NCBI GenBank assembly: GCA_963772455.1
Contig: CAVYXJ010000007.1
Coordinates: 192,001-256,000 of the forward strand
Direction: 5' to 3'
DNA length: 64,000 nt
Origin: Candidatus Bathyarchaeota archaeon
GTDB taxonomy: Archaea; Thermoproteota; Bathyarchaeia; Bathyarchaeales; Bathycorpusculaceae
Position numbers and translations under genes: made by a program. The notes beneath the pieces are model-generated. The model ran no database searches, had not been told where the DNA came from, and saw only the letters and a program-made list of their open reading frames with translations. Numbering within the stretch: position 1 is the first letter of the stretch; every line of letters begins with the position of its first letter. Shown piece after piece: positions 1 through 64,000 of this stretch.

Positions 1-351
1 TTTCGCAGTTTACATTCAATATGCAAATCAGATGTCGGAATGATCATGGATATTCCGGATGAACCGCTCTTTAAAACGGCGTCGATGTCGCCCTTTGTTC
101 CTCTGGCCGCACTGTACACTTTAGCCCGCAAACCCTGCTTTGCGATGAGTTTGACGGATTCCATTTCGCCGTCAGAAACAGCCGCGAACCCAGCTTCGAT
201 AACATCCACGCCCAATTCGTCTAGCCTCTGGGCTATGCGCAGTTTATTTTCAGGAACAAGAGATACTCCGGGTGTTTGTTCACCATCACGCAGGGTGGTG
301 TCTAAAAATCTTACAGACTTAGGGAAGCGGTTGAATAAAGCAATACCCCAT
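1..351 (-). CDS. LeuA/CimA-family synthase (probably citramalate synthase), N-terminal part, runs off the window
   Basis: Manual translation: ...[26 protein letters not shown]...LDELGVDVIEAGF. The ATG at 351 is one base out of frame in a GGGG run (likely indel). A second paralogue lies in the leu operon, so CimA is inferred for this copy. Confidence 0.8.
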
Positions 352-420
352 TTAAATCACATTCATTTTCAAGGGGGCAAGCGCAAATATAAGAATTATG
401 GTATTGGGATACATTGCTAA

Positions 421-1083
421 CTATTGCATCTGGTTAGTGGAAGCTTCTTTTTCAATGAAGCTAAAACTTCCATCCTTCGGATAGTACACAATGTTGAGAC
501 AAATCTGTATTTCCCGACACTGCTTGTATTTACCTTTATACGCTTCAATTTCGTCATCAATTTCCTGTTCGAATTTGGTCCATTCCTCTGCAGACCTTTT
601 GTCTTTCAGCTTTAATTCGGCTATTATTGCGTCCTTGGAATGTGTACCTATCATTTTGCGACGGAGTGTGCCACCAGCCATCTTACGGTAACTATAACCC
701 TCATGGAGATAGGGGGCATCTGCAAAACCCATAGGTCTGAGAGCTTCTGCGACTGCACTTGGAAGTACCTCCCAGTCGGGATAAGGTAGAAATTCATATG
801 GCTCGGGTTTGTCGTTTTTGTTTTTAGGTTTGGGGGTTCTCCAAATCCAAGGCTTATGGTTAGGAAGCCCAGAAGTGCCTGATTCTTCGCTTTCTGGTTC
901 CGCAGAGGATTTTATCATTCCCTGCTGTGGCTCATAGACATCGCCCTTTCGAAGAAGAAAACGCAGAGCACCCTGATCCGGGACTTTAACAGATTCAAAC
1001 ATGCCTTCACCGCTTGCTTTCTGCTCTCTCTGAATCCAGCTCAGTGTTTCTTTTGCCCGTTCAGAGATTGATTTTTCTGACAT
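421..1083 (-). CDS. Hypothetical protein, 220 aa, with an N-terminal motif resembling the archaeal MCM C-terminal winged helix
   Basis: Long ORF with GGGTG SD; LLRKGDVYEPQQGMIKS motif; charged helical C-terminus. Confidence 0.6.
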   Translation of the reverse strand: MSEKSISERAKETLSWIQREQKASGEGMFESVKVPDQGALRFLLRKGDVYEPQQGMIKSSAEPESEESGTSGLPNHKPWIWRTPKPKNKNDKPEPYEFLPYPDWEVLPSAVAEALRPMGFADAPYLHEGYSYRKMAGGTLRRKMIGTHSKDAIIAELKLKDKRSAEEWTKFEQEIDDEIEAYKGKYKQCREIQICLNIVYYPKDGSFSFIEKEASTNQMQ

Positions 1084-1098
1084 AATCTGCCACCCTGC

Positions 1099-1236
1099 TT
1101 ACCGTCTCAATCGAGGATTTATTATTGCCGCAATAATAATGCCTGCGATTGGCCTATTCCATTTTGCTGTGCATTCTTTCTGTCGCTGTTCATGAGCATT
1201 ACGCTTTTTTGGGTAGCTCACCAATGCATCAAGCAT
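1099..1236 (-). CDS. Small Ile-rich ORF (45 aa), possible leader or small membrane peptide
   Basis: MLDALVSYPKKRNAHEQRQKECTAKWNRPIAGIIIAAIINPRLRR; stops 15 nt before the ATG at 1083. Confidence 0.35.
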   Translation of the reverse strand: MLDALVSYPKKRNAHEQRQKECTAKWNRPIAGIIIAAIINPRLRR

Positions 1237-1432
1237 CTACCGTTGAAACAATAAAAGAGGTCGATACCTAAGGTGGGTAGACTTTATTTTCGTTTTCAGT
1301 GCTCATTAGCATATTGAACCCAGACTTAATACAAAAACACCGTTACCAAACAAGCTGCTTTTGGAGGCAGCCGCAAAAAATTTAACAGCAACACGTGCAA
1401 TAGTCTCCGAGTGTTCATTGAGGTATTTGATT

Positions 1433-3061
1433 ATGCGAAGCGACGAAATAAGAAAAGGGATTGAAAAAGCGCCTCATCGCGCTCTACTAAAATCACTCGG
1501 TTTACAGGACGATGACATTGCAAAGCCGCTAATCGGCGTAGCAAACAGCTATACAAACATCGTTCCAGGGCACATTCATCTTCGAACAATTGGAGAAGCA
1601 GTTAAAGAAGGCATCCTTTCGGCAGGCGGTACACCGTTTGAATTCAGCACAATAGCGGTTTGCGACGGCATCGCAATGGGACATGAAGGTATGCGGTATT
1701 CCCTGCCTTCACGGGAAATAGTTGCTGATTCCGTGGAGATTATGCTTCAAGCCCACAGCTTAGATGGGTTGGTTATGATTTCGAATTGTGACAAGATCAC
1801 TCCTGGCATGCTTATGGCAGCTGCACGAGTGGATATCCCAGCTATAATGGTTACAGGCGGACCTATGGCGGCAGGACGACACCATGGCAAAAAAATAAGC
1901 TATTCTTCAATGCCGGAAGCGCTCGGGCAAGTTGCTGCAGGGAAAATGACTGAAGGCGAACTGTGTGAACTGGAAGAAAACGCTTGCCCAGGATGCGGCT
2001 CTTGTAGCGGAATGTTCACCGCCAATACTATGGCATGCATGACTGAAGCTTTGGGCATGTCACTGCCTTACTGCGCAACATCGCTTGCGAACAGCGCATT
2101 TAAACTTCGATTAGCAAGAGCCACTGGCAAACAAATCATCAAACTAATCAAAGATGGCCTAAAACCTTCACAAATTCTCACTAAGGAAGCCTTCGAAAAC
2201 GCCATTGCACTCGACATGGCTCTTGGCGGCTCAACCAACACCACACTTCATCTGCCAGCAATCGCCAAAGAAGCAGGCCTAACCTTACCCCTGTCAACTT
2301 TCGATGTAATCGGCAGAAAAGTTCCCCACTTATGCAGTATGATTCCAAGCGGGTCTTATGCACTTGAGGATCTGGATGCAGCTGGAGGAGTTCCTGCTGT
2401 CATGAATGAACTCAAAAGCCTGCTCCACCTAACGCTGCCCACAGTTTCGGGTAAAACGGTTGGCGAGAACATCAAAGATGCAGTGGTCTTAGATAGAGAA
2501 GTCATTCACAGTTTAACAAACCCTGTCCACAAAGAAGGCGGCATCGCCATCTTAACAGGTAACCTTGCGCCGAAAGGCTCAGTCATTAAAACCGCAGGCG
2601 TCTCACCAAAAATGCAAAAGCACACTGGTCCAGCAAAAGTCTACGACTCAGAAAAAGAAGCACTTACAGCCATTCGCGGCAACGAAATCAAGCCTGGCGA
2701 CGTGGTCGTCATACGATATGAAGGACCAAGAGGCGGACCCGGAATGCCTGAAATGCTATTCCCAACCGCAACTATTGCGGGCATGGGTCTTAGTGAAAGT
2801 GTTGCCTTAATCACCGATGGTCGCTTCTCAGGCGCTACACACGGAGGAAGTATTGGACATGTTGCTCCAGAAGCATTCGAAGGCGGACCCATCGCAGCAC
2901 TGAAAAACGGTGATATAATAACAATCGACATCCCCAACCGCACCTTAAAAGTAGAATTATCCGACAAAGAACTCAAAACACGTTTAGCTGCTTGGAAACC
3001 AAGAGAACCCAAAATAAAAAAGGGCATACTATCACGCTATAAGCCAACGCCAACAGAATAA
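1433..3061 (+). CDS. ilvD: Dihydroxy-acid dehydratase
   Basis: [27 protein letters not shown] motifs. ATG 1433 follows a GAGGT SD, so it is preferred over the TTG at 1361. Confidence 0.97.
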
Positions 3062-3218
3062 AAATATAACCGTAAAGAGGAAAGAAGGAGGTTAGATACT
3101 TTGATACTGGTTCCTACCATTAACGTCCACTCCTCATACCCATGCCAGCTTGACTTTGTTTAATATGATTTCTTCTTTTGGGTAAATATTTTGTTTTTCA
3201 ACACTTGGTAAATCATTA

Positions 3219-3256
3219 GAAGTAGTCGTCTTTGGAATTTGCAGGACGACTACTTC
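3219..3256. repeat. Perfect 12-bp inverted repeat with 14-nt loop
   Basis: GAAGTAGTCGTC (3219-3230) and GACGACTACTTC (3245-3256). Confidence 0.9.
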
Positions 3257-3364
3257 AAGTTAAGACAACTAATTGGCTCCAAACACCAAATAATTTTAAG
3301 AACATTAACCGGTATAATCTCCAAATTGTTTTACTCTCAACTGTAAATGGATTAACTATACACC

Positions 3365-3380
3365 GTAAACTTTTTATTTG
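3365..3380 (+). promoter_or_regulatory. Putative BRE/TATA promoter of the ilvB operon leader
   Basis: GTAAAC followed by TTTTTATTT, about 200 nt upstream of ilvB. Confidence 0.45.
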
Positions 3381-3425
3381 CACTGTTGATTCTTTTTAAA
3401 GAACGGAGTTAAAAGAGGCAAGAAT

Positions 3426-3476
3426 ATGAGGGATCGTCACCTCCATAGCCGGGATCGTCGGGTACAACTTTTCTAA
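3426..3476 (+). CDS. Upstream mini-ORF in the ilvB 5' leader (16 aa as sequenced)
   Basis: GAGG SD, then ATG...TAA: MRDRHLHSRDRRVQLF. Confidence 0.4.
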   Translation: MRDRHLHSRDRRVQLF

Positions 3477-3572
3477 TTCACCCAGGTTAACCTCTCAACA
3501 AACTACCGAAAAAATCTCGCAAGCAACTTTTCGAGACGACAGTATATTTAATTCAACATACAGGAGACAGAA

Positions 3573-5287
3573 TTGAAAATGGCAAAAATGACTGGTGCAC
3601 GAGCACTCTTAGAATCCCTTGAACATCAAAAAGTTGAAGTTATATTCGGCATCTTAGGCGGCGCCATCCTCCCGGTATACGATGAGTTATGCAGTAACAA
3701 GAAAATCCGCCACATACTCGCAAGACATGAGCAGTGTGCAGCCCACGAAGCCGAAGGCTATGCACGAGCAAGCGGAAGAGCAGGCGTTTGCATGGCAACC
3801 AGCGGTCCAGGAGCAACTAACTTAGTTACTGGAATTGCTAACGCCTACATGGACTCCTCACCAATGATTGCGTTAACTGGTCAAATTCCAGCTTCAGGGG
3901 TTAACACCAGTTACATGATTGGCAAAGATGCCTTTCAAGAAGCAGACATCATCGGCATCACCACCGCGATCACAAAATACAGTTATCAACCTCGAACAGT
4001 CGCCGAAATTCCATTAACGGTTAACAACGCCTTCTACATAGCAACAACCGGAAGACCTGGACCAGTTTTGATTGATTTACCCAAGAACGTTCAAGCAGGA
4101 ATCGAGGATGTCGAATTCACAAATAAAATTGATATACGCGGCTACAAACTACCATCCGAACCAAACCCAACAAAAATCAGCGAAGCCGCAGATCTCTTAG
4201 CCCAAGCAGAATGTCCAATCATTCTGGCAGGAGGCGGAGTCATTACTTCTGGTGCATCAGATGAATTGGTCCAAATGTCAGACTTACTGATGGCCCCAGT
4301 CGCTACAACGTTCATGGGAAAAGGAGCATTCCCAGAAAACAATCCACTATCACTTGGAAGCATCGGCATGCATGGCAACCCCGCTGCAAACAAGCTTATG
4401 GGTGAAGCAGACGTCTTGCTGGCAGTCGGTACAAGATTCTCTGACCGAGCAACTGCAAACTTGGATAGCTTTGCACCGAACGCTAAAAAAATCCATATAG
4501 ACATCGACAACGCAGAAATTAACAAGAACATCGAAATTGACATTCCAATTGTAGCAGATGCAAAAGCCTCAATGAAAATGCTCAACATCTGCCGTAACTC
4601 AAAAGCTTCAGAAGGGAGAAGGCAAAGCATGGACAAAACGAGTGAAAGAAGCCAAAGAACAACTAAGCCCACTTGCTCAAAGAAATGCCAAAAGACTTAG
4701 TGCCTAAATCACTATTAATAGAACTAAGAAAACTGTTGAAGGAAAACGACATAGTCACAACAGAAGTTGGACAAAACCAAATGTGGTCAGCCCTATACTT
4801 CAAAGCATTAAAACCACGTACATTCATCAGCTCAGGCGGCCTTGGAACCATGGGCTTTGGTTTCCCAGCAGCAATAGGAGCAAAAGTCGCATGCCCAGAC
4901 CGAGCAGTCGTGGACATAGCGGGTGATGGCAGCTTCATAATGTCCGAACAAGAACTAGCATGCTCAGTAAACGAGAACATCCCAGTTACCGTCATAGTGC
5001 TAAACAACTCAATCCTTGGTATGGTTGCGCAATGGCAAAGGATGCTCTACAAACGACGTTACATGGCAGTTCACTTAGGCAAAACACCCGACTTCGTTAA
5101 GCTGGCAGAAGCTTACGGAGCACAGGGATTGCGAGCGACCTCTATCGAGGAGTTCCACAAAGCAGTTAAGACAGCACTAACTAGTAAAGTAACAACGGTA
5201 ATCGATGTGCCTATTGGTTCAGAGACCGATGTCGTTCCCTTTGTACCTCCAGGCTGCGGTTTACCGCAACAGATAGGTGACTACTAA
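3573..5287 (+). CDS. ilvB: Acetolactate synthase large subunit (frameshifts near 4590 and 4670)
   Basis: RHEQCAAH, TSGPGATN, FQEAD in the first ORF; ThDP motif GDGSF...NN in the second; the two pieces are collinear. Confidence 0.95.
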
Positions 5288-5799
5288 TGGAAAATGGAAA
5301 AACCAAAGTAATCAGCGTCTTAGTCGAAAACAAACCTGGTGTCCTCCACACAATCGCAAACCTATTCCGCCGAAGAAACTTTAACATCGAAAGCATCACC
5401 GTCGGTCCAACCCAACAGCAAGACATATCCCGCATGACCATAACCATCAACGGAGACGAAAAAACAATCGACCAAGTCGTCAAACAAGTCGCAAAACAAA
5501 TCGACGTCCTCAAAGTAAGCGAACTCGAACAAGGAAACTTTGTCATGCGAGAACTAGCCTTGATAAAAGTAAACGTTCCAAGCGCTAAAGAACGCTCAGA
5601 CATAATCAACTGCGTAGACGTATTTCGATGCAGAATAATCGATGTTTCAACCGACAGCTTAACTGTTGAAATCACAGGAACCCCCGAAAAAATCGACGCC
5701 TTCCTAAACCTCATGAACAGCTATGGAGTCATAGAAATCGCAAGAACAGGTATAACAGCCCTAGCACGAGGCGCAAAATCAATAAGAATCGACGAATAA
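5287..5799 (+). CDS. ilvN: Acetolactate synthase small regulatory subunit
   Basis: ACT domain VENKPGVL...RRNFNIESI; ARTG near the C-terminus. Confidence 0.96.
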   Translation: MENGKTKVISVLVENKPGVLHTIANLFRRRNFNIESITVGPTQQQDISRMTITINGDEKTIDQVVKQVAKQIDVLKVSELEQGNFVMRELALIKVNVPSAKERSDIINCVDVFRCRIIDVSTDSLTVEITGTPEKIDAFLNLMNSYGVIEIARTGITALARGAKSIRIDE

Positions 5800-5898
5800 A
5801 CAGCATTGACTAAGTGGAAATACTTAATTGTCTGTTCTTTAAAATTTTTCCAATTATCTTAAGAGTATTTAGGTTAATTCAAGGATAAGCGAAAAACA

Positions 5899-7167
5899 AT
5901 GAATATTACAGAAAAAATCTTAGCAAAAGCCGCAGGAAAAAAAGCTGTGCATCCAGGAGAAATCGTTGACGCAAACGTCGACATGGTAATGGTGCACGAC
6001 TTAACTGGACCCTTAGCGGTTGAAGCATTCAAAAAAATAGGTGTTCCAAAAGTTTGGAATAACAAAAAAGTAGTGGTAATTCTGGACCATCAAGTTCCAG
6101 CAGAATCAGTTAAAGCAGCAGAACTGCACAAAACCATGAGGCAATTTGCCAAAGACCAAAACTTACAAATCTACGATGTAGGCAAAGGCGGAATATGCCA
6201 CCAAGTTATGCCTGATAAAGGACACGTAGTTCCAGGAACCATCATTGTAGGCGCTGACTCACACACATGCACTTACGGAGCTTTTGGAGCTTTTGCAACA
6301 GGCATCGGTTCAACAGAAGCAGCCGCAGTTATGGCTACAGGAAAAATCTGGCTAAAAGTCCCCGAAGCAATAAAAGTAAACGTTAAAGGCAAATTCAAAC
6401 CAAACGTAACACCCAAAGACCTGGTTTTAGCGATAACAGGCAAGCTGGGCGTAGACGGCGCAATTTACAAGAGTTTAGAATTTACTGGCCCAACCATCCA
6501 AAACATGACCGCATCAGGCCGTATGACCTTATGCAACATGGCAGTTGAGATGGGCGCAAAAAACGGCATAGTTGAACCCGACCAAACCACCCGCAAATAC
6601 TTAGAAGACAAAATCAAAAAAATGCCCGACTTAGACACCCTGAAAAGTGATGATGACGCAAAATACAGTCAAACTGTCGAATTCGACGTTTCCACCATGG
6701 AACCCCAAGTAGCTTGCCCCTCATCCGTGGATAACGTAAAACCAGTCAGCAAAGTCGGCAATGTAAAAATTGACCAAGCCTTTATCGGCTCTTGCACAAA
6801 CGGCAGACTAGAAGATCTGCAGTTAGCTGCAAAAATAATGAAGGGCAAAAAAGTCGCAGACGGCGTCCGTGCATTAGTCATTCCCGCATCTCAGGAAATC
6901 TATCAGCAAGCCGACAAAGAAGGATTACTGCAGATTTTCACCGAGGCAGGTGCAATCGTTTGCGGTTCCGCTTGTGGACCATGCTTAGGCGGACACATCG
7001 GGTTGTTAGCAGCAGGCGAAACATGCGTAAGCACTTCTAACCGCAACTTTATCGGAAGAATGGGCAGCACCCAAGCCAACGTCTACTTAGCTTCACCTGC
7101 AACAGTAGCAGCTTCAGCAATAACAGGAAAAATCACAGACCCCACAACACTGGAGACAAAAGCATGA
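5899..7167 (+). CDS. leuC: 3-isopropylmalate dehydratase large subunit
   Basis: GADSHTCT, IGSCTNGR, CGPCLGG, STSNRNF. Confidence 0.95.
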   Translation: MNITEKILAKAAGKKAVHPGEIVDANVDMVMVHDLTGPLAVEAFKKIGVPKVWNNKKVVVILDHQVPAESVKAAELHKTMRQFAKDQNLQIYDVGKGGICHQVMPDKGHVVPGTIIVGADSHTCTYGAFGAFATGIGSTEAAAVMATGKIWLKVPEAIKVNVKGKFKPNVTPKDLVLAITGKLGVDGAIYKSLEFTGPTIQNMTASGRMTLCNMAVEMGAKNGIVEPDQTTRKYLEDKIKKMPDLDTLKSDDDAKYSQTVEFDVSTMEPQVACPSSVDNVKPVSKVGNVKIDQAFIGSCTNGRLEDLQLAAKIMKGKKVADGVRALVIPASQEIYQQADKEGLLQIFTEAGAIVCGSACGPCLGGHIGLLAAGETCVSTSNRNFIGRMGSTQANVYLASPATVAASAITGKITDPTTLETKA

Positions 7168-7664
7168 ACAGCAAAATAAAAGCCCCAGCCATAACGTTCG
7201 GCAACAACATTGACACAGACGTTATTCTGCCAGGAAAATACCTAATCTTAGTTGATCCCTGCGAGTTAGCAAAGCATGCGTTAGAAAGCTTAGACACCAC
7301 ATTCCCAGACAAAGCCAAAAAAGGAATAATCATCATTGGCGGCAAAAACTTTGGTTGCGGCTCAAGCAGAGAACAAGCACCATTAGCCCTAAAGTACTCA
7401 GGTGTAAAATGCGTTATCGCCGAATCTTTTGCCAGAATCTTCTTCAGAAACTCCATAAACATAGGCTTACCAGTCCTCGAATGCAAAGGCATCTCAGACG
7501 CTGTCAAAACAGGCGACACCTTAGCTGTGGATTTTGAAGCGGGCAAGATAGAAAACACTTCCAACGGCAAAAAGTTTCAAGTAGACAAGCTTCCACCATT
7601 CATCTTAGAAATTTTAGCAGATGGCGGATTAATCGAAAACCTACGAAGGAAAATGAAAAAATGA
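7164..7664 (+). CDS. leuD: 3-isopropylmalate dehydratase small subunit
   Basis: NIDTDVILP, NFGCGSSREQA, SFARIFFRN. Confidence 0.95.
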   Translation: MNSKIKAPAITFGNNIDTDVILPGKYLILVDPCELAKHALESLDTTFPDKAKKGIIIIGGKNFGCGSSREQAPLALKYSGVKCVIAESFARIFFRNSINIGLPVLECKGISDAVKTGDTLAVDFEAGKIENTSNGKKFQVDKLPPFILEILADGGLIENLRRKMKK

Positions 7665-8698
7665 CAGAATACAAAATATCCCTCATTCCAGGAGATGGCA
7701 TCGGACCAGAATTAACCGAAGCCACCCTAAAAGTCCTAGACGCAGTTCAGAAAAAATTCGGAGTAAAACTTCAGATTATCGAAGCTGAAGCAGGCGACGT
7801 CGCACTTGAGAGAGTAGGCGCCGCATTGCCAGCAGACACAGTGGAGAAAATTAAGAATTCCCACGCTTGCCTAAAAGGTCCAGTAGGCGAATCTGCAGCC
7901 GACGTCATAGTGAAGCTCAGAGTCATGTTCGATTTATACGCTAATTTGCGTCCACTGAAAGCTTACCCAAACGTTCCAGTTGCCCGCCCAGACATCGACA
8001 TGATGTTTGTCCGCGAGAACACTGAGGACGTTTACAAAGGCTTAGAATTCACCATAGGCAACGACACCACCCTTTGCCTAAGAGTTATAACACGCAAAGC
8101 CTGCGAACGCATCGCCAAAAAAGCCTTCGACATCGCACGCCTACGCAACGGCAAAAAGAAAGTTACCGCTATCCACAAAGCAAACGTCATGCGCATAACC
8201 GACGGCTTATTCGCCAGCGTCTGCCGCGAAACCGCAAAACAGTACCCCGACATCGCATTCAACGAACTCTACGTTGATGCAGCATCCATGCGCTTAATCA
8301 AGGAACCAGAAATATTCGATGTCTTCTGCACATGTAACATGTTCGGCGACATCCTATCTGACGAAGCAGCACAGCAAATCGGCGGTTTAGGAATGGCTCC
8401 AGGCGCAAACATAGGCGACACCTTTGCTCTCTTCGAACCAATCCACGGCTCAGCACCAAACCGAAAAGGAAAACACACCGCCAACCCAATCTCCATGATA
8501 CTTTCTGCAAAAATGATGCTTGAGTGGCTGGGAGAAAAATACAACGACAAAAAATGTTTACAAGCAGGCGCAGCCATAGAGAACGGAGTAGTGTACGCGT
8601 TAACTAACCGTCAATCTGTTCCCGACTGCGGCGGCACCACAACGACGGTGGGCATGGCTGAAGCCATCGCTGCAGCCTTAACCGTGAAAACTGGTTGA
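7661..8698 (+). CDS. leuB: 3-isopropylmalate dehydrogenase
   Basis: GDGIGPE, RENTE, NMFGDILSD, EPIHGSAP; operon context. Confidence 0.92.
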   Translation: MTEYKISLIPGDGIGPELTEATLKVLDAVQKKFGVKLQIIEAEAGDVALERVGAALPADTVEKIKNSHACLKGPVGESAADVIVKLRVMFDLYANLRPLKAYPNVPVARPDIDMMFVRENTEDVYKGLEFTIGNDTTLCLRVITRKACERIAKKAFDIARLRNGKKKVTAIHKANVMRITDGLFASVCRETAKQYPDIAFNELYVDAASMRLIKEPEIFDVFCTCNMFGDILSDEAAQQIGGLGMAPGANIGDTFALFEPIHGSAPNRKGKHTANPISMILSAKMMLEWLGEKYNDKKCLQAGAAIENGVVYALTNRQSVPDCGGTTTTVGMAEAIAAALTVKTG

Positions 8699-8702
8699 AA
8701 GT

Positions 8703-10226
8703 ATGACAAATAAAACCGCAAGAAGAATCCGAATTTTTGACACAACATTAAGAGATGGGGAACAAACCCCTGGAGTTTCTTTAACTGCAGATGATAAGAT
8801 GGAGATTGCACGTCAACTAAGCAAGTTGGGCGTTGACACCATCGAAGCTGGTTTTCCAAGTTCTTCAGAGGGCGAAAAAAAAATCGTCCGAGACATTGCT
8901 AAAGCAGGCTTAACCTCAGAAGTTTGCGCACTATCCCGTGCAACTAGGGGTGACATCGATGCAGCCTTAGATTGCGAAGTTGGCTTAATCCACGTTTTCA
9001 TCCCAACCTCAGATGTCCAGATGAAGTACGCTGTCAATTTGACGCCTGAGCAAGTGCTGGCTGCAACGGTAGACTCGATTTCTTACGTAAAGAAGCATGG
9101 AGTCAAATGCGAATTCTCACCCATGGACGCTACACGCTCAGACATAACTTTCCTAAAGCAAGTCTGTAAAGCCGCACAAGACGCAGGAATGGACAGCCTA
9201 AACGTTCCAGACACCGTCGGCATAATGATTCCCAAAACAACCTTCAAACTAATTGAGGAACTAAAAACCGTAGTCAGCGTCCCAATAAGCACTCACTGCC
9301 ACGACGACTTCGGTTTAGCAGTTGCCAACAGCTTAGCCGCTGTCGAAGCAGGCGCCGACCAAGTACACGTTGCCGTCAACGGCTTAGGTGAACGTGCTGG
9401 CAACGCTTCACTCGAAGAAGTAGTTATGGCACTGCACATGATTTACAAATACAAAACAAACGTAAACTCACGCTTACTCTACAGCACCTCTCGACTGGTT
9501 GCATCATTAACAGGTATTAATGTGCAAGCAAACAAGGCAATTGTTGGCGAGAACGCGTTTGCCCATGAATCAGGTATCCACACCCGAGGAGTAACAGAAA
9601 AACCACTTACCTTCGAACCTATTAACCCAGAATTAGTAGGACGCACAAGAAAATTGGTCGCTGGCAAATTAGCGGGAACCCGAGGTATCAAGGCTGAACT
9701 TGAAGAAATCGGAATTCACCCAACTGAGGAACAACTAAAAGAAATCGTTCAGCGCGTCAAAGATTTAGGCGACAAAGGCAAAATGGTCACAGATGCCGAT
9801 CTGATAGCGTTAACTTCGGCTGTAATGGGTGAAGTAATTGGGGAAGAAAAAATAATCGACTTATGCGACATGGCTGTCGTAACAGGCATCAAAGTTATCC
9901 CAACCGCATCCGTTCGACTAACGCTTAATGGCAAAGAATACGTTGCCGCCGAAACAGGAGTTGGACCTGTAGATGCAGTTTTGAAGGCCATTCAGAAGTT
10001 AACCAGCAGCATAGAAAACATCCGCCTTAGCGAATACCGTCTTGCAGCTATAACTGGAGGTTCAAATGCAGTAGCCGAAGTTATAATAAAAGTCGAAGAT
10101 GAAAAAGGCAACATCGTCTCAGCACGGGCAGCACGAGAAGACATAGTTATGGCAAGCGTTGAAGCAATGATAAATGGTATAAACAAGCTTTTGGTTAAGA
10201 ATCATAAGCAGGGAAACAAAAAGTGA
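8703..10226 (+). CDS. leuA: 2-isopropylmalate synthase
   Basis: [28 protein letters not shown] and C-terminal regulatory domain (GVGPVDA). Confidence 0.88.
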
Positions 10227-11038
10227 CAAATGTAGCCTTCCAAGGCGAACCCGGCGCATACAGCGAGAACGCAGTGTACCAGTTCTTCGGCTCAAATGTG
10301 CAGGTGAAGCCGTGCAGAGACTTCAGAGACGTCTTTGAAAGCGTAAAATGTCAGGTTGTGGAGGCTGGTGTGGTACCAGTTGAGAATTCCCTTGAAGGCA
10401 GTGTTAACCAGAACTACGATTTGTTCTTCAGTTATGACCTCAAAGTGTGTGGCGAAGTCATTGTCAAAGTTGAGCATTGCTTTATCGTTAATCCAGGCAC
10501 AACTTTGGATTCCGTCAAAACCGTTTACTCTCACCCGCAAGCGTTAGCGCAGTGCCGCAGTTTTCTGGAGCACCTAAAATACGAGTTGGTTCCAACTTAT
10601 GACACGGCTGGAAGCGTTAAACTAATCAAAGAACAAAAACTGCTAACCGCGGCAGCCATCGCAAGCGAGAGAGCAGCCGAACTCTATGGCATGGAAATCC
10701 TTGCCCGAGACATCGCTGACAACAAAGAAAATTACACACGCTTCTTCGTACTATCTAAAGAGGATTCGCCGGTAACAGGCAAAGACAAAACCTCAATTAT
10801 CTTCTCAGCCAAACACGAACCAGGCTCACTCTACAAAGCTCTGGGAGAATTCGCCAAACGCAAAATCAACTTAACTCGAATCGAATCAAGACCAACAAAA
10901 AAAACCGCCTGGGAATACAACTTCTACCTAGACTTCGAGGGACACCGAACTGAACAGAAATGTGCCGAAACACTCAAAGCACTGGAAAAATATGCCACAT
11001 TCATCAAAATCTTAGGTTCTTACCCTAAAGCCATCTAA
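10223..11038 (+). CDS. pheA: Prephenate dehydratase
   Basis: FQGEPGAYS, PVENSLEG, SHPQALAQC, NYTRF, ACT domain with IESRP. Confidence 0.96.
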   Translation: MTNVAFQGEPGAYSENAVYQFFGSNVQVKPCRDFRDVFESVKCQVVEAGVVPVENSLEGSVNQNYDLFFSYDLKVCGEVIVKVEHCFIVNPGTTLDSVKTVYSHPQALAQCRSFLEHLKYELVPTYDTAGSVKLIKEQKLLTAAAIASERAAELYGMEILARDIADNKENYTRFFVLSKEDSPVTGKDKTSIIFSAKHEPGSLYKALGEFAKRKINLTRIESRPTKKTAWEYNFYLDFEGHRTEQKCAETLKALEKYATFIKILGSYPKAI

Positions 11039-11103
11039 ACCCTAATTTTAATTTTTTAGTCCCATCTTTTTCGCATGTTTAAATGTGCATGATTTTTTTC
11101 GTG

Positions 11104-11970
11104 TCAGGATAATTTTGCTGGTTTAGTAGTTTTGATAAATGTGCCTTCGTCAAGTTCGTCATACGCCTTTTCTAATTCTTCTTCAGTATTCATTACAATA
11201 GGTCCTCCCCAAGCCACGGGTTCCTTCAAAGGTTCTCCTGAGACAAATAGAAAGTGAGCACCCTTTTTTGAGCCAATCTTAACTAACTCGCCTTCACTAA
11301 AAACAGCACAATTCCCTAACGTGACTATTTTGTCATGAACTTCTATAGATCCATCGACAACGTATGCAAAGACTGTGTTGTTCCTATTTGTAGCGTGTTC
11401 GAATGTTTTGGCTTCAGCCAGCTCGACATCAAAATATTCTATGTCAATTACAAGGTCACAAACTGGCCCTTCTGTCTCATCGATCTTTCCTGCTATCACT
11501 TTGATTTTTATTCCGTCTTTCTGGATGGTTGGGATTTGTTCTTTTTCGATTCCTCGGTATTTCGGATCAATCATCTTCTTTTTTGCAGGCAAGTTTATCC
11601 ATAATTGAAAGCCCTGCATTAAACCTTCATATTTTCTGGGCATTTCTTGATGAATTATGCCTGAGCCTGCAGTCATCCATTGTAATTCTCCGGATTTGAT
11701 TACACCTTTGTTGCCCATGCTGTCACCGTGAGCAACTTCGCCAGTCCACATGTAAGTGACAGTTTCTATTCCTCTGTGAGGATGCCAAGGGAACCCTTTG
11801 ATGTAATCCTTAGGGTCGTCTGAACCGAAATGGTCAAGAAGCAAAAAAGGGTCAAGAGAAGAGTTTTTGTCGTTGCCTAAAACGCGTTTGAGCCTAACAC
11901 CTGCGCCCTCAATCGTTGGCTGTCTTTCTAAAATCTTTTCCACTTTTCTTTCCATAAAACATCTACCCAT
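11104..11970 (-). CDS. Pirin-family protein
   Basis: DPFLLLDHF, HPHRGIETVTY, WMTAGSGIIHQE, GPIVMNT. Confidence 0.95.
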   Translation of the reverse strand: MGRCFMERKVEKILERQPTIEGAGVRLKRVLGNDKNSSLDPFLLLDHFGSDDPKDYIKGFPWHPHRGIETVTYMWTGEVAHGDSMGNKGVIKSGELQWMTAGSGIIHQEMPRKYEGLMQGFQLWINLPAKKKMIDPKYRGIEKEQIPTIQKDGIKIKVIAGKIDETEGPVCDLVIDIEYFDVELAEAKTFEHATNRNNTVFAYVVDGSIEVHDKIVTLGNCAVFSEGELVKIGSKKGAHFLFVSGEPLKEPVAWGGPIVMNTEEELEKAYDELDEGTFIKTTKPAKLS

Positions 11971-12036
11971 ATTGCTTATGCCTCAAGGACAATATAATTA
12001 TACTGTGAAAAGGAAAAAGCAAGTTTTTTAAAAAAA

Positions 12037-12912
12037 TTATTTCTCTGTAGACTCTAACATTTTGTACATGATGTCATATGAGTCTGCGAAATCGCTGTCA
12101 GCTGCGGATAGCTTCTTCTTTAGCTGTTCCATACGTTCAACGATTGCTTTTTGGTCTTTGTTTTTGATTAAGGCCAGCAGTTCTTGGGCTTTAGCAATGA
12201 ACAAATCCTCGATCTCGCCTAAGTTAGCCAAATTCGTTTGTACGCTTGCGTAGAGGTCTGGGGTTTCCAGCGCTGTTGCTTCAGCTAAGGTGAACAGCAT
12301 TCTATAAGTGGTGCCTGCAACTTTTTTGGTTTCTGGCAGGTTCTTCTGTTCCAAGAGTGTTTCGCATGCTACTAAACCAAGGAAATGCGGCAACCCCAAA
12401 ACGACTGACATTAGTTCGTCGTGCTTTTTTGGAGTCATGACGAATACGTGTGCTTCTTCCTTTTCCAACCAATGCTTGAATTGCTCAGCGAACTCTTGCT
12501 CCTTAGCGTTGGTTGGGGTTAAAACGTATGCTTTGTATTTGACTCCGTTGCTTCCTGGACCAAAAACTGGGTGCGTTCCTAAAACCGTGGCTCCCTTGAT
12601 GTATTGGTGCATAGTTTTGACTGGGGCTTCTTTGATTGAGCAAATATCCATAACAACCTGTCCCTCGTGGAGTAAGGGGCTGATCGCTTTAGCAACTTCT
12701 TCAATGGCGTTTATTGATATACAGAGCAGGATTTGGTCGGCATCTTTGACTGCTTCCTCAAAACTGGTTGTCAAGTCAACTAGTAAGTCTTTTTGCGCCT
12801 CAAGCTTCGCTTTCTTACGGTCAGCTAAAATAACGTCGTAATCTTTGGACATGAAAAATTTTGCGAACCAAACACCCATCTTTCCAGCGCCGATTACGGC
12901 AATCTTCATCAA
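12037..12912 (-). CDS. tyrA: Prephenate/arogenate dehydrogenase
   Basis: GAGKMG Rossmann motif, DICSIK, HPVFGP, HDELMS. Confidence 0.93.
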   Translation of the reverse strand: MMKIAVIGAGKMGVWFAKFFMSKDYDVILADRKKAKLEAQKDLLVDLTTSFEEAVKDADQILLCISINAIEEVAKAISPLLHEGQVVMDICSIKEAPVKTMHQYIKGATVLGTHPVFGPGSNGVKYKAYVLTPTNAKEQEFAEQFKHWLEKEEAHVFVMTPKKHDELMSVVLGLPHFLGLVACETLLEQKNLPETKKVAGTTYRMLFTLAEATALETPDLYASVQTNLANLGEIEDLFIAKAQELLALIKNKDQKAIVERMEQLKKKLSAADSDFADSYDIMYKMLESTEK

Positions 12913-13985
12913 GCTGCCTCACTGATTTTTTCCAACGCGACCTTAATGTCAGCATCTGGAGCAGTCAAGGAGATTCGGAAGTGTTCTCTGTAATCGCCAA
13001 ATGATGTACCTGGAGCAACTGCTACGCCTTTTTCGAGCAGGTCTAGAGTGAATTTTTCAGAGTCTAAGCCGTCAAGTTTGGGGAATATGTAGAAAGGTGC
13101 TTCGGGTTTGGTGAATTTGAAGCCTGCCGCAGAGAGTTTGGTGCTTGCCATATCTGCGCGTTGTTTGTATTTGGCTTTGATGGCGGAAGCGATTTGTTTG
13201 TGGAGTTCTAAGCCTTTGAGTGCAGCGTCTTGGATGAAAACAGGGACATTGTTTATGGTGATTTGGTTTAGTTTGGTTATGTTGTCGATTAAGGGTTTGT
13301 TAGCGATTAAGTAACCGATTCGCCAACCAGTCATTGTGAATGTTTTTGAGAAGCCGTTGCTTAAGATGTGCATGCAGTCTTTGTCGTAATCTAAGATGCT
13401 TTTTGTTTTTGTGAAGGCTATCGTAGCATAGACTTCGTCGGATAATATCGTGATTTTTTTCTTGTTTGCGATTTCTACAATCTTCTCAAGGGTTTCTGCA
13501 TTCATGACTTTGCTTGTGGGGTTGTTGGGGTTGTTGAGTATAATCATGCGTGTATCTTTGTCAATTAATTTTTCCAGATTATCTAAATCGACTTTCCAAT
13601 CGTTTTCAAGCTCAGTTCGCAACAGTTTGGTTTTGGCGCCTAGACTTTTAGCTATTAAATCGTAAGCTGTCCAATAAGGAGTTGGAATAATGACGTTTCC
13701 GCCGTTTCTTAGCATCAAGAACATTGTGGCGAATATGCCCCATTTAGAACCAGGCGTAATAACAACGTTCTCAGCTTTAACTCCATGAACCTGAGCGATT
13801 TTTTGTCTCAGCTTTAACTCGCCATAAGAAGAGGAATACTTGGTTTTACCCGCCTTCATAGATGCGTACGCGGCTTCCACTATTTCAGGCGGGGTAGCTA
13901 AGTCTGGATCTCCAAGGTTTAAGCGGATTATTTTTTTTCCTTCGCTTTCAAGTTTAAGAGCTTTCTCGTTTATCTCGTAGAGCAT
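12909..13985 (-). CDS. Class I/II PLP aminotransferase (probably aromatic)
   Basis: NNPNNPT, SDEVY, SKTFTMTGWRIG; lies between chorismate mutase and tyrA. Confidence 0.92.
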   Translation of the reverse strand: MLYEINEKALKLESEGKKIIRLNLGDPDLATPPEIVEAAYASMKAGKTKYSSSYGELKLRQKIAQVHGVKAENVVITPGSKWGIFATMFLMLRNGGNVIIPTPYWTAYDLIAKSLGAKTKLLRTELENDWKVDLDNLEKLIDKDTRMIILNNPNNPTSKVMNAETLEKIVEIANKKKITILSDEVYATIAFTKTKSILDYDKDCMHILSNGFSKTFTMTGWRIGYLIANKPLIDNITKLNQITINNVPVFIQDAALKGLELHKQIASAIKAKYKQRADMASTKLSAAGFKFTKPEAPFYIFPKLDGLDSEKFTLDLLEKGVAVAPGTSFGDYREHFRISLTAPDADIKVALEKISEAA

Positions 13986-14012
13986 ATCTTTGGACTCTCC
14001 GTTAAGAGCGTT

Positions 14013-14273
14013 TTATTCTTGAACAGCACTGCACATATTAACTATTTCGCGATAAACCGCTTCAACCTGACTTGCATTAAGACCGAGTTTGATACCTTTC
14101 GCACGTATCCTCTTGTAAACCTCGTTCTCCCGTGCAACATCTCGAATTGGTTTGCCCTGCATTTTCTTGGCTAAACCGATTTCCTCACATACCTTTACTC
14201 GTACACACAGTGCCATTAGGATTTGGTCGTCGATTTCATCAATTCTTTGCCTAAGCTTTAGAATTTCAGCCAT
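14013..14273 (-). CDS. Chorismate mutase (AroQ type)
   Basis: LRQRIDEIDDQI...R...IG..K...IRD..RE. Confidence 0.93.
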   Translation of the reverse strand: MAEILKLRQRIDEIDDQILMALCVRVKVCEEIGLAKKMQGKPIRDVARENEVYKRIRAKGIKLGLNASQVEAVYREIVNMCSAVQE

Positions 14274-14275
14274 TG

Positions 14276-15382
14276 TTACTGCCTCTTTAGAATACGCGGT
14301 ATAAACCCTGCTCTAATCATATGGTCAGCTAAAGTTATTGCAACTGCGGCTTCAATTGCGGGTACAGCTTTAGGAACAACGCAAGGATCATGTCTGCCCT
14401 TTATGCTTAAGGCTGCATTTTCCATTTTCTCTAGATTGACTGTTTTCTGTTCTTTTGCGATGGAAGGAGTTGGTTTAATCGCCACTCGAATCATAACGGG
14501 CATGCCGTTAGATAAACCTCCTAAAACGCCTCCAGCATTATCGGTTGAAGTTACAACTTGTCCCTTTTGAATTTGATAAGCGTCATTGTTCTGCGATCCT
14601 TTCACCAACGCAGCTTCAAAACCCATTCCAAACTCGACTCCTTTAACGGCTGGAACCGAAAAAATAGATTTAGCCAAATCTGCATCTAACGAATCAAACA
14701 AAGGCTCACCAACCCCAACGGGTATACCGAGCACAAGACACTCAATTATTCCGCCAAGACTGTCGCCTTCTTTTTTAGCGTTCACTATAGCTTCCTCCAT
14801 TCGCTCTCCACAAATTAAGTCAGGGCACCTTGTTGATGCGGCGTAACGGTTTTTGCGTATTTCGTCGGAAGTGAATTTTTTATCAGTCTTAACCTGCCCA
14901 ATCGCCGAAGTATAAGCCAACACATCAACATCAAAGCGACTGAGCATTTTTTTAGCGACTGTGCCAGCCATAATAATTGCTACGGTAACTCTACCTGAGA
15001 AACGTCCTCCACCACGATAATCGTTCAAGCCACCAAATTTGATTCGTGCTGGGTAATCTGAGTGCCCAGGTCTTGGCAGACCTTTCATCTCTTCGTAATC
15101 GCTTGAGTCTGTTTCCTTGTTTTCAACCAACACGGATATTGGAGCCCCAGTTGTTAATCCGTTAAAAATTCCTGAAAGAACCTTAACAATATCTTTCTCA
15201 ATACGTGCAGAAACAATCTTTAACTCAGCTGGGATCCTGCGGTCAAGTTCTATTTGGAAATCACTTTCAGAAAGAGGCAAACCTGATGGACACCCATCCA
15301 CAACTACGCCAACGACTTTGCCGTGACTCTCGCCAAAAGTGGTAACTGTAAATTCTTTACCGATCGAATTTCCCGCCAACAA
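14276..15382 (-). CDS. aroC: Chorismate synthase
   Basis: FGESHG, PRPGHSD, GGGRFSGR, GRHDPC. Confidence 0.97.
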   Translation of the reverse strand: MLAGNSIGKEFTVTTFGESHGKVVGVVVDGCPSGLPLSESDFQIELDRRIPAELKIVSARIEKDIVKVLSGIFNGLTTGAPISVLVENKETDSSDYEEMKGLPRPGHSDYPARIKFGGLNDYRGGGRFSGRVTVAIIMAGTVAKKMLSRFDVDVLAYTSAIGQVKTDKKFTSDEIRKNRYAASTRCPDLICGERMEEAIVNAKKEGDSLGGIIECLVLGIPVGVGEPLFDSLDADLAKSIFSVPAVKGVEFGMGFEAALVKGSQNNDAYQIQKGQVVTSTDNAGGVLGGLSNGMPVMIRVAIKPTPSIAKEQKTVNLEKMENAALSIKGRHDPCVVPKAVPAIEAAVAITLADHMIRAGFIPRILKRQ

Positions 15383-16655
15383 CCTCAGCTCCTATTTGTC
15401 TTAGATGAGTGAAGAACTGCGGATAAGACTTTCTGACGCAATCAGCGTTTTGGATTGTAGTTTGTCCTTCTGCCCCTAAAGCGGCAACTGCGCAAGCCAT
15501 TGCGATTCGGTGGTCGTTATGGGGATCTATTATAGCGCCGTGTAAAGGTGAACCTCCTTCTATGATTAAGCCATCGTTCTTGATGGTAATTTGTGCACCC
15601 ATCTTTTTTAACTCAAGGTAAAGCGATTCGAGACGGTCAGATTCTTTAAGTTTAAGCCTACTTGCACCAAAAATATGGGATGTACCCTTTGCATAACACA
15701 TCATAACTGCTATAGCTGGAACAAGATCAGGAATGTGCTTTGCATCAACTTCACCTGTTCTAAGTAAACTTCCGGAACCTTCAATCTCAACGTTGTCCGC
15801 GCAAACTTGTCCATTAACGCCCATATGTTTTAGGATACCTATTATCGCCTTGTCTCCTTGAAGGCTATCATAATCAAGGTTATTTATTTGGACTTTAGAC
15901 TGAGTTATAGCTGCTCCTGCAAGAAGAAAAGCGGATGAGGAGAAGTCGCCTGGAACCTTGCTGTCAGCCGAAGTGTAGATTTGGTTTGCTGGAATATGTA
16001 TGTGATTTTCATGTGTAGGCACTTTAACTCCATGATTGGCAAGAACAGCTTCAGTCATTTTAACGTAACCTTCAGACTCCAACGGAGAAGACAGCATTAT
16101 TTCACTGTCCACTTGAGCCTTTGGGCATGCAAACATCAAACCTGAAATAAATTGTGAGCTCACGTTACCCAGAATTGATGTTTCACCTCCAGCAATGCCG
16201 CCACCCTCAACGAAAACCGCGTCTTTATTGCCGACATTACCGATATGGGTTTTAGCACCAAGTTCGGCGAGGCTTGTCAGTAATGGTTCCATGGGTCGCT
16301 TTTCAATTGAACCATTAAAAACTAGAATCGAAGACCCTTTTGCCAGGGCAGCTACTGGAACCATGAAACGCAATGTAGCTCCTGATTCACCACAGTCGAT
16401 TGGCTCTTTTGCAGCTTTAAGTGTATTAGGTCCTTTGATAATCCAGCAGCCCTCTATTTCATTCACTTCTGCACCCAAAGCAGTTACGGCGCGAAGCGTT
16501 GCTTGGGTATCACCGGAGAAAAGAGGAGCAGAAACTTTAGATAACCCACTAGATAATGCAGCGGCAATAACCATCCTCTGGGTAAAAGACTTGGACGACG
16601 GTGCACAAACTTGACCACTTAGCTTCACCGTTTTTTTAACAATTACATCCGCCAT
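15357..16655 (-). CDS. aroA: EPSP synthase
   Basis: SKSFTQR, GESGATLRF, SSQFISG, KESDRL, DHRIAMA, KSYPQF. Confidence 0.97.
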   Translation of the reverse strand: MADVIVKKTVKLSGQVCAPSSKSFTQRMVIAAALSSGLSKVSAPLFSGDTQATLRAVTALGAEVNEIEGCWIIKGPNTLKAAKEPIDCGESGATLRFMVPVAALAKGSSILVFNGSIEKRPMEPLLTSLAELGAKTHIGNVGNKDAVFVEGGGIAGGETSILGNVSSQFISGLMFACPKAQVDSEIMLSSPLESEGYVKMTEAVLANHGVKVPTHENHIHIPANQIYTSADSKVPGDFSSSAFLLAGAAITQSKVQINNLDYDSLQGDKAIIGILKHMGVNGQVCADNVEIEGSGSLLRTGEVDAKHIPDLVPAIAVMMCYAKGTSHIFGASRLKLKESDRLESLYLELKKMGAQITIKNDGLIIEGGSPLHGAIIDPHNDHRIAMACAVAALGAEGQTTIQNADCVRKSYPQFFTHLRQIGAEVVGGKFDR

Positions 16656-16658
16656 TAG

Positions 16659-17528
16659 TTAGAGCACCTTAGCTTTCTCACAATTCAATTTAGCCTGCAA
16701 TATTTCACCGTCATATTTCTGCAAAGCAGCTTTCACTAAATCAACTTTATCCTTTGAAACCACAGCTGTAACCGCTGGTCCTTTGCCACACAGCCCAGCA
16801 GCTATCGCGCCAGCAACTAATGCATCGATAGCGATTGCAGTATTGAGGTTGGAAGCTGAAGAATAAATTAATCCATTAAGTGTTAATGCCTCCCAGATTT
16901 TGCCATCTAAAACTTTCTCGAAGGCGATTTCCACGAGAGGTTTGAGCGTTTTGAGCCTATTTACGTTGCAGTCGATTGTGTAAGCTTTTTGGGGGGGCAC
17001 ATGGAAAAGCACATCTAAATCTTCAGGCAATGGATATTGTTTGATTATTTCTTGTTTCAAGTTGTCAGTGATTTGTAATCCGCCAAAGTAAGAGGCGCAA
17101 GCATCGTCAAATGCGCCTGTTACGGTAACTTTCGCGTCAAAAGCTGCTTCAACACCTAACTTTATGATGTCTATATCATCAAGAGTTTTTCCCAGTGCCT
17201 TTGTGGTTGCTAGAGCTGTTGCGTTTGCAGCTACACTACTGCTCTTAAGCCCTCGTGCAATGGGAATGTTGGATATGGTTTTTATTTTTACTCCAAAACT
17301 CTTCTCTAAATTAAATCTTCTTAGGACTCTTGTAGCAGTTTTTTCTATAAGAAGCGTACTTTCTTTTGGGTCAGAAACTATCTCAGCTCTAATAACGCCT
17401 GCTTCATCGGTTATGTTAACTTCAGCTCTAGTCCACAAGTCAATCCCAAACGCAGCACCCTTTCCCAACGCAATTGCGTTAACGATTGTTGCTGCCCCAT
17501 GAGCAATAGCTACTGCTTTACCTGTCAA
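16659..17528 (-). CDS. aroK: Archaeal GHMP-type shikimate kinase
   Basis: GAATIVNAIA, PIARGLKSSS, TGAFDDACAS. Confidence 0.95.
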   Translation of the reverse strand: MTGKAVAIAHGAATIVNAIALGKGAAFGIDLWTRAEVNITDEAGVIRAEIVSDPKESTLLIEKTATRVLRRFNLEKSFGVKIKTISNIPIARGLKSSSVAANATALATTKALGKTLDDIDIIKLGVEAAFDAKVTVTGAFDDACASYFGGLQITDNLKQEIIKQYPLPEDLDVLFHVPPQKAYTIDCNVNRLKTLKPLVEIAFEKVLDGKIWEALTLNGLIYSSASNLNTAIAIDALVAGAIAAGLCGKGPAVTAVVSKDKVDLVKAALQKYDGEILQAKLNCEKAKVL

Positions 17529-17530
17529 TT

Positions 17531-18397
17531 TTACACCTTCGTTAAATGATTTAGCGCTGCCTGCCTCATAACATCAACAGGTGCAGACTTACCCGTCCAG
17601 ATTTCAAAAGAAGCCGCACCTTGATAGATTAACATCTCAACACCACTAACCACTTTCGCACCAGCCGCCTTCGCGTCTTTAGCCAGTCTAGTTTCAATTG
17701 GGTTATAGACTATGTCCATGACAGCTAAATTTGGTCGTAAAAGTTTAGGCGCTACTGGGGTTTCCTCACCTTTCGGTTTCATCCCCACTGATGTAGCATT
17801 GATTAAAACGTCTGAGTCTTGAAGATTTTGTTGTATTTCTTTCGGCGAAAGTGATCCTGAAACAATTTTCTTATTTGCGATCTTCTCAAGAAGTTTGGCT
17901 AAGTCTTGAGCTGGTTTTAGGGAGCGATTCAACACTGCCAACTCGTCAGCTTCTTTAGCCATTGTGTATGCTATGGCTCTAGCTGCGCCTCCTGCACCTA
18001 ACAATAGAACCTTTCGCCCCTTCAATTCAACCCCGTTTTCTCGGAGAGCTTTCAATGCACCAACTCCATCGGTGTTGAAACCAAAGAGTTTGTTATCTCT
18101 GTTTAAGATAGTATTAACTGAATTGATAATTTGAGCAGATAAGTCGGTTCTATCAAGAAACTTTAAAATTGGAGTTTTATGAGGCATTGTTACATTTAAG
18201 CCGCGTATGTTTAGAGCTCGCATGCCGTTGACTGCATTTTCAATTTCTGCAGGCTTCACCTTGAAAGCTAAAAACACATAGTCGAGGTTTAGGGCATTGA
18301 ATGCTGCGTTGTGCATGATTGGGCTTAATGTGTGTTCTATAGGATCCCCGATAACCCCGCAAACCCTTGTTTTTCCAGATATACCCATATCATCCAT
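17531..18397 (-). CDS. aroE: Shikimate dehydrogenase
   Basis: SPIMHN, NVTMPHK, NTDGVG, GAGGAAR, NATSVG. Confidence 0.96.
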   Translation of the reverse strand: MDDMGISGKTRVCGVIGDPIEHTLSPIMHNAAFNALNLDYVFLAFKVKPAEIENAVNGMRALNIRGLNVTMPHKTPILKFLDRTDLSAQIINSVNTILNRDNKLFGFNTDGVGALKALRENGVELKGRKVLLLGAGGAARAIAYTMAKEADELAVLNRSLKPAQDLAKLLEKIANKKIVSGSLSPKEIQQNLQDSDVLINATSVGMKPKGEETPVAPKLLRPNLAVMDIVYNPIETRLAKDAKAAGAKVVSGVEMLIYQGAASFEIWTGKSAPVDVMRQAALNHLTKV

Positions 18398-19073
18398 TCC
18401 CCAACAGAGAATAAGCAGTCTTCATTTCATTTATGCCCATTTGTCCCGCAGCAGTTTCACTGCCATCGCCGAGTGAGGCAAAAGTGAAAAAAGCCCCAAA
18501 CAAAGGCGATAGAACTCTCGAAACTCTGCCATGTTCACCCATACAGAAACAAACGATCTTAGCCTTGCTGGAAGAAAGCGAAATAAAGCTCAAAACAGGC
18601 AAGTTGTCCGCTATCTGTAAAGCAGTTGTCACAATCTTACAGACGAAAGCGCCGCTGGCAAGTTCTTCATCTAGAATCGCCGTCATCGCTAAAACGTTGA
18701 GTGCACCGTCGAACTTGTGGTAGGAAACAATGGGTTTCACCCCTAACATTTTAATCTGACTGATAATTTCTTTGTGTTTTGGACATGATAAATCTATATC
18801 AACATATTCAAAGCCGCTTTTAGCCGCATTCAAAAGAGTTTGTTGACGTTCAGATTCTATTCCAGAAAAAAATCCTTTTTCGCTTAGGAGTCTGTTTGTG
18901 GCAATTAAGGGAACTTTCGTGCTTGCTGACAATTCGGACAAATTGCGGGATGTCTCAAGGCAGTCAAGCCTAACTTCTATAATGTCAGCTTTGGTTAACT
19001 CTGCTTTTTCAATGAGGTTTAAAGCTTCACTGTTGTTTTTTGGGAGAATCGAGACACAGATCCTCGGGGTCAC
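18390..19073 (-). CDS. aroD: Type I 3-dehydroquinate dehydratase
   Basis: EVRLD, SYH, CKIVT, MGEHGRVSR, AAGQ. Confidence 0.92.
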   Translation of the reverse strand: MTPRICVSILPKNNSEALNLIEKAELTKADIIEVRLDCLETSRNLSELSASTKVPLIATNRLLSEKGFFSGIESERQQTLLNAAKSGFEYVDIDLSCPKHKEIISQIKMLGVKPIVSYHKFDGALNVLAMTAILDEELASGAFVCKIVTTALQIADNLPVLSFISLSSSKAKIVCFCMGEHGRVSRVLSPLFGAFFTFASLGDGSETAAGQMGINEMKTAYSLLGNG

Positions 19074-20110
19074 TTTTCAATCACCGTTTCTTCAGGTACA
19101 GATATGCCAAAGTGCCTTCCTCCCTTCGCAGCTATGTGCACTAATACTTCGTCGTTTGGCTTTAATTCTGTAACTGGTTTTGATGCTTGGGGAGTGACTA
19201 GGCGGATAGTTTCAGCGTTCTGCAAAATGGTTTTAATTTTGGTGTCGTCTGCTTGGGCTTCAATGAGTATTAGGGGGCGAAACTCGATTTTGGATCTTCC
19301 CACGTTTGTCAACCTAACTTTGCCTTCTCGGTTAACAATTAAGACCTCATCTCCTGCCTTGAGCTCAGAGAGGTACCTAGTGCTCTGTGTTGATGTCAAA
19401 GTGTAATGTGAGGCAGGTCCAGCGTTAACCCTGAAAGGTCGAGATTGCACATAGGGATTCTCATTGACTTCAGCTTCAACAAGGAAAAAACCCGCTGATT
19501 GACAACCTACAAGCATGCCTTCTCCTGGAACCATCAAATCAATAGTGTCAACGCAAACTCTCGCGCCCGAACCAATGGGCTTAATTGACAAAATCTTCGC
19601 TGGCTTTATCACCATTTTTTGGACTTGTGAGTTAATGAATTTAATTGTTTTTTCCAGTTCGTTTGGGCTTCCAGTTTTAAGAAGCACACCATCAGTTCCA
19701 AGTTCAAGCGCTTCCAAAACCACCTTCGCATCTTCAGAGGTTATGACTTCAGCGATTAAGGAGCTTTTTCCTCTACCTTTCGCAATCAAGTTTTCAAGCG
19801 GAATCACTCGCCAATCGATGCAATTTATAATCACATAGTCAACGCCGAGATCTCCGGCTTTAGCGGCTTTGTTTTCATCCTCTTTGCCCTGAATAGTAAC
19901 TCTAAGGGCAGTTTTTTTTCCTTCTTTCTTTAATTGAGCAATCTTTTTCTCGTTTAAATCAGTTATGAAAACTATATCGAGTTTGCCGGTCCTATTGCTA
20001 GCTTGGTCCCCTTCAAGGATTACATCCACGTTTTCATGTGAAATGCTAAGCAAACTCTCTTTTTCTTGAACTGAAGCTTTTGGATCAATTTCTATCCAGA
20101 GTTCCTTCAA
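19070..20110 (-). CDS. 3-dehydroquinate synthase II (archaeal AroB')
   Basis: WRVIPLENLIA, RVCVDT, RPFRVNAG, LQNAETIRL, RHFG. Confidence 0.95.
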   Translation of the reverse strand: MKELWIEIDPKASVQEKESLLSISHENVDVILEGDQASNRTGKLDIVFITDLNEKKIAQLKKEGKKTALRVTIQGKEDENKAAKAGDLGVDYVIINCIDWRVIPLENLIAKGRGKSSLIAEVITSEDAKVVLEALELGTDGVLLKTGSPNELEKTIKFINSQVQKMVIKPAKILSIKPIGSGARVCVDTIDLMVPGEGMLVGCQSAGFFLVEAEVNENPYVQSRPFRVNAGPASHYTLTSTQSTRYLSELKAGDEVLIVNREGKVRLTNVGRSKIEFRPLILIEAQADDTKIKTILQNAETIRLVTPQASKPVTELKPNDEVLVHIAAKGGRHFGISVPEETVIEK

Positions 20111-20898
20111 CGCTTTTCACCCAGGAGTCTAAGCGCTTGCTCCACCGATAAGTTTTCGTGAACTATAGCTGCGAGCGCTTTGACGATTTGAGTTGGGTTT
20201 TCGCATTGAAACACATTTCGTCCTATCGAAAGTCCAGCGGCTCCAGCTTTAAGTGAATCATATGTCGTTTGGAGGATTTCTTGGTTAGTTTTGCATTTTG
20301 GTCCACCAGCGATGACCACTGGAACAGGGCAGCTTTCAACTACAGTTTTGAAGGTTTCAATGTCGCCTGTATAGTTGGTTTTGATAATGTCTGCGCCAAG
20401 TTCTGCACCGATTCTTGCTGCGTGCGCCACCACTTCGGGTGAGTGTTCGTTTTGGATTTTTGGTCCACGCGGATACATCATTGCAAGCAATGGCAGACCG
20501 AAGAGATCACATTCTTCGGAGACTTTACCGAGATTTTGAAGCATTTTGTCTTCGTCTTGGGCTCCAACGTTAACGTGTACAGAGACTGCGTCTGCGCCGA
20601 TGCGTATTGCTTCTTGAACGGAACAGACTTGTACTTTGGCGTTTAAGTTAGGACTAAGATTTGACATGCCTGACAACATAACAATTAGTCCTGCTTGTCC
20701 CGTATCGATGCGTTTAGCTATGCCTTTGTGGACGAGGATAGCGTCTGCATTTCCTTTCACTAACTTTGTGGTTATTTCCTGCATGTTGGTTATGCCTTGG
20801 ATAGGTCCGATTGTAACACCATGATCCATGGGCACGATTACTGTGCGGTTGTCTTGCTGCATGATTCTTCTTAATCTACGGGTTTTTCCATTATTCAT
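20107..20898 (-). CDS. 2-amino-3,7-dideoxy-D-threo-hept-6-ulosonate (ADH) synthase (AroA')
   Basis: Class I aldolase: PMDHG, AMMYPRG, ELGADIIKT, AGGPK, GRNVFQ; adjacent to DHQ synthase II. Confidence 0.93.
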   Translation of the reverse strand: MNNGKTRRLRRIMQQDNRTVIVPMDHGVTIGPIQGITNMQEITTKLVKGNADAILVHKGIAKRIDTGQAGLIVMLSGMSNLSPNLNAKVQVCSVQEAIRIGADAVSVHVNVGAQDEDKMLQNLGKVSEECDLFGLPLLAMMYPRGPKIQNEHSPEVVAHAARIGAELGADIIKTNYTGDIETFKTVVESCPVPVVIAGGPKCKTNQEILQTTYDSLKAGAAGLSIGRNVFQCENPTQIVKALAAIVHENLSVEQALRLLGEKR

Positions 20899-20910
20899 CG
20901 TTCTTCCACC

Positions 20911-22146
20911 TTAACGTGTTTTAAGTGAGTTTTTAATTAGTTTTAATGCTTTTTCTCTCTCATTCCAATCCACAAACAGCAGAATACTTGAGGTGATGGT
21001 TAGTATTCCTGAGATGTTTATTCCGTTGACTCGCAGATCTTCGCTTATTCTGCCAATTATACCATGGGTTTCTTCCAATCCCACCCCACTGGTTTGTATA
21101 AACACCAAATCTTTTTTGACTGCCATAGCAATAGTTTCTTTGTTGCTTGTAGTTATTTTGTGAATTTGATTGAAAAGGACTTCGATATTTTTTTCTTGCG
21201 GGACATAGAGAATAATGGAATTCGTATTCATTGACATGCCTAAAAGCATCGAGTTTTCCTTTACTTTCTCAACCATTTCAGTAATGACTTGGGGGTTTGC
21301 GGAGATACCTTTTCCAATCACAGTTATTTCCGAGACTGGCGTTTGATGAGCTATTTCTGCGCCCAATTCTGAAATTAATTCACCCTTTATCAAAGTGCCT
21401 TCACTGCTTAAGTCGCCTTGCGAATTGCTTATGACTTTAACATCGATGTTTTTTGGTTTGTACTTAAGGGCTTTACTGTGGATAAACTTGGCTCCTGAAT
21501 CCGCTAGACCCACAAGTGTGTTAACGTCGATTTCTTTAAGCCTCTGAGGATTCGTAATGATTTTTGGGTCACCCGACATGATGCCATCAGCATCTGTAAC
21601 TAAAACAACTTGATCCGCACATAACGCTTCAGCTAAAATGAATGCGGTAGTATCGCTTCCACCTCTGCCTAAAGTTGTGACTTTGCCTTCTTTGGTTTTA
21701 CCAAGAAACCCTGCTATGACGGGTATAGTGCCTTGTTCAACTATTGGGAGGATGCATTCTTTGATGTTTTTTTCACATTCTTTAAGAATTGGGTTGGCGT
21801 TTTGAAATGCTGCATCTGTAATTATTGGCCAGTTACAATCGATTGGGTCGAAGTAACAGGAGTTTGCTCCATTGCTTTTTAGGGCAGCTGAAAATATTCG
21901 CACGCTGGTCCGTTCACCCATGGAGAGAATATCATCTAAATCGTGTTTCTCTAATTTCCCGTTCGAAGTATTTTTGGCTGTAGACATGAGAACATCGGTT
22001 GTTTTACCCATAGCGGAAACTACAACAGCGATCTTGATACCTTTCTTGGATTCGTTAACCACAGCAACTACTGCTTTTAGGAGTCGTTCGTGATCGGCAA
22101 GGCTAGAGCCACCGAATTTTACAACAATTCTTTTGTTATCTGCCAT
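20911..22146 (-). CDS. Aspartate kinase with ACT domains, first gene of the aromatic operon
   Basis: VKFGGSS, VVSAMGKTTD, LGRGGSDTTA. Confidence 0.93.
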   Translation of the reverse strand: MADNKRIVVKFGGSSLADHERLLKAVVAVVNESKKGIKIAVVVSAMGKTTDVLMSTAKNTSNGKLEKHDLDDILSMGERTSVRIFSAALKSNGANSCYFDPIDCNWPIITDAAFQNANPILKECEKNIKECILPIVEQGTIPVIAGFLGKTKEGKVTTLGRGGSDTTAFILAEALCADQVVLVTDADGIMSGDPKIITNPQRLKEIDVNTLVGLADSGAKFIHSKALKYKPKNIDVKVISNSQGDLSSEGTLIKGELISELGAEIAHQTPVSEITVIGKGISANPQVITEMVEKVKENSMLLGMSMNTNSIILYVPQEKNIEVLFNQIHKITTSNKETIAMAVKKDLVFIQTSGVGLEETHGIIGRISEDLRVNGINISGILTITSSILLFVDWNEREKALKLIKNSLKTR

Positions 22147-22164
22147 CTAGTACACCCGTATTTC

Positions 22165-22200
22165 GCCCAGAACCGCTCAAAAAAGTTTTCAGTTCTGGGC
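22165..22200 (-). terminator. Leader hairpin with U6 tract in the loop (candidate attenuator)
   Basis: GCCCAGAACUG / CGGUUCUGGGC stem (11 bp, one G-U), loop AAAACUUUUUUGAG; starts at the base after the leader stop codon. Confidence 0.6.
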
Positions 22201-22287
22201 CTAAGGAAAATGGTAATAATAAAAATAGTAGTCGAAGCTAAGGAACGGTGATAAATTAGCGCCGTTTTTACTTTTGAAATGTGACAT
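22201..22287 (-). CDS. Phe/Tyr-rich leader peptide (28 aa) of the aromatic amino-acid operon
   Basis: MSHFKSKNGANLSPFLSFDYYFYYYHFP; 5 Phe and 5 Tyr, including six consecutive codons YYFYYY; lies between the promoter and the first gene. Confidence 0.8.
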   Translation of the reverse strand: MSHFKSKNGANLSPFLSFDYYFYYYHFP

Positions 22288-22324
22288 TTGCTTCGAACCT
22301 GTTCAATCAGTCACATCCCAAAAA

Positions 22325-22337
22325 ATATAAGCGTTTC
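22325..22337 (-). promoter_or_regulatory. BRE/TATA promoter of the aromatic operon
   Basis: GAAACGC-TTATAT on the minus strand, about 40 nt upstream of the leader ATG. Confidence 0.65.
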
Positions 22338-22367
22338 GGATTCAGGCTATTGTTTAATTGTTCAATA

Positions 22368-23078
22368 CTACTCTGGCGCCTCTACTTTGATGATCTGCGG
22401 AATTTTCCCAGCAGTCCCAACTTGCCCCTTATATAATATAAGCACTCCTTCAACACCTTCAATCGACAAACCTCTTTTGATGCCCGCATTAATCCCAACC
22501 TGTCCATCATCGCCTTTCACTACATTACAAACGGCTGTAGCGGCTGCATCTGACAAAGCAGCATTTTTGCAGAAAACTATTGCTGCTTCGGCATCCCCAA
22601 AACTAAAAGCGTGACTGAATCGTCCTGAACTAGTGGCAATCCCAATTGGAAATTCAGTTAGCCTAAACCCGAAGCGTCTTGAGAGAGGTTCCTCTCCTGC
22701 CGCAACTGCTACATTAATTGGCTGGTTTGAGAATGCTGAAATTTCGCCGCCATTCTCCACAACCGCCACTTCGCAACCCACCCGTTTCATATCCTCAACG
22801 GCTAAATCTGCTAAAGCTCCTGCAACGGCCGCCATTGGTCCAACATTTGCTGTTTGGGCTGCTATCGCCATTAAATTTGCTACAAGAGGCTTTTCTGGCA
22901 AAGCAATTGGCTCAAAGGTATAAAGAAACTTTGGATTAGCCCTAACATAAAGCTCCAATTCTTGACGGTTCCGCTTGATGGATGCTATAGCCGAGTCGAT
23001 ACCTTGTTGTCTATCAGAAAGAATTGTGCATTGAGTCTCTTTTAGGGAAAAACTTTCTTTAAAAAGTTGACTTGTCAC
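22368..23078 (-). CDS. UPF0280 / ApbE-like protein
   Basis: VGPMAAVAGA, ENGGEI, ATSSG, SFGDA, DAAATA; clustered with the homocysteine genes. Confidence 0.9.
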   Translation of the reverse strand: MTSQLFKESFSLKETQCTILSDRQQGIDSAIASIKRNRQELELYVRANPKFLYTFEPIALPEKPLVANLMAIAAQTANVGPMAAVAGALADLAVEDMKRVGCEVAVVENGGEISAFSNQPINVAVAAGEEPLSRRFGFRLTEFPIGIATSSGRFSHAFSFGDAEAAIVFCKNAALSDAAATAVCNVVKGDDGQVGINAGIKRGLSIEGVEGVLILYKGQVGTAGKIPQIIKVEAPE

Positions 23079-23510
23079 CGTTTCTTTTCCCTATTAACGG
23101 AGGTACCATTGTTGTTTGGTTTAATCGATTTTATGGCGCGAGCGGGGCATGCATCAACACAAACACTACAGGTACTACCAACACATTTCTCTTTATCAAA
23201 CTGAACAGTTGAATCTTGGGCTAATGTTATTGCTTCCACTGGGCAAAGTGCAATGCAGCTGCCACAACTAAAGCATTTGTCCGAGTCAACTTCAATTAAT
23301 TTGGGAACGGTTACTGAGATACCTCTATTGCGGAAAGCATTAACAACTTTTTCGAGTATGTCGTCAGGGACTTCAGACTAGGATTTCTCCACCTTTTGAA
23401 TTTATATGTGCGGACAAAATTGCCATTGGCACTTTGTATTCAATAATTATTTGGGATGCTATGGGCTCTGATACTTGGTCTTCATTGAATCTTATTAGAA
23501 TTCTTCCCAT
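23075..23510 (-). CDS. NIL-domain / 2x[4Fe-4S] ferredoxin (one frameshift near 23376; not in the ORF track)
   Basis: Manual translation MGRILIRFNEDQVSEPI...; CFSCGSCIALCP and CVGSTCSVCVDACP. Confidence 0.85.
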
Positions 23511-23514
23511 TTAA

Positions 23515-25017
23515 TTACCGTCCTAACAATCTGGAAACGTCCTCTGAAGTAATTATACCCAAAACTTTTCGTTCAATATCAATCACGGGCAAAGCAGAGA
23601 TGTTGTTTTGAGCCATTCGTTTAGAAGCAATTTCGAGTGGTTCATCGGGTTTTGCAGTTACTACATTGTGGGATTCTATGTCTGCCAACGATTTTTTGCT
23701 TTCAGCCATGGCGCGAGTGATGTCCCATGAAGTCACTATTCCTTTTAGTTTGCCAGTTTCATCCACAACCACGATGTGGTTGACTGATTTGGTGACTATG
23801 CGTTTTGCAATGGCTTGTATTTCCTCAGCCTCAGTGCATGTTACAGCAGGATGCATTACGTTATAAACGAATGGGATTTCTTCGGTCTGCCGCATTGGTT
23901 TGAAGATTGTGTTAGTTGGCAACCTCTCTACAGGTGAAGTCAAAAGGAATTTGCCCTCATCAATCCATGATTTGAGGGTTTGGGAAACTTTCTTCGCCAT
24001 CTTTAGGCTTGAGAGCGAACTGACTCGGATTTTTTTTCCGTTGACTGTTATGGAGCCAGATTTGAGTTCTTTGTAGCTGACTTGCCCGAACTTGGGGCGG
24101 TCACGTCGTGGGACACTGTAATCCACTATGTCAGTTAGAATGTCTTTATCTTGAATCGCCGTTTTCTTCGCTAAACCCTCATTTAATATAGGGATCGGAA
24201 CACCTAAACCAACATATAGGGATGTCCCATATCCCGTGAAGGCCGCGCCTTGAAGAAATTCTGGCGACATTTTTTTTGCATCACCCTTTACCATGAGTGT
24301 TCCATTTAGGTTCTTGGGGCTATGCTGCGTTCCCTCCCCGATAATGTATCCTTGAGCTCCCCCAAGAAATATGCGGGTTCCCATTCCCATGGTCTCGTAG
24401 TCTGGATCGTTCATGAGGGGGTTAAGTTCTCCAGCGCCCGAGAATGTTGCATTACGGAAACGGGGCAATAGTTTGCTCATATATGTGTAGATTATTTCGT
24501 CGCTGCTATTGACGGCGCAGTTGTATCGTTGGTAGCAATTGCGGAAATTTAGCAGGTAAAATTGGTTTAAATCATCTTTAGTTAAAGTTGTTTTAACTGA
24601 AGTTCTGGGGTAACAATCTGTGCCATATGCTGTGGCTCTAAGTTCTACTTCATTTCCAGCCACTAAGTCTTGAATAACATGTCCTCCGCCATACTCAAAG
24701 GGCAACTTCTCAGACATGTTCGTGGCACCAATAAACAGGTCTACTGCAGCCCCCGGATGGCATACTTCTACGTTGTTAATCCACGCCTTTTCAATCTTAA
24801 TCGGCGGATCTGAGTGCCCAAGGTTTACAACTGCACCAGATGAACACATAGCCCCAAAAGTTCCTGTGGTAACTACATCTACTTCTTTGAAGGCAACTTC
24901 AACACCGCTGCTCTCAACTAGCTTCTTCATTTCCTCTGCAGTCAAAACTTGAGCGTCGCCCTTGCAGATTTTCTGGTTAATCTCATCTATTGTCCGAGTC
25001 TTAGCTTGGTTAGACAA
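23515..25017 (-). CDS. Homocysteine biosynthesis protein (DUF39 plus CBS pair; aspartate-semialdehyde sulfurtransferase type)
   Basis: DVVTTGTFGAMCSSG, YGGGHVI, YGTDCYPR, RNCYQRY; C-terminal CBS domains. Confidence 0.92.
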   Translation of the reverse strand: MSNQAKTRTIDEINQKICKGDAQVLTAEEMKKLVESSGVEVAFKEVDVVTTGTFGAMCSSGAVVNLGHSDPPIKIEKAWINNVEVCHPGAAVDLFIGATNMSEKLPFEYGGGHVIQDLVAGNEVELRATAYGTDCYPRTSVKTTLTKDDLNQFYLLNFRNCYQRYNCAVNSSDEIIYTYMSKLLPRFRNATFSGAGELNPLMNDPDYETMGMGTRIFLGGAQGYIIGEGTQHSPKNLNGTLMVKGDAKKMSPEFLQGAAFTGYGTSLYVGLGVPIPILNEGLAKKTAIQDKDILTDIVDYSVPRRDRPKFGQVSYKELKSGSITVNGKKIRVSSLSSLKMAKKVSQTLKSWIDEGKFLLTSPVERLPTNTIFKPMRQTEEIPFVYNVMHPAVTCTEAEEIQAIAKRIVTKSVNHIVVVDETGKLKGIVTSWDITRAMAESKKSLADIESHNVVTAKPDEPLEIASKRMAQNNISALPVIDIERKVLGIITSEDVSRLLGR

Positions 25018-25062
25018 AGTAGATTACCTTAATGCTCAATCGAAAAGGCTGGGCAAGAATAT

Positions 25063-25131
25063 AATATTTGCGCAAAAAATAGCTTTGTGTCCCAAATATT
25101 TGGGAAGCCTCAAACACCCAATAAATATTTG
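25063..25131. promoter_or_regulatory. Three AATATTTG boxes; the central one lies in a perfect 16-bp palindrome
   Basis: Boxes at 25063, 25095 and 25124; TCCCAAATATTTGGGA at 25090-25105. Confidence 0.55.
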
Positions 25132-25232
25132 TAATTAATGAAATGGTCAAACATTGTAAAACGATGCATGATGTAGGTTATTACTTGAGTTTTAGTGCTT
25201 TGGATAAGAGGAGGTCGAAGAAAGCTGCAGAT

Positions 25233-28200
25233 TTACCACTGCTTCCAAGGTAAGGCGTCCATATACTCGTTTAATGAGCGAATGGAATTGCCGTTTTGTC
25301 CTTTCTGCTTTAGCACTTCAACTAATGCAGCTGCGAGTTGCAGGTTAGTAATGACCGGGATGTTGAATTCTACTGCTTGGCGCCGTATGATGTAGCCGTC
25401 GGTTAGAATGTCGGAGATGCTTGAGCGTCGGTTAGCCATCGGCACATTTATTACTAGGTCGATTTTGCGTTCTTGCAAATAATCCATTATATTAGGGCTA
25501 ACTTGAGCGTCCTTGACCTTGTACAGTACAGTGGCACTTACTTCGTGGGCATTGAGTACGTCGGCTGTGTGTTGAGTCGCGTAGATTTTAAATCCCATTT
25601 CAGCAAGTGCTTTGGCAATCGGCACAACCCGCGCCTTTCTTGCTTCATCGCCGCCGACGCTGATGAACACTTTGCCGTCTTTGGGAGGAATCGTGAATTC
25701 GGCAGCCTGCAACGCCTTAGAGAATGCATCTGAAAAGTTTTCGCCAAGGCACGCTACTTCTCCAGTGCTAAGCATTTCTACGCCCAAAACTGGGTCAGCA
25801 CCGCTTAAACGCATGAAGCTAAACTGCGGAACCTTCACACCGACATGAGGTGCAACGGTCATTGGGGAGAGTTTGACTCCGTCGATTTTTTTGCCTAGCA
25901 TCGCCAAAGTCGCCAACTCAATCATGTTTATGCCCCGAGTCTTACTAACAAAAGGCATGGAACGTGAGGCTCTTAGGTTACATTCGATGACGTTAACTAC
26001 ATCGTCTTTGACGAGGTATTGTATGTTGTATGGTCCGTGAATTTGCAGCGCCTTAACTATGCTTTGGGTGCATTCTTCAATTTTCTTTTGAACCTCAATC
26101 TTTAGTGATTGAGGAGGAATTGTCATTGTTGCATCGCCGCTGTGGACGCCAGCGTTCTCAACATGCTCCATTATAGCACCGATGAAAACGTTTTCGCCGT
26201 CAGAGACACCGTCTACTTCGACTTCTTTGGCTTGAGTTATGAATTTACTGATAACTACTGGGTGATCGCGTGAAACTTTGGCAGCTAAGTTCAAAAAGTT
26301 TTCAAGCGCTACCTCGTTATAGGCAACACGCATGGCAGAACCCGACAGCACATAACTGGGTCTAACAAGAACGGGGTAACCGATTTTTTGGGCGAAACAT
26401 TTTGCATCATCAATCGATAAAAGTTTGCTCCAACTAGGTTGGCAAATACCAAGTTGGTCTAGGAGAGCACTAAATTTTGATCGGTCTTCAGCTAAATCCA
26501 CGTTCTCCGCTGAAGTGCCCAAAAGTTTTACTCCAGCCTTTGAGAGCGGCATAGCTAAATTATTGGGGATTTGTCCACCAACGCTGGTTATTACACCCAA
26601 CGGGTTTTCTTTCTCGTAAATATCCAAAATCCGTTCGATGGATAATTCTTCAAAATATAGTTTGTCCGAGACATCGTAGTCTGTGGAGACGGTTTCAGGG
26701 TTGTAGTTAACCATGATAGCTTCTTTTATGCCGTTCTTTTTTAGCGCCCAAATCGTGTTGACGCCGCACCAATCGAATTCCACACTTGACCCAATTCGGA
26801 AAACGCCTGCGCCAAGAACAATAACTTTGCTTGGGCTACTGGATAATTCTATGTCGTCCTCGTCTCCGCCATAGGTTAGATAGAGATAGTTGGTTTTTGC
26901 AGGCCACTCGGCTGCCAACGTGTCAATTTGTTTGATAACTGGAAGAATATTTGCATCTTTTCTAAATGCCCTAATCGTGAATTCATCGGTTTTTTGGCAT
27001 TGAGCGATTTGTTCATCTGAGAAACCGATGCGTTTAGCTTCACGAATTATTTCTGGGGCAGAGGTTTCTGCAAGGTTTAGGATACGAAGTTGCGTTTCCA
27101 TGTCTATTATATTTTGGATTTTGTGAAGGAAGAAAGGGTCTACACCGCTTAAACGATAGATTTCCTCGAACGGATATGCCCATCTTTAGGGCTTTAACAA
27201 GTTTGTAGAGGCGTTCGTCGGTTGGGTTGGCGATTTCGTCTCGTATGCGTTCTTCAGATTCGATTTCTGCGTCCTCTTCAGTATTGCAGACTAAACCAAT
27301 CTTTCCTGTATCTAACATACGTACGGCTTTTTGAAGTGCCTCTTCAAAACACCGTCCAATAGCCATAACTTCACCAACAGAACGCATCTGTGGACCGACA
27401 TGCCGATCAGCATTCTTGAATTTCTGAAGGTCCCACCTTGGGATCTTAACGGTTATGTAGTCAAGGGCTGGTTCAAAGCAAGCAGTGGTGACTTCGGTGA
27501 CTTTATTGATTAGTTCAGGTAGAGTATAGCCCAATGTGAGTTTAGTCGCTATGTAAGCTAGGGGATAGCCAGTAACTTTGCTAGCTAAGGCGGAACTACG
27601 GGACATACGTGAGTTAACTTCTATAACTCTGCATTCCTCGGATTGGGTGTTGAGAGCCCATTGAATGTTGCATTCGCCAACTATGCCCAAATGGCGGATT
27701 GCGTTTATTGAAATTGAGCGAATAAGGTGGTACTCGCGGTTTGACATGGTTTGCGATGGAGCAACTACAATTGAATCTCCAGTATGAACGCCCATGGGGT
27801 CAAAGTTTTCCATGTTGCAGACCGTTAAGCAGTTGTCTGCGTAGTCACGCATAACTTCGTATTCGACTTCTTTCCAGTGCCCTACGTATTCTTCAATTAG
27901 GATTTGACCAATTCGGCTTTGAGCTATTCCGCGGGTAGCGATTTCTTTTAATTCTGGAATGTTGTGGGCGACACCTGAACCTTTTCCACCCAAAGTGTAA
28001 GCTACTCGAACGATAACAGGATAACCGATTTCGTCAGCAACTTCCAAAGCGTACTTGACGCTTGTCGCCGATTTACTTTTTAGAGGTGGAACGCCAGCTT
28101 CAAGCATCGCTTGGCGAAAACGTTCACGGTCACCTGTGTCTTCGATAGCTTTTACGGGTGTACCTAAAACTTTAACATTATATTTTTGGAGGATACCTGT

Positions 28201-28503
28201 TTTTTCCAATTCTAAACCGCAGTTTAGAGCTGTTTGTCCGCCGAAACCAAGCAGAATGCCGTCTGGACGTTCTTTCTCAATAACTTTCTCTACGAACTCT
28301 GGGGTAACCGGGAGAAGGTAAACTTTACCTGAGAGCCTTGGGTCTGTCTGAATAGTTGCAATGTTAGGGTTAATTAAAACAGTTTCAATGCCTTCTTCTT
28401 GCAGAGCTTTGAGACATTGACTACCAGAATAATCGAATTCGGCTGCTTCTCCAATTTTAATGGCACCGCTACCAAGAACCATAACCTTCTTTAATCCAAT
28501 CAA
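25233..28503 (-). CDS. carB: Carbamoyl-phosphate synthase large subunit (frameshifted at about 27100-27170)
   Basis: GSGAIKIGEAAEFDYSG, GVHTGDS, IDTLAAEWP, RPSYVLSG, C-terminal MGS domain. Confidence 0.96.
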
Positions 28504-28515
28504 ACTTTGGCATCC

Positions 28516-29662
28516 TTACTTGACCTCCAAGGTTTTAGCGAATTTATCAAAGAGCAGCTCAGTATCGTATGGTCCAGGCGAAGCTTCAGGATGCCATTGG
28601 ACAGCGAAAACTGGTTTATTTTTGTGTTTAACACCTTCGGTAGTTTTATCGTTGGGATTAATGAACCAAGGTTCCAAAGGTGTTTTCTTTAATGATTCTA
28701 AGTCAATAGCGTAGCCGTGGTTTTGAGTTGTGATGTAGCAGCGATTACTGTTTAAATCAAACGCAGGTTGATTTTGGGCGCGATGACCAAACTTAAGTTT
28801 GTAAGTATCTCCTCCCATTGCCAATGCCAATATTTGCGCCCCAAGACAGATACCCATGAGCGGGACTTTCTCAGATAATTCTCGAATAGCTTCAATTGTT
28901 TTTGTGCATTTCTTAGGGTCACCTGGACCATTACTTAAGAAAACTCCGTCTGGGTTGTAATTCATGATTTCGCTGGCTGAAGTATCATAAGGCACGCGCA
29001 CAACATCAATTCCCCGTTTAAGCAGATTTCGGATAATACTGTATTTGACCCCGCAGTCAATTAGCACAACAGTTTTTTTGCCATCAACGCTATACTTAAT
29101 AGGTTTTTTAACTGACACCTCATTAACCAAATCGGTTAAGTTTGGGTTAGCAATGTTTTTTCCATTCTTTAGGATTGAATCCAAATTGGGTTCTTCGCAT
29201 GCTTCAAAAACTTGCAATATACCCAACATAACACCGTAAGTTCGAAGTTTCTTTGTTAAGCGTCTTGTATCAACTCCATAGATTCCAGGGACACCTTCGT
29301 CCGCCAACCATTTATCAAGAGTTCTTGTGGAAGCCCAATGGAACGGCTCATGACATAATTCATGAATAATCAAACCTTGTACTTGGATATGGTCAGATTC
29401 GAAATAAAGTGGCATTCCGAGGTTTATTTCATTGGACGGAACACCATAGTTTCCTACCATTGGATAAGTGAAAGTGAGAACTTGCCCCTTATAGGACGGG
29501 TCAGTCAATGCTTCTGGATACCCAACCATTTGAGTTGAAAAAACAACTTCGCCAGAAATTTTTCCTGTGGCACCAAAACCTTTACCGATAAATGACGTTC
29601 CGTCTTCAAGAAGAAGTATCGCTTTTTTATTTTTGTTAGACGTGTCTAAATTGTGGGACCAA
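28516..29662 (-). CDS. carA: Carbamoyl-phosphate synthase small subunit (start uncertain)
   Basis: The frame extends upstream of 29529 through AILLLEDG...GEVVFST; SNGPGDP, GICLG, QWHPE. Confidence 0.95.
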
Positions 29663-29675
29663 AACCCTATTCAAC

Positions 29676-31179
29676 CTATAACTGTGAATTTTTAAGTTTT
29701 CCGTTTTTGGAAGATTCAATTTGAGAGAAGGATTTCACGGTCGAGTTAAGGGTTTTTTCTGCAATTGCGAGGTTTTCTTGGAGTTTTGTAATATTTGCTT
29801 CTAGTCTGTGTAAGGGTTTTATTGGTTGATGTGATTGCTCTTTCGACCTCTGCGGGTGATGGACCGCCTTGAACTTTATAGGTTTCGATTAGTTTGAGTG
29901 GATTTGTGCATTCAACTATGTCTGCTTTTTTGACCGTTAATTGGATTCCGACCGATTCCTTGGCTATTTTCGTAAGTAATTCAGGTGTGGCATCAAGTAA
30001 AGTCTGTTTCGAATCAATTAGCGTTTTGACTAAAGCACCAATTATCTTGTGAGAGGTTCGGAAAGCCACCCCATATTTTTGCACGAGCATATTCGCAAGT
30101 TCAGTTGCACCCACGAATCCTGCCGCAGCCTTGCTTTCAACGTTCGAAGAGACTTTCAAGTTAGGAATAAGTTTCACAAATATTCTAAGTGAAGCCGTGA
30201 GGTTGTCAGTTGATGACCAAAGCTTAGGAGTAATTTCTTGGAAATCAAGATTGTAAGTTGATGGCAAGCTTTTGAGGGCAGCAGCTGAAGCAACGAAATC
30301 GCCCAAAGCATAACTCGCTCGTGCACGGATGACCTCTAGGACCTCGGGGTTCTTCTTCTGAGGCATGATGCTACTGGTTGATGTGAATTCGTCTGGCAAC
30401 TCAACTGTGCCGAATTCGAGTGAACTCCAGATAATTAGGTCTTCAGCTAAACGGCTTAAGTTCACCGCGAGCAACGTTAATGCTGATTGAGTTTCGATTA
30501 TGAAATCTCGGCTGCCAACCGCATCGATCGAATTCTCCAATATTGAATCGAAGCCCAAAAGTTTGGCGGTAGTTTTGCGGTTTATTGGGAAGCTTGTGGT
30601 TGCTAATGCTCCAGCGCCCAAAGGACACAAGTTAACCCGATCATAATCACTCTGCAATCTCTGCAAGTCCCGCCCTAAAGCATCTACATGCGAGAGCAAG
30701 TAATGTGCGAAGGTGACTGGTTGAGCTGCTTGAAGGTGAGTATAAGCTAAGATGATGGTTTCGGTGTGTTTGCTAGCAGTTATTAGTAAACTTTCCTGCA
30801 TTTTGAGCACTTGCTGCATGATACTTAATAATTCATTTCGCAGCGCCATTCGAATGGCTGTTGTTACTTGATCGTTTCTGCTTTTAGCGATATGGAGGTT
30901 TCCGCCAACCTCAGGTCCAGTCTCAGCTAAAACGGCTTCTTCAACTGCCATATGAACGTCTTCAGCGTTTGGGTCGAGTTTTTTGCTATCTTGTTTTTGC
31001 AACGCTTGTAGGATTTTTGCACCGTCTTGCCGATTGATAATTTTCTGTTCCATCAACATAACTACGTGTGCCTTGTTAATCGCTAAAACAGCATCAGCTA
31101 ACCGCGAATCATCTTTACGTGAGGATGTAAAGTTAGCAACGTCTTCTCGAACATTGCCCAACCGTCCTCCATGCAGCAT
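29676..31179 (-). CDS. argH: Argininosuccinate lyase (probable frameshift near the C-terminus)
   Basis: SRNDQV, YTHLQAAQP, SSIMPQKKNP; an alternative frame continues to a TAG at 29676. Confidence 0.95.
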
Positions 31180-31230
31180 CTTCGACGTTTCCGTTTGACC
31201 TCCTTCAAGTTAAGTTCTTTATTGAAAAAA

Positions 31231-32463
31231 TTAGGCTTTTTTTGCCTTTGGTTTCTTGCTAGCTTTCTTCAGGGTGTTGTACATTCTTGTTTGTAATCCC
31301 CAGAGTTCGATGAAGCCTTTAGAGTAGGATTGGTTAAAGCTGGTTTTGATGTTGTAGTTTGCCAAGTTTTTGTCGTAGAGCGAGTTTGGAGAGGAGCGCC
31401 CGATAATTTGTAGGCTGCCTTTGTAAAGTTTCAGCTTGACTTCGCCGGTGACGTTTTCTTGGGATTTGTTGATGAATGCGTCTAAGTCATCTTTGAGTGG
31501 GTCAACCCACAAACCTGCGTAAGCAAGAAATACCCATTCGGCATCGATTTGCTGCTTGAACAACACTTCATGTCGAGTCATGACCATCTTCTCGAGGTCT
31601 TTGTGGGCTTCGAGAATAACGGTGGCTGCTGGGCACTCGTAGACTTCACGTGATTTTATGCCGACTAAACGGTCTTCAATATGGTCGATGCGCCCAACAC
31701 CGTTCTTGCCAGCAATCTTGTTAACTTCTTCAATGAGCTCCAATGGCATCATGCTTTTACCATTAACCCCAACCGGAACTCCAACCTCAAACTGTATAGT
31801 AACAATTTCAGGTGTGTTAGGAGCTTTTTCTGGTGAAGTTGTCCACTCATAAGCGTCTTCTGGCGGCGCTTGACTTGCATCTTCAAGTAAACCGCATTCA
31901 ATAGCTCTTCCCCATACGCTCGCGTCGATACTATATTTTTTAGCAGCATTCGAAACGGGGATTCCTTTAGTTTTGGCGTAAGCTATTTCTTCGTCTCGTG
32001 TCATACCCCACTCTCGAATAGGAGCAATAATTTTCATCTCAGGCGCTAAAGAGCCTAATGTTACATCGAATCGCACTTGATCGTTGCCTCTTCCCGTACA
32101 ACCATGCGCTAAACCTGTTGCGCCTTCTTTTTCAGCGATTTCAACCATTTTTTTAGCAATTAATGGTCTGGACAAACTTGTGCTAATAGGATATTTTCCT
32201 TCGTAGAGCGCGTTAGCCTTTATCGCTGGGAAAATGTAGTCTTTGGCAAACTCGTCTTTGGCATCTATTGAGAAATGTTTGAAAACGCCGAGTTTCTTGG
32301 CTTTCTCCTCAGCGGCTTTGATATCTTCTTGTTGGCCAACATCTACTGTTACTGTGATTACTTGTGCATTATACTTTTCTTGGAGATATTTTATTAACAC
32401 GGATGTGTCTAATCCGCCTGAGTAAGCTAAGACAAATTTATCGGTTATGTGTTGCTCCCTCAT
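31231..32463 (-). CDS. argG: Argininosuccinate synthase
   Basis: LAYSGGLDTS, HGCTGRGNDQVRF, GIKSREVYE. Confidence 0.98.
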   Translation of the reverse strand: MREQHITDKFVLAYSGGLDTSVLIKYLQEKYNAQVITVTVDVGQQEDIKAAEEKAKKLGVFKHFSIDAKDEFAKDYIFPAIKANALYEGKYPISTSLSRPLIAKKMVEIAEKEGATGLAHGCTGRGNDQVRFDVTLGSLAPEMKIIAPIREWGMTRDEEIAYAKTKGIPVSNAAKKYSIDASVWGRAIECGLLEDASQAPPEDAYEWTTSPEKAPNTPEIVTIQFEVGVPVGVNGKSMMPLELIEEVNKIAGKNGVGRIDHIEDRLVGIKSREVYECPAATVILEAHKDLEKMVMTRHEVLFKQQIDAEWVFLAYAGLWVDPLKDDLDAFINKSQENVTGEVKLKLYKGSLQIIGRSSPNSLYDKNLANYNIKTSFNQSYSKGFIELWGLQTRMYNTLKKASKKPKAKKA

Positions 32464-32514
32464 TTTTATTCTAAATTTATTCCAACAACCTTGAGGGCTG
32501 TATTTTTAAACCTT

Positions 32515-32530
32515 GTGACTTTTTTGTCAC
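32515..32530. promoter_or_regulatory. GTGAC-N6-GTCAC palindrome between divergent TATA boxes
   Basis: Flanked by TTTAAAAA on the minus strand (argG) and TTTAAAT on the plus strand (ACT protein). Confidence 0.5.
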
Positions 32531-32573
32531 TTAACAAGCTTTAAATGTCCCATTTGATACATTCACACAAGCC

Positions 32574-33152
32574 ATGACAGTAGCTCAAAATGTAAGAAAT
32601 CACTTGCGAAACAAACCATATCTACTCGAAGCTTTAGAAAAAGGTATAGTCAATCTAAGCGAGCTCTCACGACAAATCCAGAAAGAACTAAAAACCAATG
32701 ATACAAGCGCCATAAAAGCCGCCCTACGTCGCTATTCTGAGGAGTTGCAAAAACACAAACAAAAAAGAGAAGAAAAAGTTCTCCAACTTCTAAAACGCAG
32801 CAATATTGCTGTTTATGACCGAAAATCTGTAATGATAACTGCTAAAGAATTGCCTACACAAACAGGTATGAAAGTAGATTTAATGGGTAAATTCGTTTAC
32901 TTACTTGATCGAAGCGATTTACCTGAACGCATAAGCACCTTAGTTAAACATGATAATTGTACGATGATTGTTGTGCATTCTCCGGAAGAACTGGAAGCTA
33001 CACCAGGAGTTGTCGCGTTTCTTGCGACCCTTCTTGCTGAACAGAATGTGAACATTATCGAGTTCATTTCATGCTGGACAGAAACAATCATGGTGGTTGA
33101 AAAGAAGGACAGCCTCAAGACCTACGAGGTTTTATCTAATTTAGTGGGTTAA
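32574..33152 (+). CDS. ACT-domain protein, putative amino-acid-responsive regulator
   Basis: Helical N-terminus (VNLSELSRQI...AIKAALRRY) plus C-terminal ACT-like TPGVVAFLATLLAEQNVNIIEFIS. Confidence 0.75.
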   Translation: MTVAQNVRNHLRNKPYLLEALEKGIVNLSELSRQIQKELKTNDTSAIKAALRRYSEELQKHKQKREEKVLQLLKRSNIAVYDRKSVMITAKELPTQTGMKVDLMGKFVYLLDRSDLPERISTLVKHDNCTMIVVHSPEELEATPGVVAFLATLLAEQNVNIIEFISCWTETIMVVEKKDSLKTYEVLSNLVG

Positions 33153-33235
33153 TATTTAGCAAGATAGGGCAAAATTAATAATGTTACAATCAAAATAGGA
33201 GCGCATTATTCGCTTGTCAAATGGAGTGTAAATAG

Positions 33236-34468
33236 ATGACGCATCAAGAATGCATAAACTGCAAAACAACTTACGATATAGATGAGATTGTTTACTTCTG
33301 CAAAAAATGTGGAGACATCTTAGAAATAAAGTTTGATTTCAAAGAGTTAGCTGATACACTCAAAGAAAGCAGTTGGTTGAGCAAACCACTCTCTGTTTGG
33401 CGTTACCGAGACTTCATGCCTATCCACGAATCAACAAAAATAGTAACCTTAGACGAAGGAGGCACTGGTTTGCACCACTCGGAACGTTTAGGCACCGAGT
33501 TAGGACTAAAAAACCTCTTCGTCAAAAATGAAGGTGAAAATCCCACAGGCAGCTTCAAAGACCGCGGCATGACCGTAGGTGTTACCAAAGCAGTTGAATT
33601 AGGCGCAAGACATGTCATCTGTGCTTCAACAGGAAATACCAGCGCCAGTTTAGCCGCATACGCTGCAAGAGCAGGAATAAAATGCACGGTCCTAATTCCA
33701 TCAGGCAAAATTGCTTACGGCAAACTATCACAAGCCATGATTCACGGCGCCAAAGTCCTCCAAGTTAAAGGTAACTTTGATGAAGCTTTAGAATTCGTAC
33801 TCAAGCTCGCAGAGAAACACAAGAACATTTACCTTTTAAATTCTATTAACCCGTTCCGTATTGAAGGGCAAAAATCATTAGGATACGAAATCTGTGAACA
33901 ACTCAACAACAATGCTCCAGACCGAATTATTGTTCCAGTTGGAAACGCTGGAAACATAAGTGCAATATGGAAAGGTTTGTCCGAATTTTACCAGCTTGGT
34001 TACATAAAGAAACTTCCAAAAATGACCGGGATACAAGCCTCTGGCTCTGCACCAATCGCTCAAGCCATAAAAGCCAACAGCGATAAAATTGTTCCAGTTG
34101 CAAACCCTGAAACTGTAGCCACAGCCATTCGTATCGGTGCACCGGTAAGCTGGAAAAAAGCCATGAACGCTATCCGTGAATCAAAAGGAACTGCAGAAAC
34201 TGTAACTGATGAAGAAATCTTAGATGCCCAAAAAATATTGGCGCGGATTGAAGGAATTTTCGTAGAACCAGCAAGTGCCTCATCGATTGCGGGACTTACG
34301 AAGCTCGTTAACAGTGGCGTAATTGACAAAGATGAGCGCGTTGTATGTGTTACAACTGGACATGGACTCAAAGACCCAGATACAGCAGTTAAAATGAGTG
34401 AGAAACCAATTGAAGTTGATGCAGACATCTCAGCCATTGAAAATGCGTTGGGATTAAAAAACAAGTAA
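33236..34468 (+). CDS. thrC: Threonine synthase
   Basis: N-terminal CxxC pairs, NPTGSFKDRG, ASTGNTSAS, PVGNAGN, TGHGLKDP. Confidence 0.96.
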   Translation: MTHQECINCKTTYDIDEIVYFCKKCGDILEIKFDFKELADTLKESSWLSKPLSVWRYRDFMPIHESTKIVTLDEGGTGLHHSERLGTELGLKNLFVKNEGENPTGSFKDRGMTVGVTKAVELGARHVICASTGNTSASLAAYAARAGIKCTVLIPSGKIAYGKLSQAMIHGAKVLQVKGNFDEALEFVLKLAEKHKNIYLLNSINPFRIEGQKSLGYEICEQLNNNAPDRIIVPVGNAGNISAIWKGLSEFYQLGYIKKLPKMTGIQASGSAPIAQAIKANSDKIVPVANPETVATAIRIGAPVSWKKAMNAIRESKGTAETVTDEEILDAQKILARIEGIFVEPASASSIAGLTKLVNSGVIDKDERVVCVTTGHGLKDPDTAVKMSEKPIEVDADISAIENALGLKNK

Positions 34469-34490
34469 TTCTTGCACGGTGAATTAGATA

Positions 34491-35524
34491 ATGAGGATTA
34501 TTTTAGTTGGTTATGGTAGTAGTTGGAAAAGGCGTAACAACTATTCTTGCTCGCAGATACTCAGAAAATCTTAAAGATACTGGATTTAATCCGAAAATCG
34601 TTGCAATCGCTGATATCGATGGTGCAGTAATAAACCCAAGAGGCTTAAGTCCAGAAAAACTTGGAGACAATAAAGCAACGTGGTTATCCGATATCTAAAG
34701 ATCCTGACTTTGGTCGTCCCGGAATTTCAGCTTTGGATGTAATCGAGTCGGTTGAGGCAGAAGTGGTTGTTGAAGTAACTCCTGTTAACATCAAAACTGG
34801 TGAACCGGCATTATCACACATTACGAAAGCGTTCAAAACAGGCAAACATGTTGTTACAACCAACAAAGGACCCTTAGCTTTGGCAATGCCAGCGCTAACA
34901 GAACTCGCAGAATACAACAACGTTTACTTTAGGTTCAGCGGCACAGTCGGTGGGGGAACACCCATGCTAGAGTTCGCTAAACGATGCCTTGCAGGAGACA
35001 GAATCTTAGCAATACGCGGCATATTGAATGGCACAACAAACTATATTCTAACTGAAATGTCTCAAAACCACGTAACCTTCCAAGACGCACTTTCAAATGC
35101 CCAGAAACTTGGTTACGCAGAAAGAGAGCCATCGATGGATATTGATGGTTTTGATACTGCCTGTAAAGTAGTAATTTTATCGAATTGGATAATGAACAAG
35201 AAAATAACACTTAAAAGACGTGGATAGAACAGGGATCCGTGACGTAACTTTGCAAGCACTTGAAGAAGCCGCAAAAAGAAATAGTACAATTAAACTTATA
35301 GGTTCAATCGAAGCCAAGCAAAATAACTGTTAAACCTACAGAAATACTGTTGACCAACCCTCTTATGCGTCAGTGGAGTTTTAAACGCCATAACTTTTTC
35401 AACTGAATATGCAGCAGAACAAACGCTTATCGGCAGAGGTGCAGGCGGAATCGAAACTGCCAGTGCAGTTTTAAGGGACCTTTTAGATATAAGACGTAAG
35501 TTAGCAACCAAATTACTAAACTGA
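34491..35524 (+). CDS. hom: Homoserine dehydrogenase (about five frameshifts)
   Basis: MRIILVGYG.VGKG, TTNKGP, GILNGTTNYIL, GRGAGGIETASAV found in successive frames. Confidence 0.9.
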
Positions 35525-35533
35525 CCAAAAGGA

Positions 35534-36952
35534 TTGAGTAAAATGAAGATTGTGATGAAGTTCGGTGGAACAAGTGTAGGCACAGGCAAAAACATACGCC
35601 ACGTAGCTGATTCAGTAATTCAATATGCTAAGAAAGATTACAAAGTAGCTGTTGTTGTTTCAGCATTAGCAGGCGTTACTAATAGTTTGCTTGAAGTTGC
35701 TTGCCAAGCTAAGAAAAGTGATGAAAAACAGATCGATTCTTTTACAAAAGAACTGCTAAAGAAGCATGTAGAAGCAATCTCAGCTGCTATTTCAAACAAA
35801 GAAATCCAAAAAGAAGTTATTCAAATCACAGAAAAAACGATCTCTGAATTGGAAAAAGTTTTAACAGGCATATGCTATGTTGGTGAACTAACACCAAAAT
35901 CTAAAGACTACGTTGCCTCTTTTGGAGAACGGTTATCTGCACCAATTGTATCAGGTGCGATAAGAGACCACAAATTTGAGTCTCAATGCTTCACAGGCAA
36001 AGAAGCAGGGATAGTCACGGATTCTAATTTTGGCGAAGCTAACCCACTTATGAATTACACCACTCACCTTATACGTGAAAGAATAGGGCCTATGTTTGAA
36101 AAAGGTACAATTCCAGTGGTTACAGGGTTTATTGCTGCCAATCAAGATGGCATAATGACAACAGTCGGTAGAGGTGGCTCAGACTACACTGCAACAATAC
36201 TTGGCGTAGCACTTCAGGTAGACGAGGTTTGGATCTGGACCGATGTTGATGGAATAATGACTACTGACCCCAAAATCGTTCCATCGGCAAGGATGCTACC
36301 ACAGCTGAGTTATCAGGAAGCAGCTGAAATGGCGATTTTCGGCGCCAAAGCCATGCACCCACGAGCATTGGGGCCTGTCATCAAAGAAAATATTCCAGTC
36401 CGGATTCGAAACACGGCACACCCCGAAAATATGGGGACACTTATAACTAAAGAATCAGCCACAAACGAAACCAAACCCGTGAAAGCTGTAGCCATGATCA
36501 AAGACGTTGCCATGCTCAACGTAAACGGAGCGGCAATGGTAGGTGCACCAGGCAGCTACGCCAAAGTCTTCGACGTACTAGGCAAAAACGGCATCAACGT
36601 AATGATGATATCTACTGCCGTTTCCGAAGCTAACATCTCAATTATTATCAAAAGGGCACTTCTAGGCCGAGCTATAAGCAACCTGGAAATCGCACTTCTA
36701 GAGCGGGGAGGAGTAGTGAGTGAAGTTACCGCAGAAGACGATGTCGCAGTCATCGCGGTCATGGGCGCAAACATGAAGGGCACATTGGGTGTTGCATCAC
36801 ACATTTTCAATATAGTAGCCAAAGCAGGCATAAACATCCGCATGATCGCACAAGGCAGCTCCGAACTCAACATTTCCTTTGTTGTAAAAGAGAAAGACGG
36901 GGTCGACGTAGTCCGAGCAATTCACAACGAATTCAACCTTGATAAAGCTTAA
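35534..36952 (+). CDS. lysC: Aspartate kinase with two ACT domains
   Basis: MKFGGTSVG, SFGERLS, GRGGSDYTA, TDVDG, QGSSE. Confidence 0.95.
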   Translation: MSKMKIVMKFGGTSVGTGKNIRHVADSVIQYAKKDYKVAVVVSALAGVTNSLLEVACQAKKSDEKQIDSFTKELLKKHVEAISAAISNKEIQKEVIQITEKTISELEKVLTGICYVGELTPKSKDYVASFGERLSAPIVSGAIRDHKFESQCFTGKEAGIVTDSNFGEANPLMNYTTHLIRERIGPMFEKGTIPVVTGFIAANQDGIMTTVGRGGSDYTATILGVALQVDEVWIWTDVDGIMTTDPKIVPSARMLPQLSYQEAAEMAIFGAKAMHPRALGPVIKENIPVRIRNTAHPENMGTLITKESATNETKPVKAVAMIKDVAMLNVNGAAMVGAPGSYAKVFDVLGKNGINVMMISTAVSEANISIIIKRALLGRAISNLEIALLERGGVVSEVTAEDDVAVIAVMGANMKGTLGVASHIFNIVAKAGINIRMIAQGSSELNISFVVKEKDGVDVVRAIHNEFNLDKA

Positions 36953-36985
36953 TTCCATTTTCCCACCATTTTTCGATTTGGGATT

Positions 36986-37556
36986 ATGATTAAACTTGAA
37001 CTCGATTTGGAAACTATACATAAGCTAAAGGAGTTAATTGGAAAAAACCAATATGATTTCTTAGGTTTCACCCTTGACTTAGACAAGAGTACAATAACTG
37101 ATAACTTCGGAAGAAACCTAAACGAATGGGTCTTCCAGATTCTAACAACACTTCTCCGCCATTACTCAAGGGCTAACCCAATAATTCCAACAGGAACGCT
37201 AGTCAAGTACAAGCATATCCCTGGCGGTTATGCATATGAAGAGGCTTTTACAAAACGCGCCATTGAACCCATCGCCGAGTTTTTCGGAGAAAAACTAAAG
37301 GAAAGTCTAAAAGCCGCAACTCTACTTGGTGGAAACAGCTTAGCATTCGGAGATGTCTCTTTTGAAATTCAAGCGCTAAAGGGCATTCCTTTAACATACA
37401 TTCTATGGGGTAAAGAAGAGTTTCCGGCATCTGCAAACATTTTTTATGATGCTTCAGCAAGCAATTATTTACCAACGGAAGATCTAGCGAGTACTTGGTG
37501 AATTATGTAGTCTGCGTCTAATAGAAGCAACCGAACAGTTTTCTAGTACTTGCTAA
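36986..37556 (+). CDS. DUF3786-like protein (C-terminal frameshift)
   Basis: IPGGYAY..AF, EEFPASANIFYD, YLPTEDL. Confidence 0.75.
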
Positions 37557-37756
37557 ATAAAATCTCGTTCAAGAAATAGTGGGATAATCTATTCCCAAAT
37601 AGTAGACATAATAAATAACTCGTTGATTGAAAATGAGTACAAATACGATTCTTCATCAACCCCTTCGATGAGAATGGCAATTTTGAAAAAAATTTTTAGA
37701 ATTTATTTTTATATAATGTCAACGAATATTTTGGAAATAATAAATGATTTGAATAG

Positions 37757-40408
37757 CTAAGGCGGTAGTGTCAGTGACATAAAAGTTGAGTATTCATCTT
37801 TGAATTTTTCCTTAAACCCTTTGTTTTCACAGAGGTTGAGCATCTTTGTATTTTCTGGGCTTACTTCGCTGTAGATTATTTCGAGTTTTAAGTCTTTACC
37901 TATGTCTATGATATAGTCCATAAGCTTTGAGCCTAGACCTAGTCCATGCCAAGAATCACCAACTGTTATTGCGAATTCTCCCTTCTTTGCTTCAGAATCT
38001 AGAATTAATCTAACAACTCCAATAAGGCTGGCATCATTAAGTTGGGCAACTATGGCGATTTCTCGATCATAGTCAAGGTTACAGTATCTTGACAATGTGT
38101 CATGAGACATCTCCTTTATAGTTTCAAAAAACCTGAATCGCACACTCTGAATAGAAAGTGATTTGAAGAGTGCATTGAAACGGTTTTCATCTTCAGGCTT
38201 GATTGGTCGAAGTGTTACTCTTACTCCATTTTTTAAGGTATGCTGTGTAATGTATTTTTTCGGATAGGGAGCGATAACAAGGTTTTCTGGGTGTTCATAG
38301 CCTTGACTGCAAAAACCATGTGGAGTCTATCGATATTTCAGCATCAACCGCAATGACCTTGTTATCATTAACAATAATGGGGTTTATGTCAATTTTTCTT
38401 ATTTCTGGAAAATCAACCACAAGTTGAGAAAACCGAATAATCATTTCTTCTATTAGTCCAGTTTCAAACTTTGTGCATGCGTCTTTGCAGTATTGTAATG
38501 CTTTGGTGTTTTCCATAATTTGCCGGGCAAGAACCTGATTTAGGGGTGGGAAACCTACACTTAGTTCCCTATCTTTTTCAATCAAAGTGCCTCCTGTGCC
38601 CAAACATATTATTGAGCCAAACTTGGAGTCTTTTCTTGATCCCAAAAACAAGCGACATGGAGAATTAAGGACTCTAGTCTGAATTGCAACTCCTTGGAAA
38701 TCTCGTGCCGAAATCTTTATGCGCATTTAGAACTTGACCAAAGTGAAAACGAAGTTGCTCGGGAGAAAAAACATCAAAGGTTGAGCCGTGGAGTTCGTTT
38801 TTTTGACTTTGATGGAGACTTAGATTTTTTATTATTACAGGGTATCCGAGTTTAGAGGCAATAGCTATGGATTCTTCAACGGTTTTACAGACAAAAGTTT
38901 TAACGGTGGGGATTTTATATGCTTCCAGAATTTGGAATGATTCTAGTAGATTTAGTTTTTCTCTGCCTTCGCTAAAAGCTTGGCGGAAAATACATTTGAG
39001 ATGTGTAGGGGCATCTTGGTCTACGAGGATTTCTTCAGGTGTTTGATAAAGCAACTCTAGGTTTTGTGTGCGAGCGTAGATATTCATGAATGTCCTCACG
39101 GCTTCCTGAGGGTTTTTGAACGCTGGAACGTCGTTTTTATGCAGGGTTCTTCTTGCTTCTTGGCATTGAGGATCTTCCCCCATCAGGCAAACAAGAATAT
39201 TTTTTCTTGTTTGTTTTGCTGAGTCAACGATTAAATCTGCTAAACTATTAGGGTTTGCTAATCCTGTAGGTGCATAAATCACAAGTAGACTGCTGTTTGC
39301 TTTGTCACCGATGCAGGTTTGAATCACTTTTTGGTATCTTTCGGGTGTTGCCTCTTCCAGAAGATCGATTGGATTGGTTAAGCTACAATAGTATGGCAAT
39401 ACGTTTCTTAATGCTTGAATTGTTTCGTCGCTTATTTCTGCTAGTTTACCTCCTCGCCTGTTAATCTGGTCCAAAGCCATCAAAGCTGGACCGGTTGCAT
39501 TTGTGATTATTGTTAGTTCTGGATTAGTTGGGCTTGGCTGCATCGACAAGGTTTTAGCACAATCAAAAAGTCCGTTAATGGTCTCAACTCTTACAACCCC
39601 GCTTCTTCTAAATGCTGCATCATGAATTTTTTCTTTTATTAAAATTGTGTCTGAGTCTGCAATACTTAGGTTCTCGTCATTCTGTTAGGTTTAACTATGA
39701 TGATGGGTTTGTTCTTAGCATAGCCTCTTGCGGCACTTATGAAATGTTCTTGCGTTTTTTATAGACTCAACATACACCATAATAATTCGGGTTAGGGGGT
39801 CATTACCGAAATACTCAATCAATTCGCCAAGGTCGACATCGATAGTTTGACCCATAGAGACAACAGCGCTTATTCCAACTTGAGTTTCTAAAGACCAATC
39901 CAACGCAGACCCACAAAATGCTCCACTTTGAGATATGAAAGCTATCTTGCCTGGAACCGCTTTCTTTTCTGCGAAGGTTGCATATAGGTTTGAGTTTGGT
40001 CTTATTATGCCAAAACTGTTTGGTCCTATTATCCTCATTCCGTAGGTTTTTTTGTACTCAAGAATCCTCCGTGAAAGCTCCAAACCCTGTTGTGTCGCAT
40101 TCGCTAAAACCGGCTGAAACAATTACTGCATTTAACACACCTGCTATTCCACATTCTTCTACAATCTGGGGGACTGTGTGGGCTGGAGTTGCTATAATGG
40201 CAAGATCTACTTTGGTTGGCACACGATCTATGTTTGGATATGCAGTAAGTCCCTGAACGGTTTGTCTAAAAGCGTTGACGGCAAAAATCTTTCCTTGATA
40301 AGCTCCGATTAAATTTCGTAGAATTCTGTTTCCTATGGAGTCAACTCTTTCGCTGGCTCCTATAACAGCTATTGCTTGTGGGCTGAAAAATCCTTTAAGA
40401 TTTCCCAT
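37757..40408 (-). CDS. ADP-forming acetate-CoA ligase / GNAT fusion (Pat-like protein acetyltransferase), several frameshifts
   Basis: AVIGASER CoA-binding domain, IIGPNS, ISQSGA, NPIDL, ATP-grasp DINP, then GNAT (LDYDREIAIVA, GLGSKLM). Confidence 0.85.
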
Positions 40409-40488
40409 AAATATTAATCCCTACCTGTTAGATGAAAATATTTTGGAAATAATTAGGTCAAAGGTTTCTCAGTTGCTCTTCATTCATC

Positions 40489-41091
40489 TTAAATTGTTCT
40501 TTTTGCGCCGCAATTTGGGCAAACAGTTAGTGTTTGATCCATTAAGCCTTGACAGTATCTGCACGGAATCATAACAACGGTGCGGATGACTTCTCTTTGC
40601 GCCGTAACCGCCTGAGCTTGAACAGTTGGAGCTATAACTTGGATCTCACATGTTTCTGTTGTCTTGTCAGGTCGACCGTCTACTGCAATTACACCTTTTA
40701 TTGTCCATGTGACTCTTCGATCTGCACCTGCATAAGATGGTCTTGAGCCTGCTGGAATGTTAACGTTGATTGGAGTGCTTCGGTTTTCGCCATTTGCAAA
40801 GTGTGTTGGTCCACAAAGCTGAGGTTTAGCACAGTAAATAATAACTGATTCATCAACCATTCGTGGAATTGATCTTTTCAGTGCGGCATCATAGACTTCC
40901 CGAATTACCTTAGCTTGTTCAATGCAAGCTATTTCACAGCGCACCTCTGTTGATTCAAAGTCCTCTTTTGAAATTACGTTAAGGTTTCCTTGTATGTTTT
41001 CTCCTAATGAAACTGAGTAATTTGAAAGTCGTAGTTGAACAGAAGCTTCTGGTGCAGTCAATTTGTTTGTGAATTTTTTGAGGAACCCCAC
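40489..41091 (-). CDS. Arrestin/SpoOM-like beta-sandwich protein with C-terminal zinc ribbon
   Basis: Beta-rich body ending WTIKGVIAVDGRPD; CRYC...CPNCG. Confidence 0.65.
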   Translation of the reverse strand: MGFLKKFTNKLTAPEASVQLRLSNYSVSLGENIQGNLNVISKEDFESTEVRCEIACIEQAKVIREVYDAALKRSIPRMVDESVIIYCAKPQLCGPTHFANGENRSTPINVNIPAGSRPSYAGADRRVTWTIKGVIAVDGRPDKTTETCEIQVIAPTVQAQAVTAQREVIRTVVMIPCRYCQGLMDQTLTVCPNCGAKRTI

Positions 41092-41254
41092 AGTAGTTAC
41101 ACCACTTATGTAATGAAACGTTTAATCGGTTATGCTTTTAAGATTTGTGACCAAATTCTTATTCTCGTAGTGTCATTATGAAGAAAAAACGTGAAATTTA
41201 CTAAAATATATTGGGATTGATTGTTAAAGAAAAAAAAGCTATTTTTTGTATAAT

Positions 41255-41635
41255 TTATTTTTCGCTTTGTTTTGTAATTAACCTTTCACGAACCGCGGCA
41301 ATGAGCTCTTCAGCTTTCACTGGCTTAACCAGAAAATCGTCCGCTCCATAATCGGCAGCTTTTCGTCCTAACTCATCACTAGAGAAACCTGTAATAATAA
41401 TTTTCACTGTCTCAGGGTTCTTCGTCAACTTGAGAAGCTCAGTTCCATCCATATCAGGTAGCTTCACATCAAATAAGTAAACGTTAAATTTTTTCTTTTT
41501 AATTCTTTCAAGTGCATCCTTACCGTTTTCAACAGCTTCAACCAAGTAGCCTTCTTTTTCAAGGATATTTTTGAAAACCTTCAAAATGCTTACATCGTCA
41601 TCTACAACAAGAATTTTCTTCTTTTCTTCGTTCAT
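41255..41635 (-). CDS. Stand-alone response-regulator receiver protein
   Basis: ILVVDDD, DVKLPDMDG, ITG, KP. Confidence 0.95.
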   Translation of the reverse strand: MNEEKKKILVVDDDVSILKVFKNILEKEGYLVEAVENGKDALERIKKKKFNVYLFDVKLPDMDGTELLKLTKNPETVKIIITGFSSDELGRKAADYGADDFLVKPVKAEELIAAVRERLITKQSEK

Positions 41636-42040
41636 TTTACTTCTCCTATCAAATTTTAAGACTTAAATGAAAACCCAATATTTCGGGGTTTTGAATTTCG
41701 AGAAATCTCCTAAATGAAACCTTACATGGATTAGCATTTGCTTTAGAAATTCATCTTTGTGCACATATTTATCATTGAAGATGCTACTGCACAATTTTTT
41801 CATCAAAAACCTACTTAAGTGTTCTCAAATTACTGTTTAAAGGTATGTGGCTGGCTTAACCCCACAACAATTTGTAAAAAACTTGTCAGATTTGATTAGC
41901 AATGTTTCTATACATAGAACTTCAGTTTTTCTAGAGGAAATAGGCGTAAGGTTCGAGTATTCAAGCAATGTTCCCCAAATCTGAGGCTGTAACAAAGGGT
42001 TTATTTAGTTACATTTAGGTTAAATTTGCAGGTGAAAAAA

Positions 42041-42127
42041 ATGGCAAAAACTATTTTTGGTTTCGAAGAAGAAGAGGAAGAAGATTGCGAAGATTGCGAT
42101 TGTGAAGACTGCGAAGACGAAGAATAA
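42041..42127 (+). CDS. 28-aa acidic Cys-rich micropeptide
   Basis: MAKTIFGFEEEEEEDCEDCDCEDCEDEE; TATA-like TTTATTTA near 42000, AGGTGA SD, T-rich tract after the stop. Confidence 0.75.
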   Translation: MAKTIFGFEEEEEEDCEDCDCEDCEDEE

Positions 42128-42228
42128 ACGTCCAAAAAACTTTTCTTTTTTTTGAACTATTATAATTTTTAAATACTGGCTTCAGTAAATATTACTAGAA
42201 ATAAGCATTAATTTTTGAGGCTGCAAAC

Positions 42229-44268
42229 ATGAAGAAAGAAATCTGCATTTCTTTAATAACATTACTTTTATGTTCAACGTTTTCAAGCGTGATTATACAA
42301 GGCGTTTTTTCTCAAACTCCAAATCTAATTGACCCCAAGACAATTCCCAAGTGGGTAAACCAACTAGACAAAGCGCCTCCAATCTATAATCCGAATAATG
42401 TGACTGACAATTCTGGAAAAATAATTCGTCAAGACTATGTAGTTGGTGTTAGCGAATTTATGCAACAAATATTACCTTTGATGGATGCTAATGGAAACCC
42501 AACTGGATTTGGTTCGACTAAGGTTTGGGGATTTGAAGGGCAAGCCAAAGATGCAATAACTGGAGAGAATCTTGGGTTAGTTCACAGCAGTCCTGGGTGC
42601 ACTTTTGAAGCCACCAGAGGAGTTCCAGTACAGGTGAAATGGGTAAATAATCTTGTGGATTCTTCAGGAAATCCTTTAAATCACATGTTTGCAATTGACC
42701 CAACTATCCAATGGGCAAACCCCAAAAACTTGGCATCTCCTGATCCTGTTTCTTTACCTGCTTTTCCCAGTGGTTATGTTCAAGCTCAAAGTCCTGTTCC
42801 AATCGTGATTCATTTGCACGGAGGAGAAGTTCCTTCAACATCTGATGGAAATCCTGAGGCATGGTGGACTACAAATGGATTACATGGAGCCGCATATAAT
42901 ACCGATTTAGCCACAGAAAGTAATTCAGCTGTGTTCACTTACCCTAATGAGCAACAACCAACAACTTTATGGTATCACGACCATGCTATGGGAATTACTC
43001 GTCTTAACGTCATGTCTGGACTTGCTGGTTTCTATTTGTTAAGAAGTACCGATGACCAAGTTGCTGGATTGCTACCAAAGGGTGAATTTGAAATTCCTCT
43101 TGCAATTCAAGATAGGAATTTTCTTTCTGACGGTTCACTTTATTTCCCAAGTGAAGGGAGTAATAAAGCGGTTCACCCATATTGGAATCCAACTTTTGTT
43201 GGAAATTCCATAATGGTAAATGGATTAGCATGGCCAAACACTGATGTTAAACAAGGTCAATATCGCCTTAGAATTTTAGATGGGTCAAACTCACGTTTTT
43301 ACACATTACATTTCTCAAATAATATGCAATTTACACAGATAGGAACTGACGGTGGATATCTAAAAACGCCTGTAACGCTTTCTTCATTAACTATTTCGCC
43401 AGGTGAACGAGTTGATTTACTTGTGGATTTTTCCAATGTAGCTGCTGGCGAAAAAGTAATTCTTGAGAATTCGGATCCCTTATTGACTAATGATGAAAAG
43501 CAAACTGTAGGTCAAATTATTCAGTTTACAGTCTCTAATGACAAAGGTTTTTCGCCTAAGTCTTTGCCTTCAGAATTGAATCCGACGCTCTCTAGTGACT
43601 TTCCTACTTTGCAATCTCCAACAAAAAGTAGAACACTTACTTTAATTGAGCAAGGCGATGCTCCAAATACGGTGGCGATGCTTCTGGACGGGCAATCGTG
43701 GGATGCTCCTGTTTCTGAAGAGCCCCAAATAGGAACAACTGAAGACTGGATTATTGTCAATCCATTGATGACTACACATCCAATCCATTTGCACTTAGTT
43801 CAATTTCAACTATTAGAAAGACAGGAACTTGCTTCAGCTCAATATCTGTATGATTGGCAAAGTTTAAACGGAAATGCTCCATTAAATCACAGTACCTTCA
43901 ACGTTGATTCTTTAGATCGATACTTATTGGGTCAACCTGTAAGACCGGCTCCATATGAGCAAGGCTGGAAAGATACCATTCAAGCGGACGCAGGTTCGGT
44001 CACCGTGATTCGAGTTCGGTTTGCTCCCCAAGATGGCTCTAACTACAAGTTTGATCCTACATCTGGTCCTGGATACGTATGGCATTGCCACATACTCGAT
44101 CATGAAGACAACGAAATGATGCGCCCCCTCGTGATTGTCGGTTCTTACAACCAAACGTCTCCGCTGCTATCTGTTGGTTTAATTGCAGTTGTAGTTATCT
44201 TAGTAGTAGCTATCGCATCAATTGTGTTCTGGCACTTTCGAAAGCGTTCTAAGGGTAAAATTTCATAA
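42229..44268 (+). CDS. Membrane-anchored multicopper oxidase (CotA/bilirubin oxidase-like)
   Basis: HLHG, WYHDH, HPIHLH, WHCHILDHEDNEMM; signal peptide and C-terminal TM helix. Confidence 0.95.
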   Translation: MKKEICISLITLLLCSTFSSVIIQGVFSQTPNLIDPKTIPKWVNQLDKAPPIYNPNNVTDNSGKIIRQDYVVGVSEFMQQILPLMDANGNPTGFGSTKVWGFEGQAKDAITGENLGLVHSSPGCTFEATRGVPVQVKWVNNLVDSSGNPLNHMFAIDPTIQWANPKNLASPDPVSLPAFPSGYVQAQSPVPIVIHLHGGEVPSTSDGNPEAWWTTNGLHGAAYNTDLATESNSAVFTYPNEQQPTTLWYHDHAMGITRLNVMSGLAGFYLLRSTDDQVAGLLPKGEFEIPLAIQDRNFLSDGSLYFPSEGSNKAVHPYWNPTFVGNSIMVNGLAWPNTDVKQGQYRLRILDGSNSRFYTLHFSNNMQFTQIGTDGGYLKTPVTLSSLTISPGERVDLLVDFSNVAAGEKVILENSDPLLTNDEKQTVGQIIQFTVSNDKGFSPKSLPSELNPTLSSDFPTLQSPTKSRTLTLIEQGDAPNTVAMLLDGQSWDAPVSEEPQIGTTEDWIIVNPLMTTHPIHLHLVQFQLLERQELASAQYLYDWQSLNGNAPLNHSTFNVDSLDRYLLGQPVRPAPYEQGWKDTIQADAGSVTVIRVRFAPQDGSNYKFDPTSGPGYVWHCHILDHEDNEMMRPLVIVGSYNQTSPLLSVGLIAVVVILVVAIASIVFWHFRKRSKGKIS

Positions 44269-44466
44269 ACTACCACTTACATTGTCGATTTGGCTACAAT
44301 AGGAATTCAGTTAATTCCCTTGCCCCAACACAAACAATTACTCATAAATCTCACATAAAAAAAACACTGAACTATTCAAATAATGATAAAAAATTTGTCA
44401 GCTCTCAAACAGTAAAAATACCAAAACTTTGGGAAAACTTTTATTCATATTAAGCAACTTCAACTT

Positions 44467-45447
44467 ATGACTAGATTGCTTTGCAACAAAGAATTATATG
44501 AAACTGTTCTTCAAAAATCATTGAGTACAAAAGAGATTTTATGGGTTTGTTCTCCATCTCTTGGTTCAGGGTCTCATAGAGTATTTTCACAAGAAATCCT
44601 AAAGAATCCTCCAATTGATACTCGGTTTGTCTTCCAACTAAATGATTTTTCAGTTAAGGAAGGTGAAGTCAATCCTTATGAAATTCAGTACATATTGGAA
44701 CACTTGAAGGATGCCAAAATAAAATCTAACGAAAATTTTCATACAAACATTTACATTTTTGACGATTCAGCATTACTTACTTCGGCAACCTTGACGGAAG
44801 AAGCTTTTGAAAACAATAATGAAGTGGGTGTATTGCTTGAGGGATCAGATCTAGAAGAAATAAAAAGTTTTTTTAATGAAAGTTTATGGAACACTTCAAA
44901 ACCTATTGGGGAATTAAAAAAACATAAACTTATGTGGAATTTAGCCCAGAAGACTGCGAAAAAAGTCAACTTGAAAAAAATTAAACCTCATACGCAAATC
45001 AAAGATTGGACCAATGACTCGAGCAATACATGGTTTATTGGGGTTTCCCATTGGATATCTGCAAAGTCCGAACACAAAATAAAGAAAGAAACTAATTGGC
45101 AAAATAGTCTCTCTATATTAGGAGATGTTGGTTACAATTTTTTTAGCCATGTAAAACTTGAGGACTATGCCTATATTGCTGACTTAAGTAAACGTGGAAA
45201 AATAGAAGTTCAATTTGTCCGAATTCTTGATAAAGCACGTGTAGAAACCGATGAGGGAGATCTTCACGGGGTCTTTAAAATCGAAAAAACTTATGTTTTG
45301 GAAAGAGAACCATTCCATGAAATGCTAAAAAACTCAAATATCAAATCTAAAACGTCCGAGATTATACTTAATGATAACCAACTAAACCAGATAGCAATTG
45401 TTCTTTCTTCAATCAAACGCAAAAGAAGACGCAAGACCAAGAAATAA
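44467..45447 (+). CDS. PLD-like domain protein with degenerate HKD motif
   Basis: FHTNIYIFDD...TSATLT...NNEVG versus the consensus HxKxxxxD...SxNLT...NxE. Confidence 0.7.
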   Translation: MTRLLCNKELYETVLQKSLSTKEILWVCSPSLGSGSHRVFSQEILKNPPIDTRFVFQLNDFSVKEGEVNPYEIQYILEHLKDAKIKSNENFHTNIYIFDDSALLTSATLTEEAFENNNEVGVLLEGSDLEEIKSFFNESLWNTSKPIGELKKHKLMWNLAQKTAKKVNLKKIKPHTQIKDWTNDSSNTWFIGVSHWISAKSEHKIKKETNWQNSLSILGDVGYNFFSHVKLEDYAYIADLSKRGKIEVQFVRILDKARVETDEGDLHGVFKIEKTYVLEREPFHEMLKNSNIKSKTSEIILNDNQLNQIAIVLSSIKRKRRRKTKK

Positions 45448-45587
45448 AGATTGGAGAACAACCCTATAGAAAGTCGAGAAATTTGTTCTTCTTCAAGAAC
45501 CAAATATACTTAAATTTTTTATAATTTGTACCAAAACACAAATAGGTAAAAATAACGTCTTGAATTGTTCAGAAGGAAGTAATCAAC

Positions 45588-46046
45588 TTGGCAAATTTAG
45601 CGAGTAGCTGTGAATACTTAACAAATGAAAAATTATGTTTAGCTGTTTCTGAAAGCGAGAAATCAAGAGCAATTCGGCAGGTTCGTTGCAAAAATGATGA
45701 AAAGACGACATGTTGTTACCTTTGCATGTTTGTGTTAGATTGTGCAAATCCTTGCCGATTCTTAGGAGGTTATGAAAATGAACCTCAACAAGTTGATTCT
45801 GATAAAATCAAAATAGATAATTCGGTAACCAGTGAAAAAGAAACCAAAGTGAACGAAATAGAAAATGCTTCACTTACTTTCTGTACTTCATGTAATGTGG
45901 AGATGTCCCAAGGTAAGACTAAGTTTAAGATTGATAGTGATGGCTCGACTAGATTTGGGGCGGAAGTGTTACCTGTAATAGTGTATCTATGTCCTAAATG
46001 TGGCAAAATTGATTTTAGAGCTGATGAAAAATTAATCAAGAAATAA
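45588..46046 (+). CDS. Cys-rich zinc-finger protein
   Basis: N-terminal Cys cluster, CTSC...CPKCG. Confidence 0.7.
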   Translation: MANLASSCEYLTNEKLCLAVSESEKSRAIRQVRCKNDEKTTCCYLCMFVLDCANPCRFLGGYENEPQQVDSDKIKIDNSVTSEKETKVNEIENASLTFCTSCNVEMSQGKTKFKIDSDGSTRFGAEVLPVIVYLCPKCGKIDFRADEKLIKK

Positions 46047-46059
46047 TTGGATTGTTACA

Positions 46060-46215
46060 TTAGGGCTTTTCTTGTTTGGCTTCTTTGATTGCTGAAACGA
46101 TTGTTCCACACTCGGTGCATTCCCAACAAGTATGTATTTTGTTTTTGTCATATACTGGATTCATTTCTTCTTCGCATTCAGGGCATACCTTTTCCAGTTG
46201 ATTTTTTTTTGACAT
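46060..46215 (-). CDS. 51-aa zinc-ribbon protein (not in the ORF track)
   Basis: MSKKNQLEKVCPECEEEMNPVYDKNKIHTCWECTECGTIVSAIKEAKQEKP. Confidence 0.7.
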   Translation of the reverse strand: MSKKNQLEKVCPECEEEMNPVYDKNKIHTCWECTECGTIVSAIKEAKQEKP

Positions 46216-46316
46216 TTTAATTTCAGACGTTTCACGCCTTTATACAATATAAACCAACTGGTATTAAGATTAGCAAAATCTAAATAAATCCATCCACAAA
46301 CAGTTTTCGATGCCTA

Positions 46317-46958
46317 ATGAAGACCTCAAACGGCAAAATACAAGCACTTGCACTATGTGGAATTCTATCGCCCATTGTCTATGTTGTAACTGTGGCTTTG
46401 GGTGGCTTTTTGGATCCTTCCTATTCTCACATTGGCAAAACCGTTAGCGAACTTGTTGAAAATGGTGCTCCAAATCGGGATTTACTCAATATATTGTTAG
46501 TGGTTTACAATGTCCTCATTATTCCGTTTGCAATTGGACTCTTCTTTGGTTTAAAGAAAGGTTTGAGTCGAGGTCTAGTGCTAGCTGCTTTGGTTCTTAC
46601 AGGCGTATTGGGCACCATTGTAACTGTTTTCTTTCCTTTAGATGCAGCCGGGCAATCTGTAACTTTTACGGGAACGATGCATTTGGTAGTGGTTGGTTTG
46701 GTGGTCCCATGCACGTTTATCTTCATGCTTGGATTCTGGAACATCGCACGAAAAGATGAAAGCTGGGGAAAGGCTGCAGTATTTTCGATTGCAGTGTTTG
46801 TTGTAACGTTGATTTCAGGGATAGCTACAGCGGCGTTTGTAAATTCTGATTATCGAGGTTTGCTTGAGCGTATTACGATAAGTTCAACCTTAGTTTGGAT
46901 TGAAGTAGTGGCAGCAAAACTATATTCTATCTCGAAAAGAAAACTTGCTTCTACTTAA
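46317..46958 (+). CDS. DUF998-like membrane protein
   Basis: YSHIGKTVSEL...GAP, several TM helices, GLLERI. Confidence 0.8.
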   Translation: MKTSNGKIQALALCGILSPIVYVVTVALGGFLDPSYSHIGKTVSELVENGAPNRDLLNILLVVYNVLIIPFAIGLFFGLKKGLSRGLVLAALVLTGVLGTIVTVFFPLDAAGQSVTFTGTMHLVVVGLVVPCTFIFMLGFWNIARKDESWGKAAVFSIAVFVVTLISGIATAAFVNSDYRGLLERITISSTLVWIEVVAAKLYSISKRKLAST

Positions 46959-47102
46959 ATAACTAGTACGTACTGTTCTGTAAATACAAATGTGAAAACT
47001 ACAAAATGTGCTATTAACTCTAACAGTTCGAATGTAGAATAATAAGAGGTAAATGATTGAAAAGTTCTTGCTTACATTGGTCTATTAATTTTAAATGCGG
47101 TA

Positions 47103-47372
47103 TTATTCGGCTAAATAAACTGTTTCAGATGGAGCAAGAATTTGATTAGAAATAAAATAGACACCGTTATCAAACAACATATTTAACTCATGTTTTTTAA
47201 CAAAATCAGCAATAACCTCAAGTGAACTCTGGTTGACTGTAGTTTCCATAATTCTTAAAACAAACCCTTCTTTCAAAGTCTCAAGAATTTTTGCATCTAT
47301 TTTGCAGTTTATTCCTATTTCTCTTTTCAATACCATTGCGTCATACATTTTCAAAGTAACATCACCTGCCAA
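47103..47372 (-). CDS. Hypothetical protein
   Basis: 89-aa ORF with ordinary composition. Confidence 0.5.
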   Translation of the reverse strand: MAGDVTLKMYDAMVLKREIGINCKIDAKILETLKEGFVLRIMETTVNQSSLEVIADFVKKHELNMLFDNGVYFISNQILAPSETVYLAE

Positions 47373-47731
47373 AAATCTAGATTACAAAAGAATCGTAAAA
47401 CCAGATATCTATGCTATTAAAGACTGTCTATATTATATATTGCAACAGTTGCTTAAGATTATTTTGCATAATTATTATTTGATACCTAAAAATGAGAACA
47501 TAAAATTAAATATTAATTTTTAGATAGAACCGCTTTTTGCTTTTCAAAAATCTGATTATCCCTAAACCAGTCGCGATGCGGATTAATATCATTTTTATTT
47601 GAAGTCACAATCTTAAAATAGTTTTCTAGTTAAGACTACTACAAGGATTTTGAAATACCCATTACAACGCGATTATATGTGAATAATGCTGTTTTGGGAT
47701 TCAATAAATTCTTCAAAAGGCGTATTAACAG

Positions 47732-48091
47732 ATGTCAGAAAAATTTTCATTAAGGGAATTAATGGGTACAATTCTAAAAGAGATAAAAGCCATGCTCAAA
47801 GAATACATGAATGAAGCCGAAACAGCGGTTAAAAAACGCCTAAGAAAACTAATCTTGTTAAGCATAGTAAGCAGCGTTTTGTTGACGCTTGGCATTTCGT
47901 TAATCGGTTCAGCTTCTCTATTCATGCTAATTGGCTCTCTTAAGTATCTTAGCACGTTCATGCCAGCTTGGAAAGCATGGTATATCATTGGCATTACTTC
48001 AGGCATTACCGCAGGTATTTTGTTTTTGGCACTTTTTATTATTATAAGAAAACAATTAAAATCTCCTGAAACGCCCACAAAGCAAAATTAG
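47732..48091 (+). CDS. Two-TM membrane protein (YqjE/holin-like topology)
   Basis: Amphipathic N-terminal helix, two TM segments, basic tail. Confidence 0.65.
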   Translation: MSEKFSLRELMGTILKEIKAMLKEYMNEAETAVKKRLRKLILLSIVSSVLLTLGISLIGSASLFMLIGSLKYLSTFMPAWKAWYIIGITSGITAGILFLALFIIIRKQLKSPETPTKQN

Positions 48092-48453
48092 CCACCTTCC
48101 TTGTTCAAACTCAAATATTGGATTCTATTAGAAAATGTTTCAATAAATAGAAATATATTTGATGTTGCAAAAGTGGGGAAAGCTTTTTTCTTTATATTTG
48201 TTGTTGACTTGTTATGACTGCAGTTGGAGCAGAACAGTTGGAAGAATGAATGTCTTAGTTACTGCCACAAAACTTTTTGTCGGGATTACCTGTTTGGAAA
48301 GACTGACTGTTGAGTAAACTTGCTTAAATCTTAGTTTTTGAGACTTCATGTTTTTATACTTTGACAATAAGTAAACGGCGATTCTATTGACTGTTGATCT
48401 CCAAATCAAATGTCGCGCGTATTCCATCAATATACTAGAAAAGGGGAATTCAA

Positions 48454-50376
48454 TTGGCAATTGAAGAGCGCAATTCTCAGGGCGAGAAATCGGAGATAAA
48501 AATCACTAAAAAACAATCAATCCGTTCAAAAAAGACAACTTCAACGATAGATACGCCTGAAAAACTCTTATCCAGCGAATGTGAAGAGCAATCATTTTCC
48601 TGCAGGAAAGATAAGCAAATGTATTCAATCACTTTTTCAGACCCCTATAACATAAAAAAGCTATTTCAAACAAGAAAGTTTTCAGAATTTCAGAAATTTC
48701 AGCTGAATTTAACGGCTATTCAAATTAAGCACACAAGTAAAATCGACAAACTCATTTCTGTAGATGAATTAAGGACAAAATTAATACCTTATAATTTTCA
48801 GATGAAGCTGGCGCTTCAGGTAATAAATGAAATGAATGGAAACGCGATTCTTGCTGATGAAGTAGGGCTTGGCAAAACAATCGAAGCGGGTCTTATTATG
48901 AAAGAGTTACTATTAAGGGATGAAATCAACTCAATTTTGATTGTATCGCCAAAGAGCCTCTTATCCCAGTGGAAAAGTGAAATGGCTGAGAAATTCGGAG
49001 AAACTTTCGCGGTTGCAAATACCAAACGAGTCAACCTCAAAACTGTTGACAGGATAATATGTTCACATAATCTTTTGTATAGAAAATATGATGAGCTTGC
49101 AAGTCGCACATGGGACCTTATTGTTGTGGATGAGGCGCATGCATTTAGGAACATCCATGGTAAGGGTAGAGCGTCTTTGGCAAAAATTAGAAAAAATCAT
49201 TTGCTGCTACTAACAGCTACCCCATTATGCAATAAGCTTACTGACTTGCATAGCATAGTAGATTTAATTCATCCAGGAATTCTTGATAGTGAACGTGCGT
49301 TTATTTCTAGGTTTGCTGAAGATTCCAAAAGTCGAGTTGTAAAGTCAGAGGAAGTAGATTATTTAAAACAGACGCTTCGAGATGTTATGTGCAGAACTCG
49401 TAGAGAACAAACTGGTATTCCATTTACGAAAAGGTGTGTTGACTCACGAACTCTTGAAGCTAATGAGGGCGAACGTGAATTTATTGATCAAGCAACCGAA
49501 TACCTCAGGGACATGAGCAATAACCATTTCAAGACAATAGAGACTCTAATAGCGGAGAATCCGAGTAGAAAAATAAGTCAATCCCAGAGTAACGCGATTT
49601 TAGTCTTTCAAGCGATTACACTTCAACAATCCTTCTCAAGTTCCCCGTTTGCGGCAATTGAATCTTTAAAGAAGAGACAACAACGATTCCCAATGGAGAC
49701 TGAAACCACTAGCAGATTAATTGAGTTGGCTGAAAAAGTCAAGGGGGCAAAAATGGAATTGCTAAGAAACGTTCTAAGGGAGATCCCGAATGAACAAGCA
49801 TTGATATTTTGTCTGCGAAAAATCACGGCTCACAAGCTTAAAGAAGTGATTGACCATGAGTTTGGCCGTGCGGCGGTTTTCTTGGGCGACTTGAATCAGG
49901 CTGAAAGAGATAAGGTTATTGAAAGTTTCAAGTGTGGCCAAACAAAATATCTTGTTGCCACTGATGCTGCAGCTGAAGGCTTAAACTTGCAGAATTGCTG
50001 TATGATGTTCAATTATGATTTGCATTGGAATCCCATGAAAATTGAACAGCGAATCGGTCGAATCCACAGATACAAACAAGACCGCGATGTTACAATCTTC
50101 AATTTAAGTGTTAAAGATACAATCGATGACTATGTTTTACACATATTGTATCAAAAAATAGATTTATTCACAATGACTGTTGGCAAAATGGAAACTGTTC
50201 TTGCTGAGTTAAAAGAGGGATCTCAAGATATACAAAAAACAATTGGAGAAATCTTGCTTAGAAGTAACTCGCGTATGGATATTAAAAAAGAACTTGAAAG
50301 ATTAGCAGAGGACCTTAATGTTTCTAGAAAGAATCAAGAATTGGCTGAAAAATTCACTCAAGGTGTTCTTGATTGA
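48454..50376 (+). CDS. SNF2-family helicase (YqhH-like)
   Basis: LADEVGLGKT, DEAH, LTATP, EGLNLQ, WNPMKIEQRIGRIHR. Confidence 0.93.
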   Translation: MAIEERNSQGEKSEIKITKKQSIRSKKTTSTIDTPEKLLSSECEEQSFSCRKDKQMYSITFSDPYNIKKLFQTRKFSEFQKFQLNLTAIQIKHTSKIDKLISVDELRTKLIPYNFQMKLALQVINEMNGNAILADEVGLGKTIEAGLIMKELLLRDEINSILIVSPKSLLSQWKSEMAEKFGETFAVANTKRVNLKTVDRIICSHNLLYRKYDELASRTWDLIVVDEAHAFRNIHGKGRASLAKIRKNHLLLLTATPLCNKLTDLHSIVDLIHPGILDSERAFISRFAEDSKSRVVKSEEVDYLKQTLRDVMCRTRREQTGIPFTKRCVDSRTLEANEGEREFIDQATEYLRDMSNNHFKTIETLIAENPSRKISQSQSNAILVFQAITLQQSFSSSPFAAIESLKKRQQRFPMETETTSRLIELAEKVKGAKMELLRNVLREIPNEQALIFCLRKITAHKLKEVIDHEFGRAAVFLGDLNQAERDKVIESFKCGQTKYLVATDAAAEGLNLQNCCMMFNYDLHWNPMKIEQRIGRIHRYKQDRDVTIFNLSVKDTIDDYVLHILYQKIDLFTMTVGKMETVLAELKEGSQDIQKTIGEILLRSNSRMDIKKELERLAEDLNVSRKNQELAEKFTQGVLD

Positions 50377-51749
50377 GCACAAAATATTCTGAAACTGCAA
50401 TTCACCAGTTCATTATGGCCTATGTTAAATCCAAAAATGGCATAATTTCAGAGCTGTCTGATGAAGTATTTTCCATAAAGTTTCCGCGCGAAACAAACCC
50501 CAAGGAATACACTTATCAACCAAATCTTTCACGAGAGAAGAAAATTCTTCTTATAACGCCAGGAAGCCTGGTGTTTCAGCAAATTCTTAAAGAATGCTTA
50601 GAAAATGGAATTCTTTGCCAAATTTCGCTTAAATCAAAAGAAGAAATTGTCGCTCTACTCAAAGGATACTTTAAGGATTCATATTTTTCTTGTGAAGACT
50701 GTGACAATATTACCATTGAAGGTCAAGCATACTGCTCCTGCATAAAAAATCCGCCATGTTATCATAAAATAAATAACGGAGAAATAGTTTCAGCAAAAAT
50801 TCTCAAAAATGAGTCAGTGAGGTATTTCGAATTTTATTTTTCGATAATTTTTCAAAATAAACTTCGACAGAGAAACGAAGAAACAATTACAGTACTGATG
50901 GATGAGGATGGAAATATCGTTAGGGCAGGGGAGTTTAGTAAAGGAAATGTTCTGAATTCCCAAACGATTGAGGTTAAAGATTTTAAGTCTAAGCTTGAAT
51001 CTTCGGTCTTTGAAAAGCTGAAAGCAGTTGCAGACAAAAAGTTGGAAACCATAGTTAAGGAAAAATTGGTTCTTTTTGACTTAGCCCTCTACAAAGAGAA
51101 AAAATCTAAACTAAGGAGCTTCGATAAGAGACTTAGAAAGGAGCGACGTGAAAAGGTAATTTCTAGAAAGCATGATTTTGATCTACCTCAATGGCGAGCC
51201 AACTACGAGTTGCTATTAAAAAGTGAAGAAGAATCTTTCAAAACCAATATTACAGTAAAATTCATCAATTTAATGGTAATTAACACAACCAAAATAAAAT
51301 TTGAAATAAACCTTGACAATAATTCAACTATTCGATCCTCTGTGGTCATTGGTATAAATGATAATTCAGAAGTTAGCTGCCCGATATGCAAAAAAACTTT
51401 CTATGAAGGATACGCAACCCAAGATGCACTCTATGTTTGTAAAAATTGCGTCAGACAATCCATAGACACTGCCAAAATTTATTCAAAAAAAGCAACGCTC
51501 TCGTTAGATGAAACATTAAATGAGTACTTTGAACAAGATTCAGGTTTCATTTGTTCAGTGTGTGGAAAAAGACACAGTCGGTTGCTGGAATTCAAGTGTG
51601 GTCATGACAATTCAAGCGTATGCATTCACCATTATGGAAGTTGTGACGTTTGTGGAAAAGTTTTTTCAAAACTCAATCTTACATACACAGACGAGTTTAA
51701 GCGACAATTATGCCCAAAACATGCATCCAAAATAGCAAAGGAGCATTAA
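50373..51749 (+). CDS. Multi-zinc-finger partner protein (possibly YqhG-like)
   Basis: Overlaps the helicase stop; ITPGS..FQQI; many CxxC/CxxH pairs at the C-terminus. Confidence 0.65.
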   Translation: MSTKYSETAIHQFIMAYVKSKNGIISELSDEVFSIKFPRETNPKEYTYQPNLSREKKILLITPGSLVFQQILKECLENGILCQISLKSKEEIVALLKGYFKDSYFSCEDCDNITIEGQAYCSCIKNPPCYHKINNGEIVSAKILKNESVRYFEFYFSIIFQNKLRQRNEETITVLMDEDGNIVRAGEFSKGNVLNSQTIEVKDFKSKLESSVFEKLKAVADKKLETIVKEKLVLFDLALYKEKKSKLRSFDKRLRKERREKVISRKHDFDLPQWRANYELLLKSEEESFKTNITVKFINLMVINTTKIKFEINLDNNSTIRSSVVIGINDNSEVSCPICKKTFYEGYATQDALYVCKNCVRQSIDTAKIYSKKATLSLDETLNEYFEQDSGFICSVCGKRHSRLLEFKCGHDNSSVCIHHYGSCDVCGKVFSKLNLTYTDEFKRQLCPKHASKIAKEH

Positions 51750-51750
51750 G

Positions 51751-52668
51751 ATGACATATTTCAAATTAAATGGCGTAATAGAAGAAATAATCAAGCGATA
51801 TCCAAATATCGATATCGCAGATTTTTTGCAAGAGAAACTGCAGATTCCGGACTATAAGGCAGATGAATTGGCTTCCAGAATAGAAAAGGAATGTTGTCAC
51901 AAAGTAAACAAATATTTTGTTGGACAATTGTTAGAAAAATCAGATGAATCTGAGCGTTTGAAAACAAGTGTTTATTCGGTTGAAAGCCTTTCAGAGCGGG
52001 AATTTGAAAGGTTTGCTAAGTGGCTGCTTGAAGAATTAGGTTATGAAATTTTCCCGGGGAGTCATTCAATTAATTCAGGCGTTTGCCTGGTGGCTACAAA
52101 GGATGATAAGAAAATTGCGATTTTAACTAAAAAAACTCAGAGAAATAGCGACGTTTCGAATTTAGTCATTCTAAAATCCCAAGAAACTAAGGGTATCTAC
52201 GGTTGCTCTAGATCAAATGTCTTAACTACTTCGTATTTTACCAAACAAGCTAAAGCTGACGCTCAGAAGTTCGATGTTGAACTTTGGGACAGAGACACAC
52301 TCAATACGAAGATTACCGAGGTAGTAAAAAAGATCGAACTGGAAGAGCAGATTTGTTTTCCCCCATTCAAAGGACCACTTCTGCAGAGCCTCCTTAGGCT
52401 AGAAGAAACCAAGGATTTTATTATTGAATCAAAATTAGAAGGAAAATATGAGTTAAATTTACCCGGTGTGAAGTATCCTCTGCTGACTTTTCAGACGCAT
52501 AATAACGAAATTACCAGATGTGTATTTAGAATTAAATATAATGAGCCTGTAGGCGAATTTGATGGTGAAGCAATAATCAATACTGACCGCAACAACAATA
52601 GATTCGGTCCTAATGGCGAAGAAGCATACGCATTAATAATCAAGTATCTTGAGCAATTTGTGGAGTAA
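51751..52668 (+). CDS. Mrr-like restriction-endonuclease-fold protein with degenerate active site
   Basis: LSEREFERFAKWLLEELGY...TTSYFT..A...ELWDRD; GVC replaces GxD and LTK replaces QxK. Confidence 0.75.
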   Translation: MTYFKLNGVIEEIIKRYPNIDIADFLQEKLQIPDYKADELASRIEKECCHKVNKYFVGQLLEKSDESERLKTSVYSVESLSEREFERFAKWLLEELGYEIFPGSHSINSGVCLVATKDDKKIAILTKKTQRNSDVSNLVILKSQETKGIYGCSRSNVLTTSYFTKQAKADAQKFDVELWDRDTLNTKITEVVKKIELEEQICFPPFKGPLLQSLLRLEETKDFIIESKLEGKYELNLPGVKYPLLTFQTHNNEITRCVFRIKYNEPVGEFDGEAIINTDRNNNRFGPNGEEAYALIIKYLEQFVE

Positions 52669-52793
52669 ATTTGATATCTCGTCGGTTTGTGTTTAGATCA
52701 AATTTGGAGATTTAAAGCTGTTATTGAAGTTGTTTGAAAAGATTTCAGCAGTCCCCTAATACAAAAGTTTTCTACAAATGACTGTGTTTTTCA

Positions 52794-53888
52794 TCAAGAT
52801 AGAATACTTATGTCTTTATTTAGAAAATTTCCATAATTTTCGGCGGCTTCTTTTATCTGATTAATTTTACTTTCATTAATTTTTTTAAATGGATTCAATT
52901 TAATTTCAACAGAGTTTTCTTTCAAAACTCGCTTCCAAGTGCCAACTGCTTTTCCATCCAAAATAATTACTGCTGTAAGAGCGTTACCCATTGAAATCAT
53001 TCGCTCAATGTCACGGTTTTTGCTAATATCGCTTCTATCTTTGTAAGCAATTATATATTCATCATATATTGATAACAAGAAAGCTTGTTGAGCTTTGCGT
53101 ATAGTTGAGGAATCACGTTCTTTATCGTTTGTTTCAGGGAAAAACCAATAGGTCTTCCCATTAAAGCTGGTTTGAGTTAGTTTTGGTTGGTTCAAGTTTA
53201 TTCCCTCAGCTGCATCTTTTGCGGGTAGTCCTGACCACCATGCAAAGTCTTTAGTTTGAGCGGGTCCGTGACTTGTGAAGTATTTCAATGCGAGCTTTGC
53301 TAATGCTTCTTCTCGAGTTAACTTCTTTTGTTCTGGCACTATTTCTTCAAGCAAAGCATAAGTGAATTGTTTACCTTTTCGGGGTCCGCTGCAAATTAAT
53401 GCGTTTAACTCTGCATATGCTAAAATGTGTGCAAGTCTTTGCCCTCGTGCAGGCGACATTTTTTTCTCAAGATAGTCTCCAAGCTCCGCTCTGGTTAGAT
53501 TTCTTTTTCCTTCCAATGCTTTTTCAATAACAGTTTGACTTTGAGAAAGCACTTCATTGGTTATGTTGAGTTTCTTGTTATAGGGTGCAAGTATTTTCTT
53601 AACCCGTGGACCGGTTAATTCAAGCATCCATCGAATGTCGTCTGGCAAAACAAAATGCCATGTGGGGCGCATTATATGAGTTCGTAAAAATTTTCCTTCA
53701 TTAAAGGATTTTTCAACTATTTCATCTGTTGCTTTTTGCATTCTCATGCCAACTGCCCATTTTGCAGCGGTAAAATCTTGTGATTGCACTGCACATAAAT
53801 GTGCAACTACATCTTCAGGGCTTCTAAAAGGAGAAGTACTTAGACCAGTATTGCTCAAACGAAGCCGCAGAATGTCCAGCGCTTTCAA
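52794..53888 (-). CDS. AlkZ/YcaQ-family winged-helix DNA glycosylase-like protein
   Basis: VQSQD, RTHIMRPTWH, HGPA..KDFAWWSG, YDEYIIAY. Confidence 0.88.
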   Translation of the reverse strand: MKALDILRLRLSNTGLSTSPFRSPEDVVAHLCAVQSQDFTAAKWAVGMRMQKATDEIVEKSFNEGKFLRTHIMRPTWHFVLPDDIRWMLELTGPRVKKILAPYNKKLNITNEVLSQSQTVIEKALEGKRNLTRAELGDYLEKKMSPARGQRLAHILAYAELNALICSGPRKGKQFTYALLEEIVPEQKKLTREEALAKLALKYFTSHGPAQTKDFAWWSGLPAKDAAEGINLNQPKLTQTSFNGKTYWFFPETNDKERDSSTIRKAQQAFLLSIYDEYIIAYKDRSDISKNRDIERMISMGNALTAVIILDGKAVGTWKRVLKENSVEIKLNPFKKINESKINQIKEAAENYGNFLNKDISILS

Positions 53889-53952
53889 TAATTCATGATC
53901 CTTTTTACGTTCCTTCTAAAAAAATATGGTTGATGGATGACTTTTAGTTATT

Positions 53953-54357
53953 TTATGGAGAGGGTGTTGTCATCTCTGGTTGTATCAATCCAAAAGCGTT
54001 GCCTTCAGGATCAGCCGCGATGGCAATTGAGCCAACTGTGGGAACTTTCTGCTTGGGCATCAGGATTTTTCCTCCTGCAATGGTTACTTTTGTGATATAT
54101 TCGTCAATATTTTCAACGCTAATGTAGTTTACTTGAGTAGCTTCTGGCATATCTGGAGTCCTTGAGTAAAGACCACCATTAACACCAGGACGCTGCAGCA
54201 TACCATTTTCATCTGTTGGAACTGTTTGAATGAGCCAATAATCCGTACCGCCCAGGGGGGCTTTGATTATTTTCCAGCCTAAAACAGCTTCATAGAAACT
54301 TTTAAGCGTCTCAACATTTTTAGCTGGAATCTCAAAATGAATGATAGTATGATCCAA
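53953..54357 (-). CDS. VOC (glyoxalase/bleomycin-resistance) protein
   Basis: HFEIPA, FYEAVLGW, INGG-like VNGG, DPEGNAFGL. Confidence 0.92.
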   Translation of the reverse strand: MDHTIIHFEIPAKNVETLKSFYEAVLGWKIIKAPLGGTDYWLIQTVPTDENGMLQRPGVNGGLYSRTPDMPEATQVNYISVENIDEYITKVTIAGGKILMPKQKVPTVGSIAIAADPEGNAFGLIQPEMTTPSP

Positions 54358-54512
54358 TTACGCTTTCAACTCCAAAATGTTTTGTTTTCTTAAAAATTCG
54401 GAAACTTATAATAATTCAAAAGCCGCCGTATGATTTATTTTTTTCGCAAACTGAAAAATAACAAATTTCAAAACCTTTGTTTTTTTAAAAGTAGTTTTAT
54501 TGAAGAATCAAA

Positions 54513-57500
54513 TTATTGCTTCTTCTCAGATTTAACATATACTTCAACTTTTACTGATGCCGCTTCTTTTCCTATAAGCTCTGATAATTTGCCTGTCCAT
54601 TGGGCCTTTGAATCAGCTGTAAACCCAACTGTCTGGGCTATCCCACGCCACAAAAGTGCTTTGTCATAATCTTTGGCGTCTTGTGGCATGAACTCAAAAA
54701 TTGATCTACTTGCGATGATAACCAATTTCTTCTTCATTCGTGAAATCGCTACGTTAATTCTGTTCAGATTAAGCAGAAAGTCGCTTTCACTGCGAACGTA
54801 GTCAGGGTCGCTTACGGTTGAAGAGATTATTATGAAGCTTGCTTCACCTCCTTGATAACGTTCAACTGTGTCAACTCTGGCGTTTTCACAGCCCTCCGAA
54901 AGCATATTCTTTAACAGACCTTTCTGGGCGTTATGTGGAGTAATCACACCAATGCCTTCGGATTTGACGTTACGGACCAAAGCTTCAACAATCGAAGCTT
55001 CCACTAAGTTAGATTGGAAACTCTCTGCTTCATCATGAACAATTAAGACGAAAACGTTCTCGGGCTCTAAAACCACTGCCAAACCATCAGTATTAGTATT
55101 CGAAGCTTCCAATGTTTGTTTTTGGTCTGAGCGAAAATCAATCTTATCTTTTTCATAAACCCATTCCCTCAAGAATTCTGCCACGATCGAGTGGCACCTG
55201 TGGCTTTCACAAAGTCGTTCTGCAGGAATATTTGCGGGATGTTTGCAACTGATCCTTTCAATGCCAAGGTCTTCTTGGCGAAGTAAACGTAGGAAATCCA
55301 TAGCTGATAAGAAAGATGCCATTTCTTCGAGTGTTCTACGGTCTTCTTTTTCCCAGTTGTGTGCTTGAATTGGAGGTAGTTGTCGATGGTCACCTGCAAC
55401 GAGGATTTGGCTACTTTTAGAAAGGAATGAACCTGATAAAATGAGCTCGGGTAACCTCATCATACTTGCTTCGTCAACGACCAGTAAGTCAAAGAATGCT
55501 TCTCCCCAAGGTGGCTCTGAGTCTCCAATCTTCTTCATTAAACCATACAAGCCAGGAGGAGTTAAACATAGAATTAGGGGTTCAGAACCACAAGTTTTAG
55601 GCGTTAATGATTCTTGATTCATCAAGCTATCTGTGAGTTCTTTAATGGTCTCTTCATCTTCGTTATAGTTGACGTATTTGACTCCTTCAATGGATTTGGC
55701 TAAAGAAACGGAGCTGCTTAGAACTCGGTAAATATTTAGGTCTTTTAAGTCGTTACCGCCTTCTCTGCAATATTCTTGCCAACATCTTGCGAGTTTACTA
55801 ACGAACTCTTGAATGGCTTTGTGGGTTGGAGCAACCATTAAAACTCGGCATCTTGACTTGGCTCTATGTGCGGCGACATGCGCTAATACTGCTAACTGTA
55901 AAGTCTCTGTTTTTCCCGTACCAGGAGGACCTTGAAGCATAACAATTTGTTCTTTAGCAAAAACGCGTTCGATGAAACGTTGTTGCTCAGCTTTAGGTGA
56001 AAAGCGCCTGCTTGCAACCCACCTCAAAAATTGAGATGCACCTTCCCTTGGCAAAGCAATATGCGAAGAGAATTCAGGTTTGCCTGCTAAGAAATTAGCC
56101 AATAAACCATATAATACGTTGTTGCCTGCATAATCAAGGCACTTAGCTGCCCGATCAGAAATAATGTCATCCGCCAATTCGTCCAAAATGTAAATTCTTC
56201 CAACTTCAAATAGCTGCATATACTTATTTTTGGCTTTTTCCGGGTCTGTTGTTGGAAGATTGTGCCATGCGCTATATTTTCTGCCTTTTCCACTTGGCCA
56301 ACTAACTACGTTAATAATTATCTCGGATTTTCGAACGTCTACTTTGTCAACGATAGCTCGGGCCGATTTTTCAACTTCAGACGGGGAGCGTTTTTGGGCT
56401 TCCTCAAACTGCCCCTGACCATTACGCTTGAGCTCGGTTACAACCATCCAGTCGCCTGAGCTTGATCCATCTGCGCCTTTAACTCTGCAAGCGTTAGCAA
56501 TGCAATTAACTTTTGGCAACCCTATGCCTTCGTAAACAAGTTTTCCTTTGACCAGAAAATCTTTTTCAGATTCTGTAACGCCTGTGACCTCAAAAATTAG
56601 CGATCTACCAGAAGCTACTCGTTGATAGGGAAGTAAAGCGTAATGCTGATACATTTCTTGGCGTTTAGAGAAATACTCTAAGTCAAGAAACTCTCTACAG
56701 CTTCGTTCCAATGTTGCTATGCCCAATGTGAATTCTGAAATTTTTGGAATTGTAATTGGCTTCTTTCCTAATCTCCTGTTGCGAATTGACAATGACCGTT
56801 CGATATGTTCAAGCGCCATGCAAATCTTCGAGCCCATTAAAGTGAGTTCCTCATCAGAAATTCGACGGGTTCGCTGGGTATAATCGCACCATTTGCGCTT
56901 TTCAAGCATAACTTTCGCGGTGCCTTTTTCTTCATAATTGTCTAAGCGACCTTTAGCAGCCCATAAGTATTCAATTGGAATTTGATTGCTGAATCGGGCC
57001 CGTGCAGGATAATATCCATCTTTGGGGTCGTATTCTTTTCTAAGAAAAGAAATTGTTCCATTTGGGTTTCTGTGGTAAGGAAGAGAATAATTAAACATTC
57101 CATCACGGAAAACCAAACGTAAATCAACTAAAGAGCCATCTTGACGTTTGGATATCCAGTTTTTGTTGTCAAAAAAACTTGATTGTTCAAGAATTGGCAG
57201 GAGTCCAGAGCTGGCAAACTTTAGGGCTTTTCTATGAATGACTTCGTCTTGGAGGATTGAGAACATTGGTTGGTCGATGGCTTGTCTTAGTCCTAAAAGG
57301 TCTCTGATTGCTCTTGCGCTCATAAGAGTGGGTTGGCGTCGTACAGCTTCCATTAGAAAGTCTCGTTCGCCTCGACTGAAGAAATAAAGGTGAATTGGAG
57401 CTTCTTCGGGGCTACCTACTTCGATAGCTATTTTTGTTATTGCTTGGGTAAGGGCTTGGAAGAAGGTTTCCAACAGTTTCTTTTCTTCTTCTAAACATGA

Positions 57501-58843
57501 TTTTCGGTCGTCTGGAAGACTACCAATAACATTCGAAACACTCAACGGCTCTCCCTTATATCGGGTGCAATTTACCCTTGCACTAATCATCGAAATGACG
57601 TCCAGCATGTAGTCTCTTTCGACAAAAAGGTAAATTCGAATCATGCCGTCTGGATTAAAAGTAAGGGCTGAATCCATTCCAGCGGATGGACTGTCCTCAG
57701 GAAGACCTCCATAACCAGTTCCAGTTAACCAGGGCATCCATCTACTCTTGCTGGCAAACCGACTGCTAGGTCGAATTCCCCCTAACATATATTGGGCGCG
57801 TTGAACAAGCCAGTCCAATTTAGCGCCTACAACTCGGTCAGTCGCAATTTGATTGACCTTCTCTGGATCTTTGTCTGGAAGACTTGTGAAATCGTATGGA
57901 CGTAAATCGCTATTGTCTTTGACAACTTTTAGTTTTGCCAAATCCTCCAAATGTTCAATACCGTAATGACTAAGAGCCCTCTGCTCGCCTCTACTCAAAT
58001 TAAGCAACGCTATGCTTTCGTTTTCAGTAGTGCAGATAATGCAGTATTCATTAAACCCGCAGTTCTCACATCTTCCTCCAAGTTGATATTCAACTTTTGA
58101 TAGAGGAGTTTCGCGAACCCGATTCAACTCACCATTTTTAGCGAGTAGACGCTCAACATCCTGAATTAAGGGACTAAGTTTGAATTTTGGAAGACACTCG
58201 GGATCAAGACTTTCCAAACTTGTTTCTCTATTTATCACTCCTCCTTCCAAATCAATTTTTGATGAGAGACTGCTTAATTCTTTGGAAAGAAGCAAAACGT
58301 AGATTGCTACTTGTATTCGATGAGCAGTTTGTTCCATCCATGATGATTTGAGCTCAAAAATCCTAACCTTAACTTTTCCGTTTCTGATAGGCCAAATAGC
58401 AATCAAATCGGCAATGCCCTTAATTTTCCAGACCCCTATTTGACCAGTCATAGGGACTTGATACAACAAAATTGGTTTGTAATCTTCCTTTTCTTGGCAA
58501 GAAATCTGAGCTTCAATTAATCTCCTATTATGTTATTGAAAGAAGAATTTTCGTTTTCTATATACTTGTTGAAATCGTGGTATTCGGCTGCTTTTTCTTT
58601 GAGTTCTGCTACTTTTTTAGCTTCAAGCTCTTTGCCTGCACCATAGAGCAACGGACTGATAGGTTTGAATGCTTCTGGCCATTTGCGGCTATCTGCCTCT
58701 TCATCGTCGTCAAGTTTTAGTTTAAAGAAGCGTGGGCAGCAGTTGAAACGGATGTATTCAGCGATTCCGGAGGCAGTTAAGGAGTCTTTGCTTCGCTTCT
58801 TTTTGTGCAAATTCTCTAAATTTAGATTGTCATCGCTGCTCAT
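54513..58843 (-). CDS. RecB/Cas4-like nuclease fused to SF1 (DNA2/NAM7-like) helicase; frameshift near 58520
   Basis: CCPRF and CENCGFNEYC; GIADL...ELKSS...QVAIY; GPPGTGKT, DEAS, GDHRQLPP, TVERYQG, NVAISR. Confidence 0.88.
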
Positions 58844-59065
58844 TTCATTGCTGACTCTTTCTGAAATGCTCTCAAATTAAACTGGATTGAGGATTATTGT
58901 ATGTACCTCGACTTGTGCTTAAAGACGTTACCTAAAAAAACGAATCTTAGAAGAAAAAAAGATTTTTGGACTTTTCTGTTCCTACAAAATTTCCGGGTCA
59001 AAGCTGGATAATTTAAGAAGGTTTATTTAGAAAAAATTCTTTTTTAATAGTTATCAAGAGAAAAG

Positions 59066-61865
59066 ATGAATCTTGAAAAAATAGGAGAAGAAAAAATGCA
59101 AATTCTAAAAAATAAAACTATGGTTATTTTGATTGTTTCAATCCTTATGATTTCAATGAGTGCATCAATGATACTTACACCAAGCGCTGACGCTCATACA
59201 CCACCATGGACTATTGTTTCCTATGCCTATCTTGTTGCTTCCCCTAACCCCGTGGGTGTAGGTCAAGCTACAGCGATTGTCATGTGGATCGATACTCCAA
59301 TGGTTGGAGCAACTGTGACAAACGACGTTAGACGCCATGATTACACTTTGACAATTACAAAGCCCGATGGAAAAAACGAAACCAAACATTGGGACATCGT
59401 CACTGACTCAACAAGCGTACAGTATCTTCAATATACTCCGGATAAGTCGGTGATCTATACATTCAAGTTTGTCTATCCAGGTCAAAACTACACTTGGACT
59501 TCAAGCACTCCTGGAGCAAACCAGCTATACGGGCGACGTAATTAAAGGCGCAAGTCGAACAATCAATATGACTGTTCAGCAAGAACCAGTTCCTGCAGCA
59601 CTTAGACAGTTATCCTCTTCCAACTGAGTACTGGACACGCCCAATTGAAGGACAAAACACCTATTGGTATACAATCTCGTCTAACTGGCTGGGTACACCT
59701 TACAACATTGGCTCTAACGCAGGCAACCATGGACCCGGCGGACACCAAGACTATGGCATAGCTCCCAACAGTGCACACATAATGTGGACTAAACCAATTC
59801 AGTATCGGAGGACTTGTTGGAGGAAACGGCACAGCTGTCCCTGGAGAAATGTTTTATTCTGGACTCTCTTACAACGGCAGGTTTGCCAATCCATTAATCA
59901 TGTATGGCACACTCTATTACCAAGAACCTTGGGGTAATGCAGCTACCGGCGGCGACTATGTTGCAGTTAATCTACAAACTGGAAAAGAGGTCTGGCGCAT
60001 AAACGCATCAGCCACAGGCGTTTCACTTGTACCATCTTTTGGCTACCTTTATTCACTTGAAACTCCAAACCAACACGGAGTACTACCAAACGGCTTACTC
60101 ATAGCACCCACAACTTCATACACTGGCTTAGGAACAACTTGGAGAACATATGACCCACGTTCAGGCGTACTAACAACCATGAACATCACAAACGTTCCAG
60201 GCGGCACAAATTTTGCTGGACCTCAGGCGAATATCTAAAATACATTATAACAAATCTTGGAACGACTGCAAATCCCAACTGGTACTTAGCGCAGTGGAAT
60301 TCATCCAAAGTCTTCGGCTTAGAAATTGGAACAGCTGCTGGCAACTGGTATTCTGGAAACATTCCTGGAAATACGCCTTTCAACTACACTTCACTAGGAA
60401 CCAACAATAACTGGAACGGAACAATGTGGGTTAACAGCACTGTTCGGGCAGCTCAAGGATATTCAGCAGTATCAACTCCCGCATACGATTGGAACGTATC
60501 ACTATCGACGCTTAAGGGAGGAAGCTGGACTGTTGGAGGAGCAGACAATAACGTAATTCCTCTAATCATACAAGGCGACAAAATGATTCTGATCCAAGGG
60601 ACATTCGGAGATCATGCTGGCTTTGCTGGAACCATTACAGCAGCTATGACAACTGACCCGGCAAATGTCACAGCCATTAGCTTGAACCCACAAACACGCG
60701 GAAATGTTCTTTGGGCAAAAAGCTTCGACCAAGCTCCTGGCAACGTAACACGAACAATTGCTGACTGGGATCCAACCAACAATGTTTTCATTTTCGAAGA
60801 CAAAGAAACTTTTGCACACTACGGCTACAGCCTCTCAACTGGAGAACGGGTATGGGGTCCAACAACAGTTCCAGAAGACTCTACAGCTGATTGGAACTAT
60901 TTCAGCTTAGATACTGATACGGTCGGATATGGCAAATTATTCTACACTGGTTACAGTGGTATTGTGTATGCTTATGATACCAGCAATGGCAACTTGCTTT
61001 GGACCTATGGAAACGGTGGTGCAGGCAACAGCACGGAGCAGCGGCTTCGAAACAGCATACGGCAGATACCCAATAACAGTGAGCGCAATTGCAGATGGAA
61101 AAATCTTCTTACGAACTACCGAACACTCACCTAACTCGCCACTCTTCAAAGGCTCCCTGATGCGTGCTATTAACGTCACCGATGGAACAGAAATATGGAC
61201 AATCCCAGATTGGGGCAACATAATGTATGGTGGTGTAACACCGATTGCTGACGGCATCTTAACTGGCGCTCAACACCTACGATAGCCAAATCTACGCTTA
61301 CGGCAAAGGACCAAGTGCACTAACAGTGGAAGCACCAAAGGCATCTATTGAACTGGGCAGATCACTTGTCATCAGCGGCATGGTCACTGACATTGCAGCA
61401 GGCACAAAACAAATCGAGCAGGCAGCACGCTTCCCCAATGGAGTTCCAGCAGTCTCAGACGCAAGCCAAAGCGCATGGATGCAATACGTTTACATGCAAA
61501 AACCAAAACCAACCGACGTCACAGGAGTCACTGTATCAATTAACGTAATAGATTCAAACAACAACAACCGCAACATAGGCACGACAACAAGTGATTCAAG
61601 CGGTGCATTCAGCTTCCAATGGACTCCAGACATACAAGGCAAATACACAGTCATCGCAACTTTCGCAGGATCTGAATCATACTATCCATCTTCCTCAGAA
61701 ACTAGCTTCGCAGTTGACCCAGACGCACCAACAGCAGCACCAACAGCAACACCAATACAATCAACTATGGTTGATCAATACTTTGTTCCTGCAGTTGCAG
61801 GTATCATTGCAGCAATCGCCATAGGCTTTGCCATAACCATACTAGTGCTTAGAAAAAGACCGTAA
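59066..61865 (+). CDS. Secreted PQQ-like beta-propeller surface protein with C-terminal TM anchor (several frameshifts)
   Basis: Signal peptide, PNPVGVGQ, repeated TGKEVW / TGERVW / NGNLLWTY / DGTEIW, TM helix ending LRKRP. Confidence 0.85.
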
Positions 61866-61939
61866 ATAGCCATCAATCAATAACCAACTTTTTCTTTTTT
61901 TTAATATTAATTCTATTAAGAATATTTCCTGATAATTAG

Positions 61940-62104
61940 TCACGCTTTTATCAATAGAGGAACCATCAGTTGTAACGGTTCATTCGCAGTTCTTATTTTA
62001 TGTTCCAAATCTATTCGAAGATGACAACTTTCTTTCACAATACAATACTCGCAGCTTATTGTTTCTTTTTTGGTTTGGCAATCAATTACTATTTGGGCAA
62101 ACAT
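61940..62104 (-). CDS. Small Cys/His protein (54 aa)
   Basis: GAGGT SD before ATG 62104; C...CEYC...CH. Confidence 0.5.
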   Translation of the reverse strand: MFAQIVIDCQTKKETISCEYCIVKESCHLRIDLEHKIRTANEPLQLMVPLLIKA

Positions 62105-62224
62105 ACTCTTAACCTCGGGAAACCACACATAGAGCAAAGCCCGCTTATAGGCAATGTCAACTATGCAACGGCATTTTCAGCAAGGGGCTTTTTAATTTCT
62201 GTTGGTTGTATTGCACATGAAAAT

Positions 62225-62620
62225 GTTCAAAAAATTTTTTTTTAGTGCGACAAAGATCAATAATGAACTTAATAGTTTTGAATTCTGTAGTTGTTGCATC
62301 AGGTGTGCAGCGTGCAGTTGCAACAACAATAACATCAACTACTCCTCAAATGCAATGTTGTCTATATGGCAGCTAAAGTTTGCTTTTGGTAGATGTAACA
62401 TTTGTGTAAAATGTTGTTGCATCAGCATCAGTTGCATCTTCTCCACTCCCGTTTTTACTATTGTTCCAATTAGCGTTCTTAGCAGCGTTGACGATGTCGG
62501 CTGCTGGTTTGAAAATTAAACCGTTTAACTTGGGTTCATCTCTGAAAGATAACACCCAACCACAATTTCAGAAGTGTCATCATCATTATCATCATCATCT
62601 TCTAAAGCTCCTCTTCAATT
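62225..62620 (-). pseudogene. Fragmented hypothetical gene
   Basis: Protein-like segments in shifting frames (EDDDDNDDD, FKPAADIVNAAKNANW, VDVIVVATARC). Confidence 0.3.
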
Positions 62621-62735
62621 GATCAGCCTTTACTACACTCAGATTCGTAAGATCAAAAAGACAAATCAATTCAAAGTAAATTAAGAATCTCATTGCCTGT
62701 GAATAATAATTCAATACGTTCATTTTGACCTGAAA

Positions 62736-63071
62736 TTACTTGGGCTTTTTGAGCTCTACATATATTTTTCCGTCTTCGATTTTGCATCGGTAAGTTTGCA
62801 ACGCCGTTAGGGGGTTTTCGGTGTACTGTCCGTTGCGTACGTCGTATTTCCATCCATGGCAGGGACACATCAAAATGTAATCGGTTAGTATGCCTCCCTC
62901 TAAGGAGCAACCCATATGGAGGCAACGGTTGAAAAGACCGAATACTTCGCTGTTCTTTCGCACCAATAAAATCGGGTTGCCTTTAACTCGAACGGCTTTC
63001 ATATGACCCTCTAAGAGCTCGCGTTCTTTAATGGAAGAAGCATATCCGTCTTTGTTCAAGAATCTCACCAT
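62736..63071 (-). CDS. Rieske [2Fe-2S] ferredoxin
   Basis: CLHMG and CPCHGWKYD. Confidence 0.93.
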   Translation of the reverse strand: MVRFLNKDGYASSIKERELLEGHMKAVRVKGNPILLVRKNSEVFGLFNRCLHMGCSLEGGILTDYILMCPCHGWKYDVRNGQYTENPLTALQTYRCKIEDGKIYVELKKPK

Positions 63072-63126
63072 CGTTAAGAAGATTCAAACACTGTTAAAAA
63101 CGCGTCGAATTTTGTGAAAAAGAAGT

Positions 63127-64000
63127 TTAGCTGCTTATTTGTTTTTGGCTTTCCACCTTGTTATTGTAGAGCTCAGCTAGCTTCAATATAGTTTCTTTGT
63201 AGACTGAAATGGCATCCAAATATTCCTTCACCTCAATATTTTCTTCTAACGTGTGATCGAGGTGTGAGTCGCCTGGTCCATACGTGACGATGGGCAGATT
63301 CATTGCTTTACCCAGAATATTCATGTCGCCTGTTCCTGTTTTGTGGAGAAGCGTCGCTGGTTTATTTAGCACTTTTCGAACAGACGAAGCCAACACATGG
63401 ACAAGGGGTGAAGCCTTGTTTACTTCAAACGGCTCGACGGTGTCAAGAACGGTTGCTTTCACGGAGACCCTTGGGTTGGCAGCTTGGTACTTGGTTATTA
63501 TCTTCTGTATTTGCTCAAAAACTTGATCGGTTGAGAATTGTATTGGTACTCGTACGTCTAGGTTCATTTCTGCTTCGAAGGGAACAACGGAGGTGGCTCT
63601 TCCGCCGACAAGTTTTACTAAACAGGCTGTGACAGCGTTGTATGGGCTTGCCGAGGGATCTAGCGAGGGGTAGGAAGATGCATTTTTGATTTGTTCCCAA
63701 ACCTCAATGGCTTTCTCCAATGAGTTATCATAGAGCCAAGGAGTTGAAGCATGCCCTGTCTCAGTTTTGAGGACGATTCTAAGTTGGATTTGCCCCTTAT
63801 AGCCTATGGTTACGTTTTCGACGCCGCTAGGTTCACCAAAGATGGCGTAGTCAGCTGTTATTCCTTGAGTGATTAGGTGTTTGACTCCTCGACTGGTTGC
63901 TTCTTCTTCTACGACAGCGGCAACCAATATTTTTCCTTTAAACCCAGTTTCTGTAGAAGCTGCAAGTGCAGCCATAATCATTGCGGCAAGGGGACCCTTC
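63127..64000 (-). CDS. lysK: M20 peptidase, LysK/ArgE-type [LysW]-amino-acid hydrolase, 5'-truncated by the window
   Basis: KGPLAAM, VEEE, GEPSG, GHAS, TGDMN, YGPGDSHLDHT. Confidence 0.85.
   Translation of the reverse strand, partial: KGPLAAMIMAALAASTETGFKGKILVAAVVEEEATSRGVKHLITQGITADYAIFGEPSGVENVTIGYKGQIQLRIVLKTETGHASTPWLYDNSLEKAIEVWEQIKNASSYPSLDPSASPYNAVTACLVKLVGGRATSVVPFEAEMNLDVRVPIQFSTDQVFEQIQKIITKYQAANPRVSVKATVLDTVEPFEVNKASPLVHVLASSVRKVLNKPATLLHKTGTGDMNILGKAMNLPIVTYGPGDSHLDHTLEENIEVKEYLDAISVYKETILKLAELYNNKVESQKQISS

Follow-up and report, generated by a model that had tools for sequence, protein, structure and literature searches.

A stable RNA hairpin, here called P2, adjoins the stop codon of a short Tyr/Phe-rich leader ORF upstream of an aromatic amino acid operon in a Bathyarchaeia genome (Table 1; positions are those of the window, the whole 64,000-nt stretch of DNA that was analysed). 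The hairpin is real and beyond chance, and on sequence comparison P2 and the U-run in its loop have been conserved under selection, next to a translated-looking leader. From the Tyr/Phe-rich leader, the hairpin at its stop codon, the U-run fixed in the loop, and a second helix, P1, all judged by comparison, we conclude that the locus is probably an attenuator that depends on translation of the leader, with P2 as the central element. That P2 is itself the element read by the ribosome, in a leader-peptide attenuator before the Bathyarchaeia aromatic amino acid operon, we propose tentatively. A specific mechanism, in which the hairpin would shield the transcript from the termination factor FttA, is likewise a tentative model, as is its direction.

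The operon was delimited by Pfam matches and ORF layout and comprises, in order, genes for an aspartokinase-like protein, DeoC-type aldolase, DHQ synthase II, DHQase I, shikimate DH, GHMP kinase, EPSP synthase, chorismate synthase, aminotransferase, and prephenate DH. Their common strand and short gaps suggest that the ten genes form one transcript; there is a single longer gap of 290 nt (13985-14276). The leader stop codon is located 54 nt upstream of the first operon gene (start 22146), and nine of the last 14 leader residues are Phe or Tyr. In a genus-group set of 81 distinct sequences, drawn from the genus and its nearest kin, the leader frame and aromatic tail were kept and indels came in units of 3 nt, across 56 different tails; the N-terminal half of the leader was variable. 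A genome-wide scan for small ORFs rich in any one residue yielded 99 candidates, with the leader of the aromatic operon ranked first and the only convincing one. Four others were inspected as possible leaders of the same design, and these were rejected as they sit before unrelated genes. Upstream of the leader, the BRE/TATA-like block was near-invariant in the 81 aligned sequences and the following ~20 columns varied.

Table 1. Features of the operon, leader, and hairpin region, with positions in the window
Feature	Position	Strand	Remarks
Aromatic operon, 10 genes	12037..22146	-	Pfam matches and ORF layout
SD-like GGGUG of aspartokinase-like gene	22153..22157	-	7 nt past hairpin
P2 3' arm CGGUUCUGGGC	22165..22175	-	pairs with GCCCAGAACUG; predicted FttA cut after U22171
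P2 loop AAAACUUUUUUGAG	22176..22189	-	14 nt; U6 = 22184-22179
P2 5' arm GCCCAGAACUG	22190..22200	-	first base directly 3' of stop codon
Leader ORF MSHFKSKNGANLSPFLSFDYYFYYYHFP, then stop	22201..22287	-	28 codons, ending SFDYYFYYYHFP-stop; UAG = 22203-22201
P1 3' strand GCUUCGA	22232..22238	-	inside codons AGC-UUC-GAC, directly before Tyr run
P1 5' strand UCGAAGC	22290..22296	-	between leader SD-like AGGU and AUG; RNAalifold columns 48-54 with 109-115
Inferred transcription start, conserved A	22300	-	~27 nt past TATA centre; column before GGUUCGAAGC in alignment A1
Putative archaeal promoter, BRE-like CGAAACGC and TATA-like TTATATTT	22323..22338	-	inferred from sequence and spacing

Reading of the minus strand bore out the preliminary description of an 11-bp stem that starts at the base after the leader UAG and encloses six U: the stem has 11 pairs, one of them U-G, and the U6 tract is inside the loop, with no U-run 3' of the stem. 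The placement of the tract in the loop, rather than 3' of the stem as in bacterial terminators, also held among relatives, as none of 77 parsed genus-group sequences carried a T-run of at least 4 within 12 nt downstream of the stem. The local 46-nt fold had a predicted energy of -19.9 kcal/mol vs. -8.7 +/- 2.2 in shuffles (z = -5.02), and no shuffle out of 200 was as stable. The 181-nt region as a whole was unexceptional (z = -1.31; 22/200 shuffles). The motif GCCCAG..CUGGGC occurs once in the 2.45-Mb genome, which rules out a repeat element. Searches of 21000-23500 against Rfam on both strands, with E values up to 10, returned a single match (sn668, E = 9.2), an unrelated chance hit located elsewhere, and a scan for bacterial-type consensus terminators found none at P2.

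Conservation of the stem, which the preliminary description had named as a check, was strong. In the 81 sequences 94.8% of P2 cells were paired, vs. 24-45% when the partner strand was slid, and the covariation score was reached by 0 of 500 shuffles. Compensatory changes were found in four distal pairs; one-sided changes were G-U wobbles (17, 11, and 4) and mismatches were nearly absent, a pattern that points to an RNA acting in the sense strand rather than a DNA palindrome. The stem, of 9-11 bp, was strongly conserved, and the six basal pairs GCCCAG/CUGGGC were near-invariant down to ~60% aspartokinase identity (e.g. in L025 and L156). The hairpin begins at the first base past the stop codon in 69/77 parsed sequences. 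A U-run of at least 5 was present in the loop in 63/77 sequences, when shuffled loops gave a mean of 1.9 and a maximum of 7 in 1000; the run was shorter than 5 U in 14 and consisted of 3 U or fewer in 5 of the 77. Its end falls 22-23 nt past the stop codon in 58/72 sequences.

The same layout recurs well outside the genus. A stable hairpin abutting the stop codon of an aromatic-rich leader ORF was present in 89 of the 102 Bathyarchaeia genomes examined and spans 22 of 26 family/genus groups scored; as a control, 2 of 1118 genes in the source genome pass the same test. The hairpins of these relatives occupy the same place with unrelated sequences (88 segments, mean fold -19.4 kcal/mol, mean z -3.4). 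Many relatives have the U-run 3' of the hairpin, or keep the hairpin with no U-run at all, and the U-run is thus not the universal core of the element. These comparisons bear on the possibility that the hairpin is a regulatory-protein site or another RNA or DNA element read by a protein, with the leader ORF incidental or in another role. Such a site could account for the near-invariance of the basal pairs, which exceeds what structure alone requires, and for the single occurrence of the element in the genome. We nevertheless find it quite unlikely: other families have wholly different sequences at the same hairpin position, the one-sided G-U changes speak against a DNA palindrome, no Rfam family matches, and the abutting stop codon together with the co-occurring aromatic leader (in the proportions given above) tie the hairpin to translation.

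RNAalifold analysis of the 81 sequences returned P1 and P2 alone, and the two do not overlap. P1 is the conserved second helix, in which the Ser-Phe-Asp codons are the partner of the ribosome-binding region of the leader. Its cells were paired in 99.1% of cases, and its changes were one-sided G-U only. The Phe codon within P1 was UUC in 81/81 sequences, vs. 160 UUU and 14 UUC at later leader Phe codons, and the Ser codon was AGC in 79/81. This invariance at synonymous sites fits a one-shot sensor used in the first round of translation, and hence transcriptional rather than steady-state translational control. A different set of pairings had been put forward in the preliminary description, namely a switch in which leader segments ACCGUUC, CCGUU, and CACCGU compete for the 3' arm (GAGCGGU), an upstream AACGG, and the SD region, respectively. 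All three complementarities do exist in the source sequence. Across the 81 sequences they were paired no better than slid controls: 60.0% for ACCGUUC:GAGCGGU vs. 61.7% after sliding by 3 columns (162/500 shuffles reach the unslid value), 44.0% for AACGG:CCGUU vs. 18.5-46.4%, and 51.0% for CACCGU:SD vs. 17-64%. As the segment also belongs to the N-terminal half of the leader, which is variable, and RNAalifold supports no helices besides P1 and P2, a switch built on these pairings is very improbable. A single-sequence MFE fold joined the Tyr-His codons to the SD; this helix was likewise absent from the RNAalifold result and was discarded.

We then considered whether P2 acts on the SD of the aspartokinase-like gene. 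A look-up of the 16S 3' end for an anti-SD found none, and the SD consensus was taken instead from word enrichment before genes, where GGUG-type words are enriched in this genome. SD accessibility was modelled with ribosome footprint masks to +12, and in a second run with masks to +7 or +12 and arm-swapped controls. In the 81 genus-group sequences the unpaired probability of the SD was 0.35 with the leader free, 0.39 with a stalled ribosome, and 0.35 with the ribosome at the stop codon. The arm-swapped controls dropped more, from 0.38 to 0.25. An SD-accessibility switch in the genus was therefore rejected in both models, as accessibility barely changed from one ribosome state to another, and the footprint-masked folding suggested as a check in the preliminary description went against it. 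That description had proposed that either the U-tract or the SD is exposed, depending on where the ribosome stands. The part on the U-tract, which fits an FttA signature, is the reading we prefer; the part on the SD is unsupported in the genus, where modelled SD exposure was constant.

Relatives gave a different picture. In 41 relatives outside the genus group, modelled accessibility fell from 0.46 with the ribosome three codons before the stop codon to 0.26 at the stop, vs. 0.42 to 0.37 with swapped arms, and the native drop exceeded the swapped one in 29/41 (Wilcoxon p = 0.0016, with sequences that are non-independent). A drop larger than 0.15 was seen in 7/8 relatives with a trailing U-run, which is a trend only, since the classes are blurred by RNAfold pairing the trailing U with the stop codon. 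These values, together with an SD 2-10 nt past the hairpin in the lineages inspected, are what would be expected if attenuation were translational only, as at erm/cat, with the hairpin state freeing or hiding the SD and no regulated termination. We regard this as unlikely. The genus group shows no such drop and its swapped arms drop more, GGGUG offers no complement to the 3' arm GGUUCUGGGC, a steady-state switch needs the leader to be translated repeatedly, which P1 would block, and the selected U-run in the loop would go unexplained.

Termination signals were examined across the genome. T-runs of at least 5 were found within 100 nt of 41% of ordinary gene ends vs. 12% in coding sequence, and bare oligo-T is likely the terminator signal of this genome. 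Stems enclosing gene-end T-runs numbered 47 of 430 vs. 40 in shuffles, so that hairpin-enclosed T-runs were rejected as a general terminator style; as stems enclose T-runs at about chance frequency, the hairpin around the T-run at P2 is unusual here. An FttA orthologue is encoded (TIGR03675, 908 bits vs. a cut-off of 580.2). Both findings are in line with the archaeal oligo-U/FttA termination invoked in the preliminary description. According to the available excerpts of PMC11616081, RNA passes directly from the RNAP exit channel into FttA, the FttA terminator extends from -1 to -36 and carries U at -23 and a U-rich segment at -30 to -36, and FttA products have a terminal U and U-rich RNA at -9 to -14. 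The excerpts of PMC8716108 describe KH domains that bind U-tracts, and a termination efficacy set by the U-tract and aCPSF1. With U22171 as the 3' end, U6 would fall at -9 to -14 and the RNA would terminate in a U, the optimum for FttA products in the excerpted text (PMC11616081). A U is found 5-11 nt past the U-run in 76/76 sequences (8-10 nt in 73), and the stretch from -14 to -9 holds at least 4 U in 76/76 and at least 5 U in 59/76, a match to a signature that is Thermococcus-derived and was fitted to P2 after the fact. The U-run and 3' arm are in this sense consistent with an FttA/aCPSF1 terminator signature and a predicted cut site, and we claim consistency only.

An alternative use of the same U-run would be coupling-dependent read-through, as in pyrBI/pyrE. 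The run would then be a plain oligo-U pause or terminator, through which a close ribosome pushes the polymerase; stalling on Tyr or Phe codons would lead to termination, and the hairpin would be secondary. The run does resemble the bare T-run terminators found where ordinary genes of the genome end, and with its end 22-23 nt past the stop codon a ribosome decoding the last sense codons would touch a polymerase paused there, an estimate based on bacterial footprint sizes. Moreover, a polymerase on the U-run has yet to transcribe the 3' arm, so that only ribosome proximity could act at that point. This scheme, however, has the wrong sign for a biosynthetic operon, as shortage of Tyr or Phe would switch the pathway off; it also leaves the strongly conserved 9-11-bp stem and P1 without a function, and relatives without a U-run keep the hairpin. 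We consider it improbable.

In the FttA-shield model that we tentatively prefer, scarcity of Tyr or Phe would stall the first ribosome 4-12 codons short of the stop codon, leaving P2 beyond its melting reach. Once the 3' arm had left the RNA polymerase P2 would fold, and the U-run and 3' arm would be locked and could not be threaded into FttA/aCPSF1. The polymerase would then reach the aspartokinase start, a new ribosome would couple to it, and the operon would be expressed. When both Tyr and Phe were plentiful, the ribosome would arrive at the stop codon and unwind or occupy the 5' arm, and the single-stranded U6 and 3' arm would present the FttA terminator signature, giving an early end of transcription or of the transcript. 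P1 would then shut the leader start site, so that the leader would be read about once per transcript. The direction, with an intact hairpin meaning "on", was chosen as the sole setting that gives induction upon Tyr/Phe shortage. A loop of 14-20 nt leaves the U-run mostly unpaired, and shielding would therefore have to rest on the paired 3' arm and on a need of FttA for a threaded single strand. The model further predicts that an untranslated leader would also be "on", unlike trp-type attenuators, and it would need a terminating ribosome to remain on the stop codon while the polymerase adds ~30 nt more. The distances used throughout for the helicase activity and footprint of the ribosome are bacterial values.

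In bacteria, leader-peptide attenuation is textbook knowledge; it needs coupled transcription and translation, and E. coli pheL-pheA, trpL, and hisL are transcription attenuators of this kind. The Bathyarchaeia leader shares with them a short ORF with a run of cognate (end-product) codons directly upstream of the cognate operon and, as proposed here, RNA helices by the stop codon that would be read by ribosome position. The pheL tail ends Phe-Pro-stop, and the Bathyarchaeia tail is similar. The host, on the other hand, is archaeal; there is no conserved terminator/antiterminator set (1:2, 2:3, 3:4) and no conserved, mutually exclusive helix that overlaps P2. The U-run lies in the loop and not after the stem, as an intrinsic terminator would have it, P1 joins the region of the leader start to the codons that precede the Tyr run, and termination would be of the oligo-U/FttA type and not hairpin-dependent and intrinsic.

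At tnaC, mgtL, and corL the position of the leader ribosome gates access of Rho near the leader stop codon. Gating of a termination factor by the leader ribosome would be the shared principle, and we use these systems as the closest working analogy for the preferred model. In place of Rho and a C-rich rut site, the proposed factor is FttA/aCPSF1, a CPSF73-like nuclease, and the proposed signal is a U-run; codon hunger would be sensed, whereas TnaC senses the free amino acid. In erm/cat leaders a ribosome on the leader remodels a hairpin near the SD of the next gene in response to a drug. The relatives outside the genus resemble these in their predicted SD effect; the genus differs, with its SD outside the hairpin and a modelled accessibility that does not change, and the inducer would be codon hunger. 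FttA/aCPSF1 terminators, as far as they are covered in the excerpts of PMC11616081 and PMC8716108, have in common with P2 a U-run followed 8-10 nt later by another U, and the factor is encoded here; the known sites lie at the ends of genes, and those excerpts describe for them neither a surrounding hairpin nor gating by a ribosome on a leader.

A full-text literature search, assessed on titles and the beginnings of abstracts, returned no case of archaeal leader-peptide attenuation. In its widest form our reading is that P2 would belong to an archaeal ribosome-gated FttA attenuator, with the hairpin as an anti-terminator that keeps the U-tract and cut site from a CPSF73-like nuclease until a leader ribosome has cleared the Tyr/Phe codons, that this would be the first amino-acid-sensing leader-peptide attenuation described in Archaea, and that it would be widespread in Bathyarchaeia, with loop-U variants in the genus and, in relatives, variants whose U-run trails the stem beside an anti-SD-like 3' arm. 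This combined claim is slightly more doubtful than the shield mechanism taken by itself. If true, it would mean that Archaea use coupling to control specific genes, and it would offer a handle on amino acid regulation in the uncultured, abundant Bathyarchaeia. The locus would also be a defined natural template for testing the interplay of ribosome, RNA structure, and FttA, which is raised as an open point in the excerpted discussion of PMC11616081. Lineages with loop and trailing U-runs would form a natural series between translational and transcriptional attenuation, and the position of the U-run among relatives provides a ready-made comparative experiment.

Public metatranscriptomes were matched by the region in three runs, each at 0.04-0.07 of the sampled words. 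At 85% likeness, seven low-depth contig pieces of relatives (90-95% alike) were recovered from three metatranscriptome studies; these pieces could be DNA, and strand, ends, and levels are not readable from contigs. Three of the seven bridge the leader, the hairpin, and the gene start.

The leader locus and its aspartokinase-like gene stand at the head of an operon on the minus strand, and the coordinates of the promoter-proximal features, including two conserved helices termed P1 and P2, are compiled in the table. Downstream, and also on the minus strand, lie genes encoding in turn a DeoC-family aldolase, 3-dehydroquinate synthase II, type I dehydroquinase, shikimate dehydrogenase, a GHMP-type kinase, EPSP synthase, chorismate synthase, a class I/II aminotransferase and prephenate dehydrogenase, with a gap of 290 nt ahead of the aminotransferase gene. 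The set corresponds to the aspartate-semialdehyde-dependent pathway by which archaea make aromatic amino acids, with the tyrosine-branch enzymes at the end.

Features of the leader locus (window positions; strand as given)
Feature	Position	Strand	Remarks
BRE/TATA-like block	22338-22323	-	conserved; CGAAACGCTTATATTTT
Conserved A	22300	-	about 27 nt past the BRE/TATA-like block; followed by AGGUUCGAAGC
P1 5' strand, UCGAAGC	22296-22290	-	between the SD-like AGGU of the leader and the leader AUG; pairs with P1 3' strand
Leader ORF	22287-22201	-	28 codons; MSHFKSKNGANLSPFLSFDYYFYYYHFP; stop UAG
P1 3' strand, GCUUCGA	22238-22232	-	inside codons AGC-UUC-GAC (Ser-Phe-Asp), ahead of the Tyr run
P2 5' arm, GCCCAGAACUG	22200-22190	-	begins on the base after UAG
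P2 loop, AAAACUUUUUUGAG	U6 at 22184-22179	-	14 nt
P2 3' arm, CGGUUCUGGGC	22175-22165	-	pairs with the 5' arm
SD-like GGGUG	22157-22153	-	seven bases past P2
AA_kinase/ACT protein (aspartokinase-like)	AUG at 22146	-	411 residues

The aspartokinase orthologue was present in all 24 same-genus genomes first sampled, and 81 distinct leader regions from same-genus genomes and public contigs were aligned. The BRE/TATA-like block is near-invariant among these relatives and the next ~20 nt are variable; judged by its sequence, the block is probably a promoter that serves the leader and its operon specifically, regardless of the upstream gene. The upstream neighbour is not the same in relatives; in the window it is a 236-residue ORF (22368-23078, -) lying directly upstream of the probable promoter and giving no hit to Pfam at E <= 0.001. 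The N-terminal half of the leader varies freely with its reading frame preserved, length differences in the tail are multiples of three, and the tails, of which the 81 sequences have 56 distinct ones, are all aromatic-rich. By these features the leader ORF looks translated. It also ranked first of 99 in a genome-wide scan for residue-enriched small ORFs near a downstream gene, and none of the other 98 candidates was convincing.

P2 alone folds at -19.9 kcal/mol, compared with -8.7 +/- 2.2 for its shuffles (z = -5.02; 0/200 as stable). Folding of the whole 181-nt region was unexceptional against shuffles (z = -1.31). The 2.45-Mb genome has a single copy of the P2 motif, and no Rfam family matched at the hairpin region. 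RNAalifold on the alignment returned P1 and P2 and no other helices. Jointly these two were 94.8% paired, against 24-45% with the 3' partner slid, and none of 500 shuffles matched the observed pairing percentage or covariation score. Within P2 the distal pairs are variable and the six basal pairs near-invariant. Two-sided changes occur at columns 159/189, 160/188, 161/187 and 162/186 in 6, 7, 4 and 15 sequences, respectively, the sequences being related and the events not independent. One-sided changes nearly always give wobbles (A-U becomes G-U in 17 and 11 sequences, C-G becomes U-G in 4), and mismatches amount to one or two per pair. This asymmetry is expected of an RNA stem on the minus strand and not of a DNA palindrome. 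Conservation and covariation of the stem across homologues, a check named in the preliminary description, are seen in the alignment.

The same alignment did not sustain the switch that had been proposed around P2. Three alternative pairings, ACCGUUC with GAGCGGU, AACGG with CCGUU, and CACCGU with the SD region of the aspartokinase-like gene, all involve leader sequence that varies among relatives and were 60%, 44% and 51% paired, inside the range of the slid controls; we rejected them as a switch, since their conservation was no better than that of these controls. Nor was the SD predicted to be exposed by ribosome position, as had been suggested: in constrained folding of the 81 sequences its unpaired probability was about equal in all three states modelled, being 0.35 free, 0.39 with the ribosome on the Tyr codons and 0.35 at the stop codon under the tighter mask. 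Arm-swapped P2 controls of the same sequences fell further, to 0.25. No SD switch is predicted for these 81 sequences of the window's genus and its nearest kin.

Aspartokinase-like orthologues were found in 69/151 sampled genomes of the order and 96/251 of the class, and upstream DNA was taken for a labelled subset of the loci. The tally leaves out a paralogue with a dapB-like neighbour (three loci, L028-L030), four loci that were short or scored low (L183-L186) and public contigs without labels (L031-L110). This retained 103 loci, one with too little upstream DNA, so that 102 were scored. A leader was counted when an ORF ended 35-100 nt ahead of the gene with at least five Phe, Tyr or Trp in its last 14 residues, and a hairpin when it reached -12 kcal/mol or better and started within 5 nt of the leader stop. 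An aromatic leader ORF was present at 90 of the 102 loci, 89 of these with a stop-abutting hairpin; a hairpin in family f30 missed the cut-off at -10.1 kcal/mol. The other misses were families f26 and f35 (0/5 each) and f12 and f15 (0/1 each, both with weaker leaders). The same test passed 2 of 1118 long ORFs in the window's genome, one being this locus. The 88 distinct post-stop segments folded at a mean of -19.4 kcal/mol (mean z -3.4; z < -3 in 55; weakest L171, z = +0.7). Hairpin sequences are unrelated from family to family and occupy the same place, which amounts to large-scale covariation. That P2 is a protein-binding hairpin would account for the invariant GCCCAG/CUGGGC, but it leaves both the unrelated hairpins elsewhere and the tie to the stop codon unexplained, and we consider it very unlikely. 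In f26 (L161-L164, L172) and f35 (L168, L174, L181, L188, L189), which lack an aromatic leader, the open frame extends 40-90 codons further upstream (~450-500 residues) with conserved coding-like sequence; either an N-terminal extension or an upstream gene in overlap might account for this.

How P2 lies relative to the stop codon was measured in 77 of the 81 aligned sequences, four with GCUCAG and a U4 run having been missed by the search pattern. P2 begins at the first base past the stop in 69/77 and overlaps it by one base in 4, and its stem has 9-12 contiguous pairs in 76/77. The placement of the U-tract inside the loop rather than 3' of the stem, noted at the outset, was confirmed: 63/77 loops hold a run of at least five U (shuffled loops: mean 1.9, maximum 7 in 1000 trials), and no sequence of the 77 has a run of at least four within 12 nt 3' of the stem. 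Of the 14 loops with fewer than five U, five have three or fewer. Where the run is at least four, it ends 22 or 23 nt past the stop in 58/72 sequences. This fixed spacing would be accounted for by a coupled ribosome pushing the polymerase through the U-run; such an effect has the wrong sign and ignores the P2 stem, and is improbable. T-runs of at least five lie within 100 nt past the stop, mostly within 30 nt, in 41% of 1124 long ORFs of the window's genome, compared with 12% in coding sequence, and stems around gene-end T-runs are not enriched over shuffled flanks (47 vs 40 of 430). Since bare T-runs are common at gene ends, the T6 starting 16 nt past the leader stop resembles an ordinary gene-end signal; the unusual part is the hairpin around it.

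FttA (aCPSF1), the archaeal CPSF73-like termination nuclease, is encoded in the window's genome. According to passages of PMC11616081, RNA leaving the polymerase exit channel enters FttA directly, a terminator covers -1 to -36 and has U at -23 and a U-rich stretch from -30 to -36, and products have a 3'-terminal U and are U-rich from -9 to -14. Passages of PMC8716108 state that the aCPSF1 KH domains bind U-tracts and that factor and tract jointly set termination efficacy. With U22171 as the predicted 3' end, U6 occupies -9 to -14 exactly, a post hoc fit to a signature from a Thermococcus structure. A U lies 5-11 nt past the run in 76/76 related sequences (8-10 nt in 73), giving at least four U in that interval; 59/76 have at least five. 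Two near-identical beta-CASP paralogue matches elsewhere in the genome (G000:C4:16444-17709 and G000:C1:2597-3862) each carry 2 in-frame TGA in a 420-residue open frame.

We infer that the only physiologically sensible direction is that an intact hairpin leaves the operon on. By bacterial footprint and unwinding distances, a ribosome held up for want of Tyr- or Phe-tRNA, 4-12 codons short of the stop, would leave the P2 stem untouched, and one whose A site holds the stop codon would unwind about five pairs and cover most of the 5' arm. The states would then differ in the single-strandedness of the loop and 3' arm. The predicted FttA cut site would fall within the 3' arm; FttA would then be expected to be kept out by a folded hairpin and let in by an open one.

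P1 was 99.1% paired on the alignment; all its variation is one-sided and so gives no compensatory proof. Its Phe codon is UUC in 81/81 sequences, compared with 160 UUU and 14 UUC among later leader Phe codons, and its Ser codon is AGC in 79/81, later ones being AGU or UCU in 14 cases and AGC in 1. Because synonymous codon use is frozen at P1, selection at the RNA level is supported. P1 would shut the leader start after the first ribosome passes, which would make the decision a first-round, transcription-level one. An analogous helix between start region and aromatic codons, of quite different sequence, was seen in single-sequence MFE folds, run with no control, of the distant relatives L167, L173, L175, L170, L149 and L152. 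In f14 (L165, L169, L190) the post-stop hairpin is made of GCUUCGA...UCGAAGC, the two words which in the window's genus make up P1 rather than P2. Chance or rearrangement from a common ancestor might explain the match.

A U-run in the loop is typical of the window's genus and its nearest genera. Several other families carry U4-U6 right after the stem, just ahead of the SD (e.g. L139-L141, L146, L147, L150, L165, L169, L190), and L026, L027, L137 and L148 have no U-run at the hairpin. Within the post-stop 80 nt of L139-L141, L146, L147, L149-L152, L165, L169 and L190, a pyrimidine-rich 3' arm (CUCC/UUCC) precedes U3-U6, with the SD coming after these. In 41 sequences outside the genus group, modelled SD accessibility dropped from 0.46, for a ribosome placed three codons short of the stop, to 0.26 for one at the stop, and only from 0.42 to 0.37 in arm-swapped controls; the native drop was the larger in 29/41 (Wilcoxon p = 0.0016, sequences not independent). 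The trend was strongest where the U-run trails the stem (7/8 drop >0.15, on a rough classification). In these relatives the 3' arm, being rich in pyrimidines, resembles an anti-SD. A switch acting on translation alone fits them but does not fit the window's genus, where it is unlikely. With a trailing U-run and an anti-SD-like arm, a terminating ribosome that opened the stem would mask the SD, and the uncoupled transcript would then fall to FttA.

RNA libraries yielded seven low-depth contig pieces of relatives, 85-95% alike, three of which span leader, hairpin and gene start; these are compatible with read-through transcripts or DNA carry-over. A full-text literature search, judged from titles and the starts of abstracts, found no archaeal leader-peptide attenuator; the nearest archaeal item by that measure concerns promoter-proximal elongation and aCPSF1 (PMC8448881). 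New here are the testing of the hairpin as such, the evidence against the pairings first proposed, helix P1, the series of loop versus trailing U-runs and the FttA geometry.

Elsewhere in the window, an HcyBio (homocysteine-biosynthesis) protein with CBS domains (23515-25017, -) adjoins small Cys-rich ORFs (23075-23510, -), and together they look like an archaeal homocysteine sulfur-incorporation pair. A second, distant amino-acid-kinase relative of the aspartokinase-like query lies at 35822-36865 (+) (G000:C7:227822-228865; 29% identity, E = 2e-33), with a separate short match directly upstream.

Follow-up and report, generated by a model that had tools for sequence, protein, structure and literature searches.

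A Phe/Tyr-Rich Leader ORF Abutting an RNA Hairpin Ahead of the Aromatic Biosynthesis Operon of Bathyarchaeia: A Candidate Amino-Acid Sensor in Archaea

Results

An ORF with an Aromatic Tail Precedes the Shikimate Operon

The window, a 64,000-nucleotide stretch of DNA from a Candidatus Bathyarchaeota archaeon, carries on its minus strand an operon of 11 genes (Table 1). In operon order, Pfam assigns them to aspartokinase (amino-acid kinase plus ACT, 411 aa), a DeoC-type aldolase, DHQ synthase II, DHQase I, shikimate dehydrogenase, a GHMP kinase, EPSP synthase, chorismate synthase, chorismate mutase, an aminotransferase, and prephenate dehydrogenase. The ADH synthase/DHQ synthase II route is the archaeal aromatic pathway fed by aspartate semialdehyde, and an aspartokinase stands at the operon head because the pathway uses this intermediate. 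The operon contains no trp genes, and a T7 run (12036..12030) follows the TyrA stop. The window's prephenate dehydratase gene (10223..11038, plus strand) is not part of this operon.

Upstream of the aspartokinase gene is a short leader ORF, separated from the kinase ATG (22146) by a gap of 54 nt. It ends in SFDYYFYYYHFP: Phe or Tyr occupies 8 of the 11 final codons, including six consecutive ones, and Trp codons are absent. The BRE/TATA-like sequence CGAAACGCTTATATTTT occupies approximately 22338..22322, some 40 nt ahead of the leader start codon, and most same-genus loci carry CGAAA(C/T)GCTTATATTTT ∼40–45 nt upstream of theirs; judged by this promoter spacing, transcription would start near 22300. 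By itself, the F/Y composition is only moderately rare. The genome (2.45 Mb, 39.7% GC) contains 45 stop-free six-frame windows with F/Y at 8 of 11 codons, but of the 2092 small ATG-ORFs that lie ahead of genes, the leader alone reaches that value. We regard conservation in relatives as the decisive evidence beyond chance.

Table 1. Features of the leader region and of the operon that follows it. Coordinates are those of the window.
Feature	Position	Strand	Basis
BRE/TATA-like promoter element, CGAAACGC-TTATATTT	22323..22338	-	sequence reading
P1 5′ strand (UCGAAGC), within the short 5′ UTR, ending 2 nt upstream of the leader start codon	22290..22296	-	RNAalifold consensus, 37 sequences
Leader ORF, MSHFKSKNGANLSPFLSFDYYFYYYHFP, 28 codons + TAG (ATG at 22287, stop at 22203..22201)	22201..22287	-	sequence reading + relatives
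P1 3′ strand, GCUUCGA, in codons Ser16-Phe17-Asp18	22232..22238	-	RNAalifold consensus, 37 sequences
Aromatic codon run, F17 to F27, 8/11 F/Y, presumed hunger codons	22207..22236	-	sequence reading
P2 hairpin, GCCCAGAAC (22200..22192), 17-nt loop, GUUCUGGGC (22173..22165)	22165..22200	-	folding, -18.3 kcal/mol
T6 run inside the loop of P2, possible terminator signal of archaeal type (putative function)	22179..22184	-	genome T-run statistics
GGGUG, Shine-Dalgarno-like motif of the aspartokinase gene, 7 nt past P2	22153..22157	-	sequence reading
11-gene operon, aspartokinase to prephenate dehydrogenase (TyrA), DKFP-type shikimate pathway	12037..22146	-	Pfam

The Leader Is Conserved Across Bathyarchaeia and Beyond

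Our aspartokinase search comprised 41 genomes, the window's own among them. Read as a measure of breadth and not as a statistic, because the loci are phylogenetically related and their independence would be overstated, the counts place a leader at 27/27 aspartokinase loci with at least 52% identity (24 same-genus loci, including that of the window, and 3 belonging to other families). Measured from the proximal ATG, each of these short ORFs has 24–29 codons; its tail is rich in F/Y, in some cases also with Trp, and its stop falls 53–86 nt before the kinase. Aspartokinase paralogues with less than 41% identity lie behind a longer upstream ORF, and the leader is absent from all three of them. A search of public records for the kinase gave entries labelled without exception as Bathyarchaeota or Bathyarchaeia, some of them as Candidatus Bathycorpusculum. 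Seventeen further Bathyarchaeia loci from this set, with a kinase of at least 49% identity, all have a leader, which starts with ATG in 16 and with GTG in one (L045).

A class-wide sample identified DHQ synthase II in 63 of 121 genomes, and 40 of those loci were examined, with a hit defined as a small ORF having at least six F/Y/W among its final 12 codons. The sense strand gave 17 such aromatic-tailed ORFs among 1294 small ORFs, and the antisense strand gave 0 among 1423. Fifteen were accepted as leaders; the remaining two (L147 and L149) were dropped, being far from any gene start, and 24 of the 40 loci gave no hit by the 6-of-12 threshold. In a sample of 20 loci drawn from the phylum's other classes, the corresponding numbers were 7/708 (sense) and 2/780 (antisense), and five loci (L158, L164, L165, L166, and L168) had a leader located 38–67 nt before a gene. 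Pfam assignment of nine genes that follow leaders in these two samples gave eight aspartokinases and one aspartate-semialdehyde dehydrogenase; heading such operons, either enzyme is marked as dedicated to aromatic biosynthesis.

The tails vary considerably in sequence, as the examples ...NPYYYYYYYCFF, MFFDFFYYYFYFE, and ...MFGYFYFYYFGP illustrate. Other families have tails such as ...YYYYYYYCFF and FFDFFYYYFYFE, and a C-terminal Pro is frequent within the window's genus. In GC-rich relatives the tails read ...PFFGSFGYFGYRG and ...PFFGRFGYFGY, with the residues kept on different DNA; the conserved element is therefore not merely a T-rich promoter or terminator.

The Leader Reading Frame Is Maintained

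We anchored 37 family-type sequences on two non-coding landmarks, a 5′ UTR motif and the hairpin P2 described below. The first ATG falls 1–8 nt past the 5′ UTR motif, and its distance to the SFD codons is a multiple of 3 in 37/37 sequences (14–16 codons). The only stop in this frame directly adjoins P2 in 35 of them and falls 3 and 5 nt upstream of it in the remaining two, and indels come in steps of 3. Stops occur in frame +1 of 20 and in frame +2 of 35 of the 37 sequences. Within the window's family, SF(D/E)Y.FYY is well conserved and the N-terminal half varies freely. The N-terminal part forms 20 clusters below 60% identity and is always open and in frame; the shuffle-based probability of its being open averages 0.42 per cluster, with a product over the 20 clusters of 2.8e-8.

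Across 56 non-identical leaders, the final 12 codons are F/Y/W at 427 of 672 positions (63.5%), compared to 7.8% F+Y in this genome's genes. The aromatic frequency is 0.95 at codon -5 and 0.86 at codon -2, and falls to 0.20 at codon -1. In all 56 leaders, at least one of the three codons closest to the stop is aromatic. The final aromatic codon begins 9 nt or farther upstream of P2 in 49 of the leaders (exactly 9 nt in 40). An exact look-up of three leader peptides, which are too short for homology tools, in a collection of ∼15 billion proteins found none of the three; thus, such ORFs have apparently never been called as genes. These comparisons support the leader as a conserved regulatory ORF that would sense Phe and Tyr through its presumed translation.

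A Hairpin Abuts the Leader Stop Codon

In the window, P2 starts at the first base past the leader stop codon. A hairpin beginning 0–5 nt after the stop with a dG of -11 or lower is found in 55/56 leaders, versus 25/389 ordinary gene stops of this genome. Within the family, changes in the P2 stem are limited to sense-strand wobble or to compensatory pairs (L117 and L037), and the spacing between the arms ranges from 12 to about 33 nt across leaders. This variable spacing and the wobble pattern favor an RNA structure over a protein operator. Unrelated stems occupy the P2 position in other families, for example GCUUCAAAACCUA/UAGGUUUUGAAGC and GGGGACCAG/CUGGUCCUC. P2 ends ∼4–8 nt before a ribosome-binding site of the type GGGTG, GGAGG, or GGGGG. 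We also considered P2 as a repeated operator and rejected this, since the genome has just one copy of the complete hairpin; each single arm is found 19 times, scattered. A sequence-only reading of the locus had described the ORF, its codons, its spacing, the promoter, and the operon, and every element of that description proved correct on re-reading the sequence; the reading had missed the ORF's most conserved partner, the stop-abutting hairpin P2. The comparison with relatives that this reading had set as a refuting check came out in favor of its central claim, because frame and F/Y content persist while the DNA and the N-terminal residues change.

RNAalifold yields a consensus for the 37 family-type sequences that contains P2, a second helix (P1) pairing the 5′ UTR with the start of the aromatic tail, and nothing else. 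All 7 pairs of P1 are canonical in 36–37 of the 37 sequences, and the variation consists of wobble only (U-A to U-G in six, A-U to G-U in six). Other lineages have different helices between the start region and the tail, such as one of 12 bp in L047, and across leaders in general, helices of the P1 type receive only moderate support (mean z of -1.18, with 10/56 leaders below -2). The fold of the window's whole leader is not remarkable (z of -1.31). A scan of 21900..22700 against Rfam 15, on both strands and with E-values up to 10, gave five matches, all scoring far under their gathering thresholds and none overlapping the element. 

The Element Lacks Defining Features of Known Attenuator Classes

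Bacterial leader-peptide attenuators (pheL-pheA, trpL, hisL, and thrL) are described as having a leader ORF of cognate codons, in runs of 6–10, ahead of the operon (PMC3082878). The Bathyarchaeia locus shares this feature, a short leader ORF rich in end-product codons directly ahead of a biosynthetic operon, and here too RNA structure presumably reports where the ribosome is. The peptide's C-terminal HFP resembles the end of E. coli pheL. It differs in its archaeal host, in mixing Phe and Tyr codons within one leader, in having a single stop-abutting hairpin, and in carrying its U-run within the loop of that hairpin.

Competing helices, which define the bacterial class, were sought by comparing duplexes with shuffled sequences in the 56 leaders. 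Complementarity of the P2 5′ arm to the ORF gave a mean z of -0.47 (2/56 below -2), and that of the 3′ arm to the following 60 nt gave +0.39 (1/56 below -2). The one notable match, of 9 bp between the F-F-S codons and the 5′ arm, is in L044 (z of -2.6). In the window and its genus, the 12 nt past P2 contain T-runs of 0–1 at most, so that the hairpin-plus-U-run terminator is absent there; in some other families (L113, L116, L127, L047, and L025) a U-run does follow the hairpin. A classical pheL/trpL design is therefore very unlikely for the window's lineage.

In the mycobacterial poly-Cys short ORFs (10.1101/834739), unannotated sensors at the head of a biosynthetic operon, stalling on the cognate tract acts on translation by blocking a structure that sequesters the downstream ribosome-binding site. 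In our leaders the aromatic tract is not complementary to that site (mean z of +0.27, 2/56 below -2), P2 does not include it, and the mRNA has a short leader. Modelling of binding-site accessibility for three ribosome positions at the 41 aspartokinase-anchored loci, with the kinase start approximated for distant ones, showed no consistent shift. The exception is L047, where masking the 5′ arm lets the 3′ arm pair with the binding site: accessibility is 0.52 for free RNA, 0.08 with a ribosome at the stop, and 0.56 with a stalled one. Neither the ermC/poly-Cys class nor the trpL/pheL class thus accommodates the element, although the sensing principle looks alike. TnaC and the fungal arginine attenuator peptide likewise rely on a ribosome held at or near the uORF stop, but they sense the free amino acid through a specific nascent chain; in Bathyarchaeia only composition is kept between families, which points to sensing of tRNA through codons.

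A Proposed Two-State Switch

We consider it probable that the ORF is a translated regulatory leader whose completion time depends on charged tRNA-Phe and tRNA-Tyr, and that the switch lies in whether a ribosome occupies the 5′ arm of P2. A ribosome with the stop codon in its A site draws the next ∼9 nt, the entire 5′ arm, into its mRNA channel, and one whose A site is at least two codons upstream does not reach it. The scarcity of aromatic codons at -1 and their distance from P2 fit a design in which stalled ribosomes leave P2 folded and only those that finish the ORF melt it. Folded P2 would then correspond to the operon being on, as expected of biosynthetic genes under starvation.

The putative output is termination. 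Runs of T≥6 occur in 24% of the 0–60 nt past stops, in 2.8% of the 30 nt preceding starts, and in 3.3% of mid-gene stretches, about an 8-fold difference between stops and starts. In this genome such runs behind genes have no hairpin upstream, as is written of other archaea (PMC8716108). The leader's T6 run stands 16 nt past its stop, and by our count 33 of the 37 family-type hairpins enclose a run of T≥4 (4 do not). The genome encodes an FttA/aCPSF1 orthologue (908 bits). An FttA terminator is described as RNA -1..-36 with U at -23 and U-rich RNA at -30..-36, together with the hypothesis that FttA and the ribosome exclude one another on the elongation complex (PMC11616081). By our count, a polymerase 3 nt short of the aspartokinase ATG would put U29, in the P2 3′ arm, at -23 and the T6 run at -30..-36, and a ribosome at the leader stop would end just upstream. 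We propose that folded P2 hides this U-rich signal, letting transcription proceed into the operon, and that melted P2 exposes it to FttA, so that transcripts end ahead of the aspartokinase gene. The passages on FttA describe no gating of termination by a ribosome-controlled hairpin or by amino-acid supply.

Several observations weigh against this output. P2 folds only once the T-run has been transcribed and so cannot act on termination at the T-run itself; the model requires delayed or factor-dependent termination. Where the U-run follows the hairpin, the arrangement resembles a bacterial terminator and, by simple coupling, would switch the operon off in starvation. L047 looks translational, and the output may vary with lineage.

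Alternative Readings

In a less likely alternative, P2 is inhibitory: folded, it would hinder initiation on aspartokinase or, where a U-run follows, terminate transcription, and ribosomes dwelling on the last aromatic codons would hold it open. The aromatic codon close to every leader stop, the tight placement of P2 before the binding site, the behavior of L047, and the mycobacterial precedent speak for it. Against it stand the depletion at -1, the distance of the final aromatic codon from P2, the absence of the binding site from P2, and the expectation that a ribosome first stalls at the earliest hungry codon, 20–30 nt from P2.

It is very unlikely that the ORF encodes a small protein with its own function, or that the region is untranslated T/A-rich promoter or operator DNA with an incidental frame. 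The tail TTTTTATTATTA does resemble a TATA box, P2 is a DNA palindrome, and the family motif is well conserved. However, GC-rich relatives retain the peptide without TATA-like DNA, the frame is kept, the N-terminal half is unconstrained, and the P2 substitutions are compensatory or wobble-compatible on the sense strand alone.

RNA Evidence and Other Leaders in the Genome

One metatranscriptome run contained 5% of the sampled sequence words, and seven contigs from relatives aligned at 80% similarity. One of them covers 22088..22236, joining the leader tail, P2, and the aspartokinase start, which is compatible with read-through transcripts in a relative. The contigs carry no information on ends, strand, or level, may include DNA carry-over, and stop short of the region upstream of 22252, which says nothing about the transcription start.

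The composition scan of the 2092 small upstream ORFs gave no convincing second amino-acid leader; a Thr/Ile-rich ORF ahead of C7:185813 was dropped because the protein after it reads as OB-fold/RPA-like. A structure-first scan identified stop-abutting hairpins at 41 of 2125 small ORFs, of which only the present leader has a biased amino-acid composition. The trp operon is preceded only by a three-codon ORF, MSK.

Discussion

Sensing of charged tRNA by leader peptides is a textbook bacterial mechanism. Full-text searches of openly accessible papers turned up no amino-acid leader peptide or ribosome-mediated attenuator from archaea. Two archaeal Ribo-seq papers mention only candidate uORFs, described as "reminiscent" of leader peptides, and a third paper applies the term to bacteriocin-type leaders. 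In its boldest form, which we rate as less likely than not, our model describes attenuation by a stop-abutting anti-terminator hairpin that controls access of FttA/aCPSF1 to a U-tract. This would be the first amino-acid-sensing leader peptide in Archaea, and an old and widespread one, found across Bathyarchaeia and in at least four families of the phylum's other classes. The sensing principle is familiar, the domain of life and the two-part architecture would be new, and the output is probably different. Such an element would give transcription-translation coupling in archaea a physiological meaning, offer a natural cis-element for studying how FttA and U-tracts are regulated, and solve with one ORF and one hairpin what bacteria solve with four competing segments. 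Being short, portable, and conserved in many uncultured lineages, it also lends itself to reporters in tractable archaea.

Conservation of the leader arrangement outside Bathyarchaeia

The order found in the window, in which a short aromatic-tailed ORF is followed by a hairpin and then by aspartokinase, recurs outside Bathyarchaeia in other classes of the same phylum (loci L158, L164, L165 and L166). At a further such locus, L168, the aromatic-tailed ORF and hairpin precede aspartate-semialdehyde dehydrogenase in place of aspartokinase. One of the other-class loci encodes the leader MSRSLTRQRTMRMFGYFYFYYFGP, followed by a stem of the form GGGGACC...GGUCCUC.

Genomic context and other small ORFs

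The genes flanking the aromatic operon are listed below. The overlap of the LeuA-like and prephenate dehydratase genes pairs this Phe-branch enzyme with the LeuA-like gene, and the pair (8703..11038, +) runs toward the aromatic operon from the opposite strand (convergent), outside the leader's control. The pirin-family gene is probably a separate transcription unit. A Pfam search with the 236-aa ORF returned no match.

Genes flanking the aromatic operon (window coordinates) and the trp operon of the same genome (contig C2)
Feature	Coordinates	Strand	Remarks
LeuA/homocitrate-synthase-like gene	8703..10226	+	
Prephenate dehydratase + ACT gene	10223..11038	+	Start overlapped 4 nt by the LeuA/homocitrate-synthase-like gene
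Pirin-family gene	11104..11970	-	Same strand as TyrA, beyond the T7 run after TyrA
236-aa ORF	22368..23078	-	Immediately upstream of the leader promoter
Homocysteine-biosynthesis (HcyBio) + CBS protein gene	23515..25017	-	Next after the 236-aa ORF
trp operon	C2:2763..		Outside the window; begins with an anthranilate-synthase-like gene and extends to trpB and trpA

Because the 53-nt gap upstream of the trp operon contains no Trp codons and a single ORF, of three codons (MSK), this genome has no Trp leader. A 39-codon small ORF (MIAAFATRKPRVQIPPGPL...) occurs outside the window in three identical copies (C1:10098, C4:23944 and C20:80962), and every copy precedes a similar gene by 121 nt. At other coordinates, contigs C1, C4 and C20 also carry stop-interrupted matches to the model of aCPSF1, an archaeal termination factor, which together with the identical ORFs suggests a repeated element.

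Variation at the hairpin among relatives

In the same-genus relative (L022 / L035), the leader is two codons shorter, ending in …FYYYY-stop, and AAUUAG separates the stop from P2, the hairpin that abuts the leader stop codon in the window; this natural variant has a stop-to-hairpin spacing of 5 nt, compared with the usual 0. The leader of relative L116 contains seven Tyr codons in an unbroken row. In the families of L113, L116 (family f14), L127, L047 and L025/L128, the hairpin at the leader stop leads straight into U4-U6, with GGAGG coming next. There, the hairpin and U-run look like a bacterial intrinsic terminator, whereas in the window the U-run lies within the hairpin loop.
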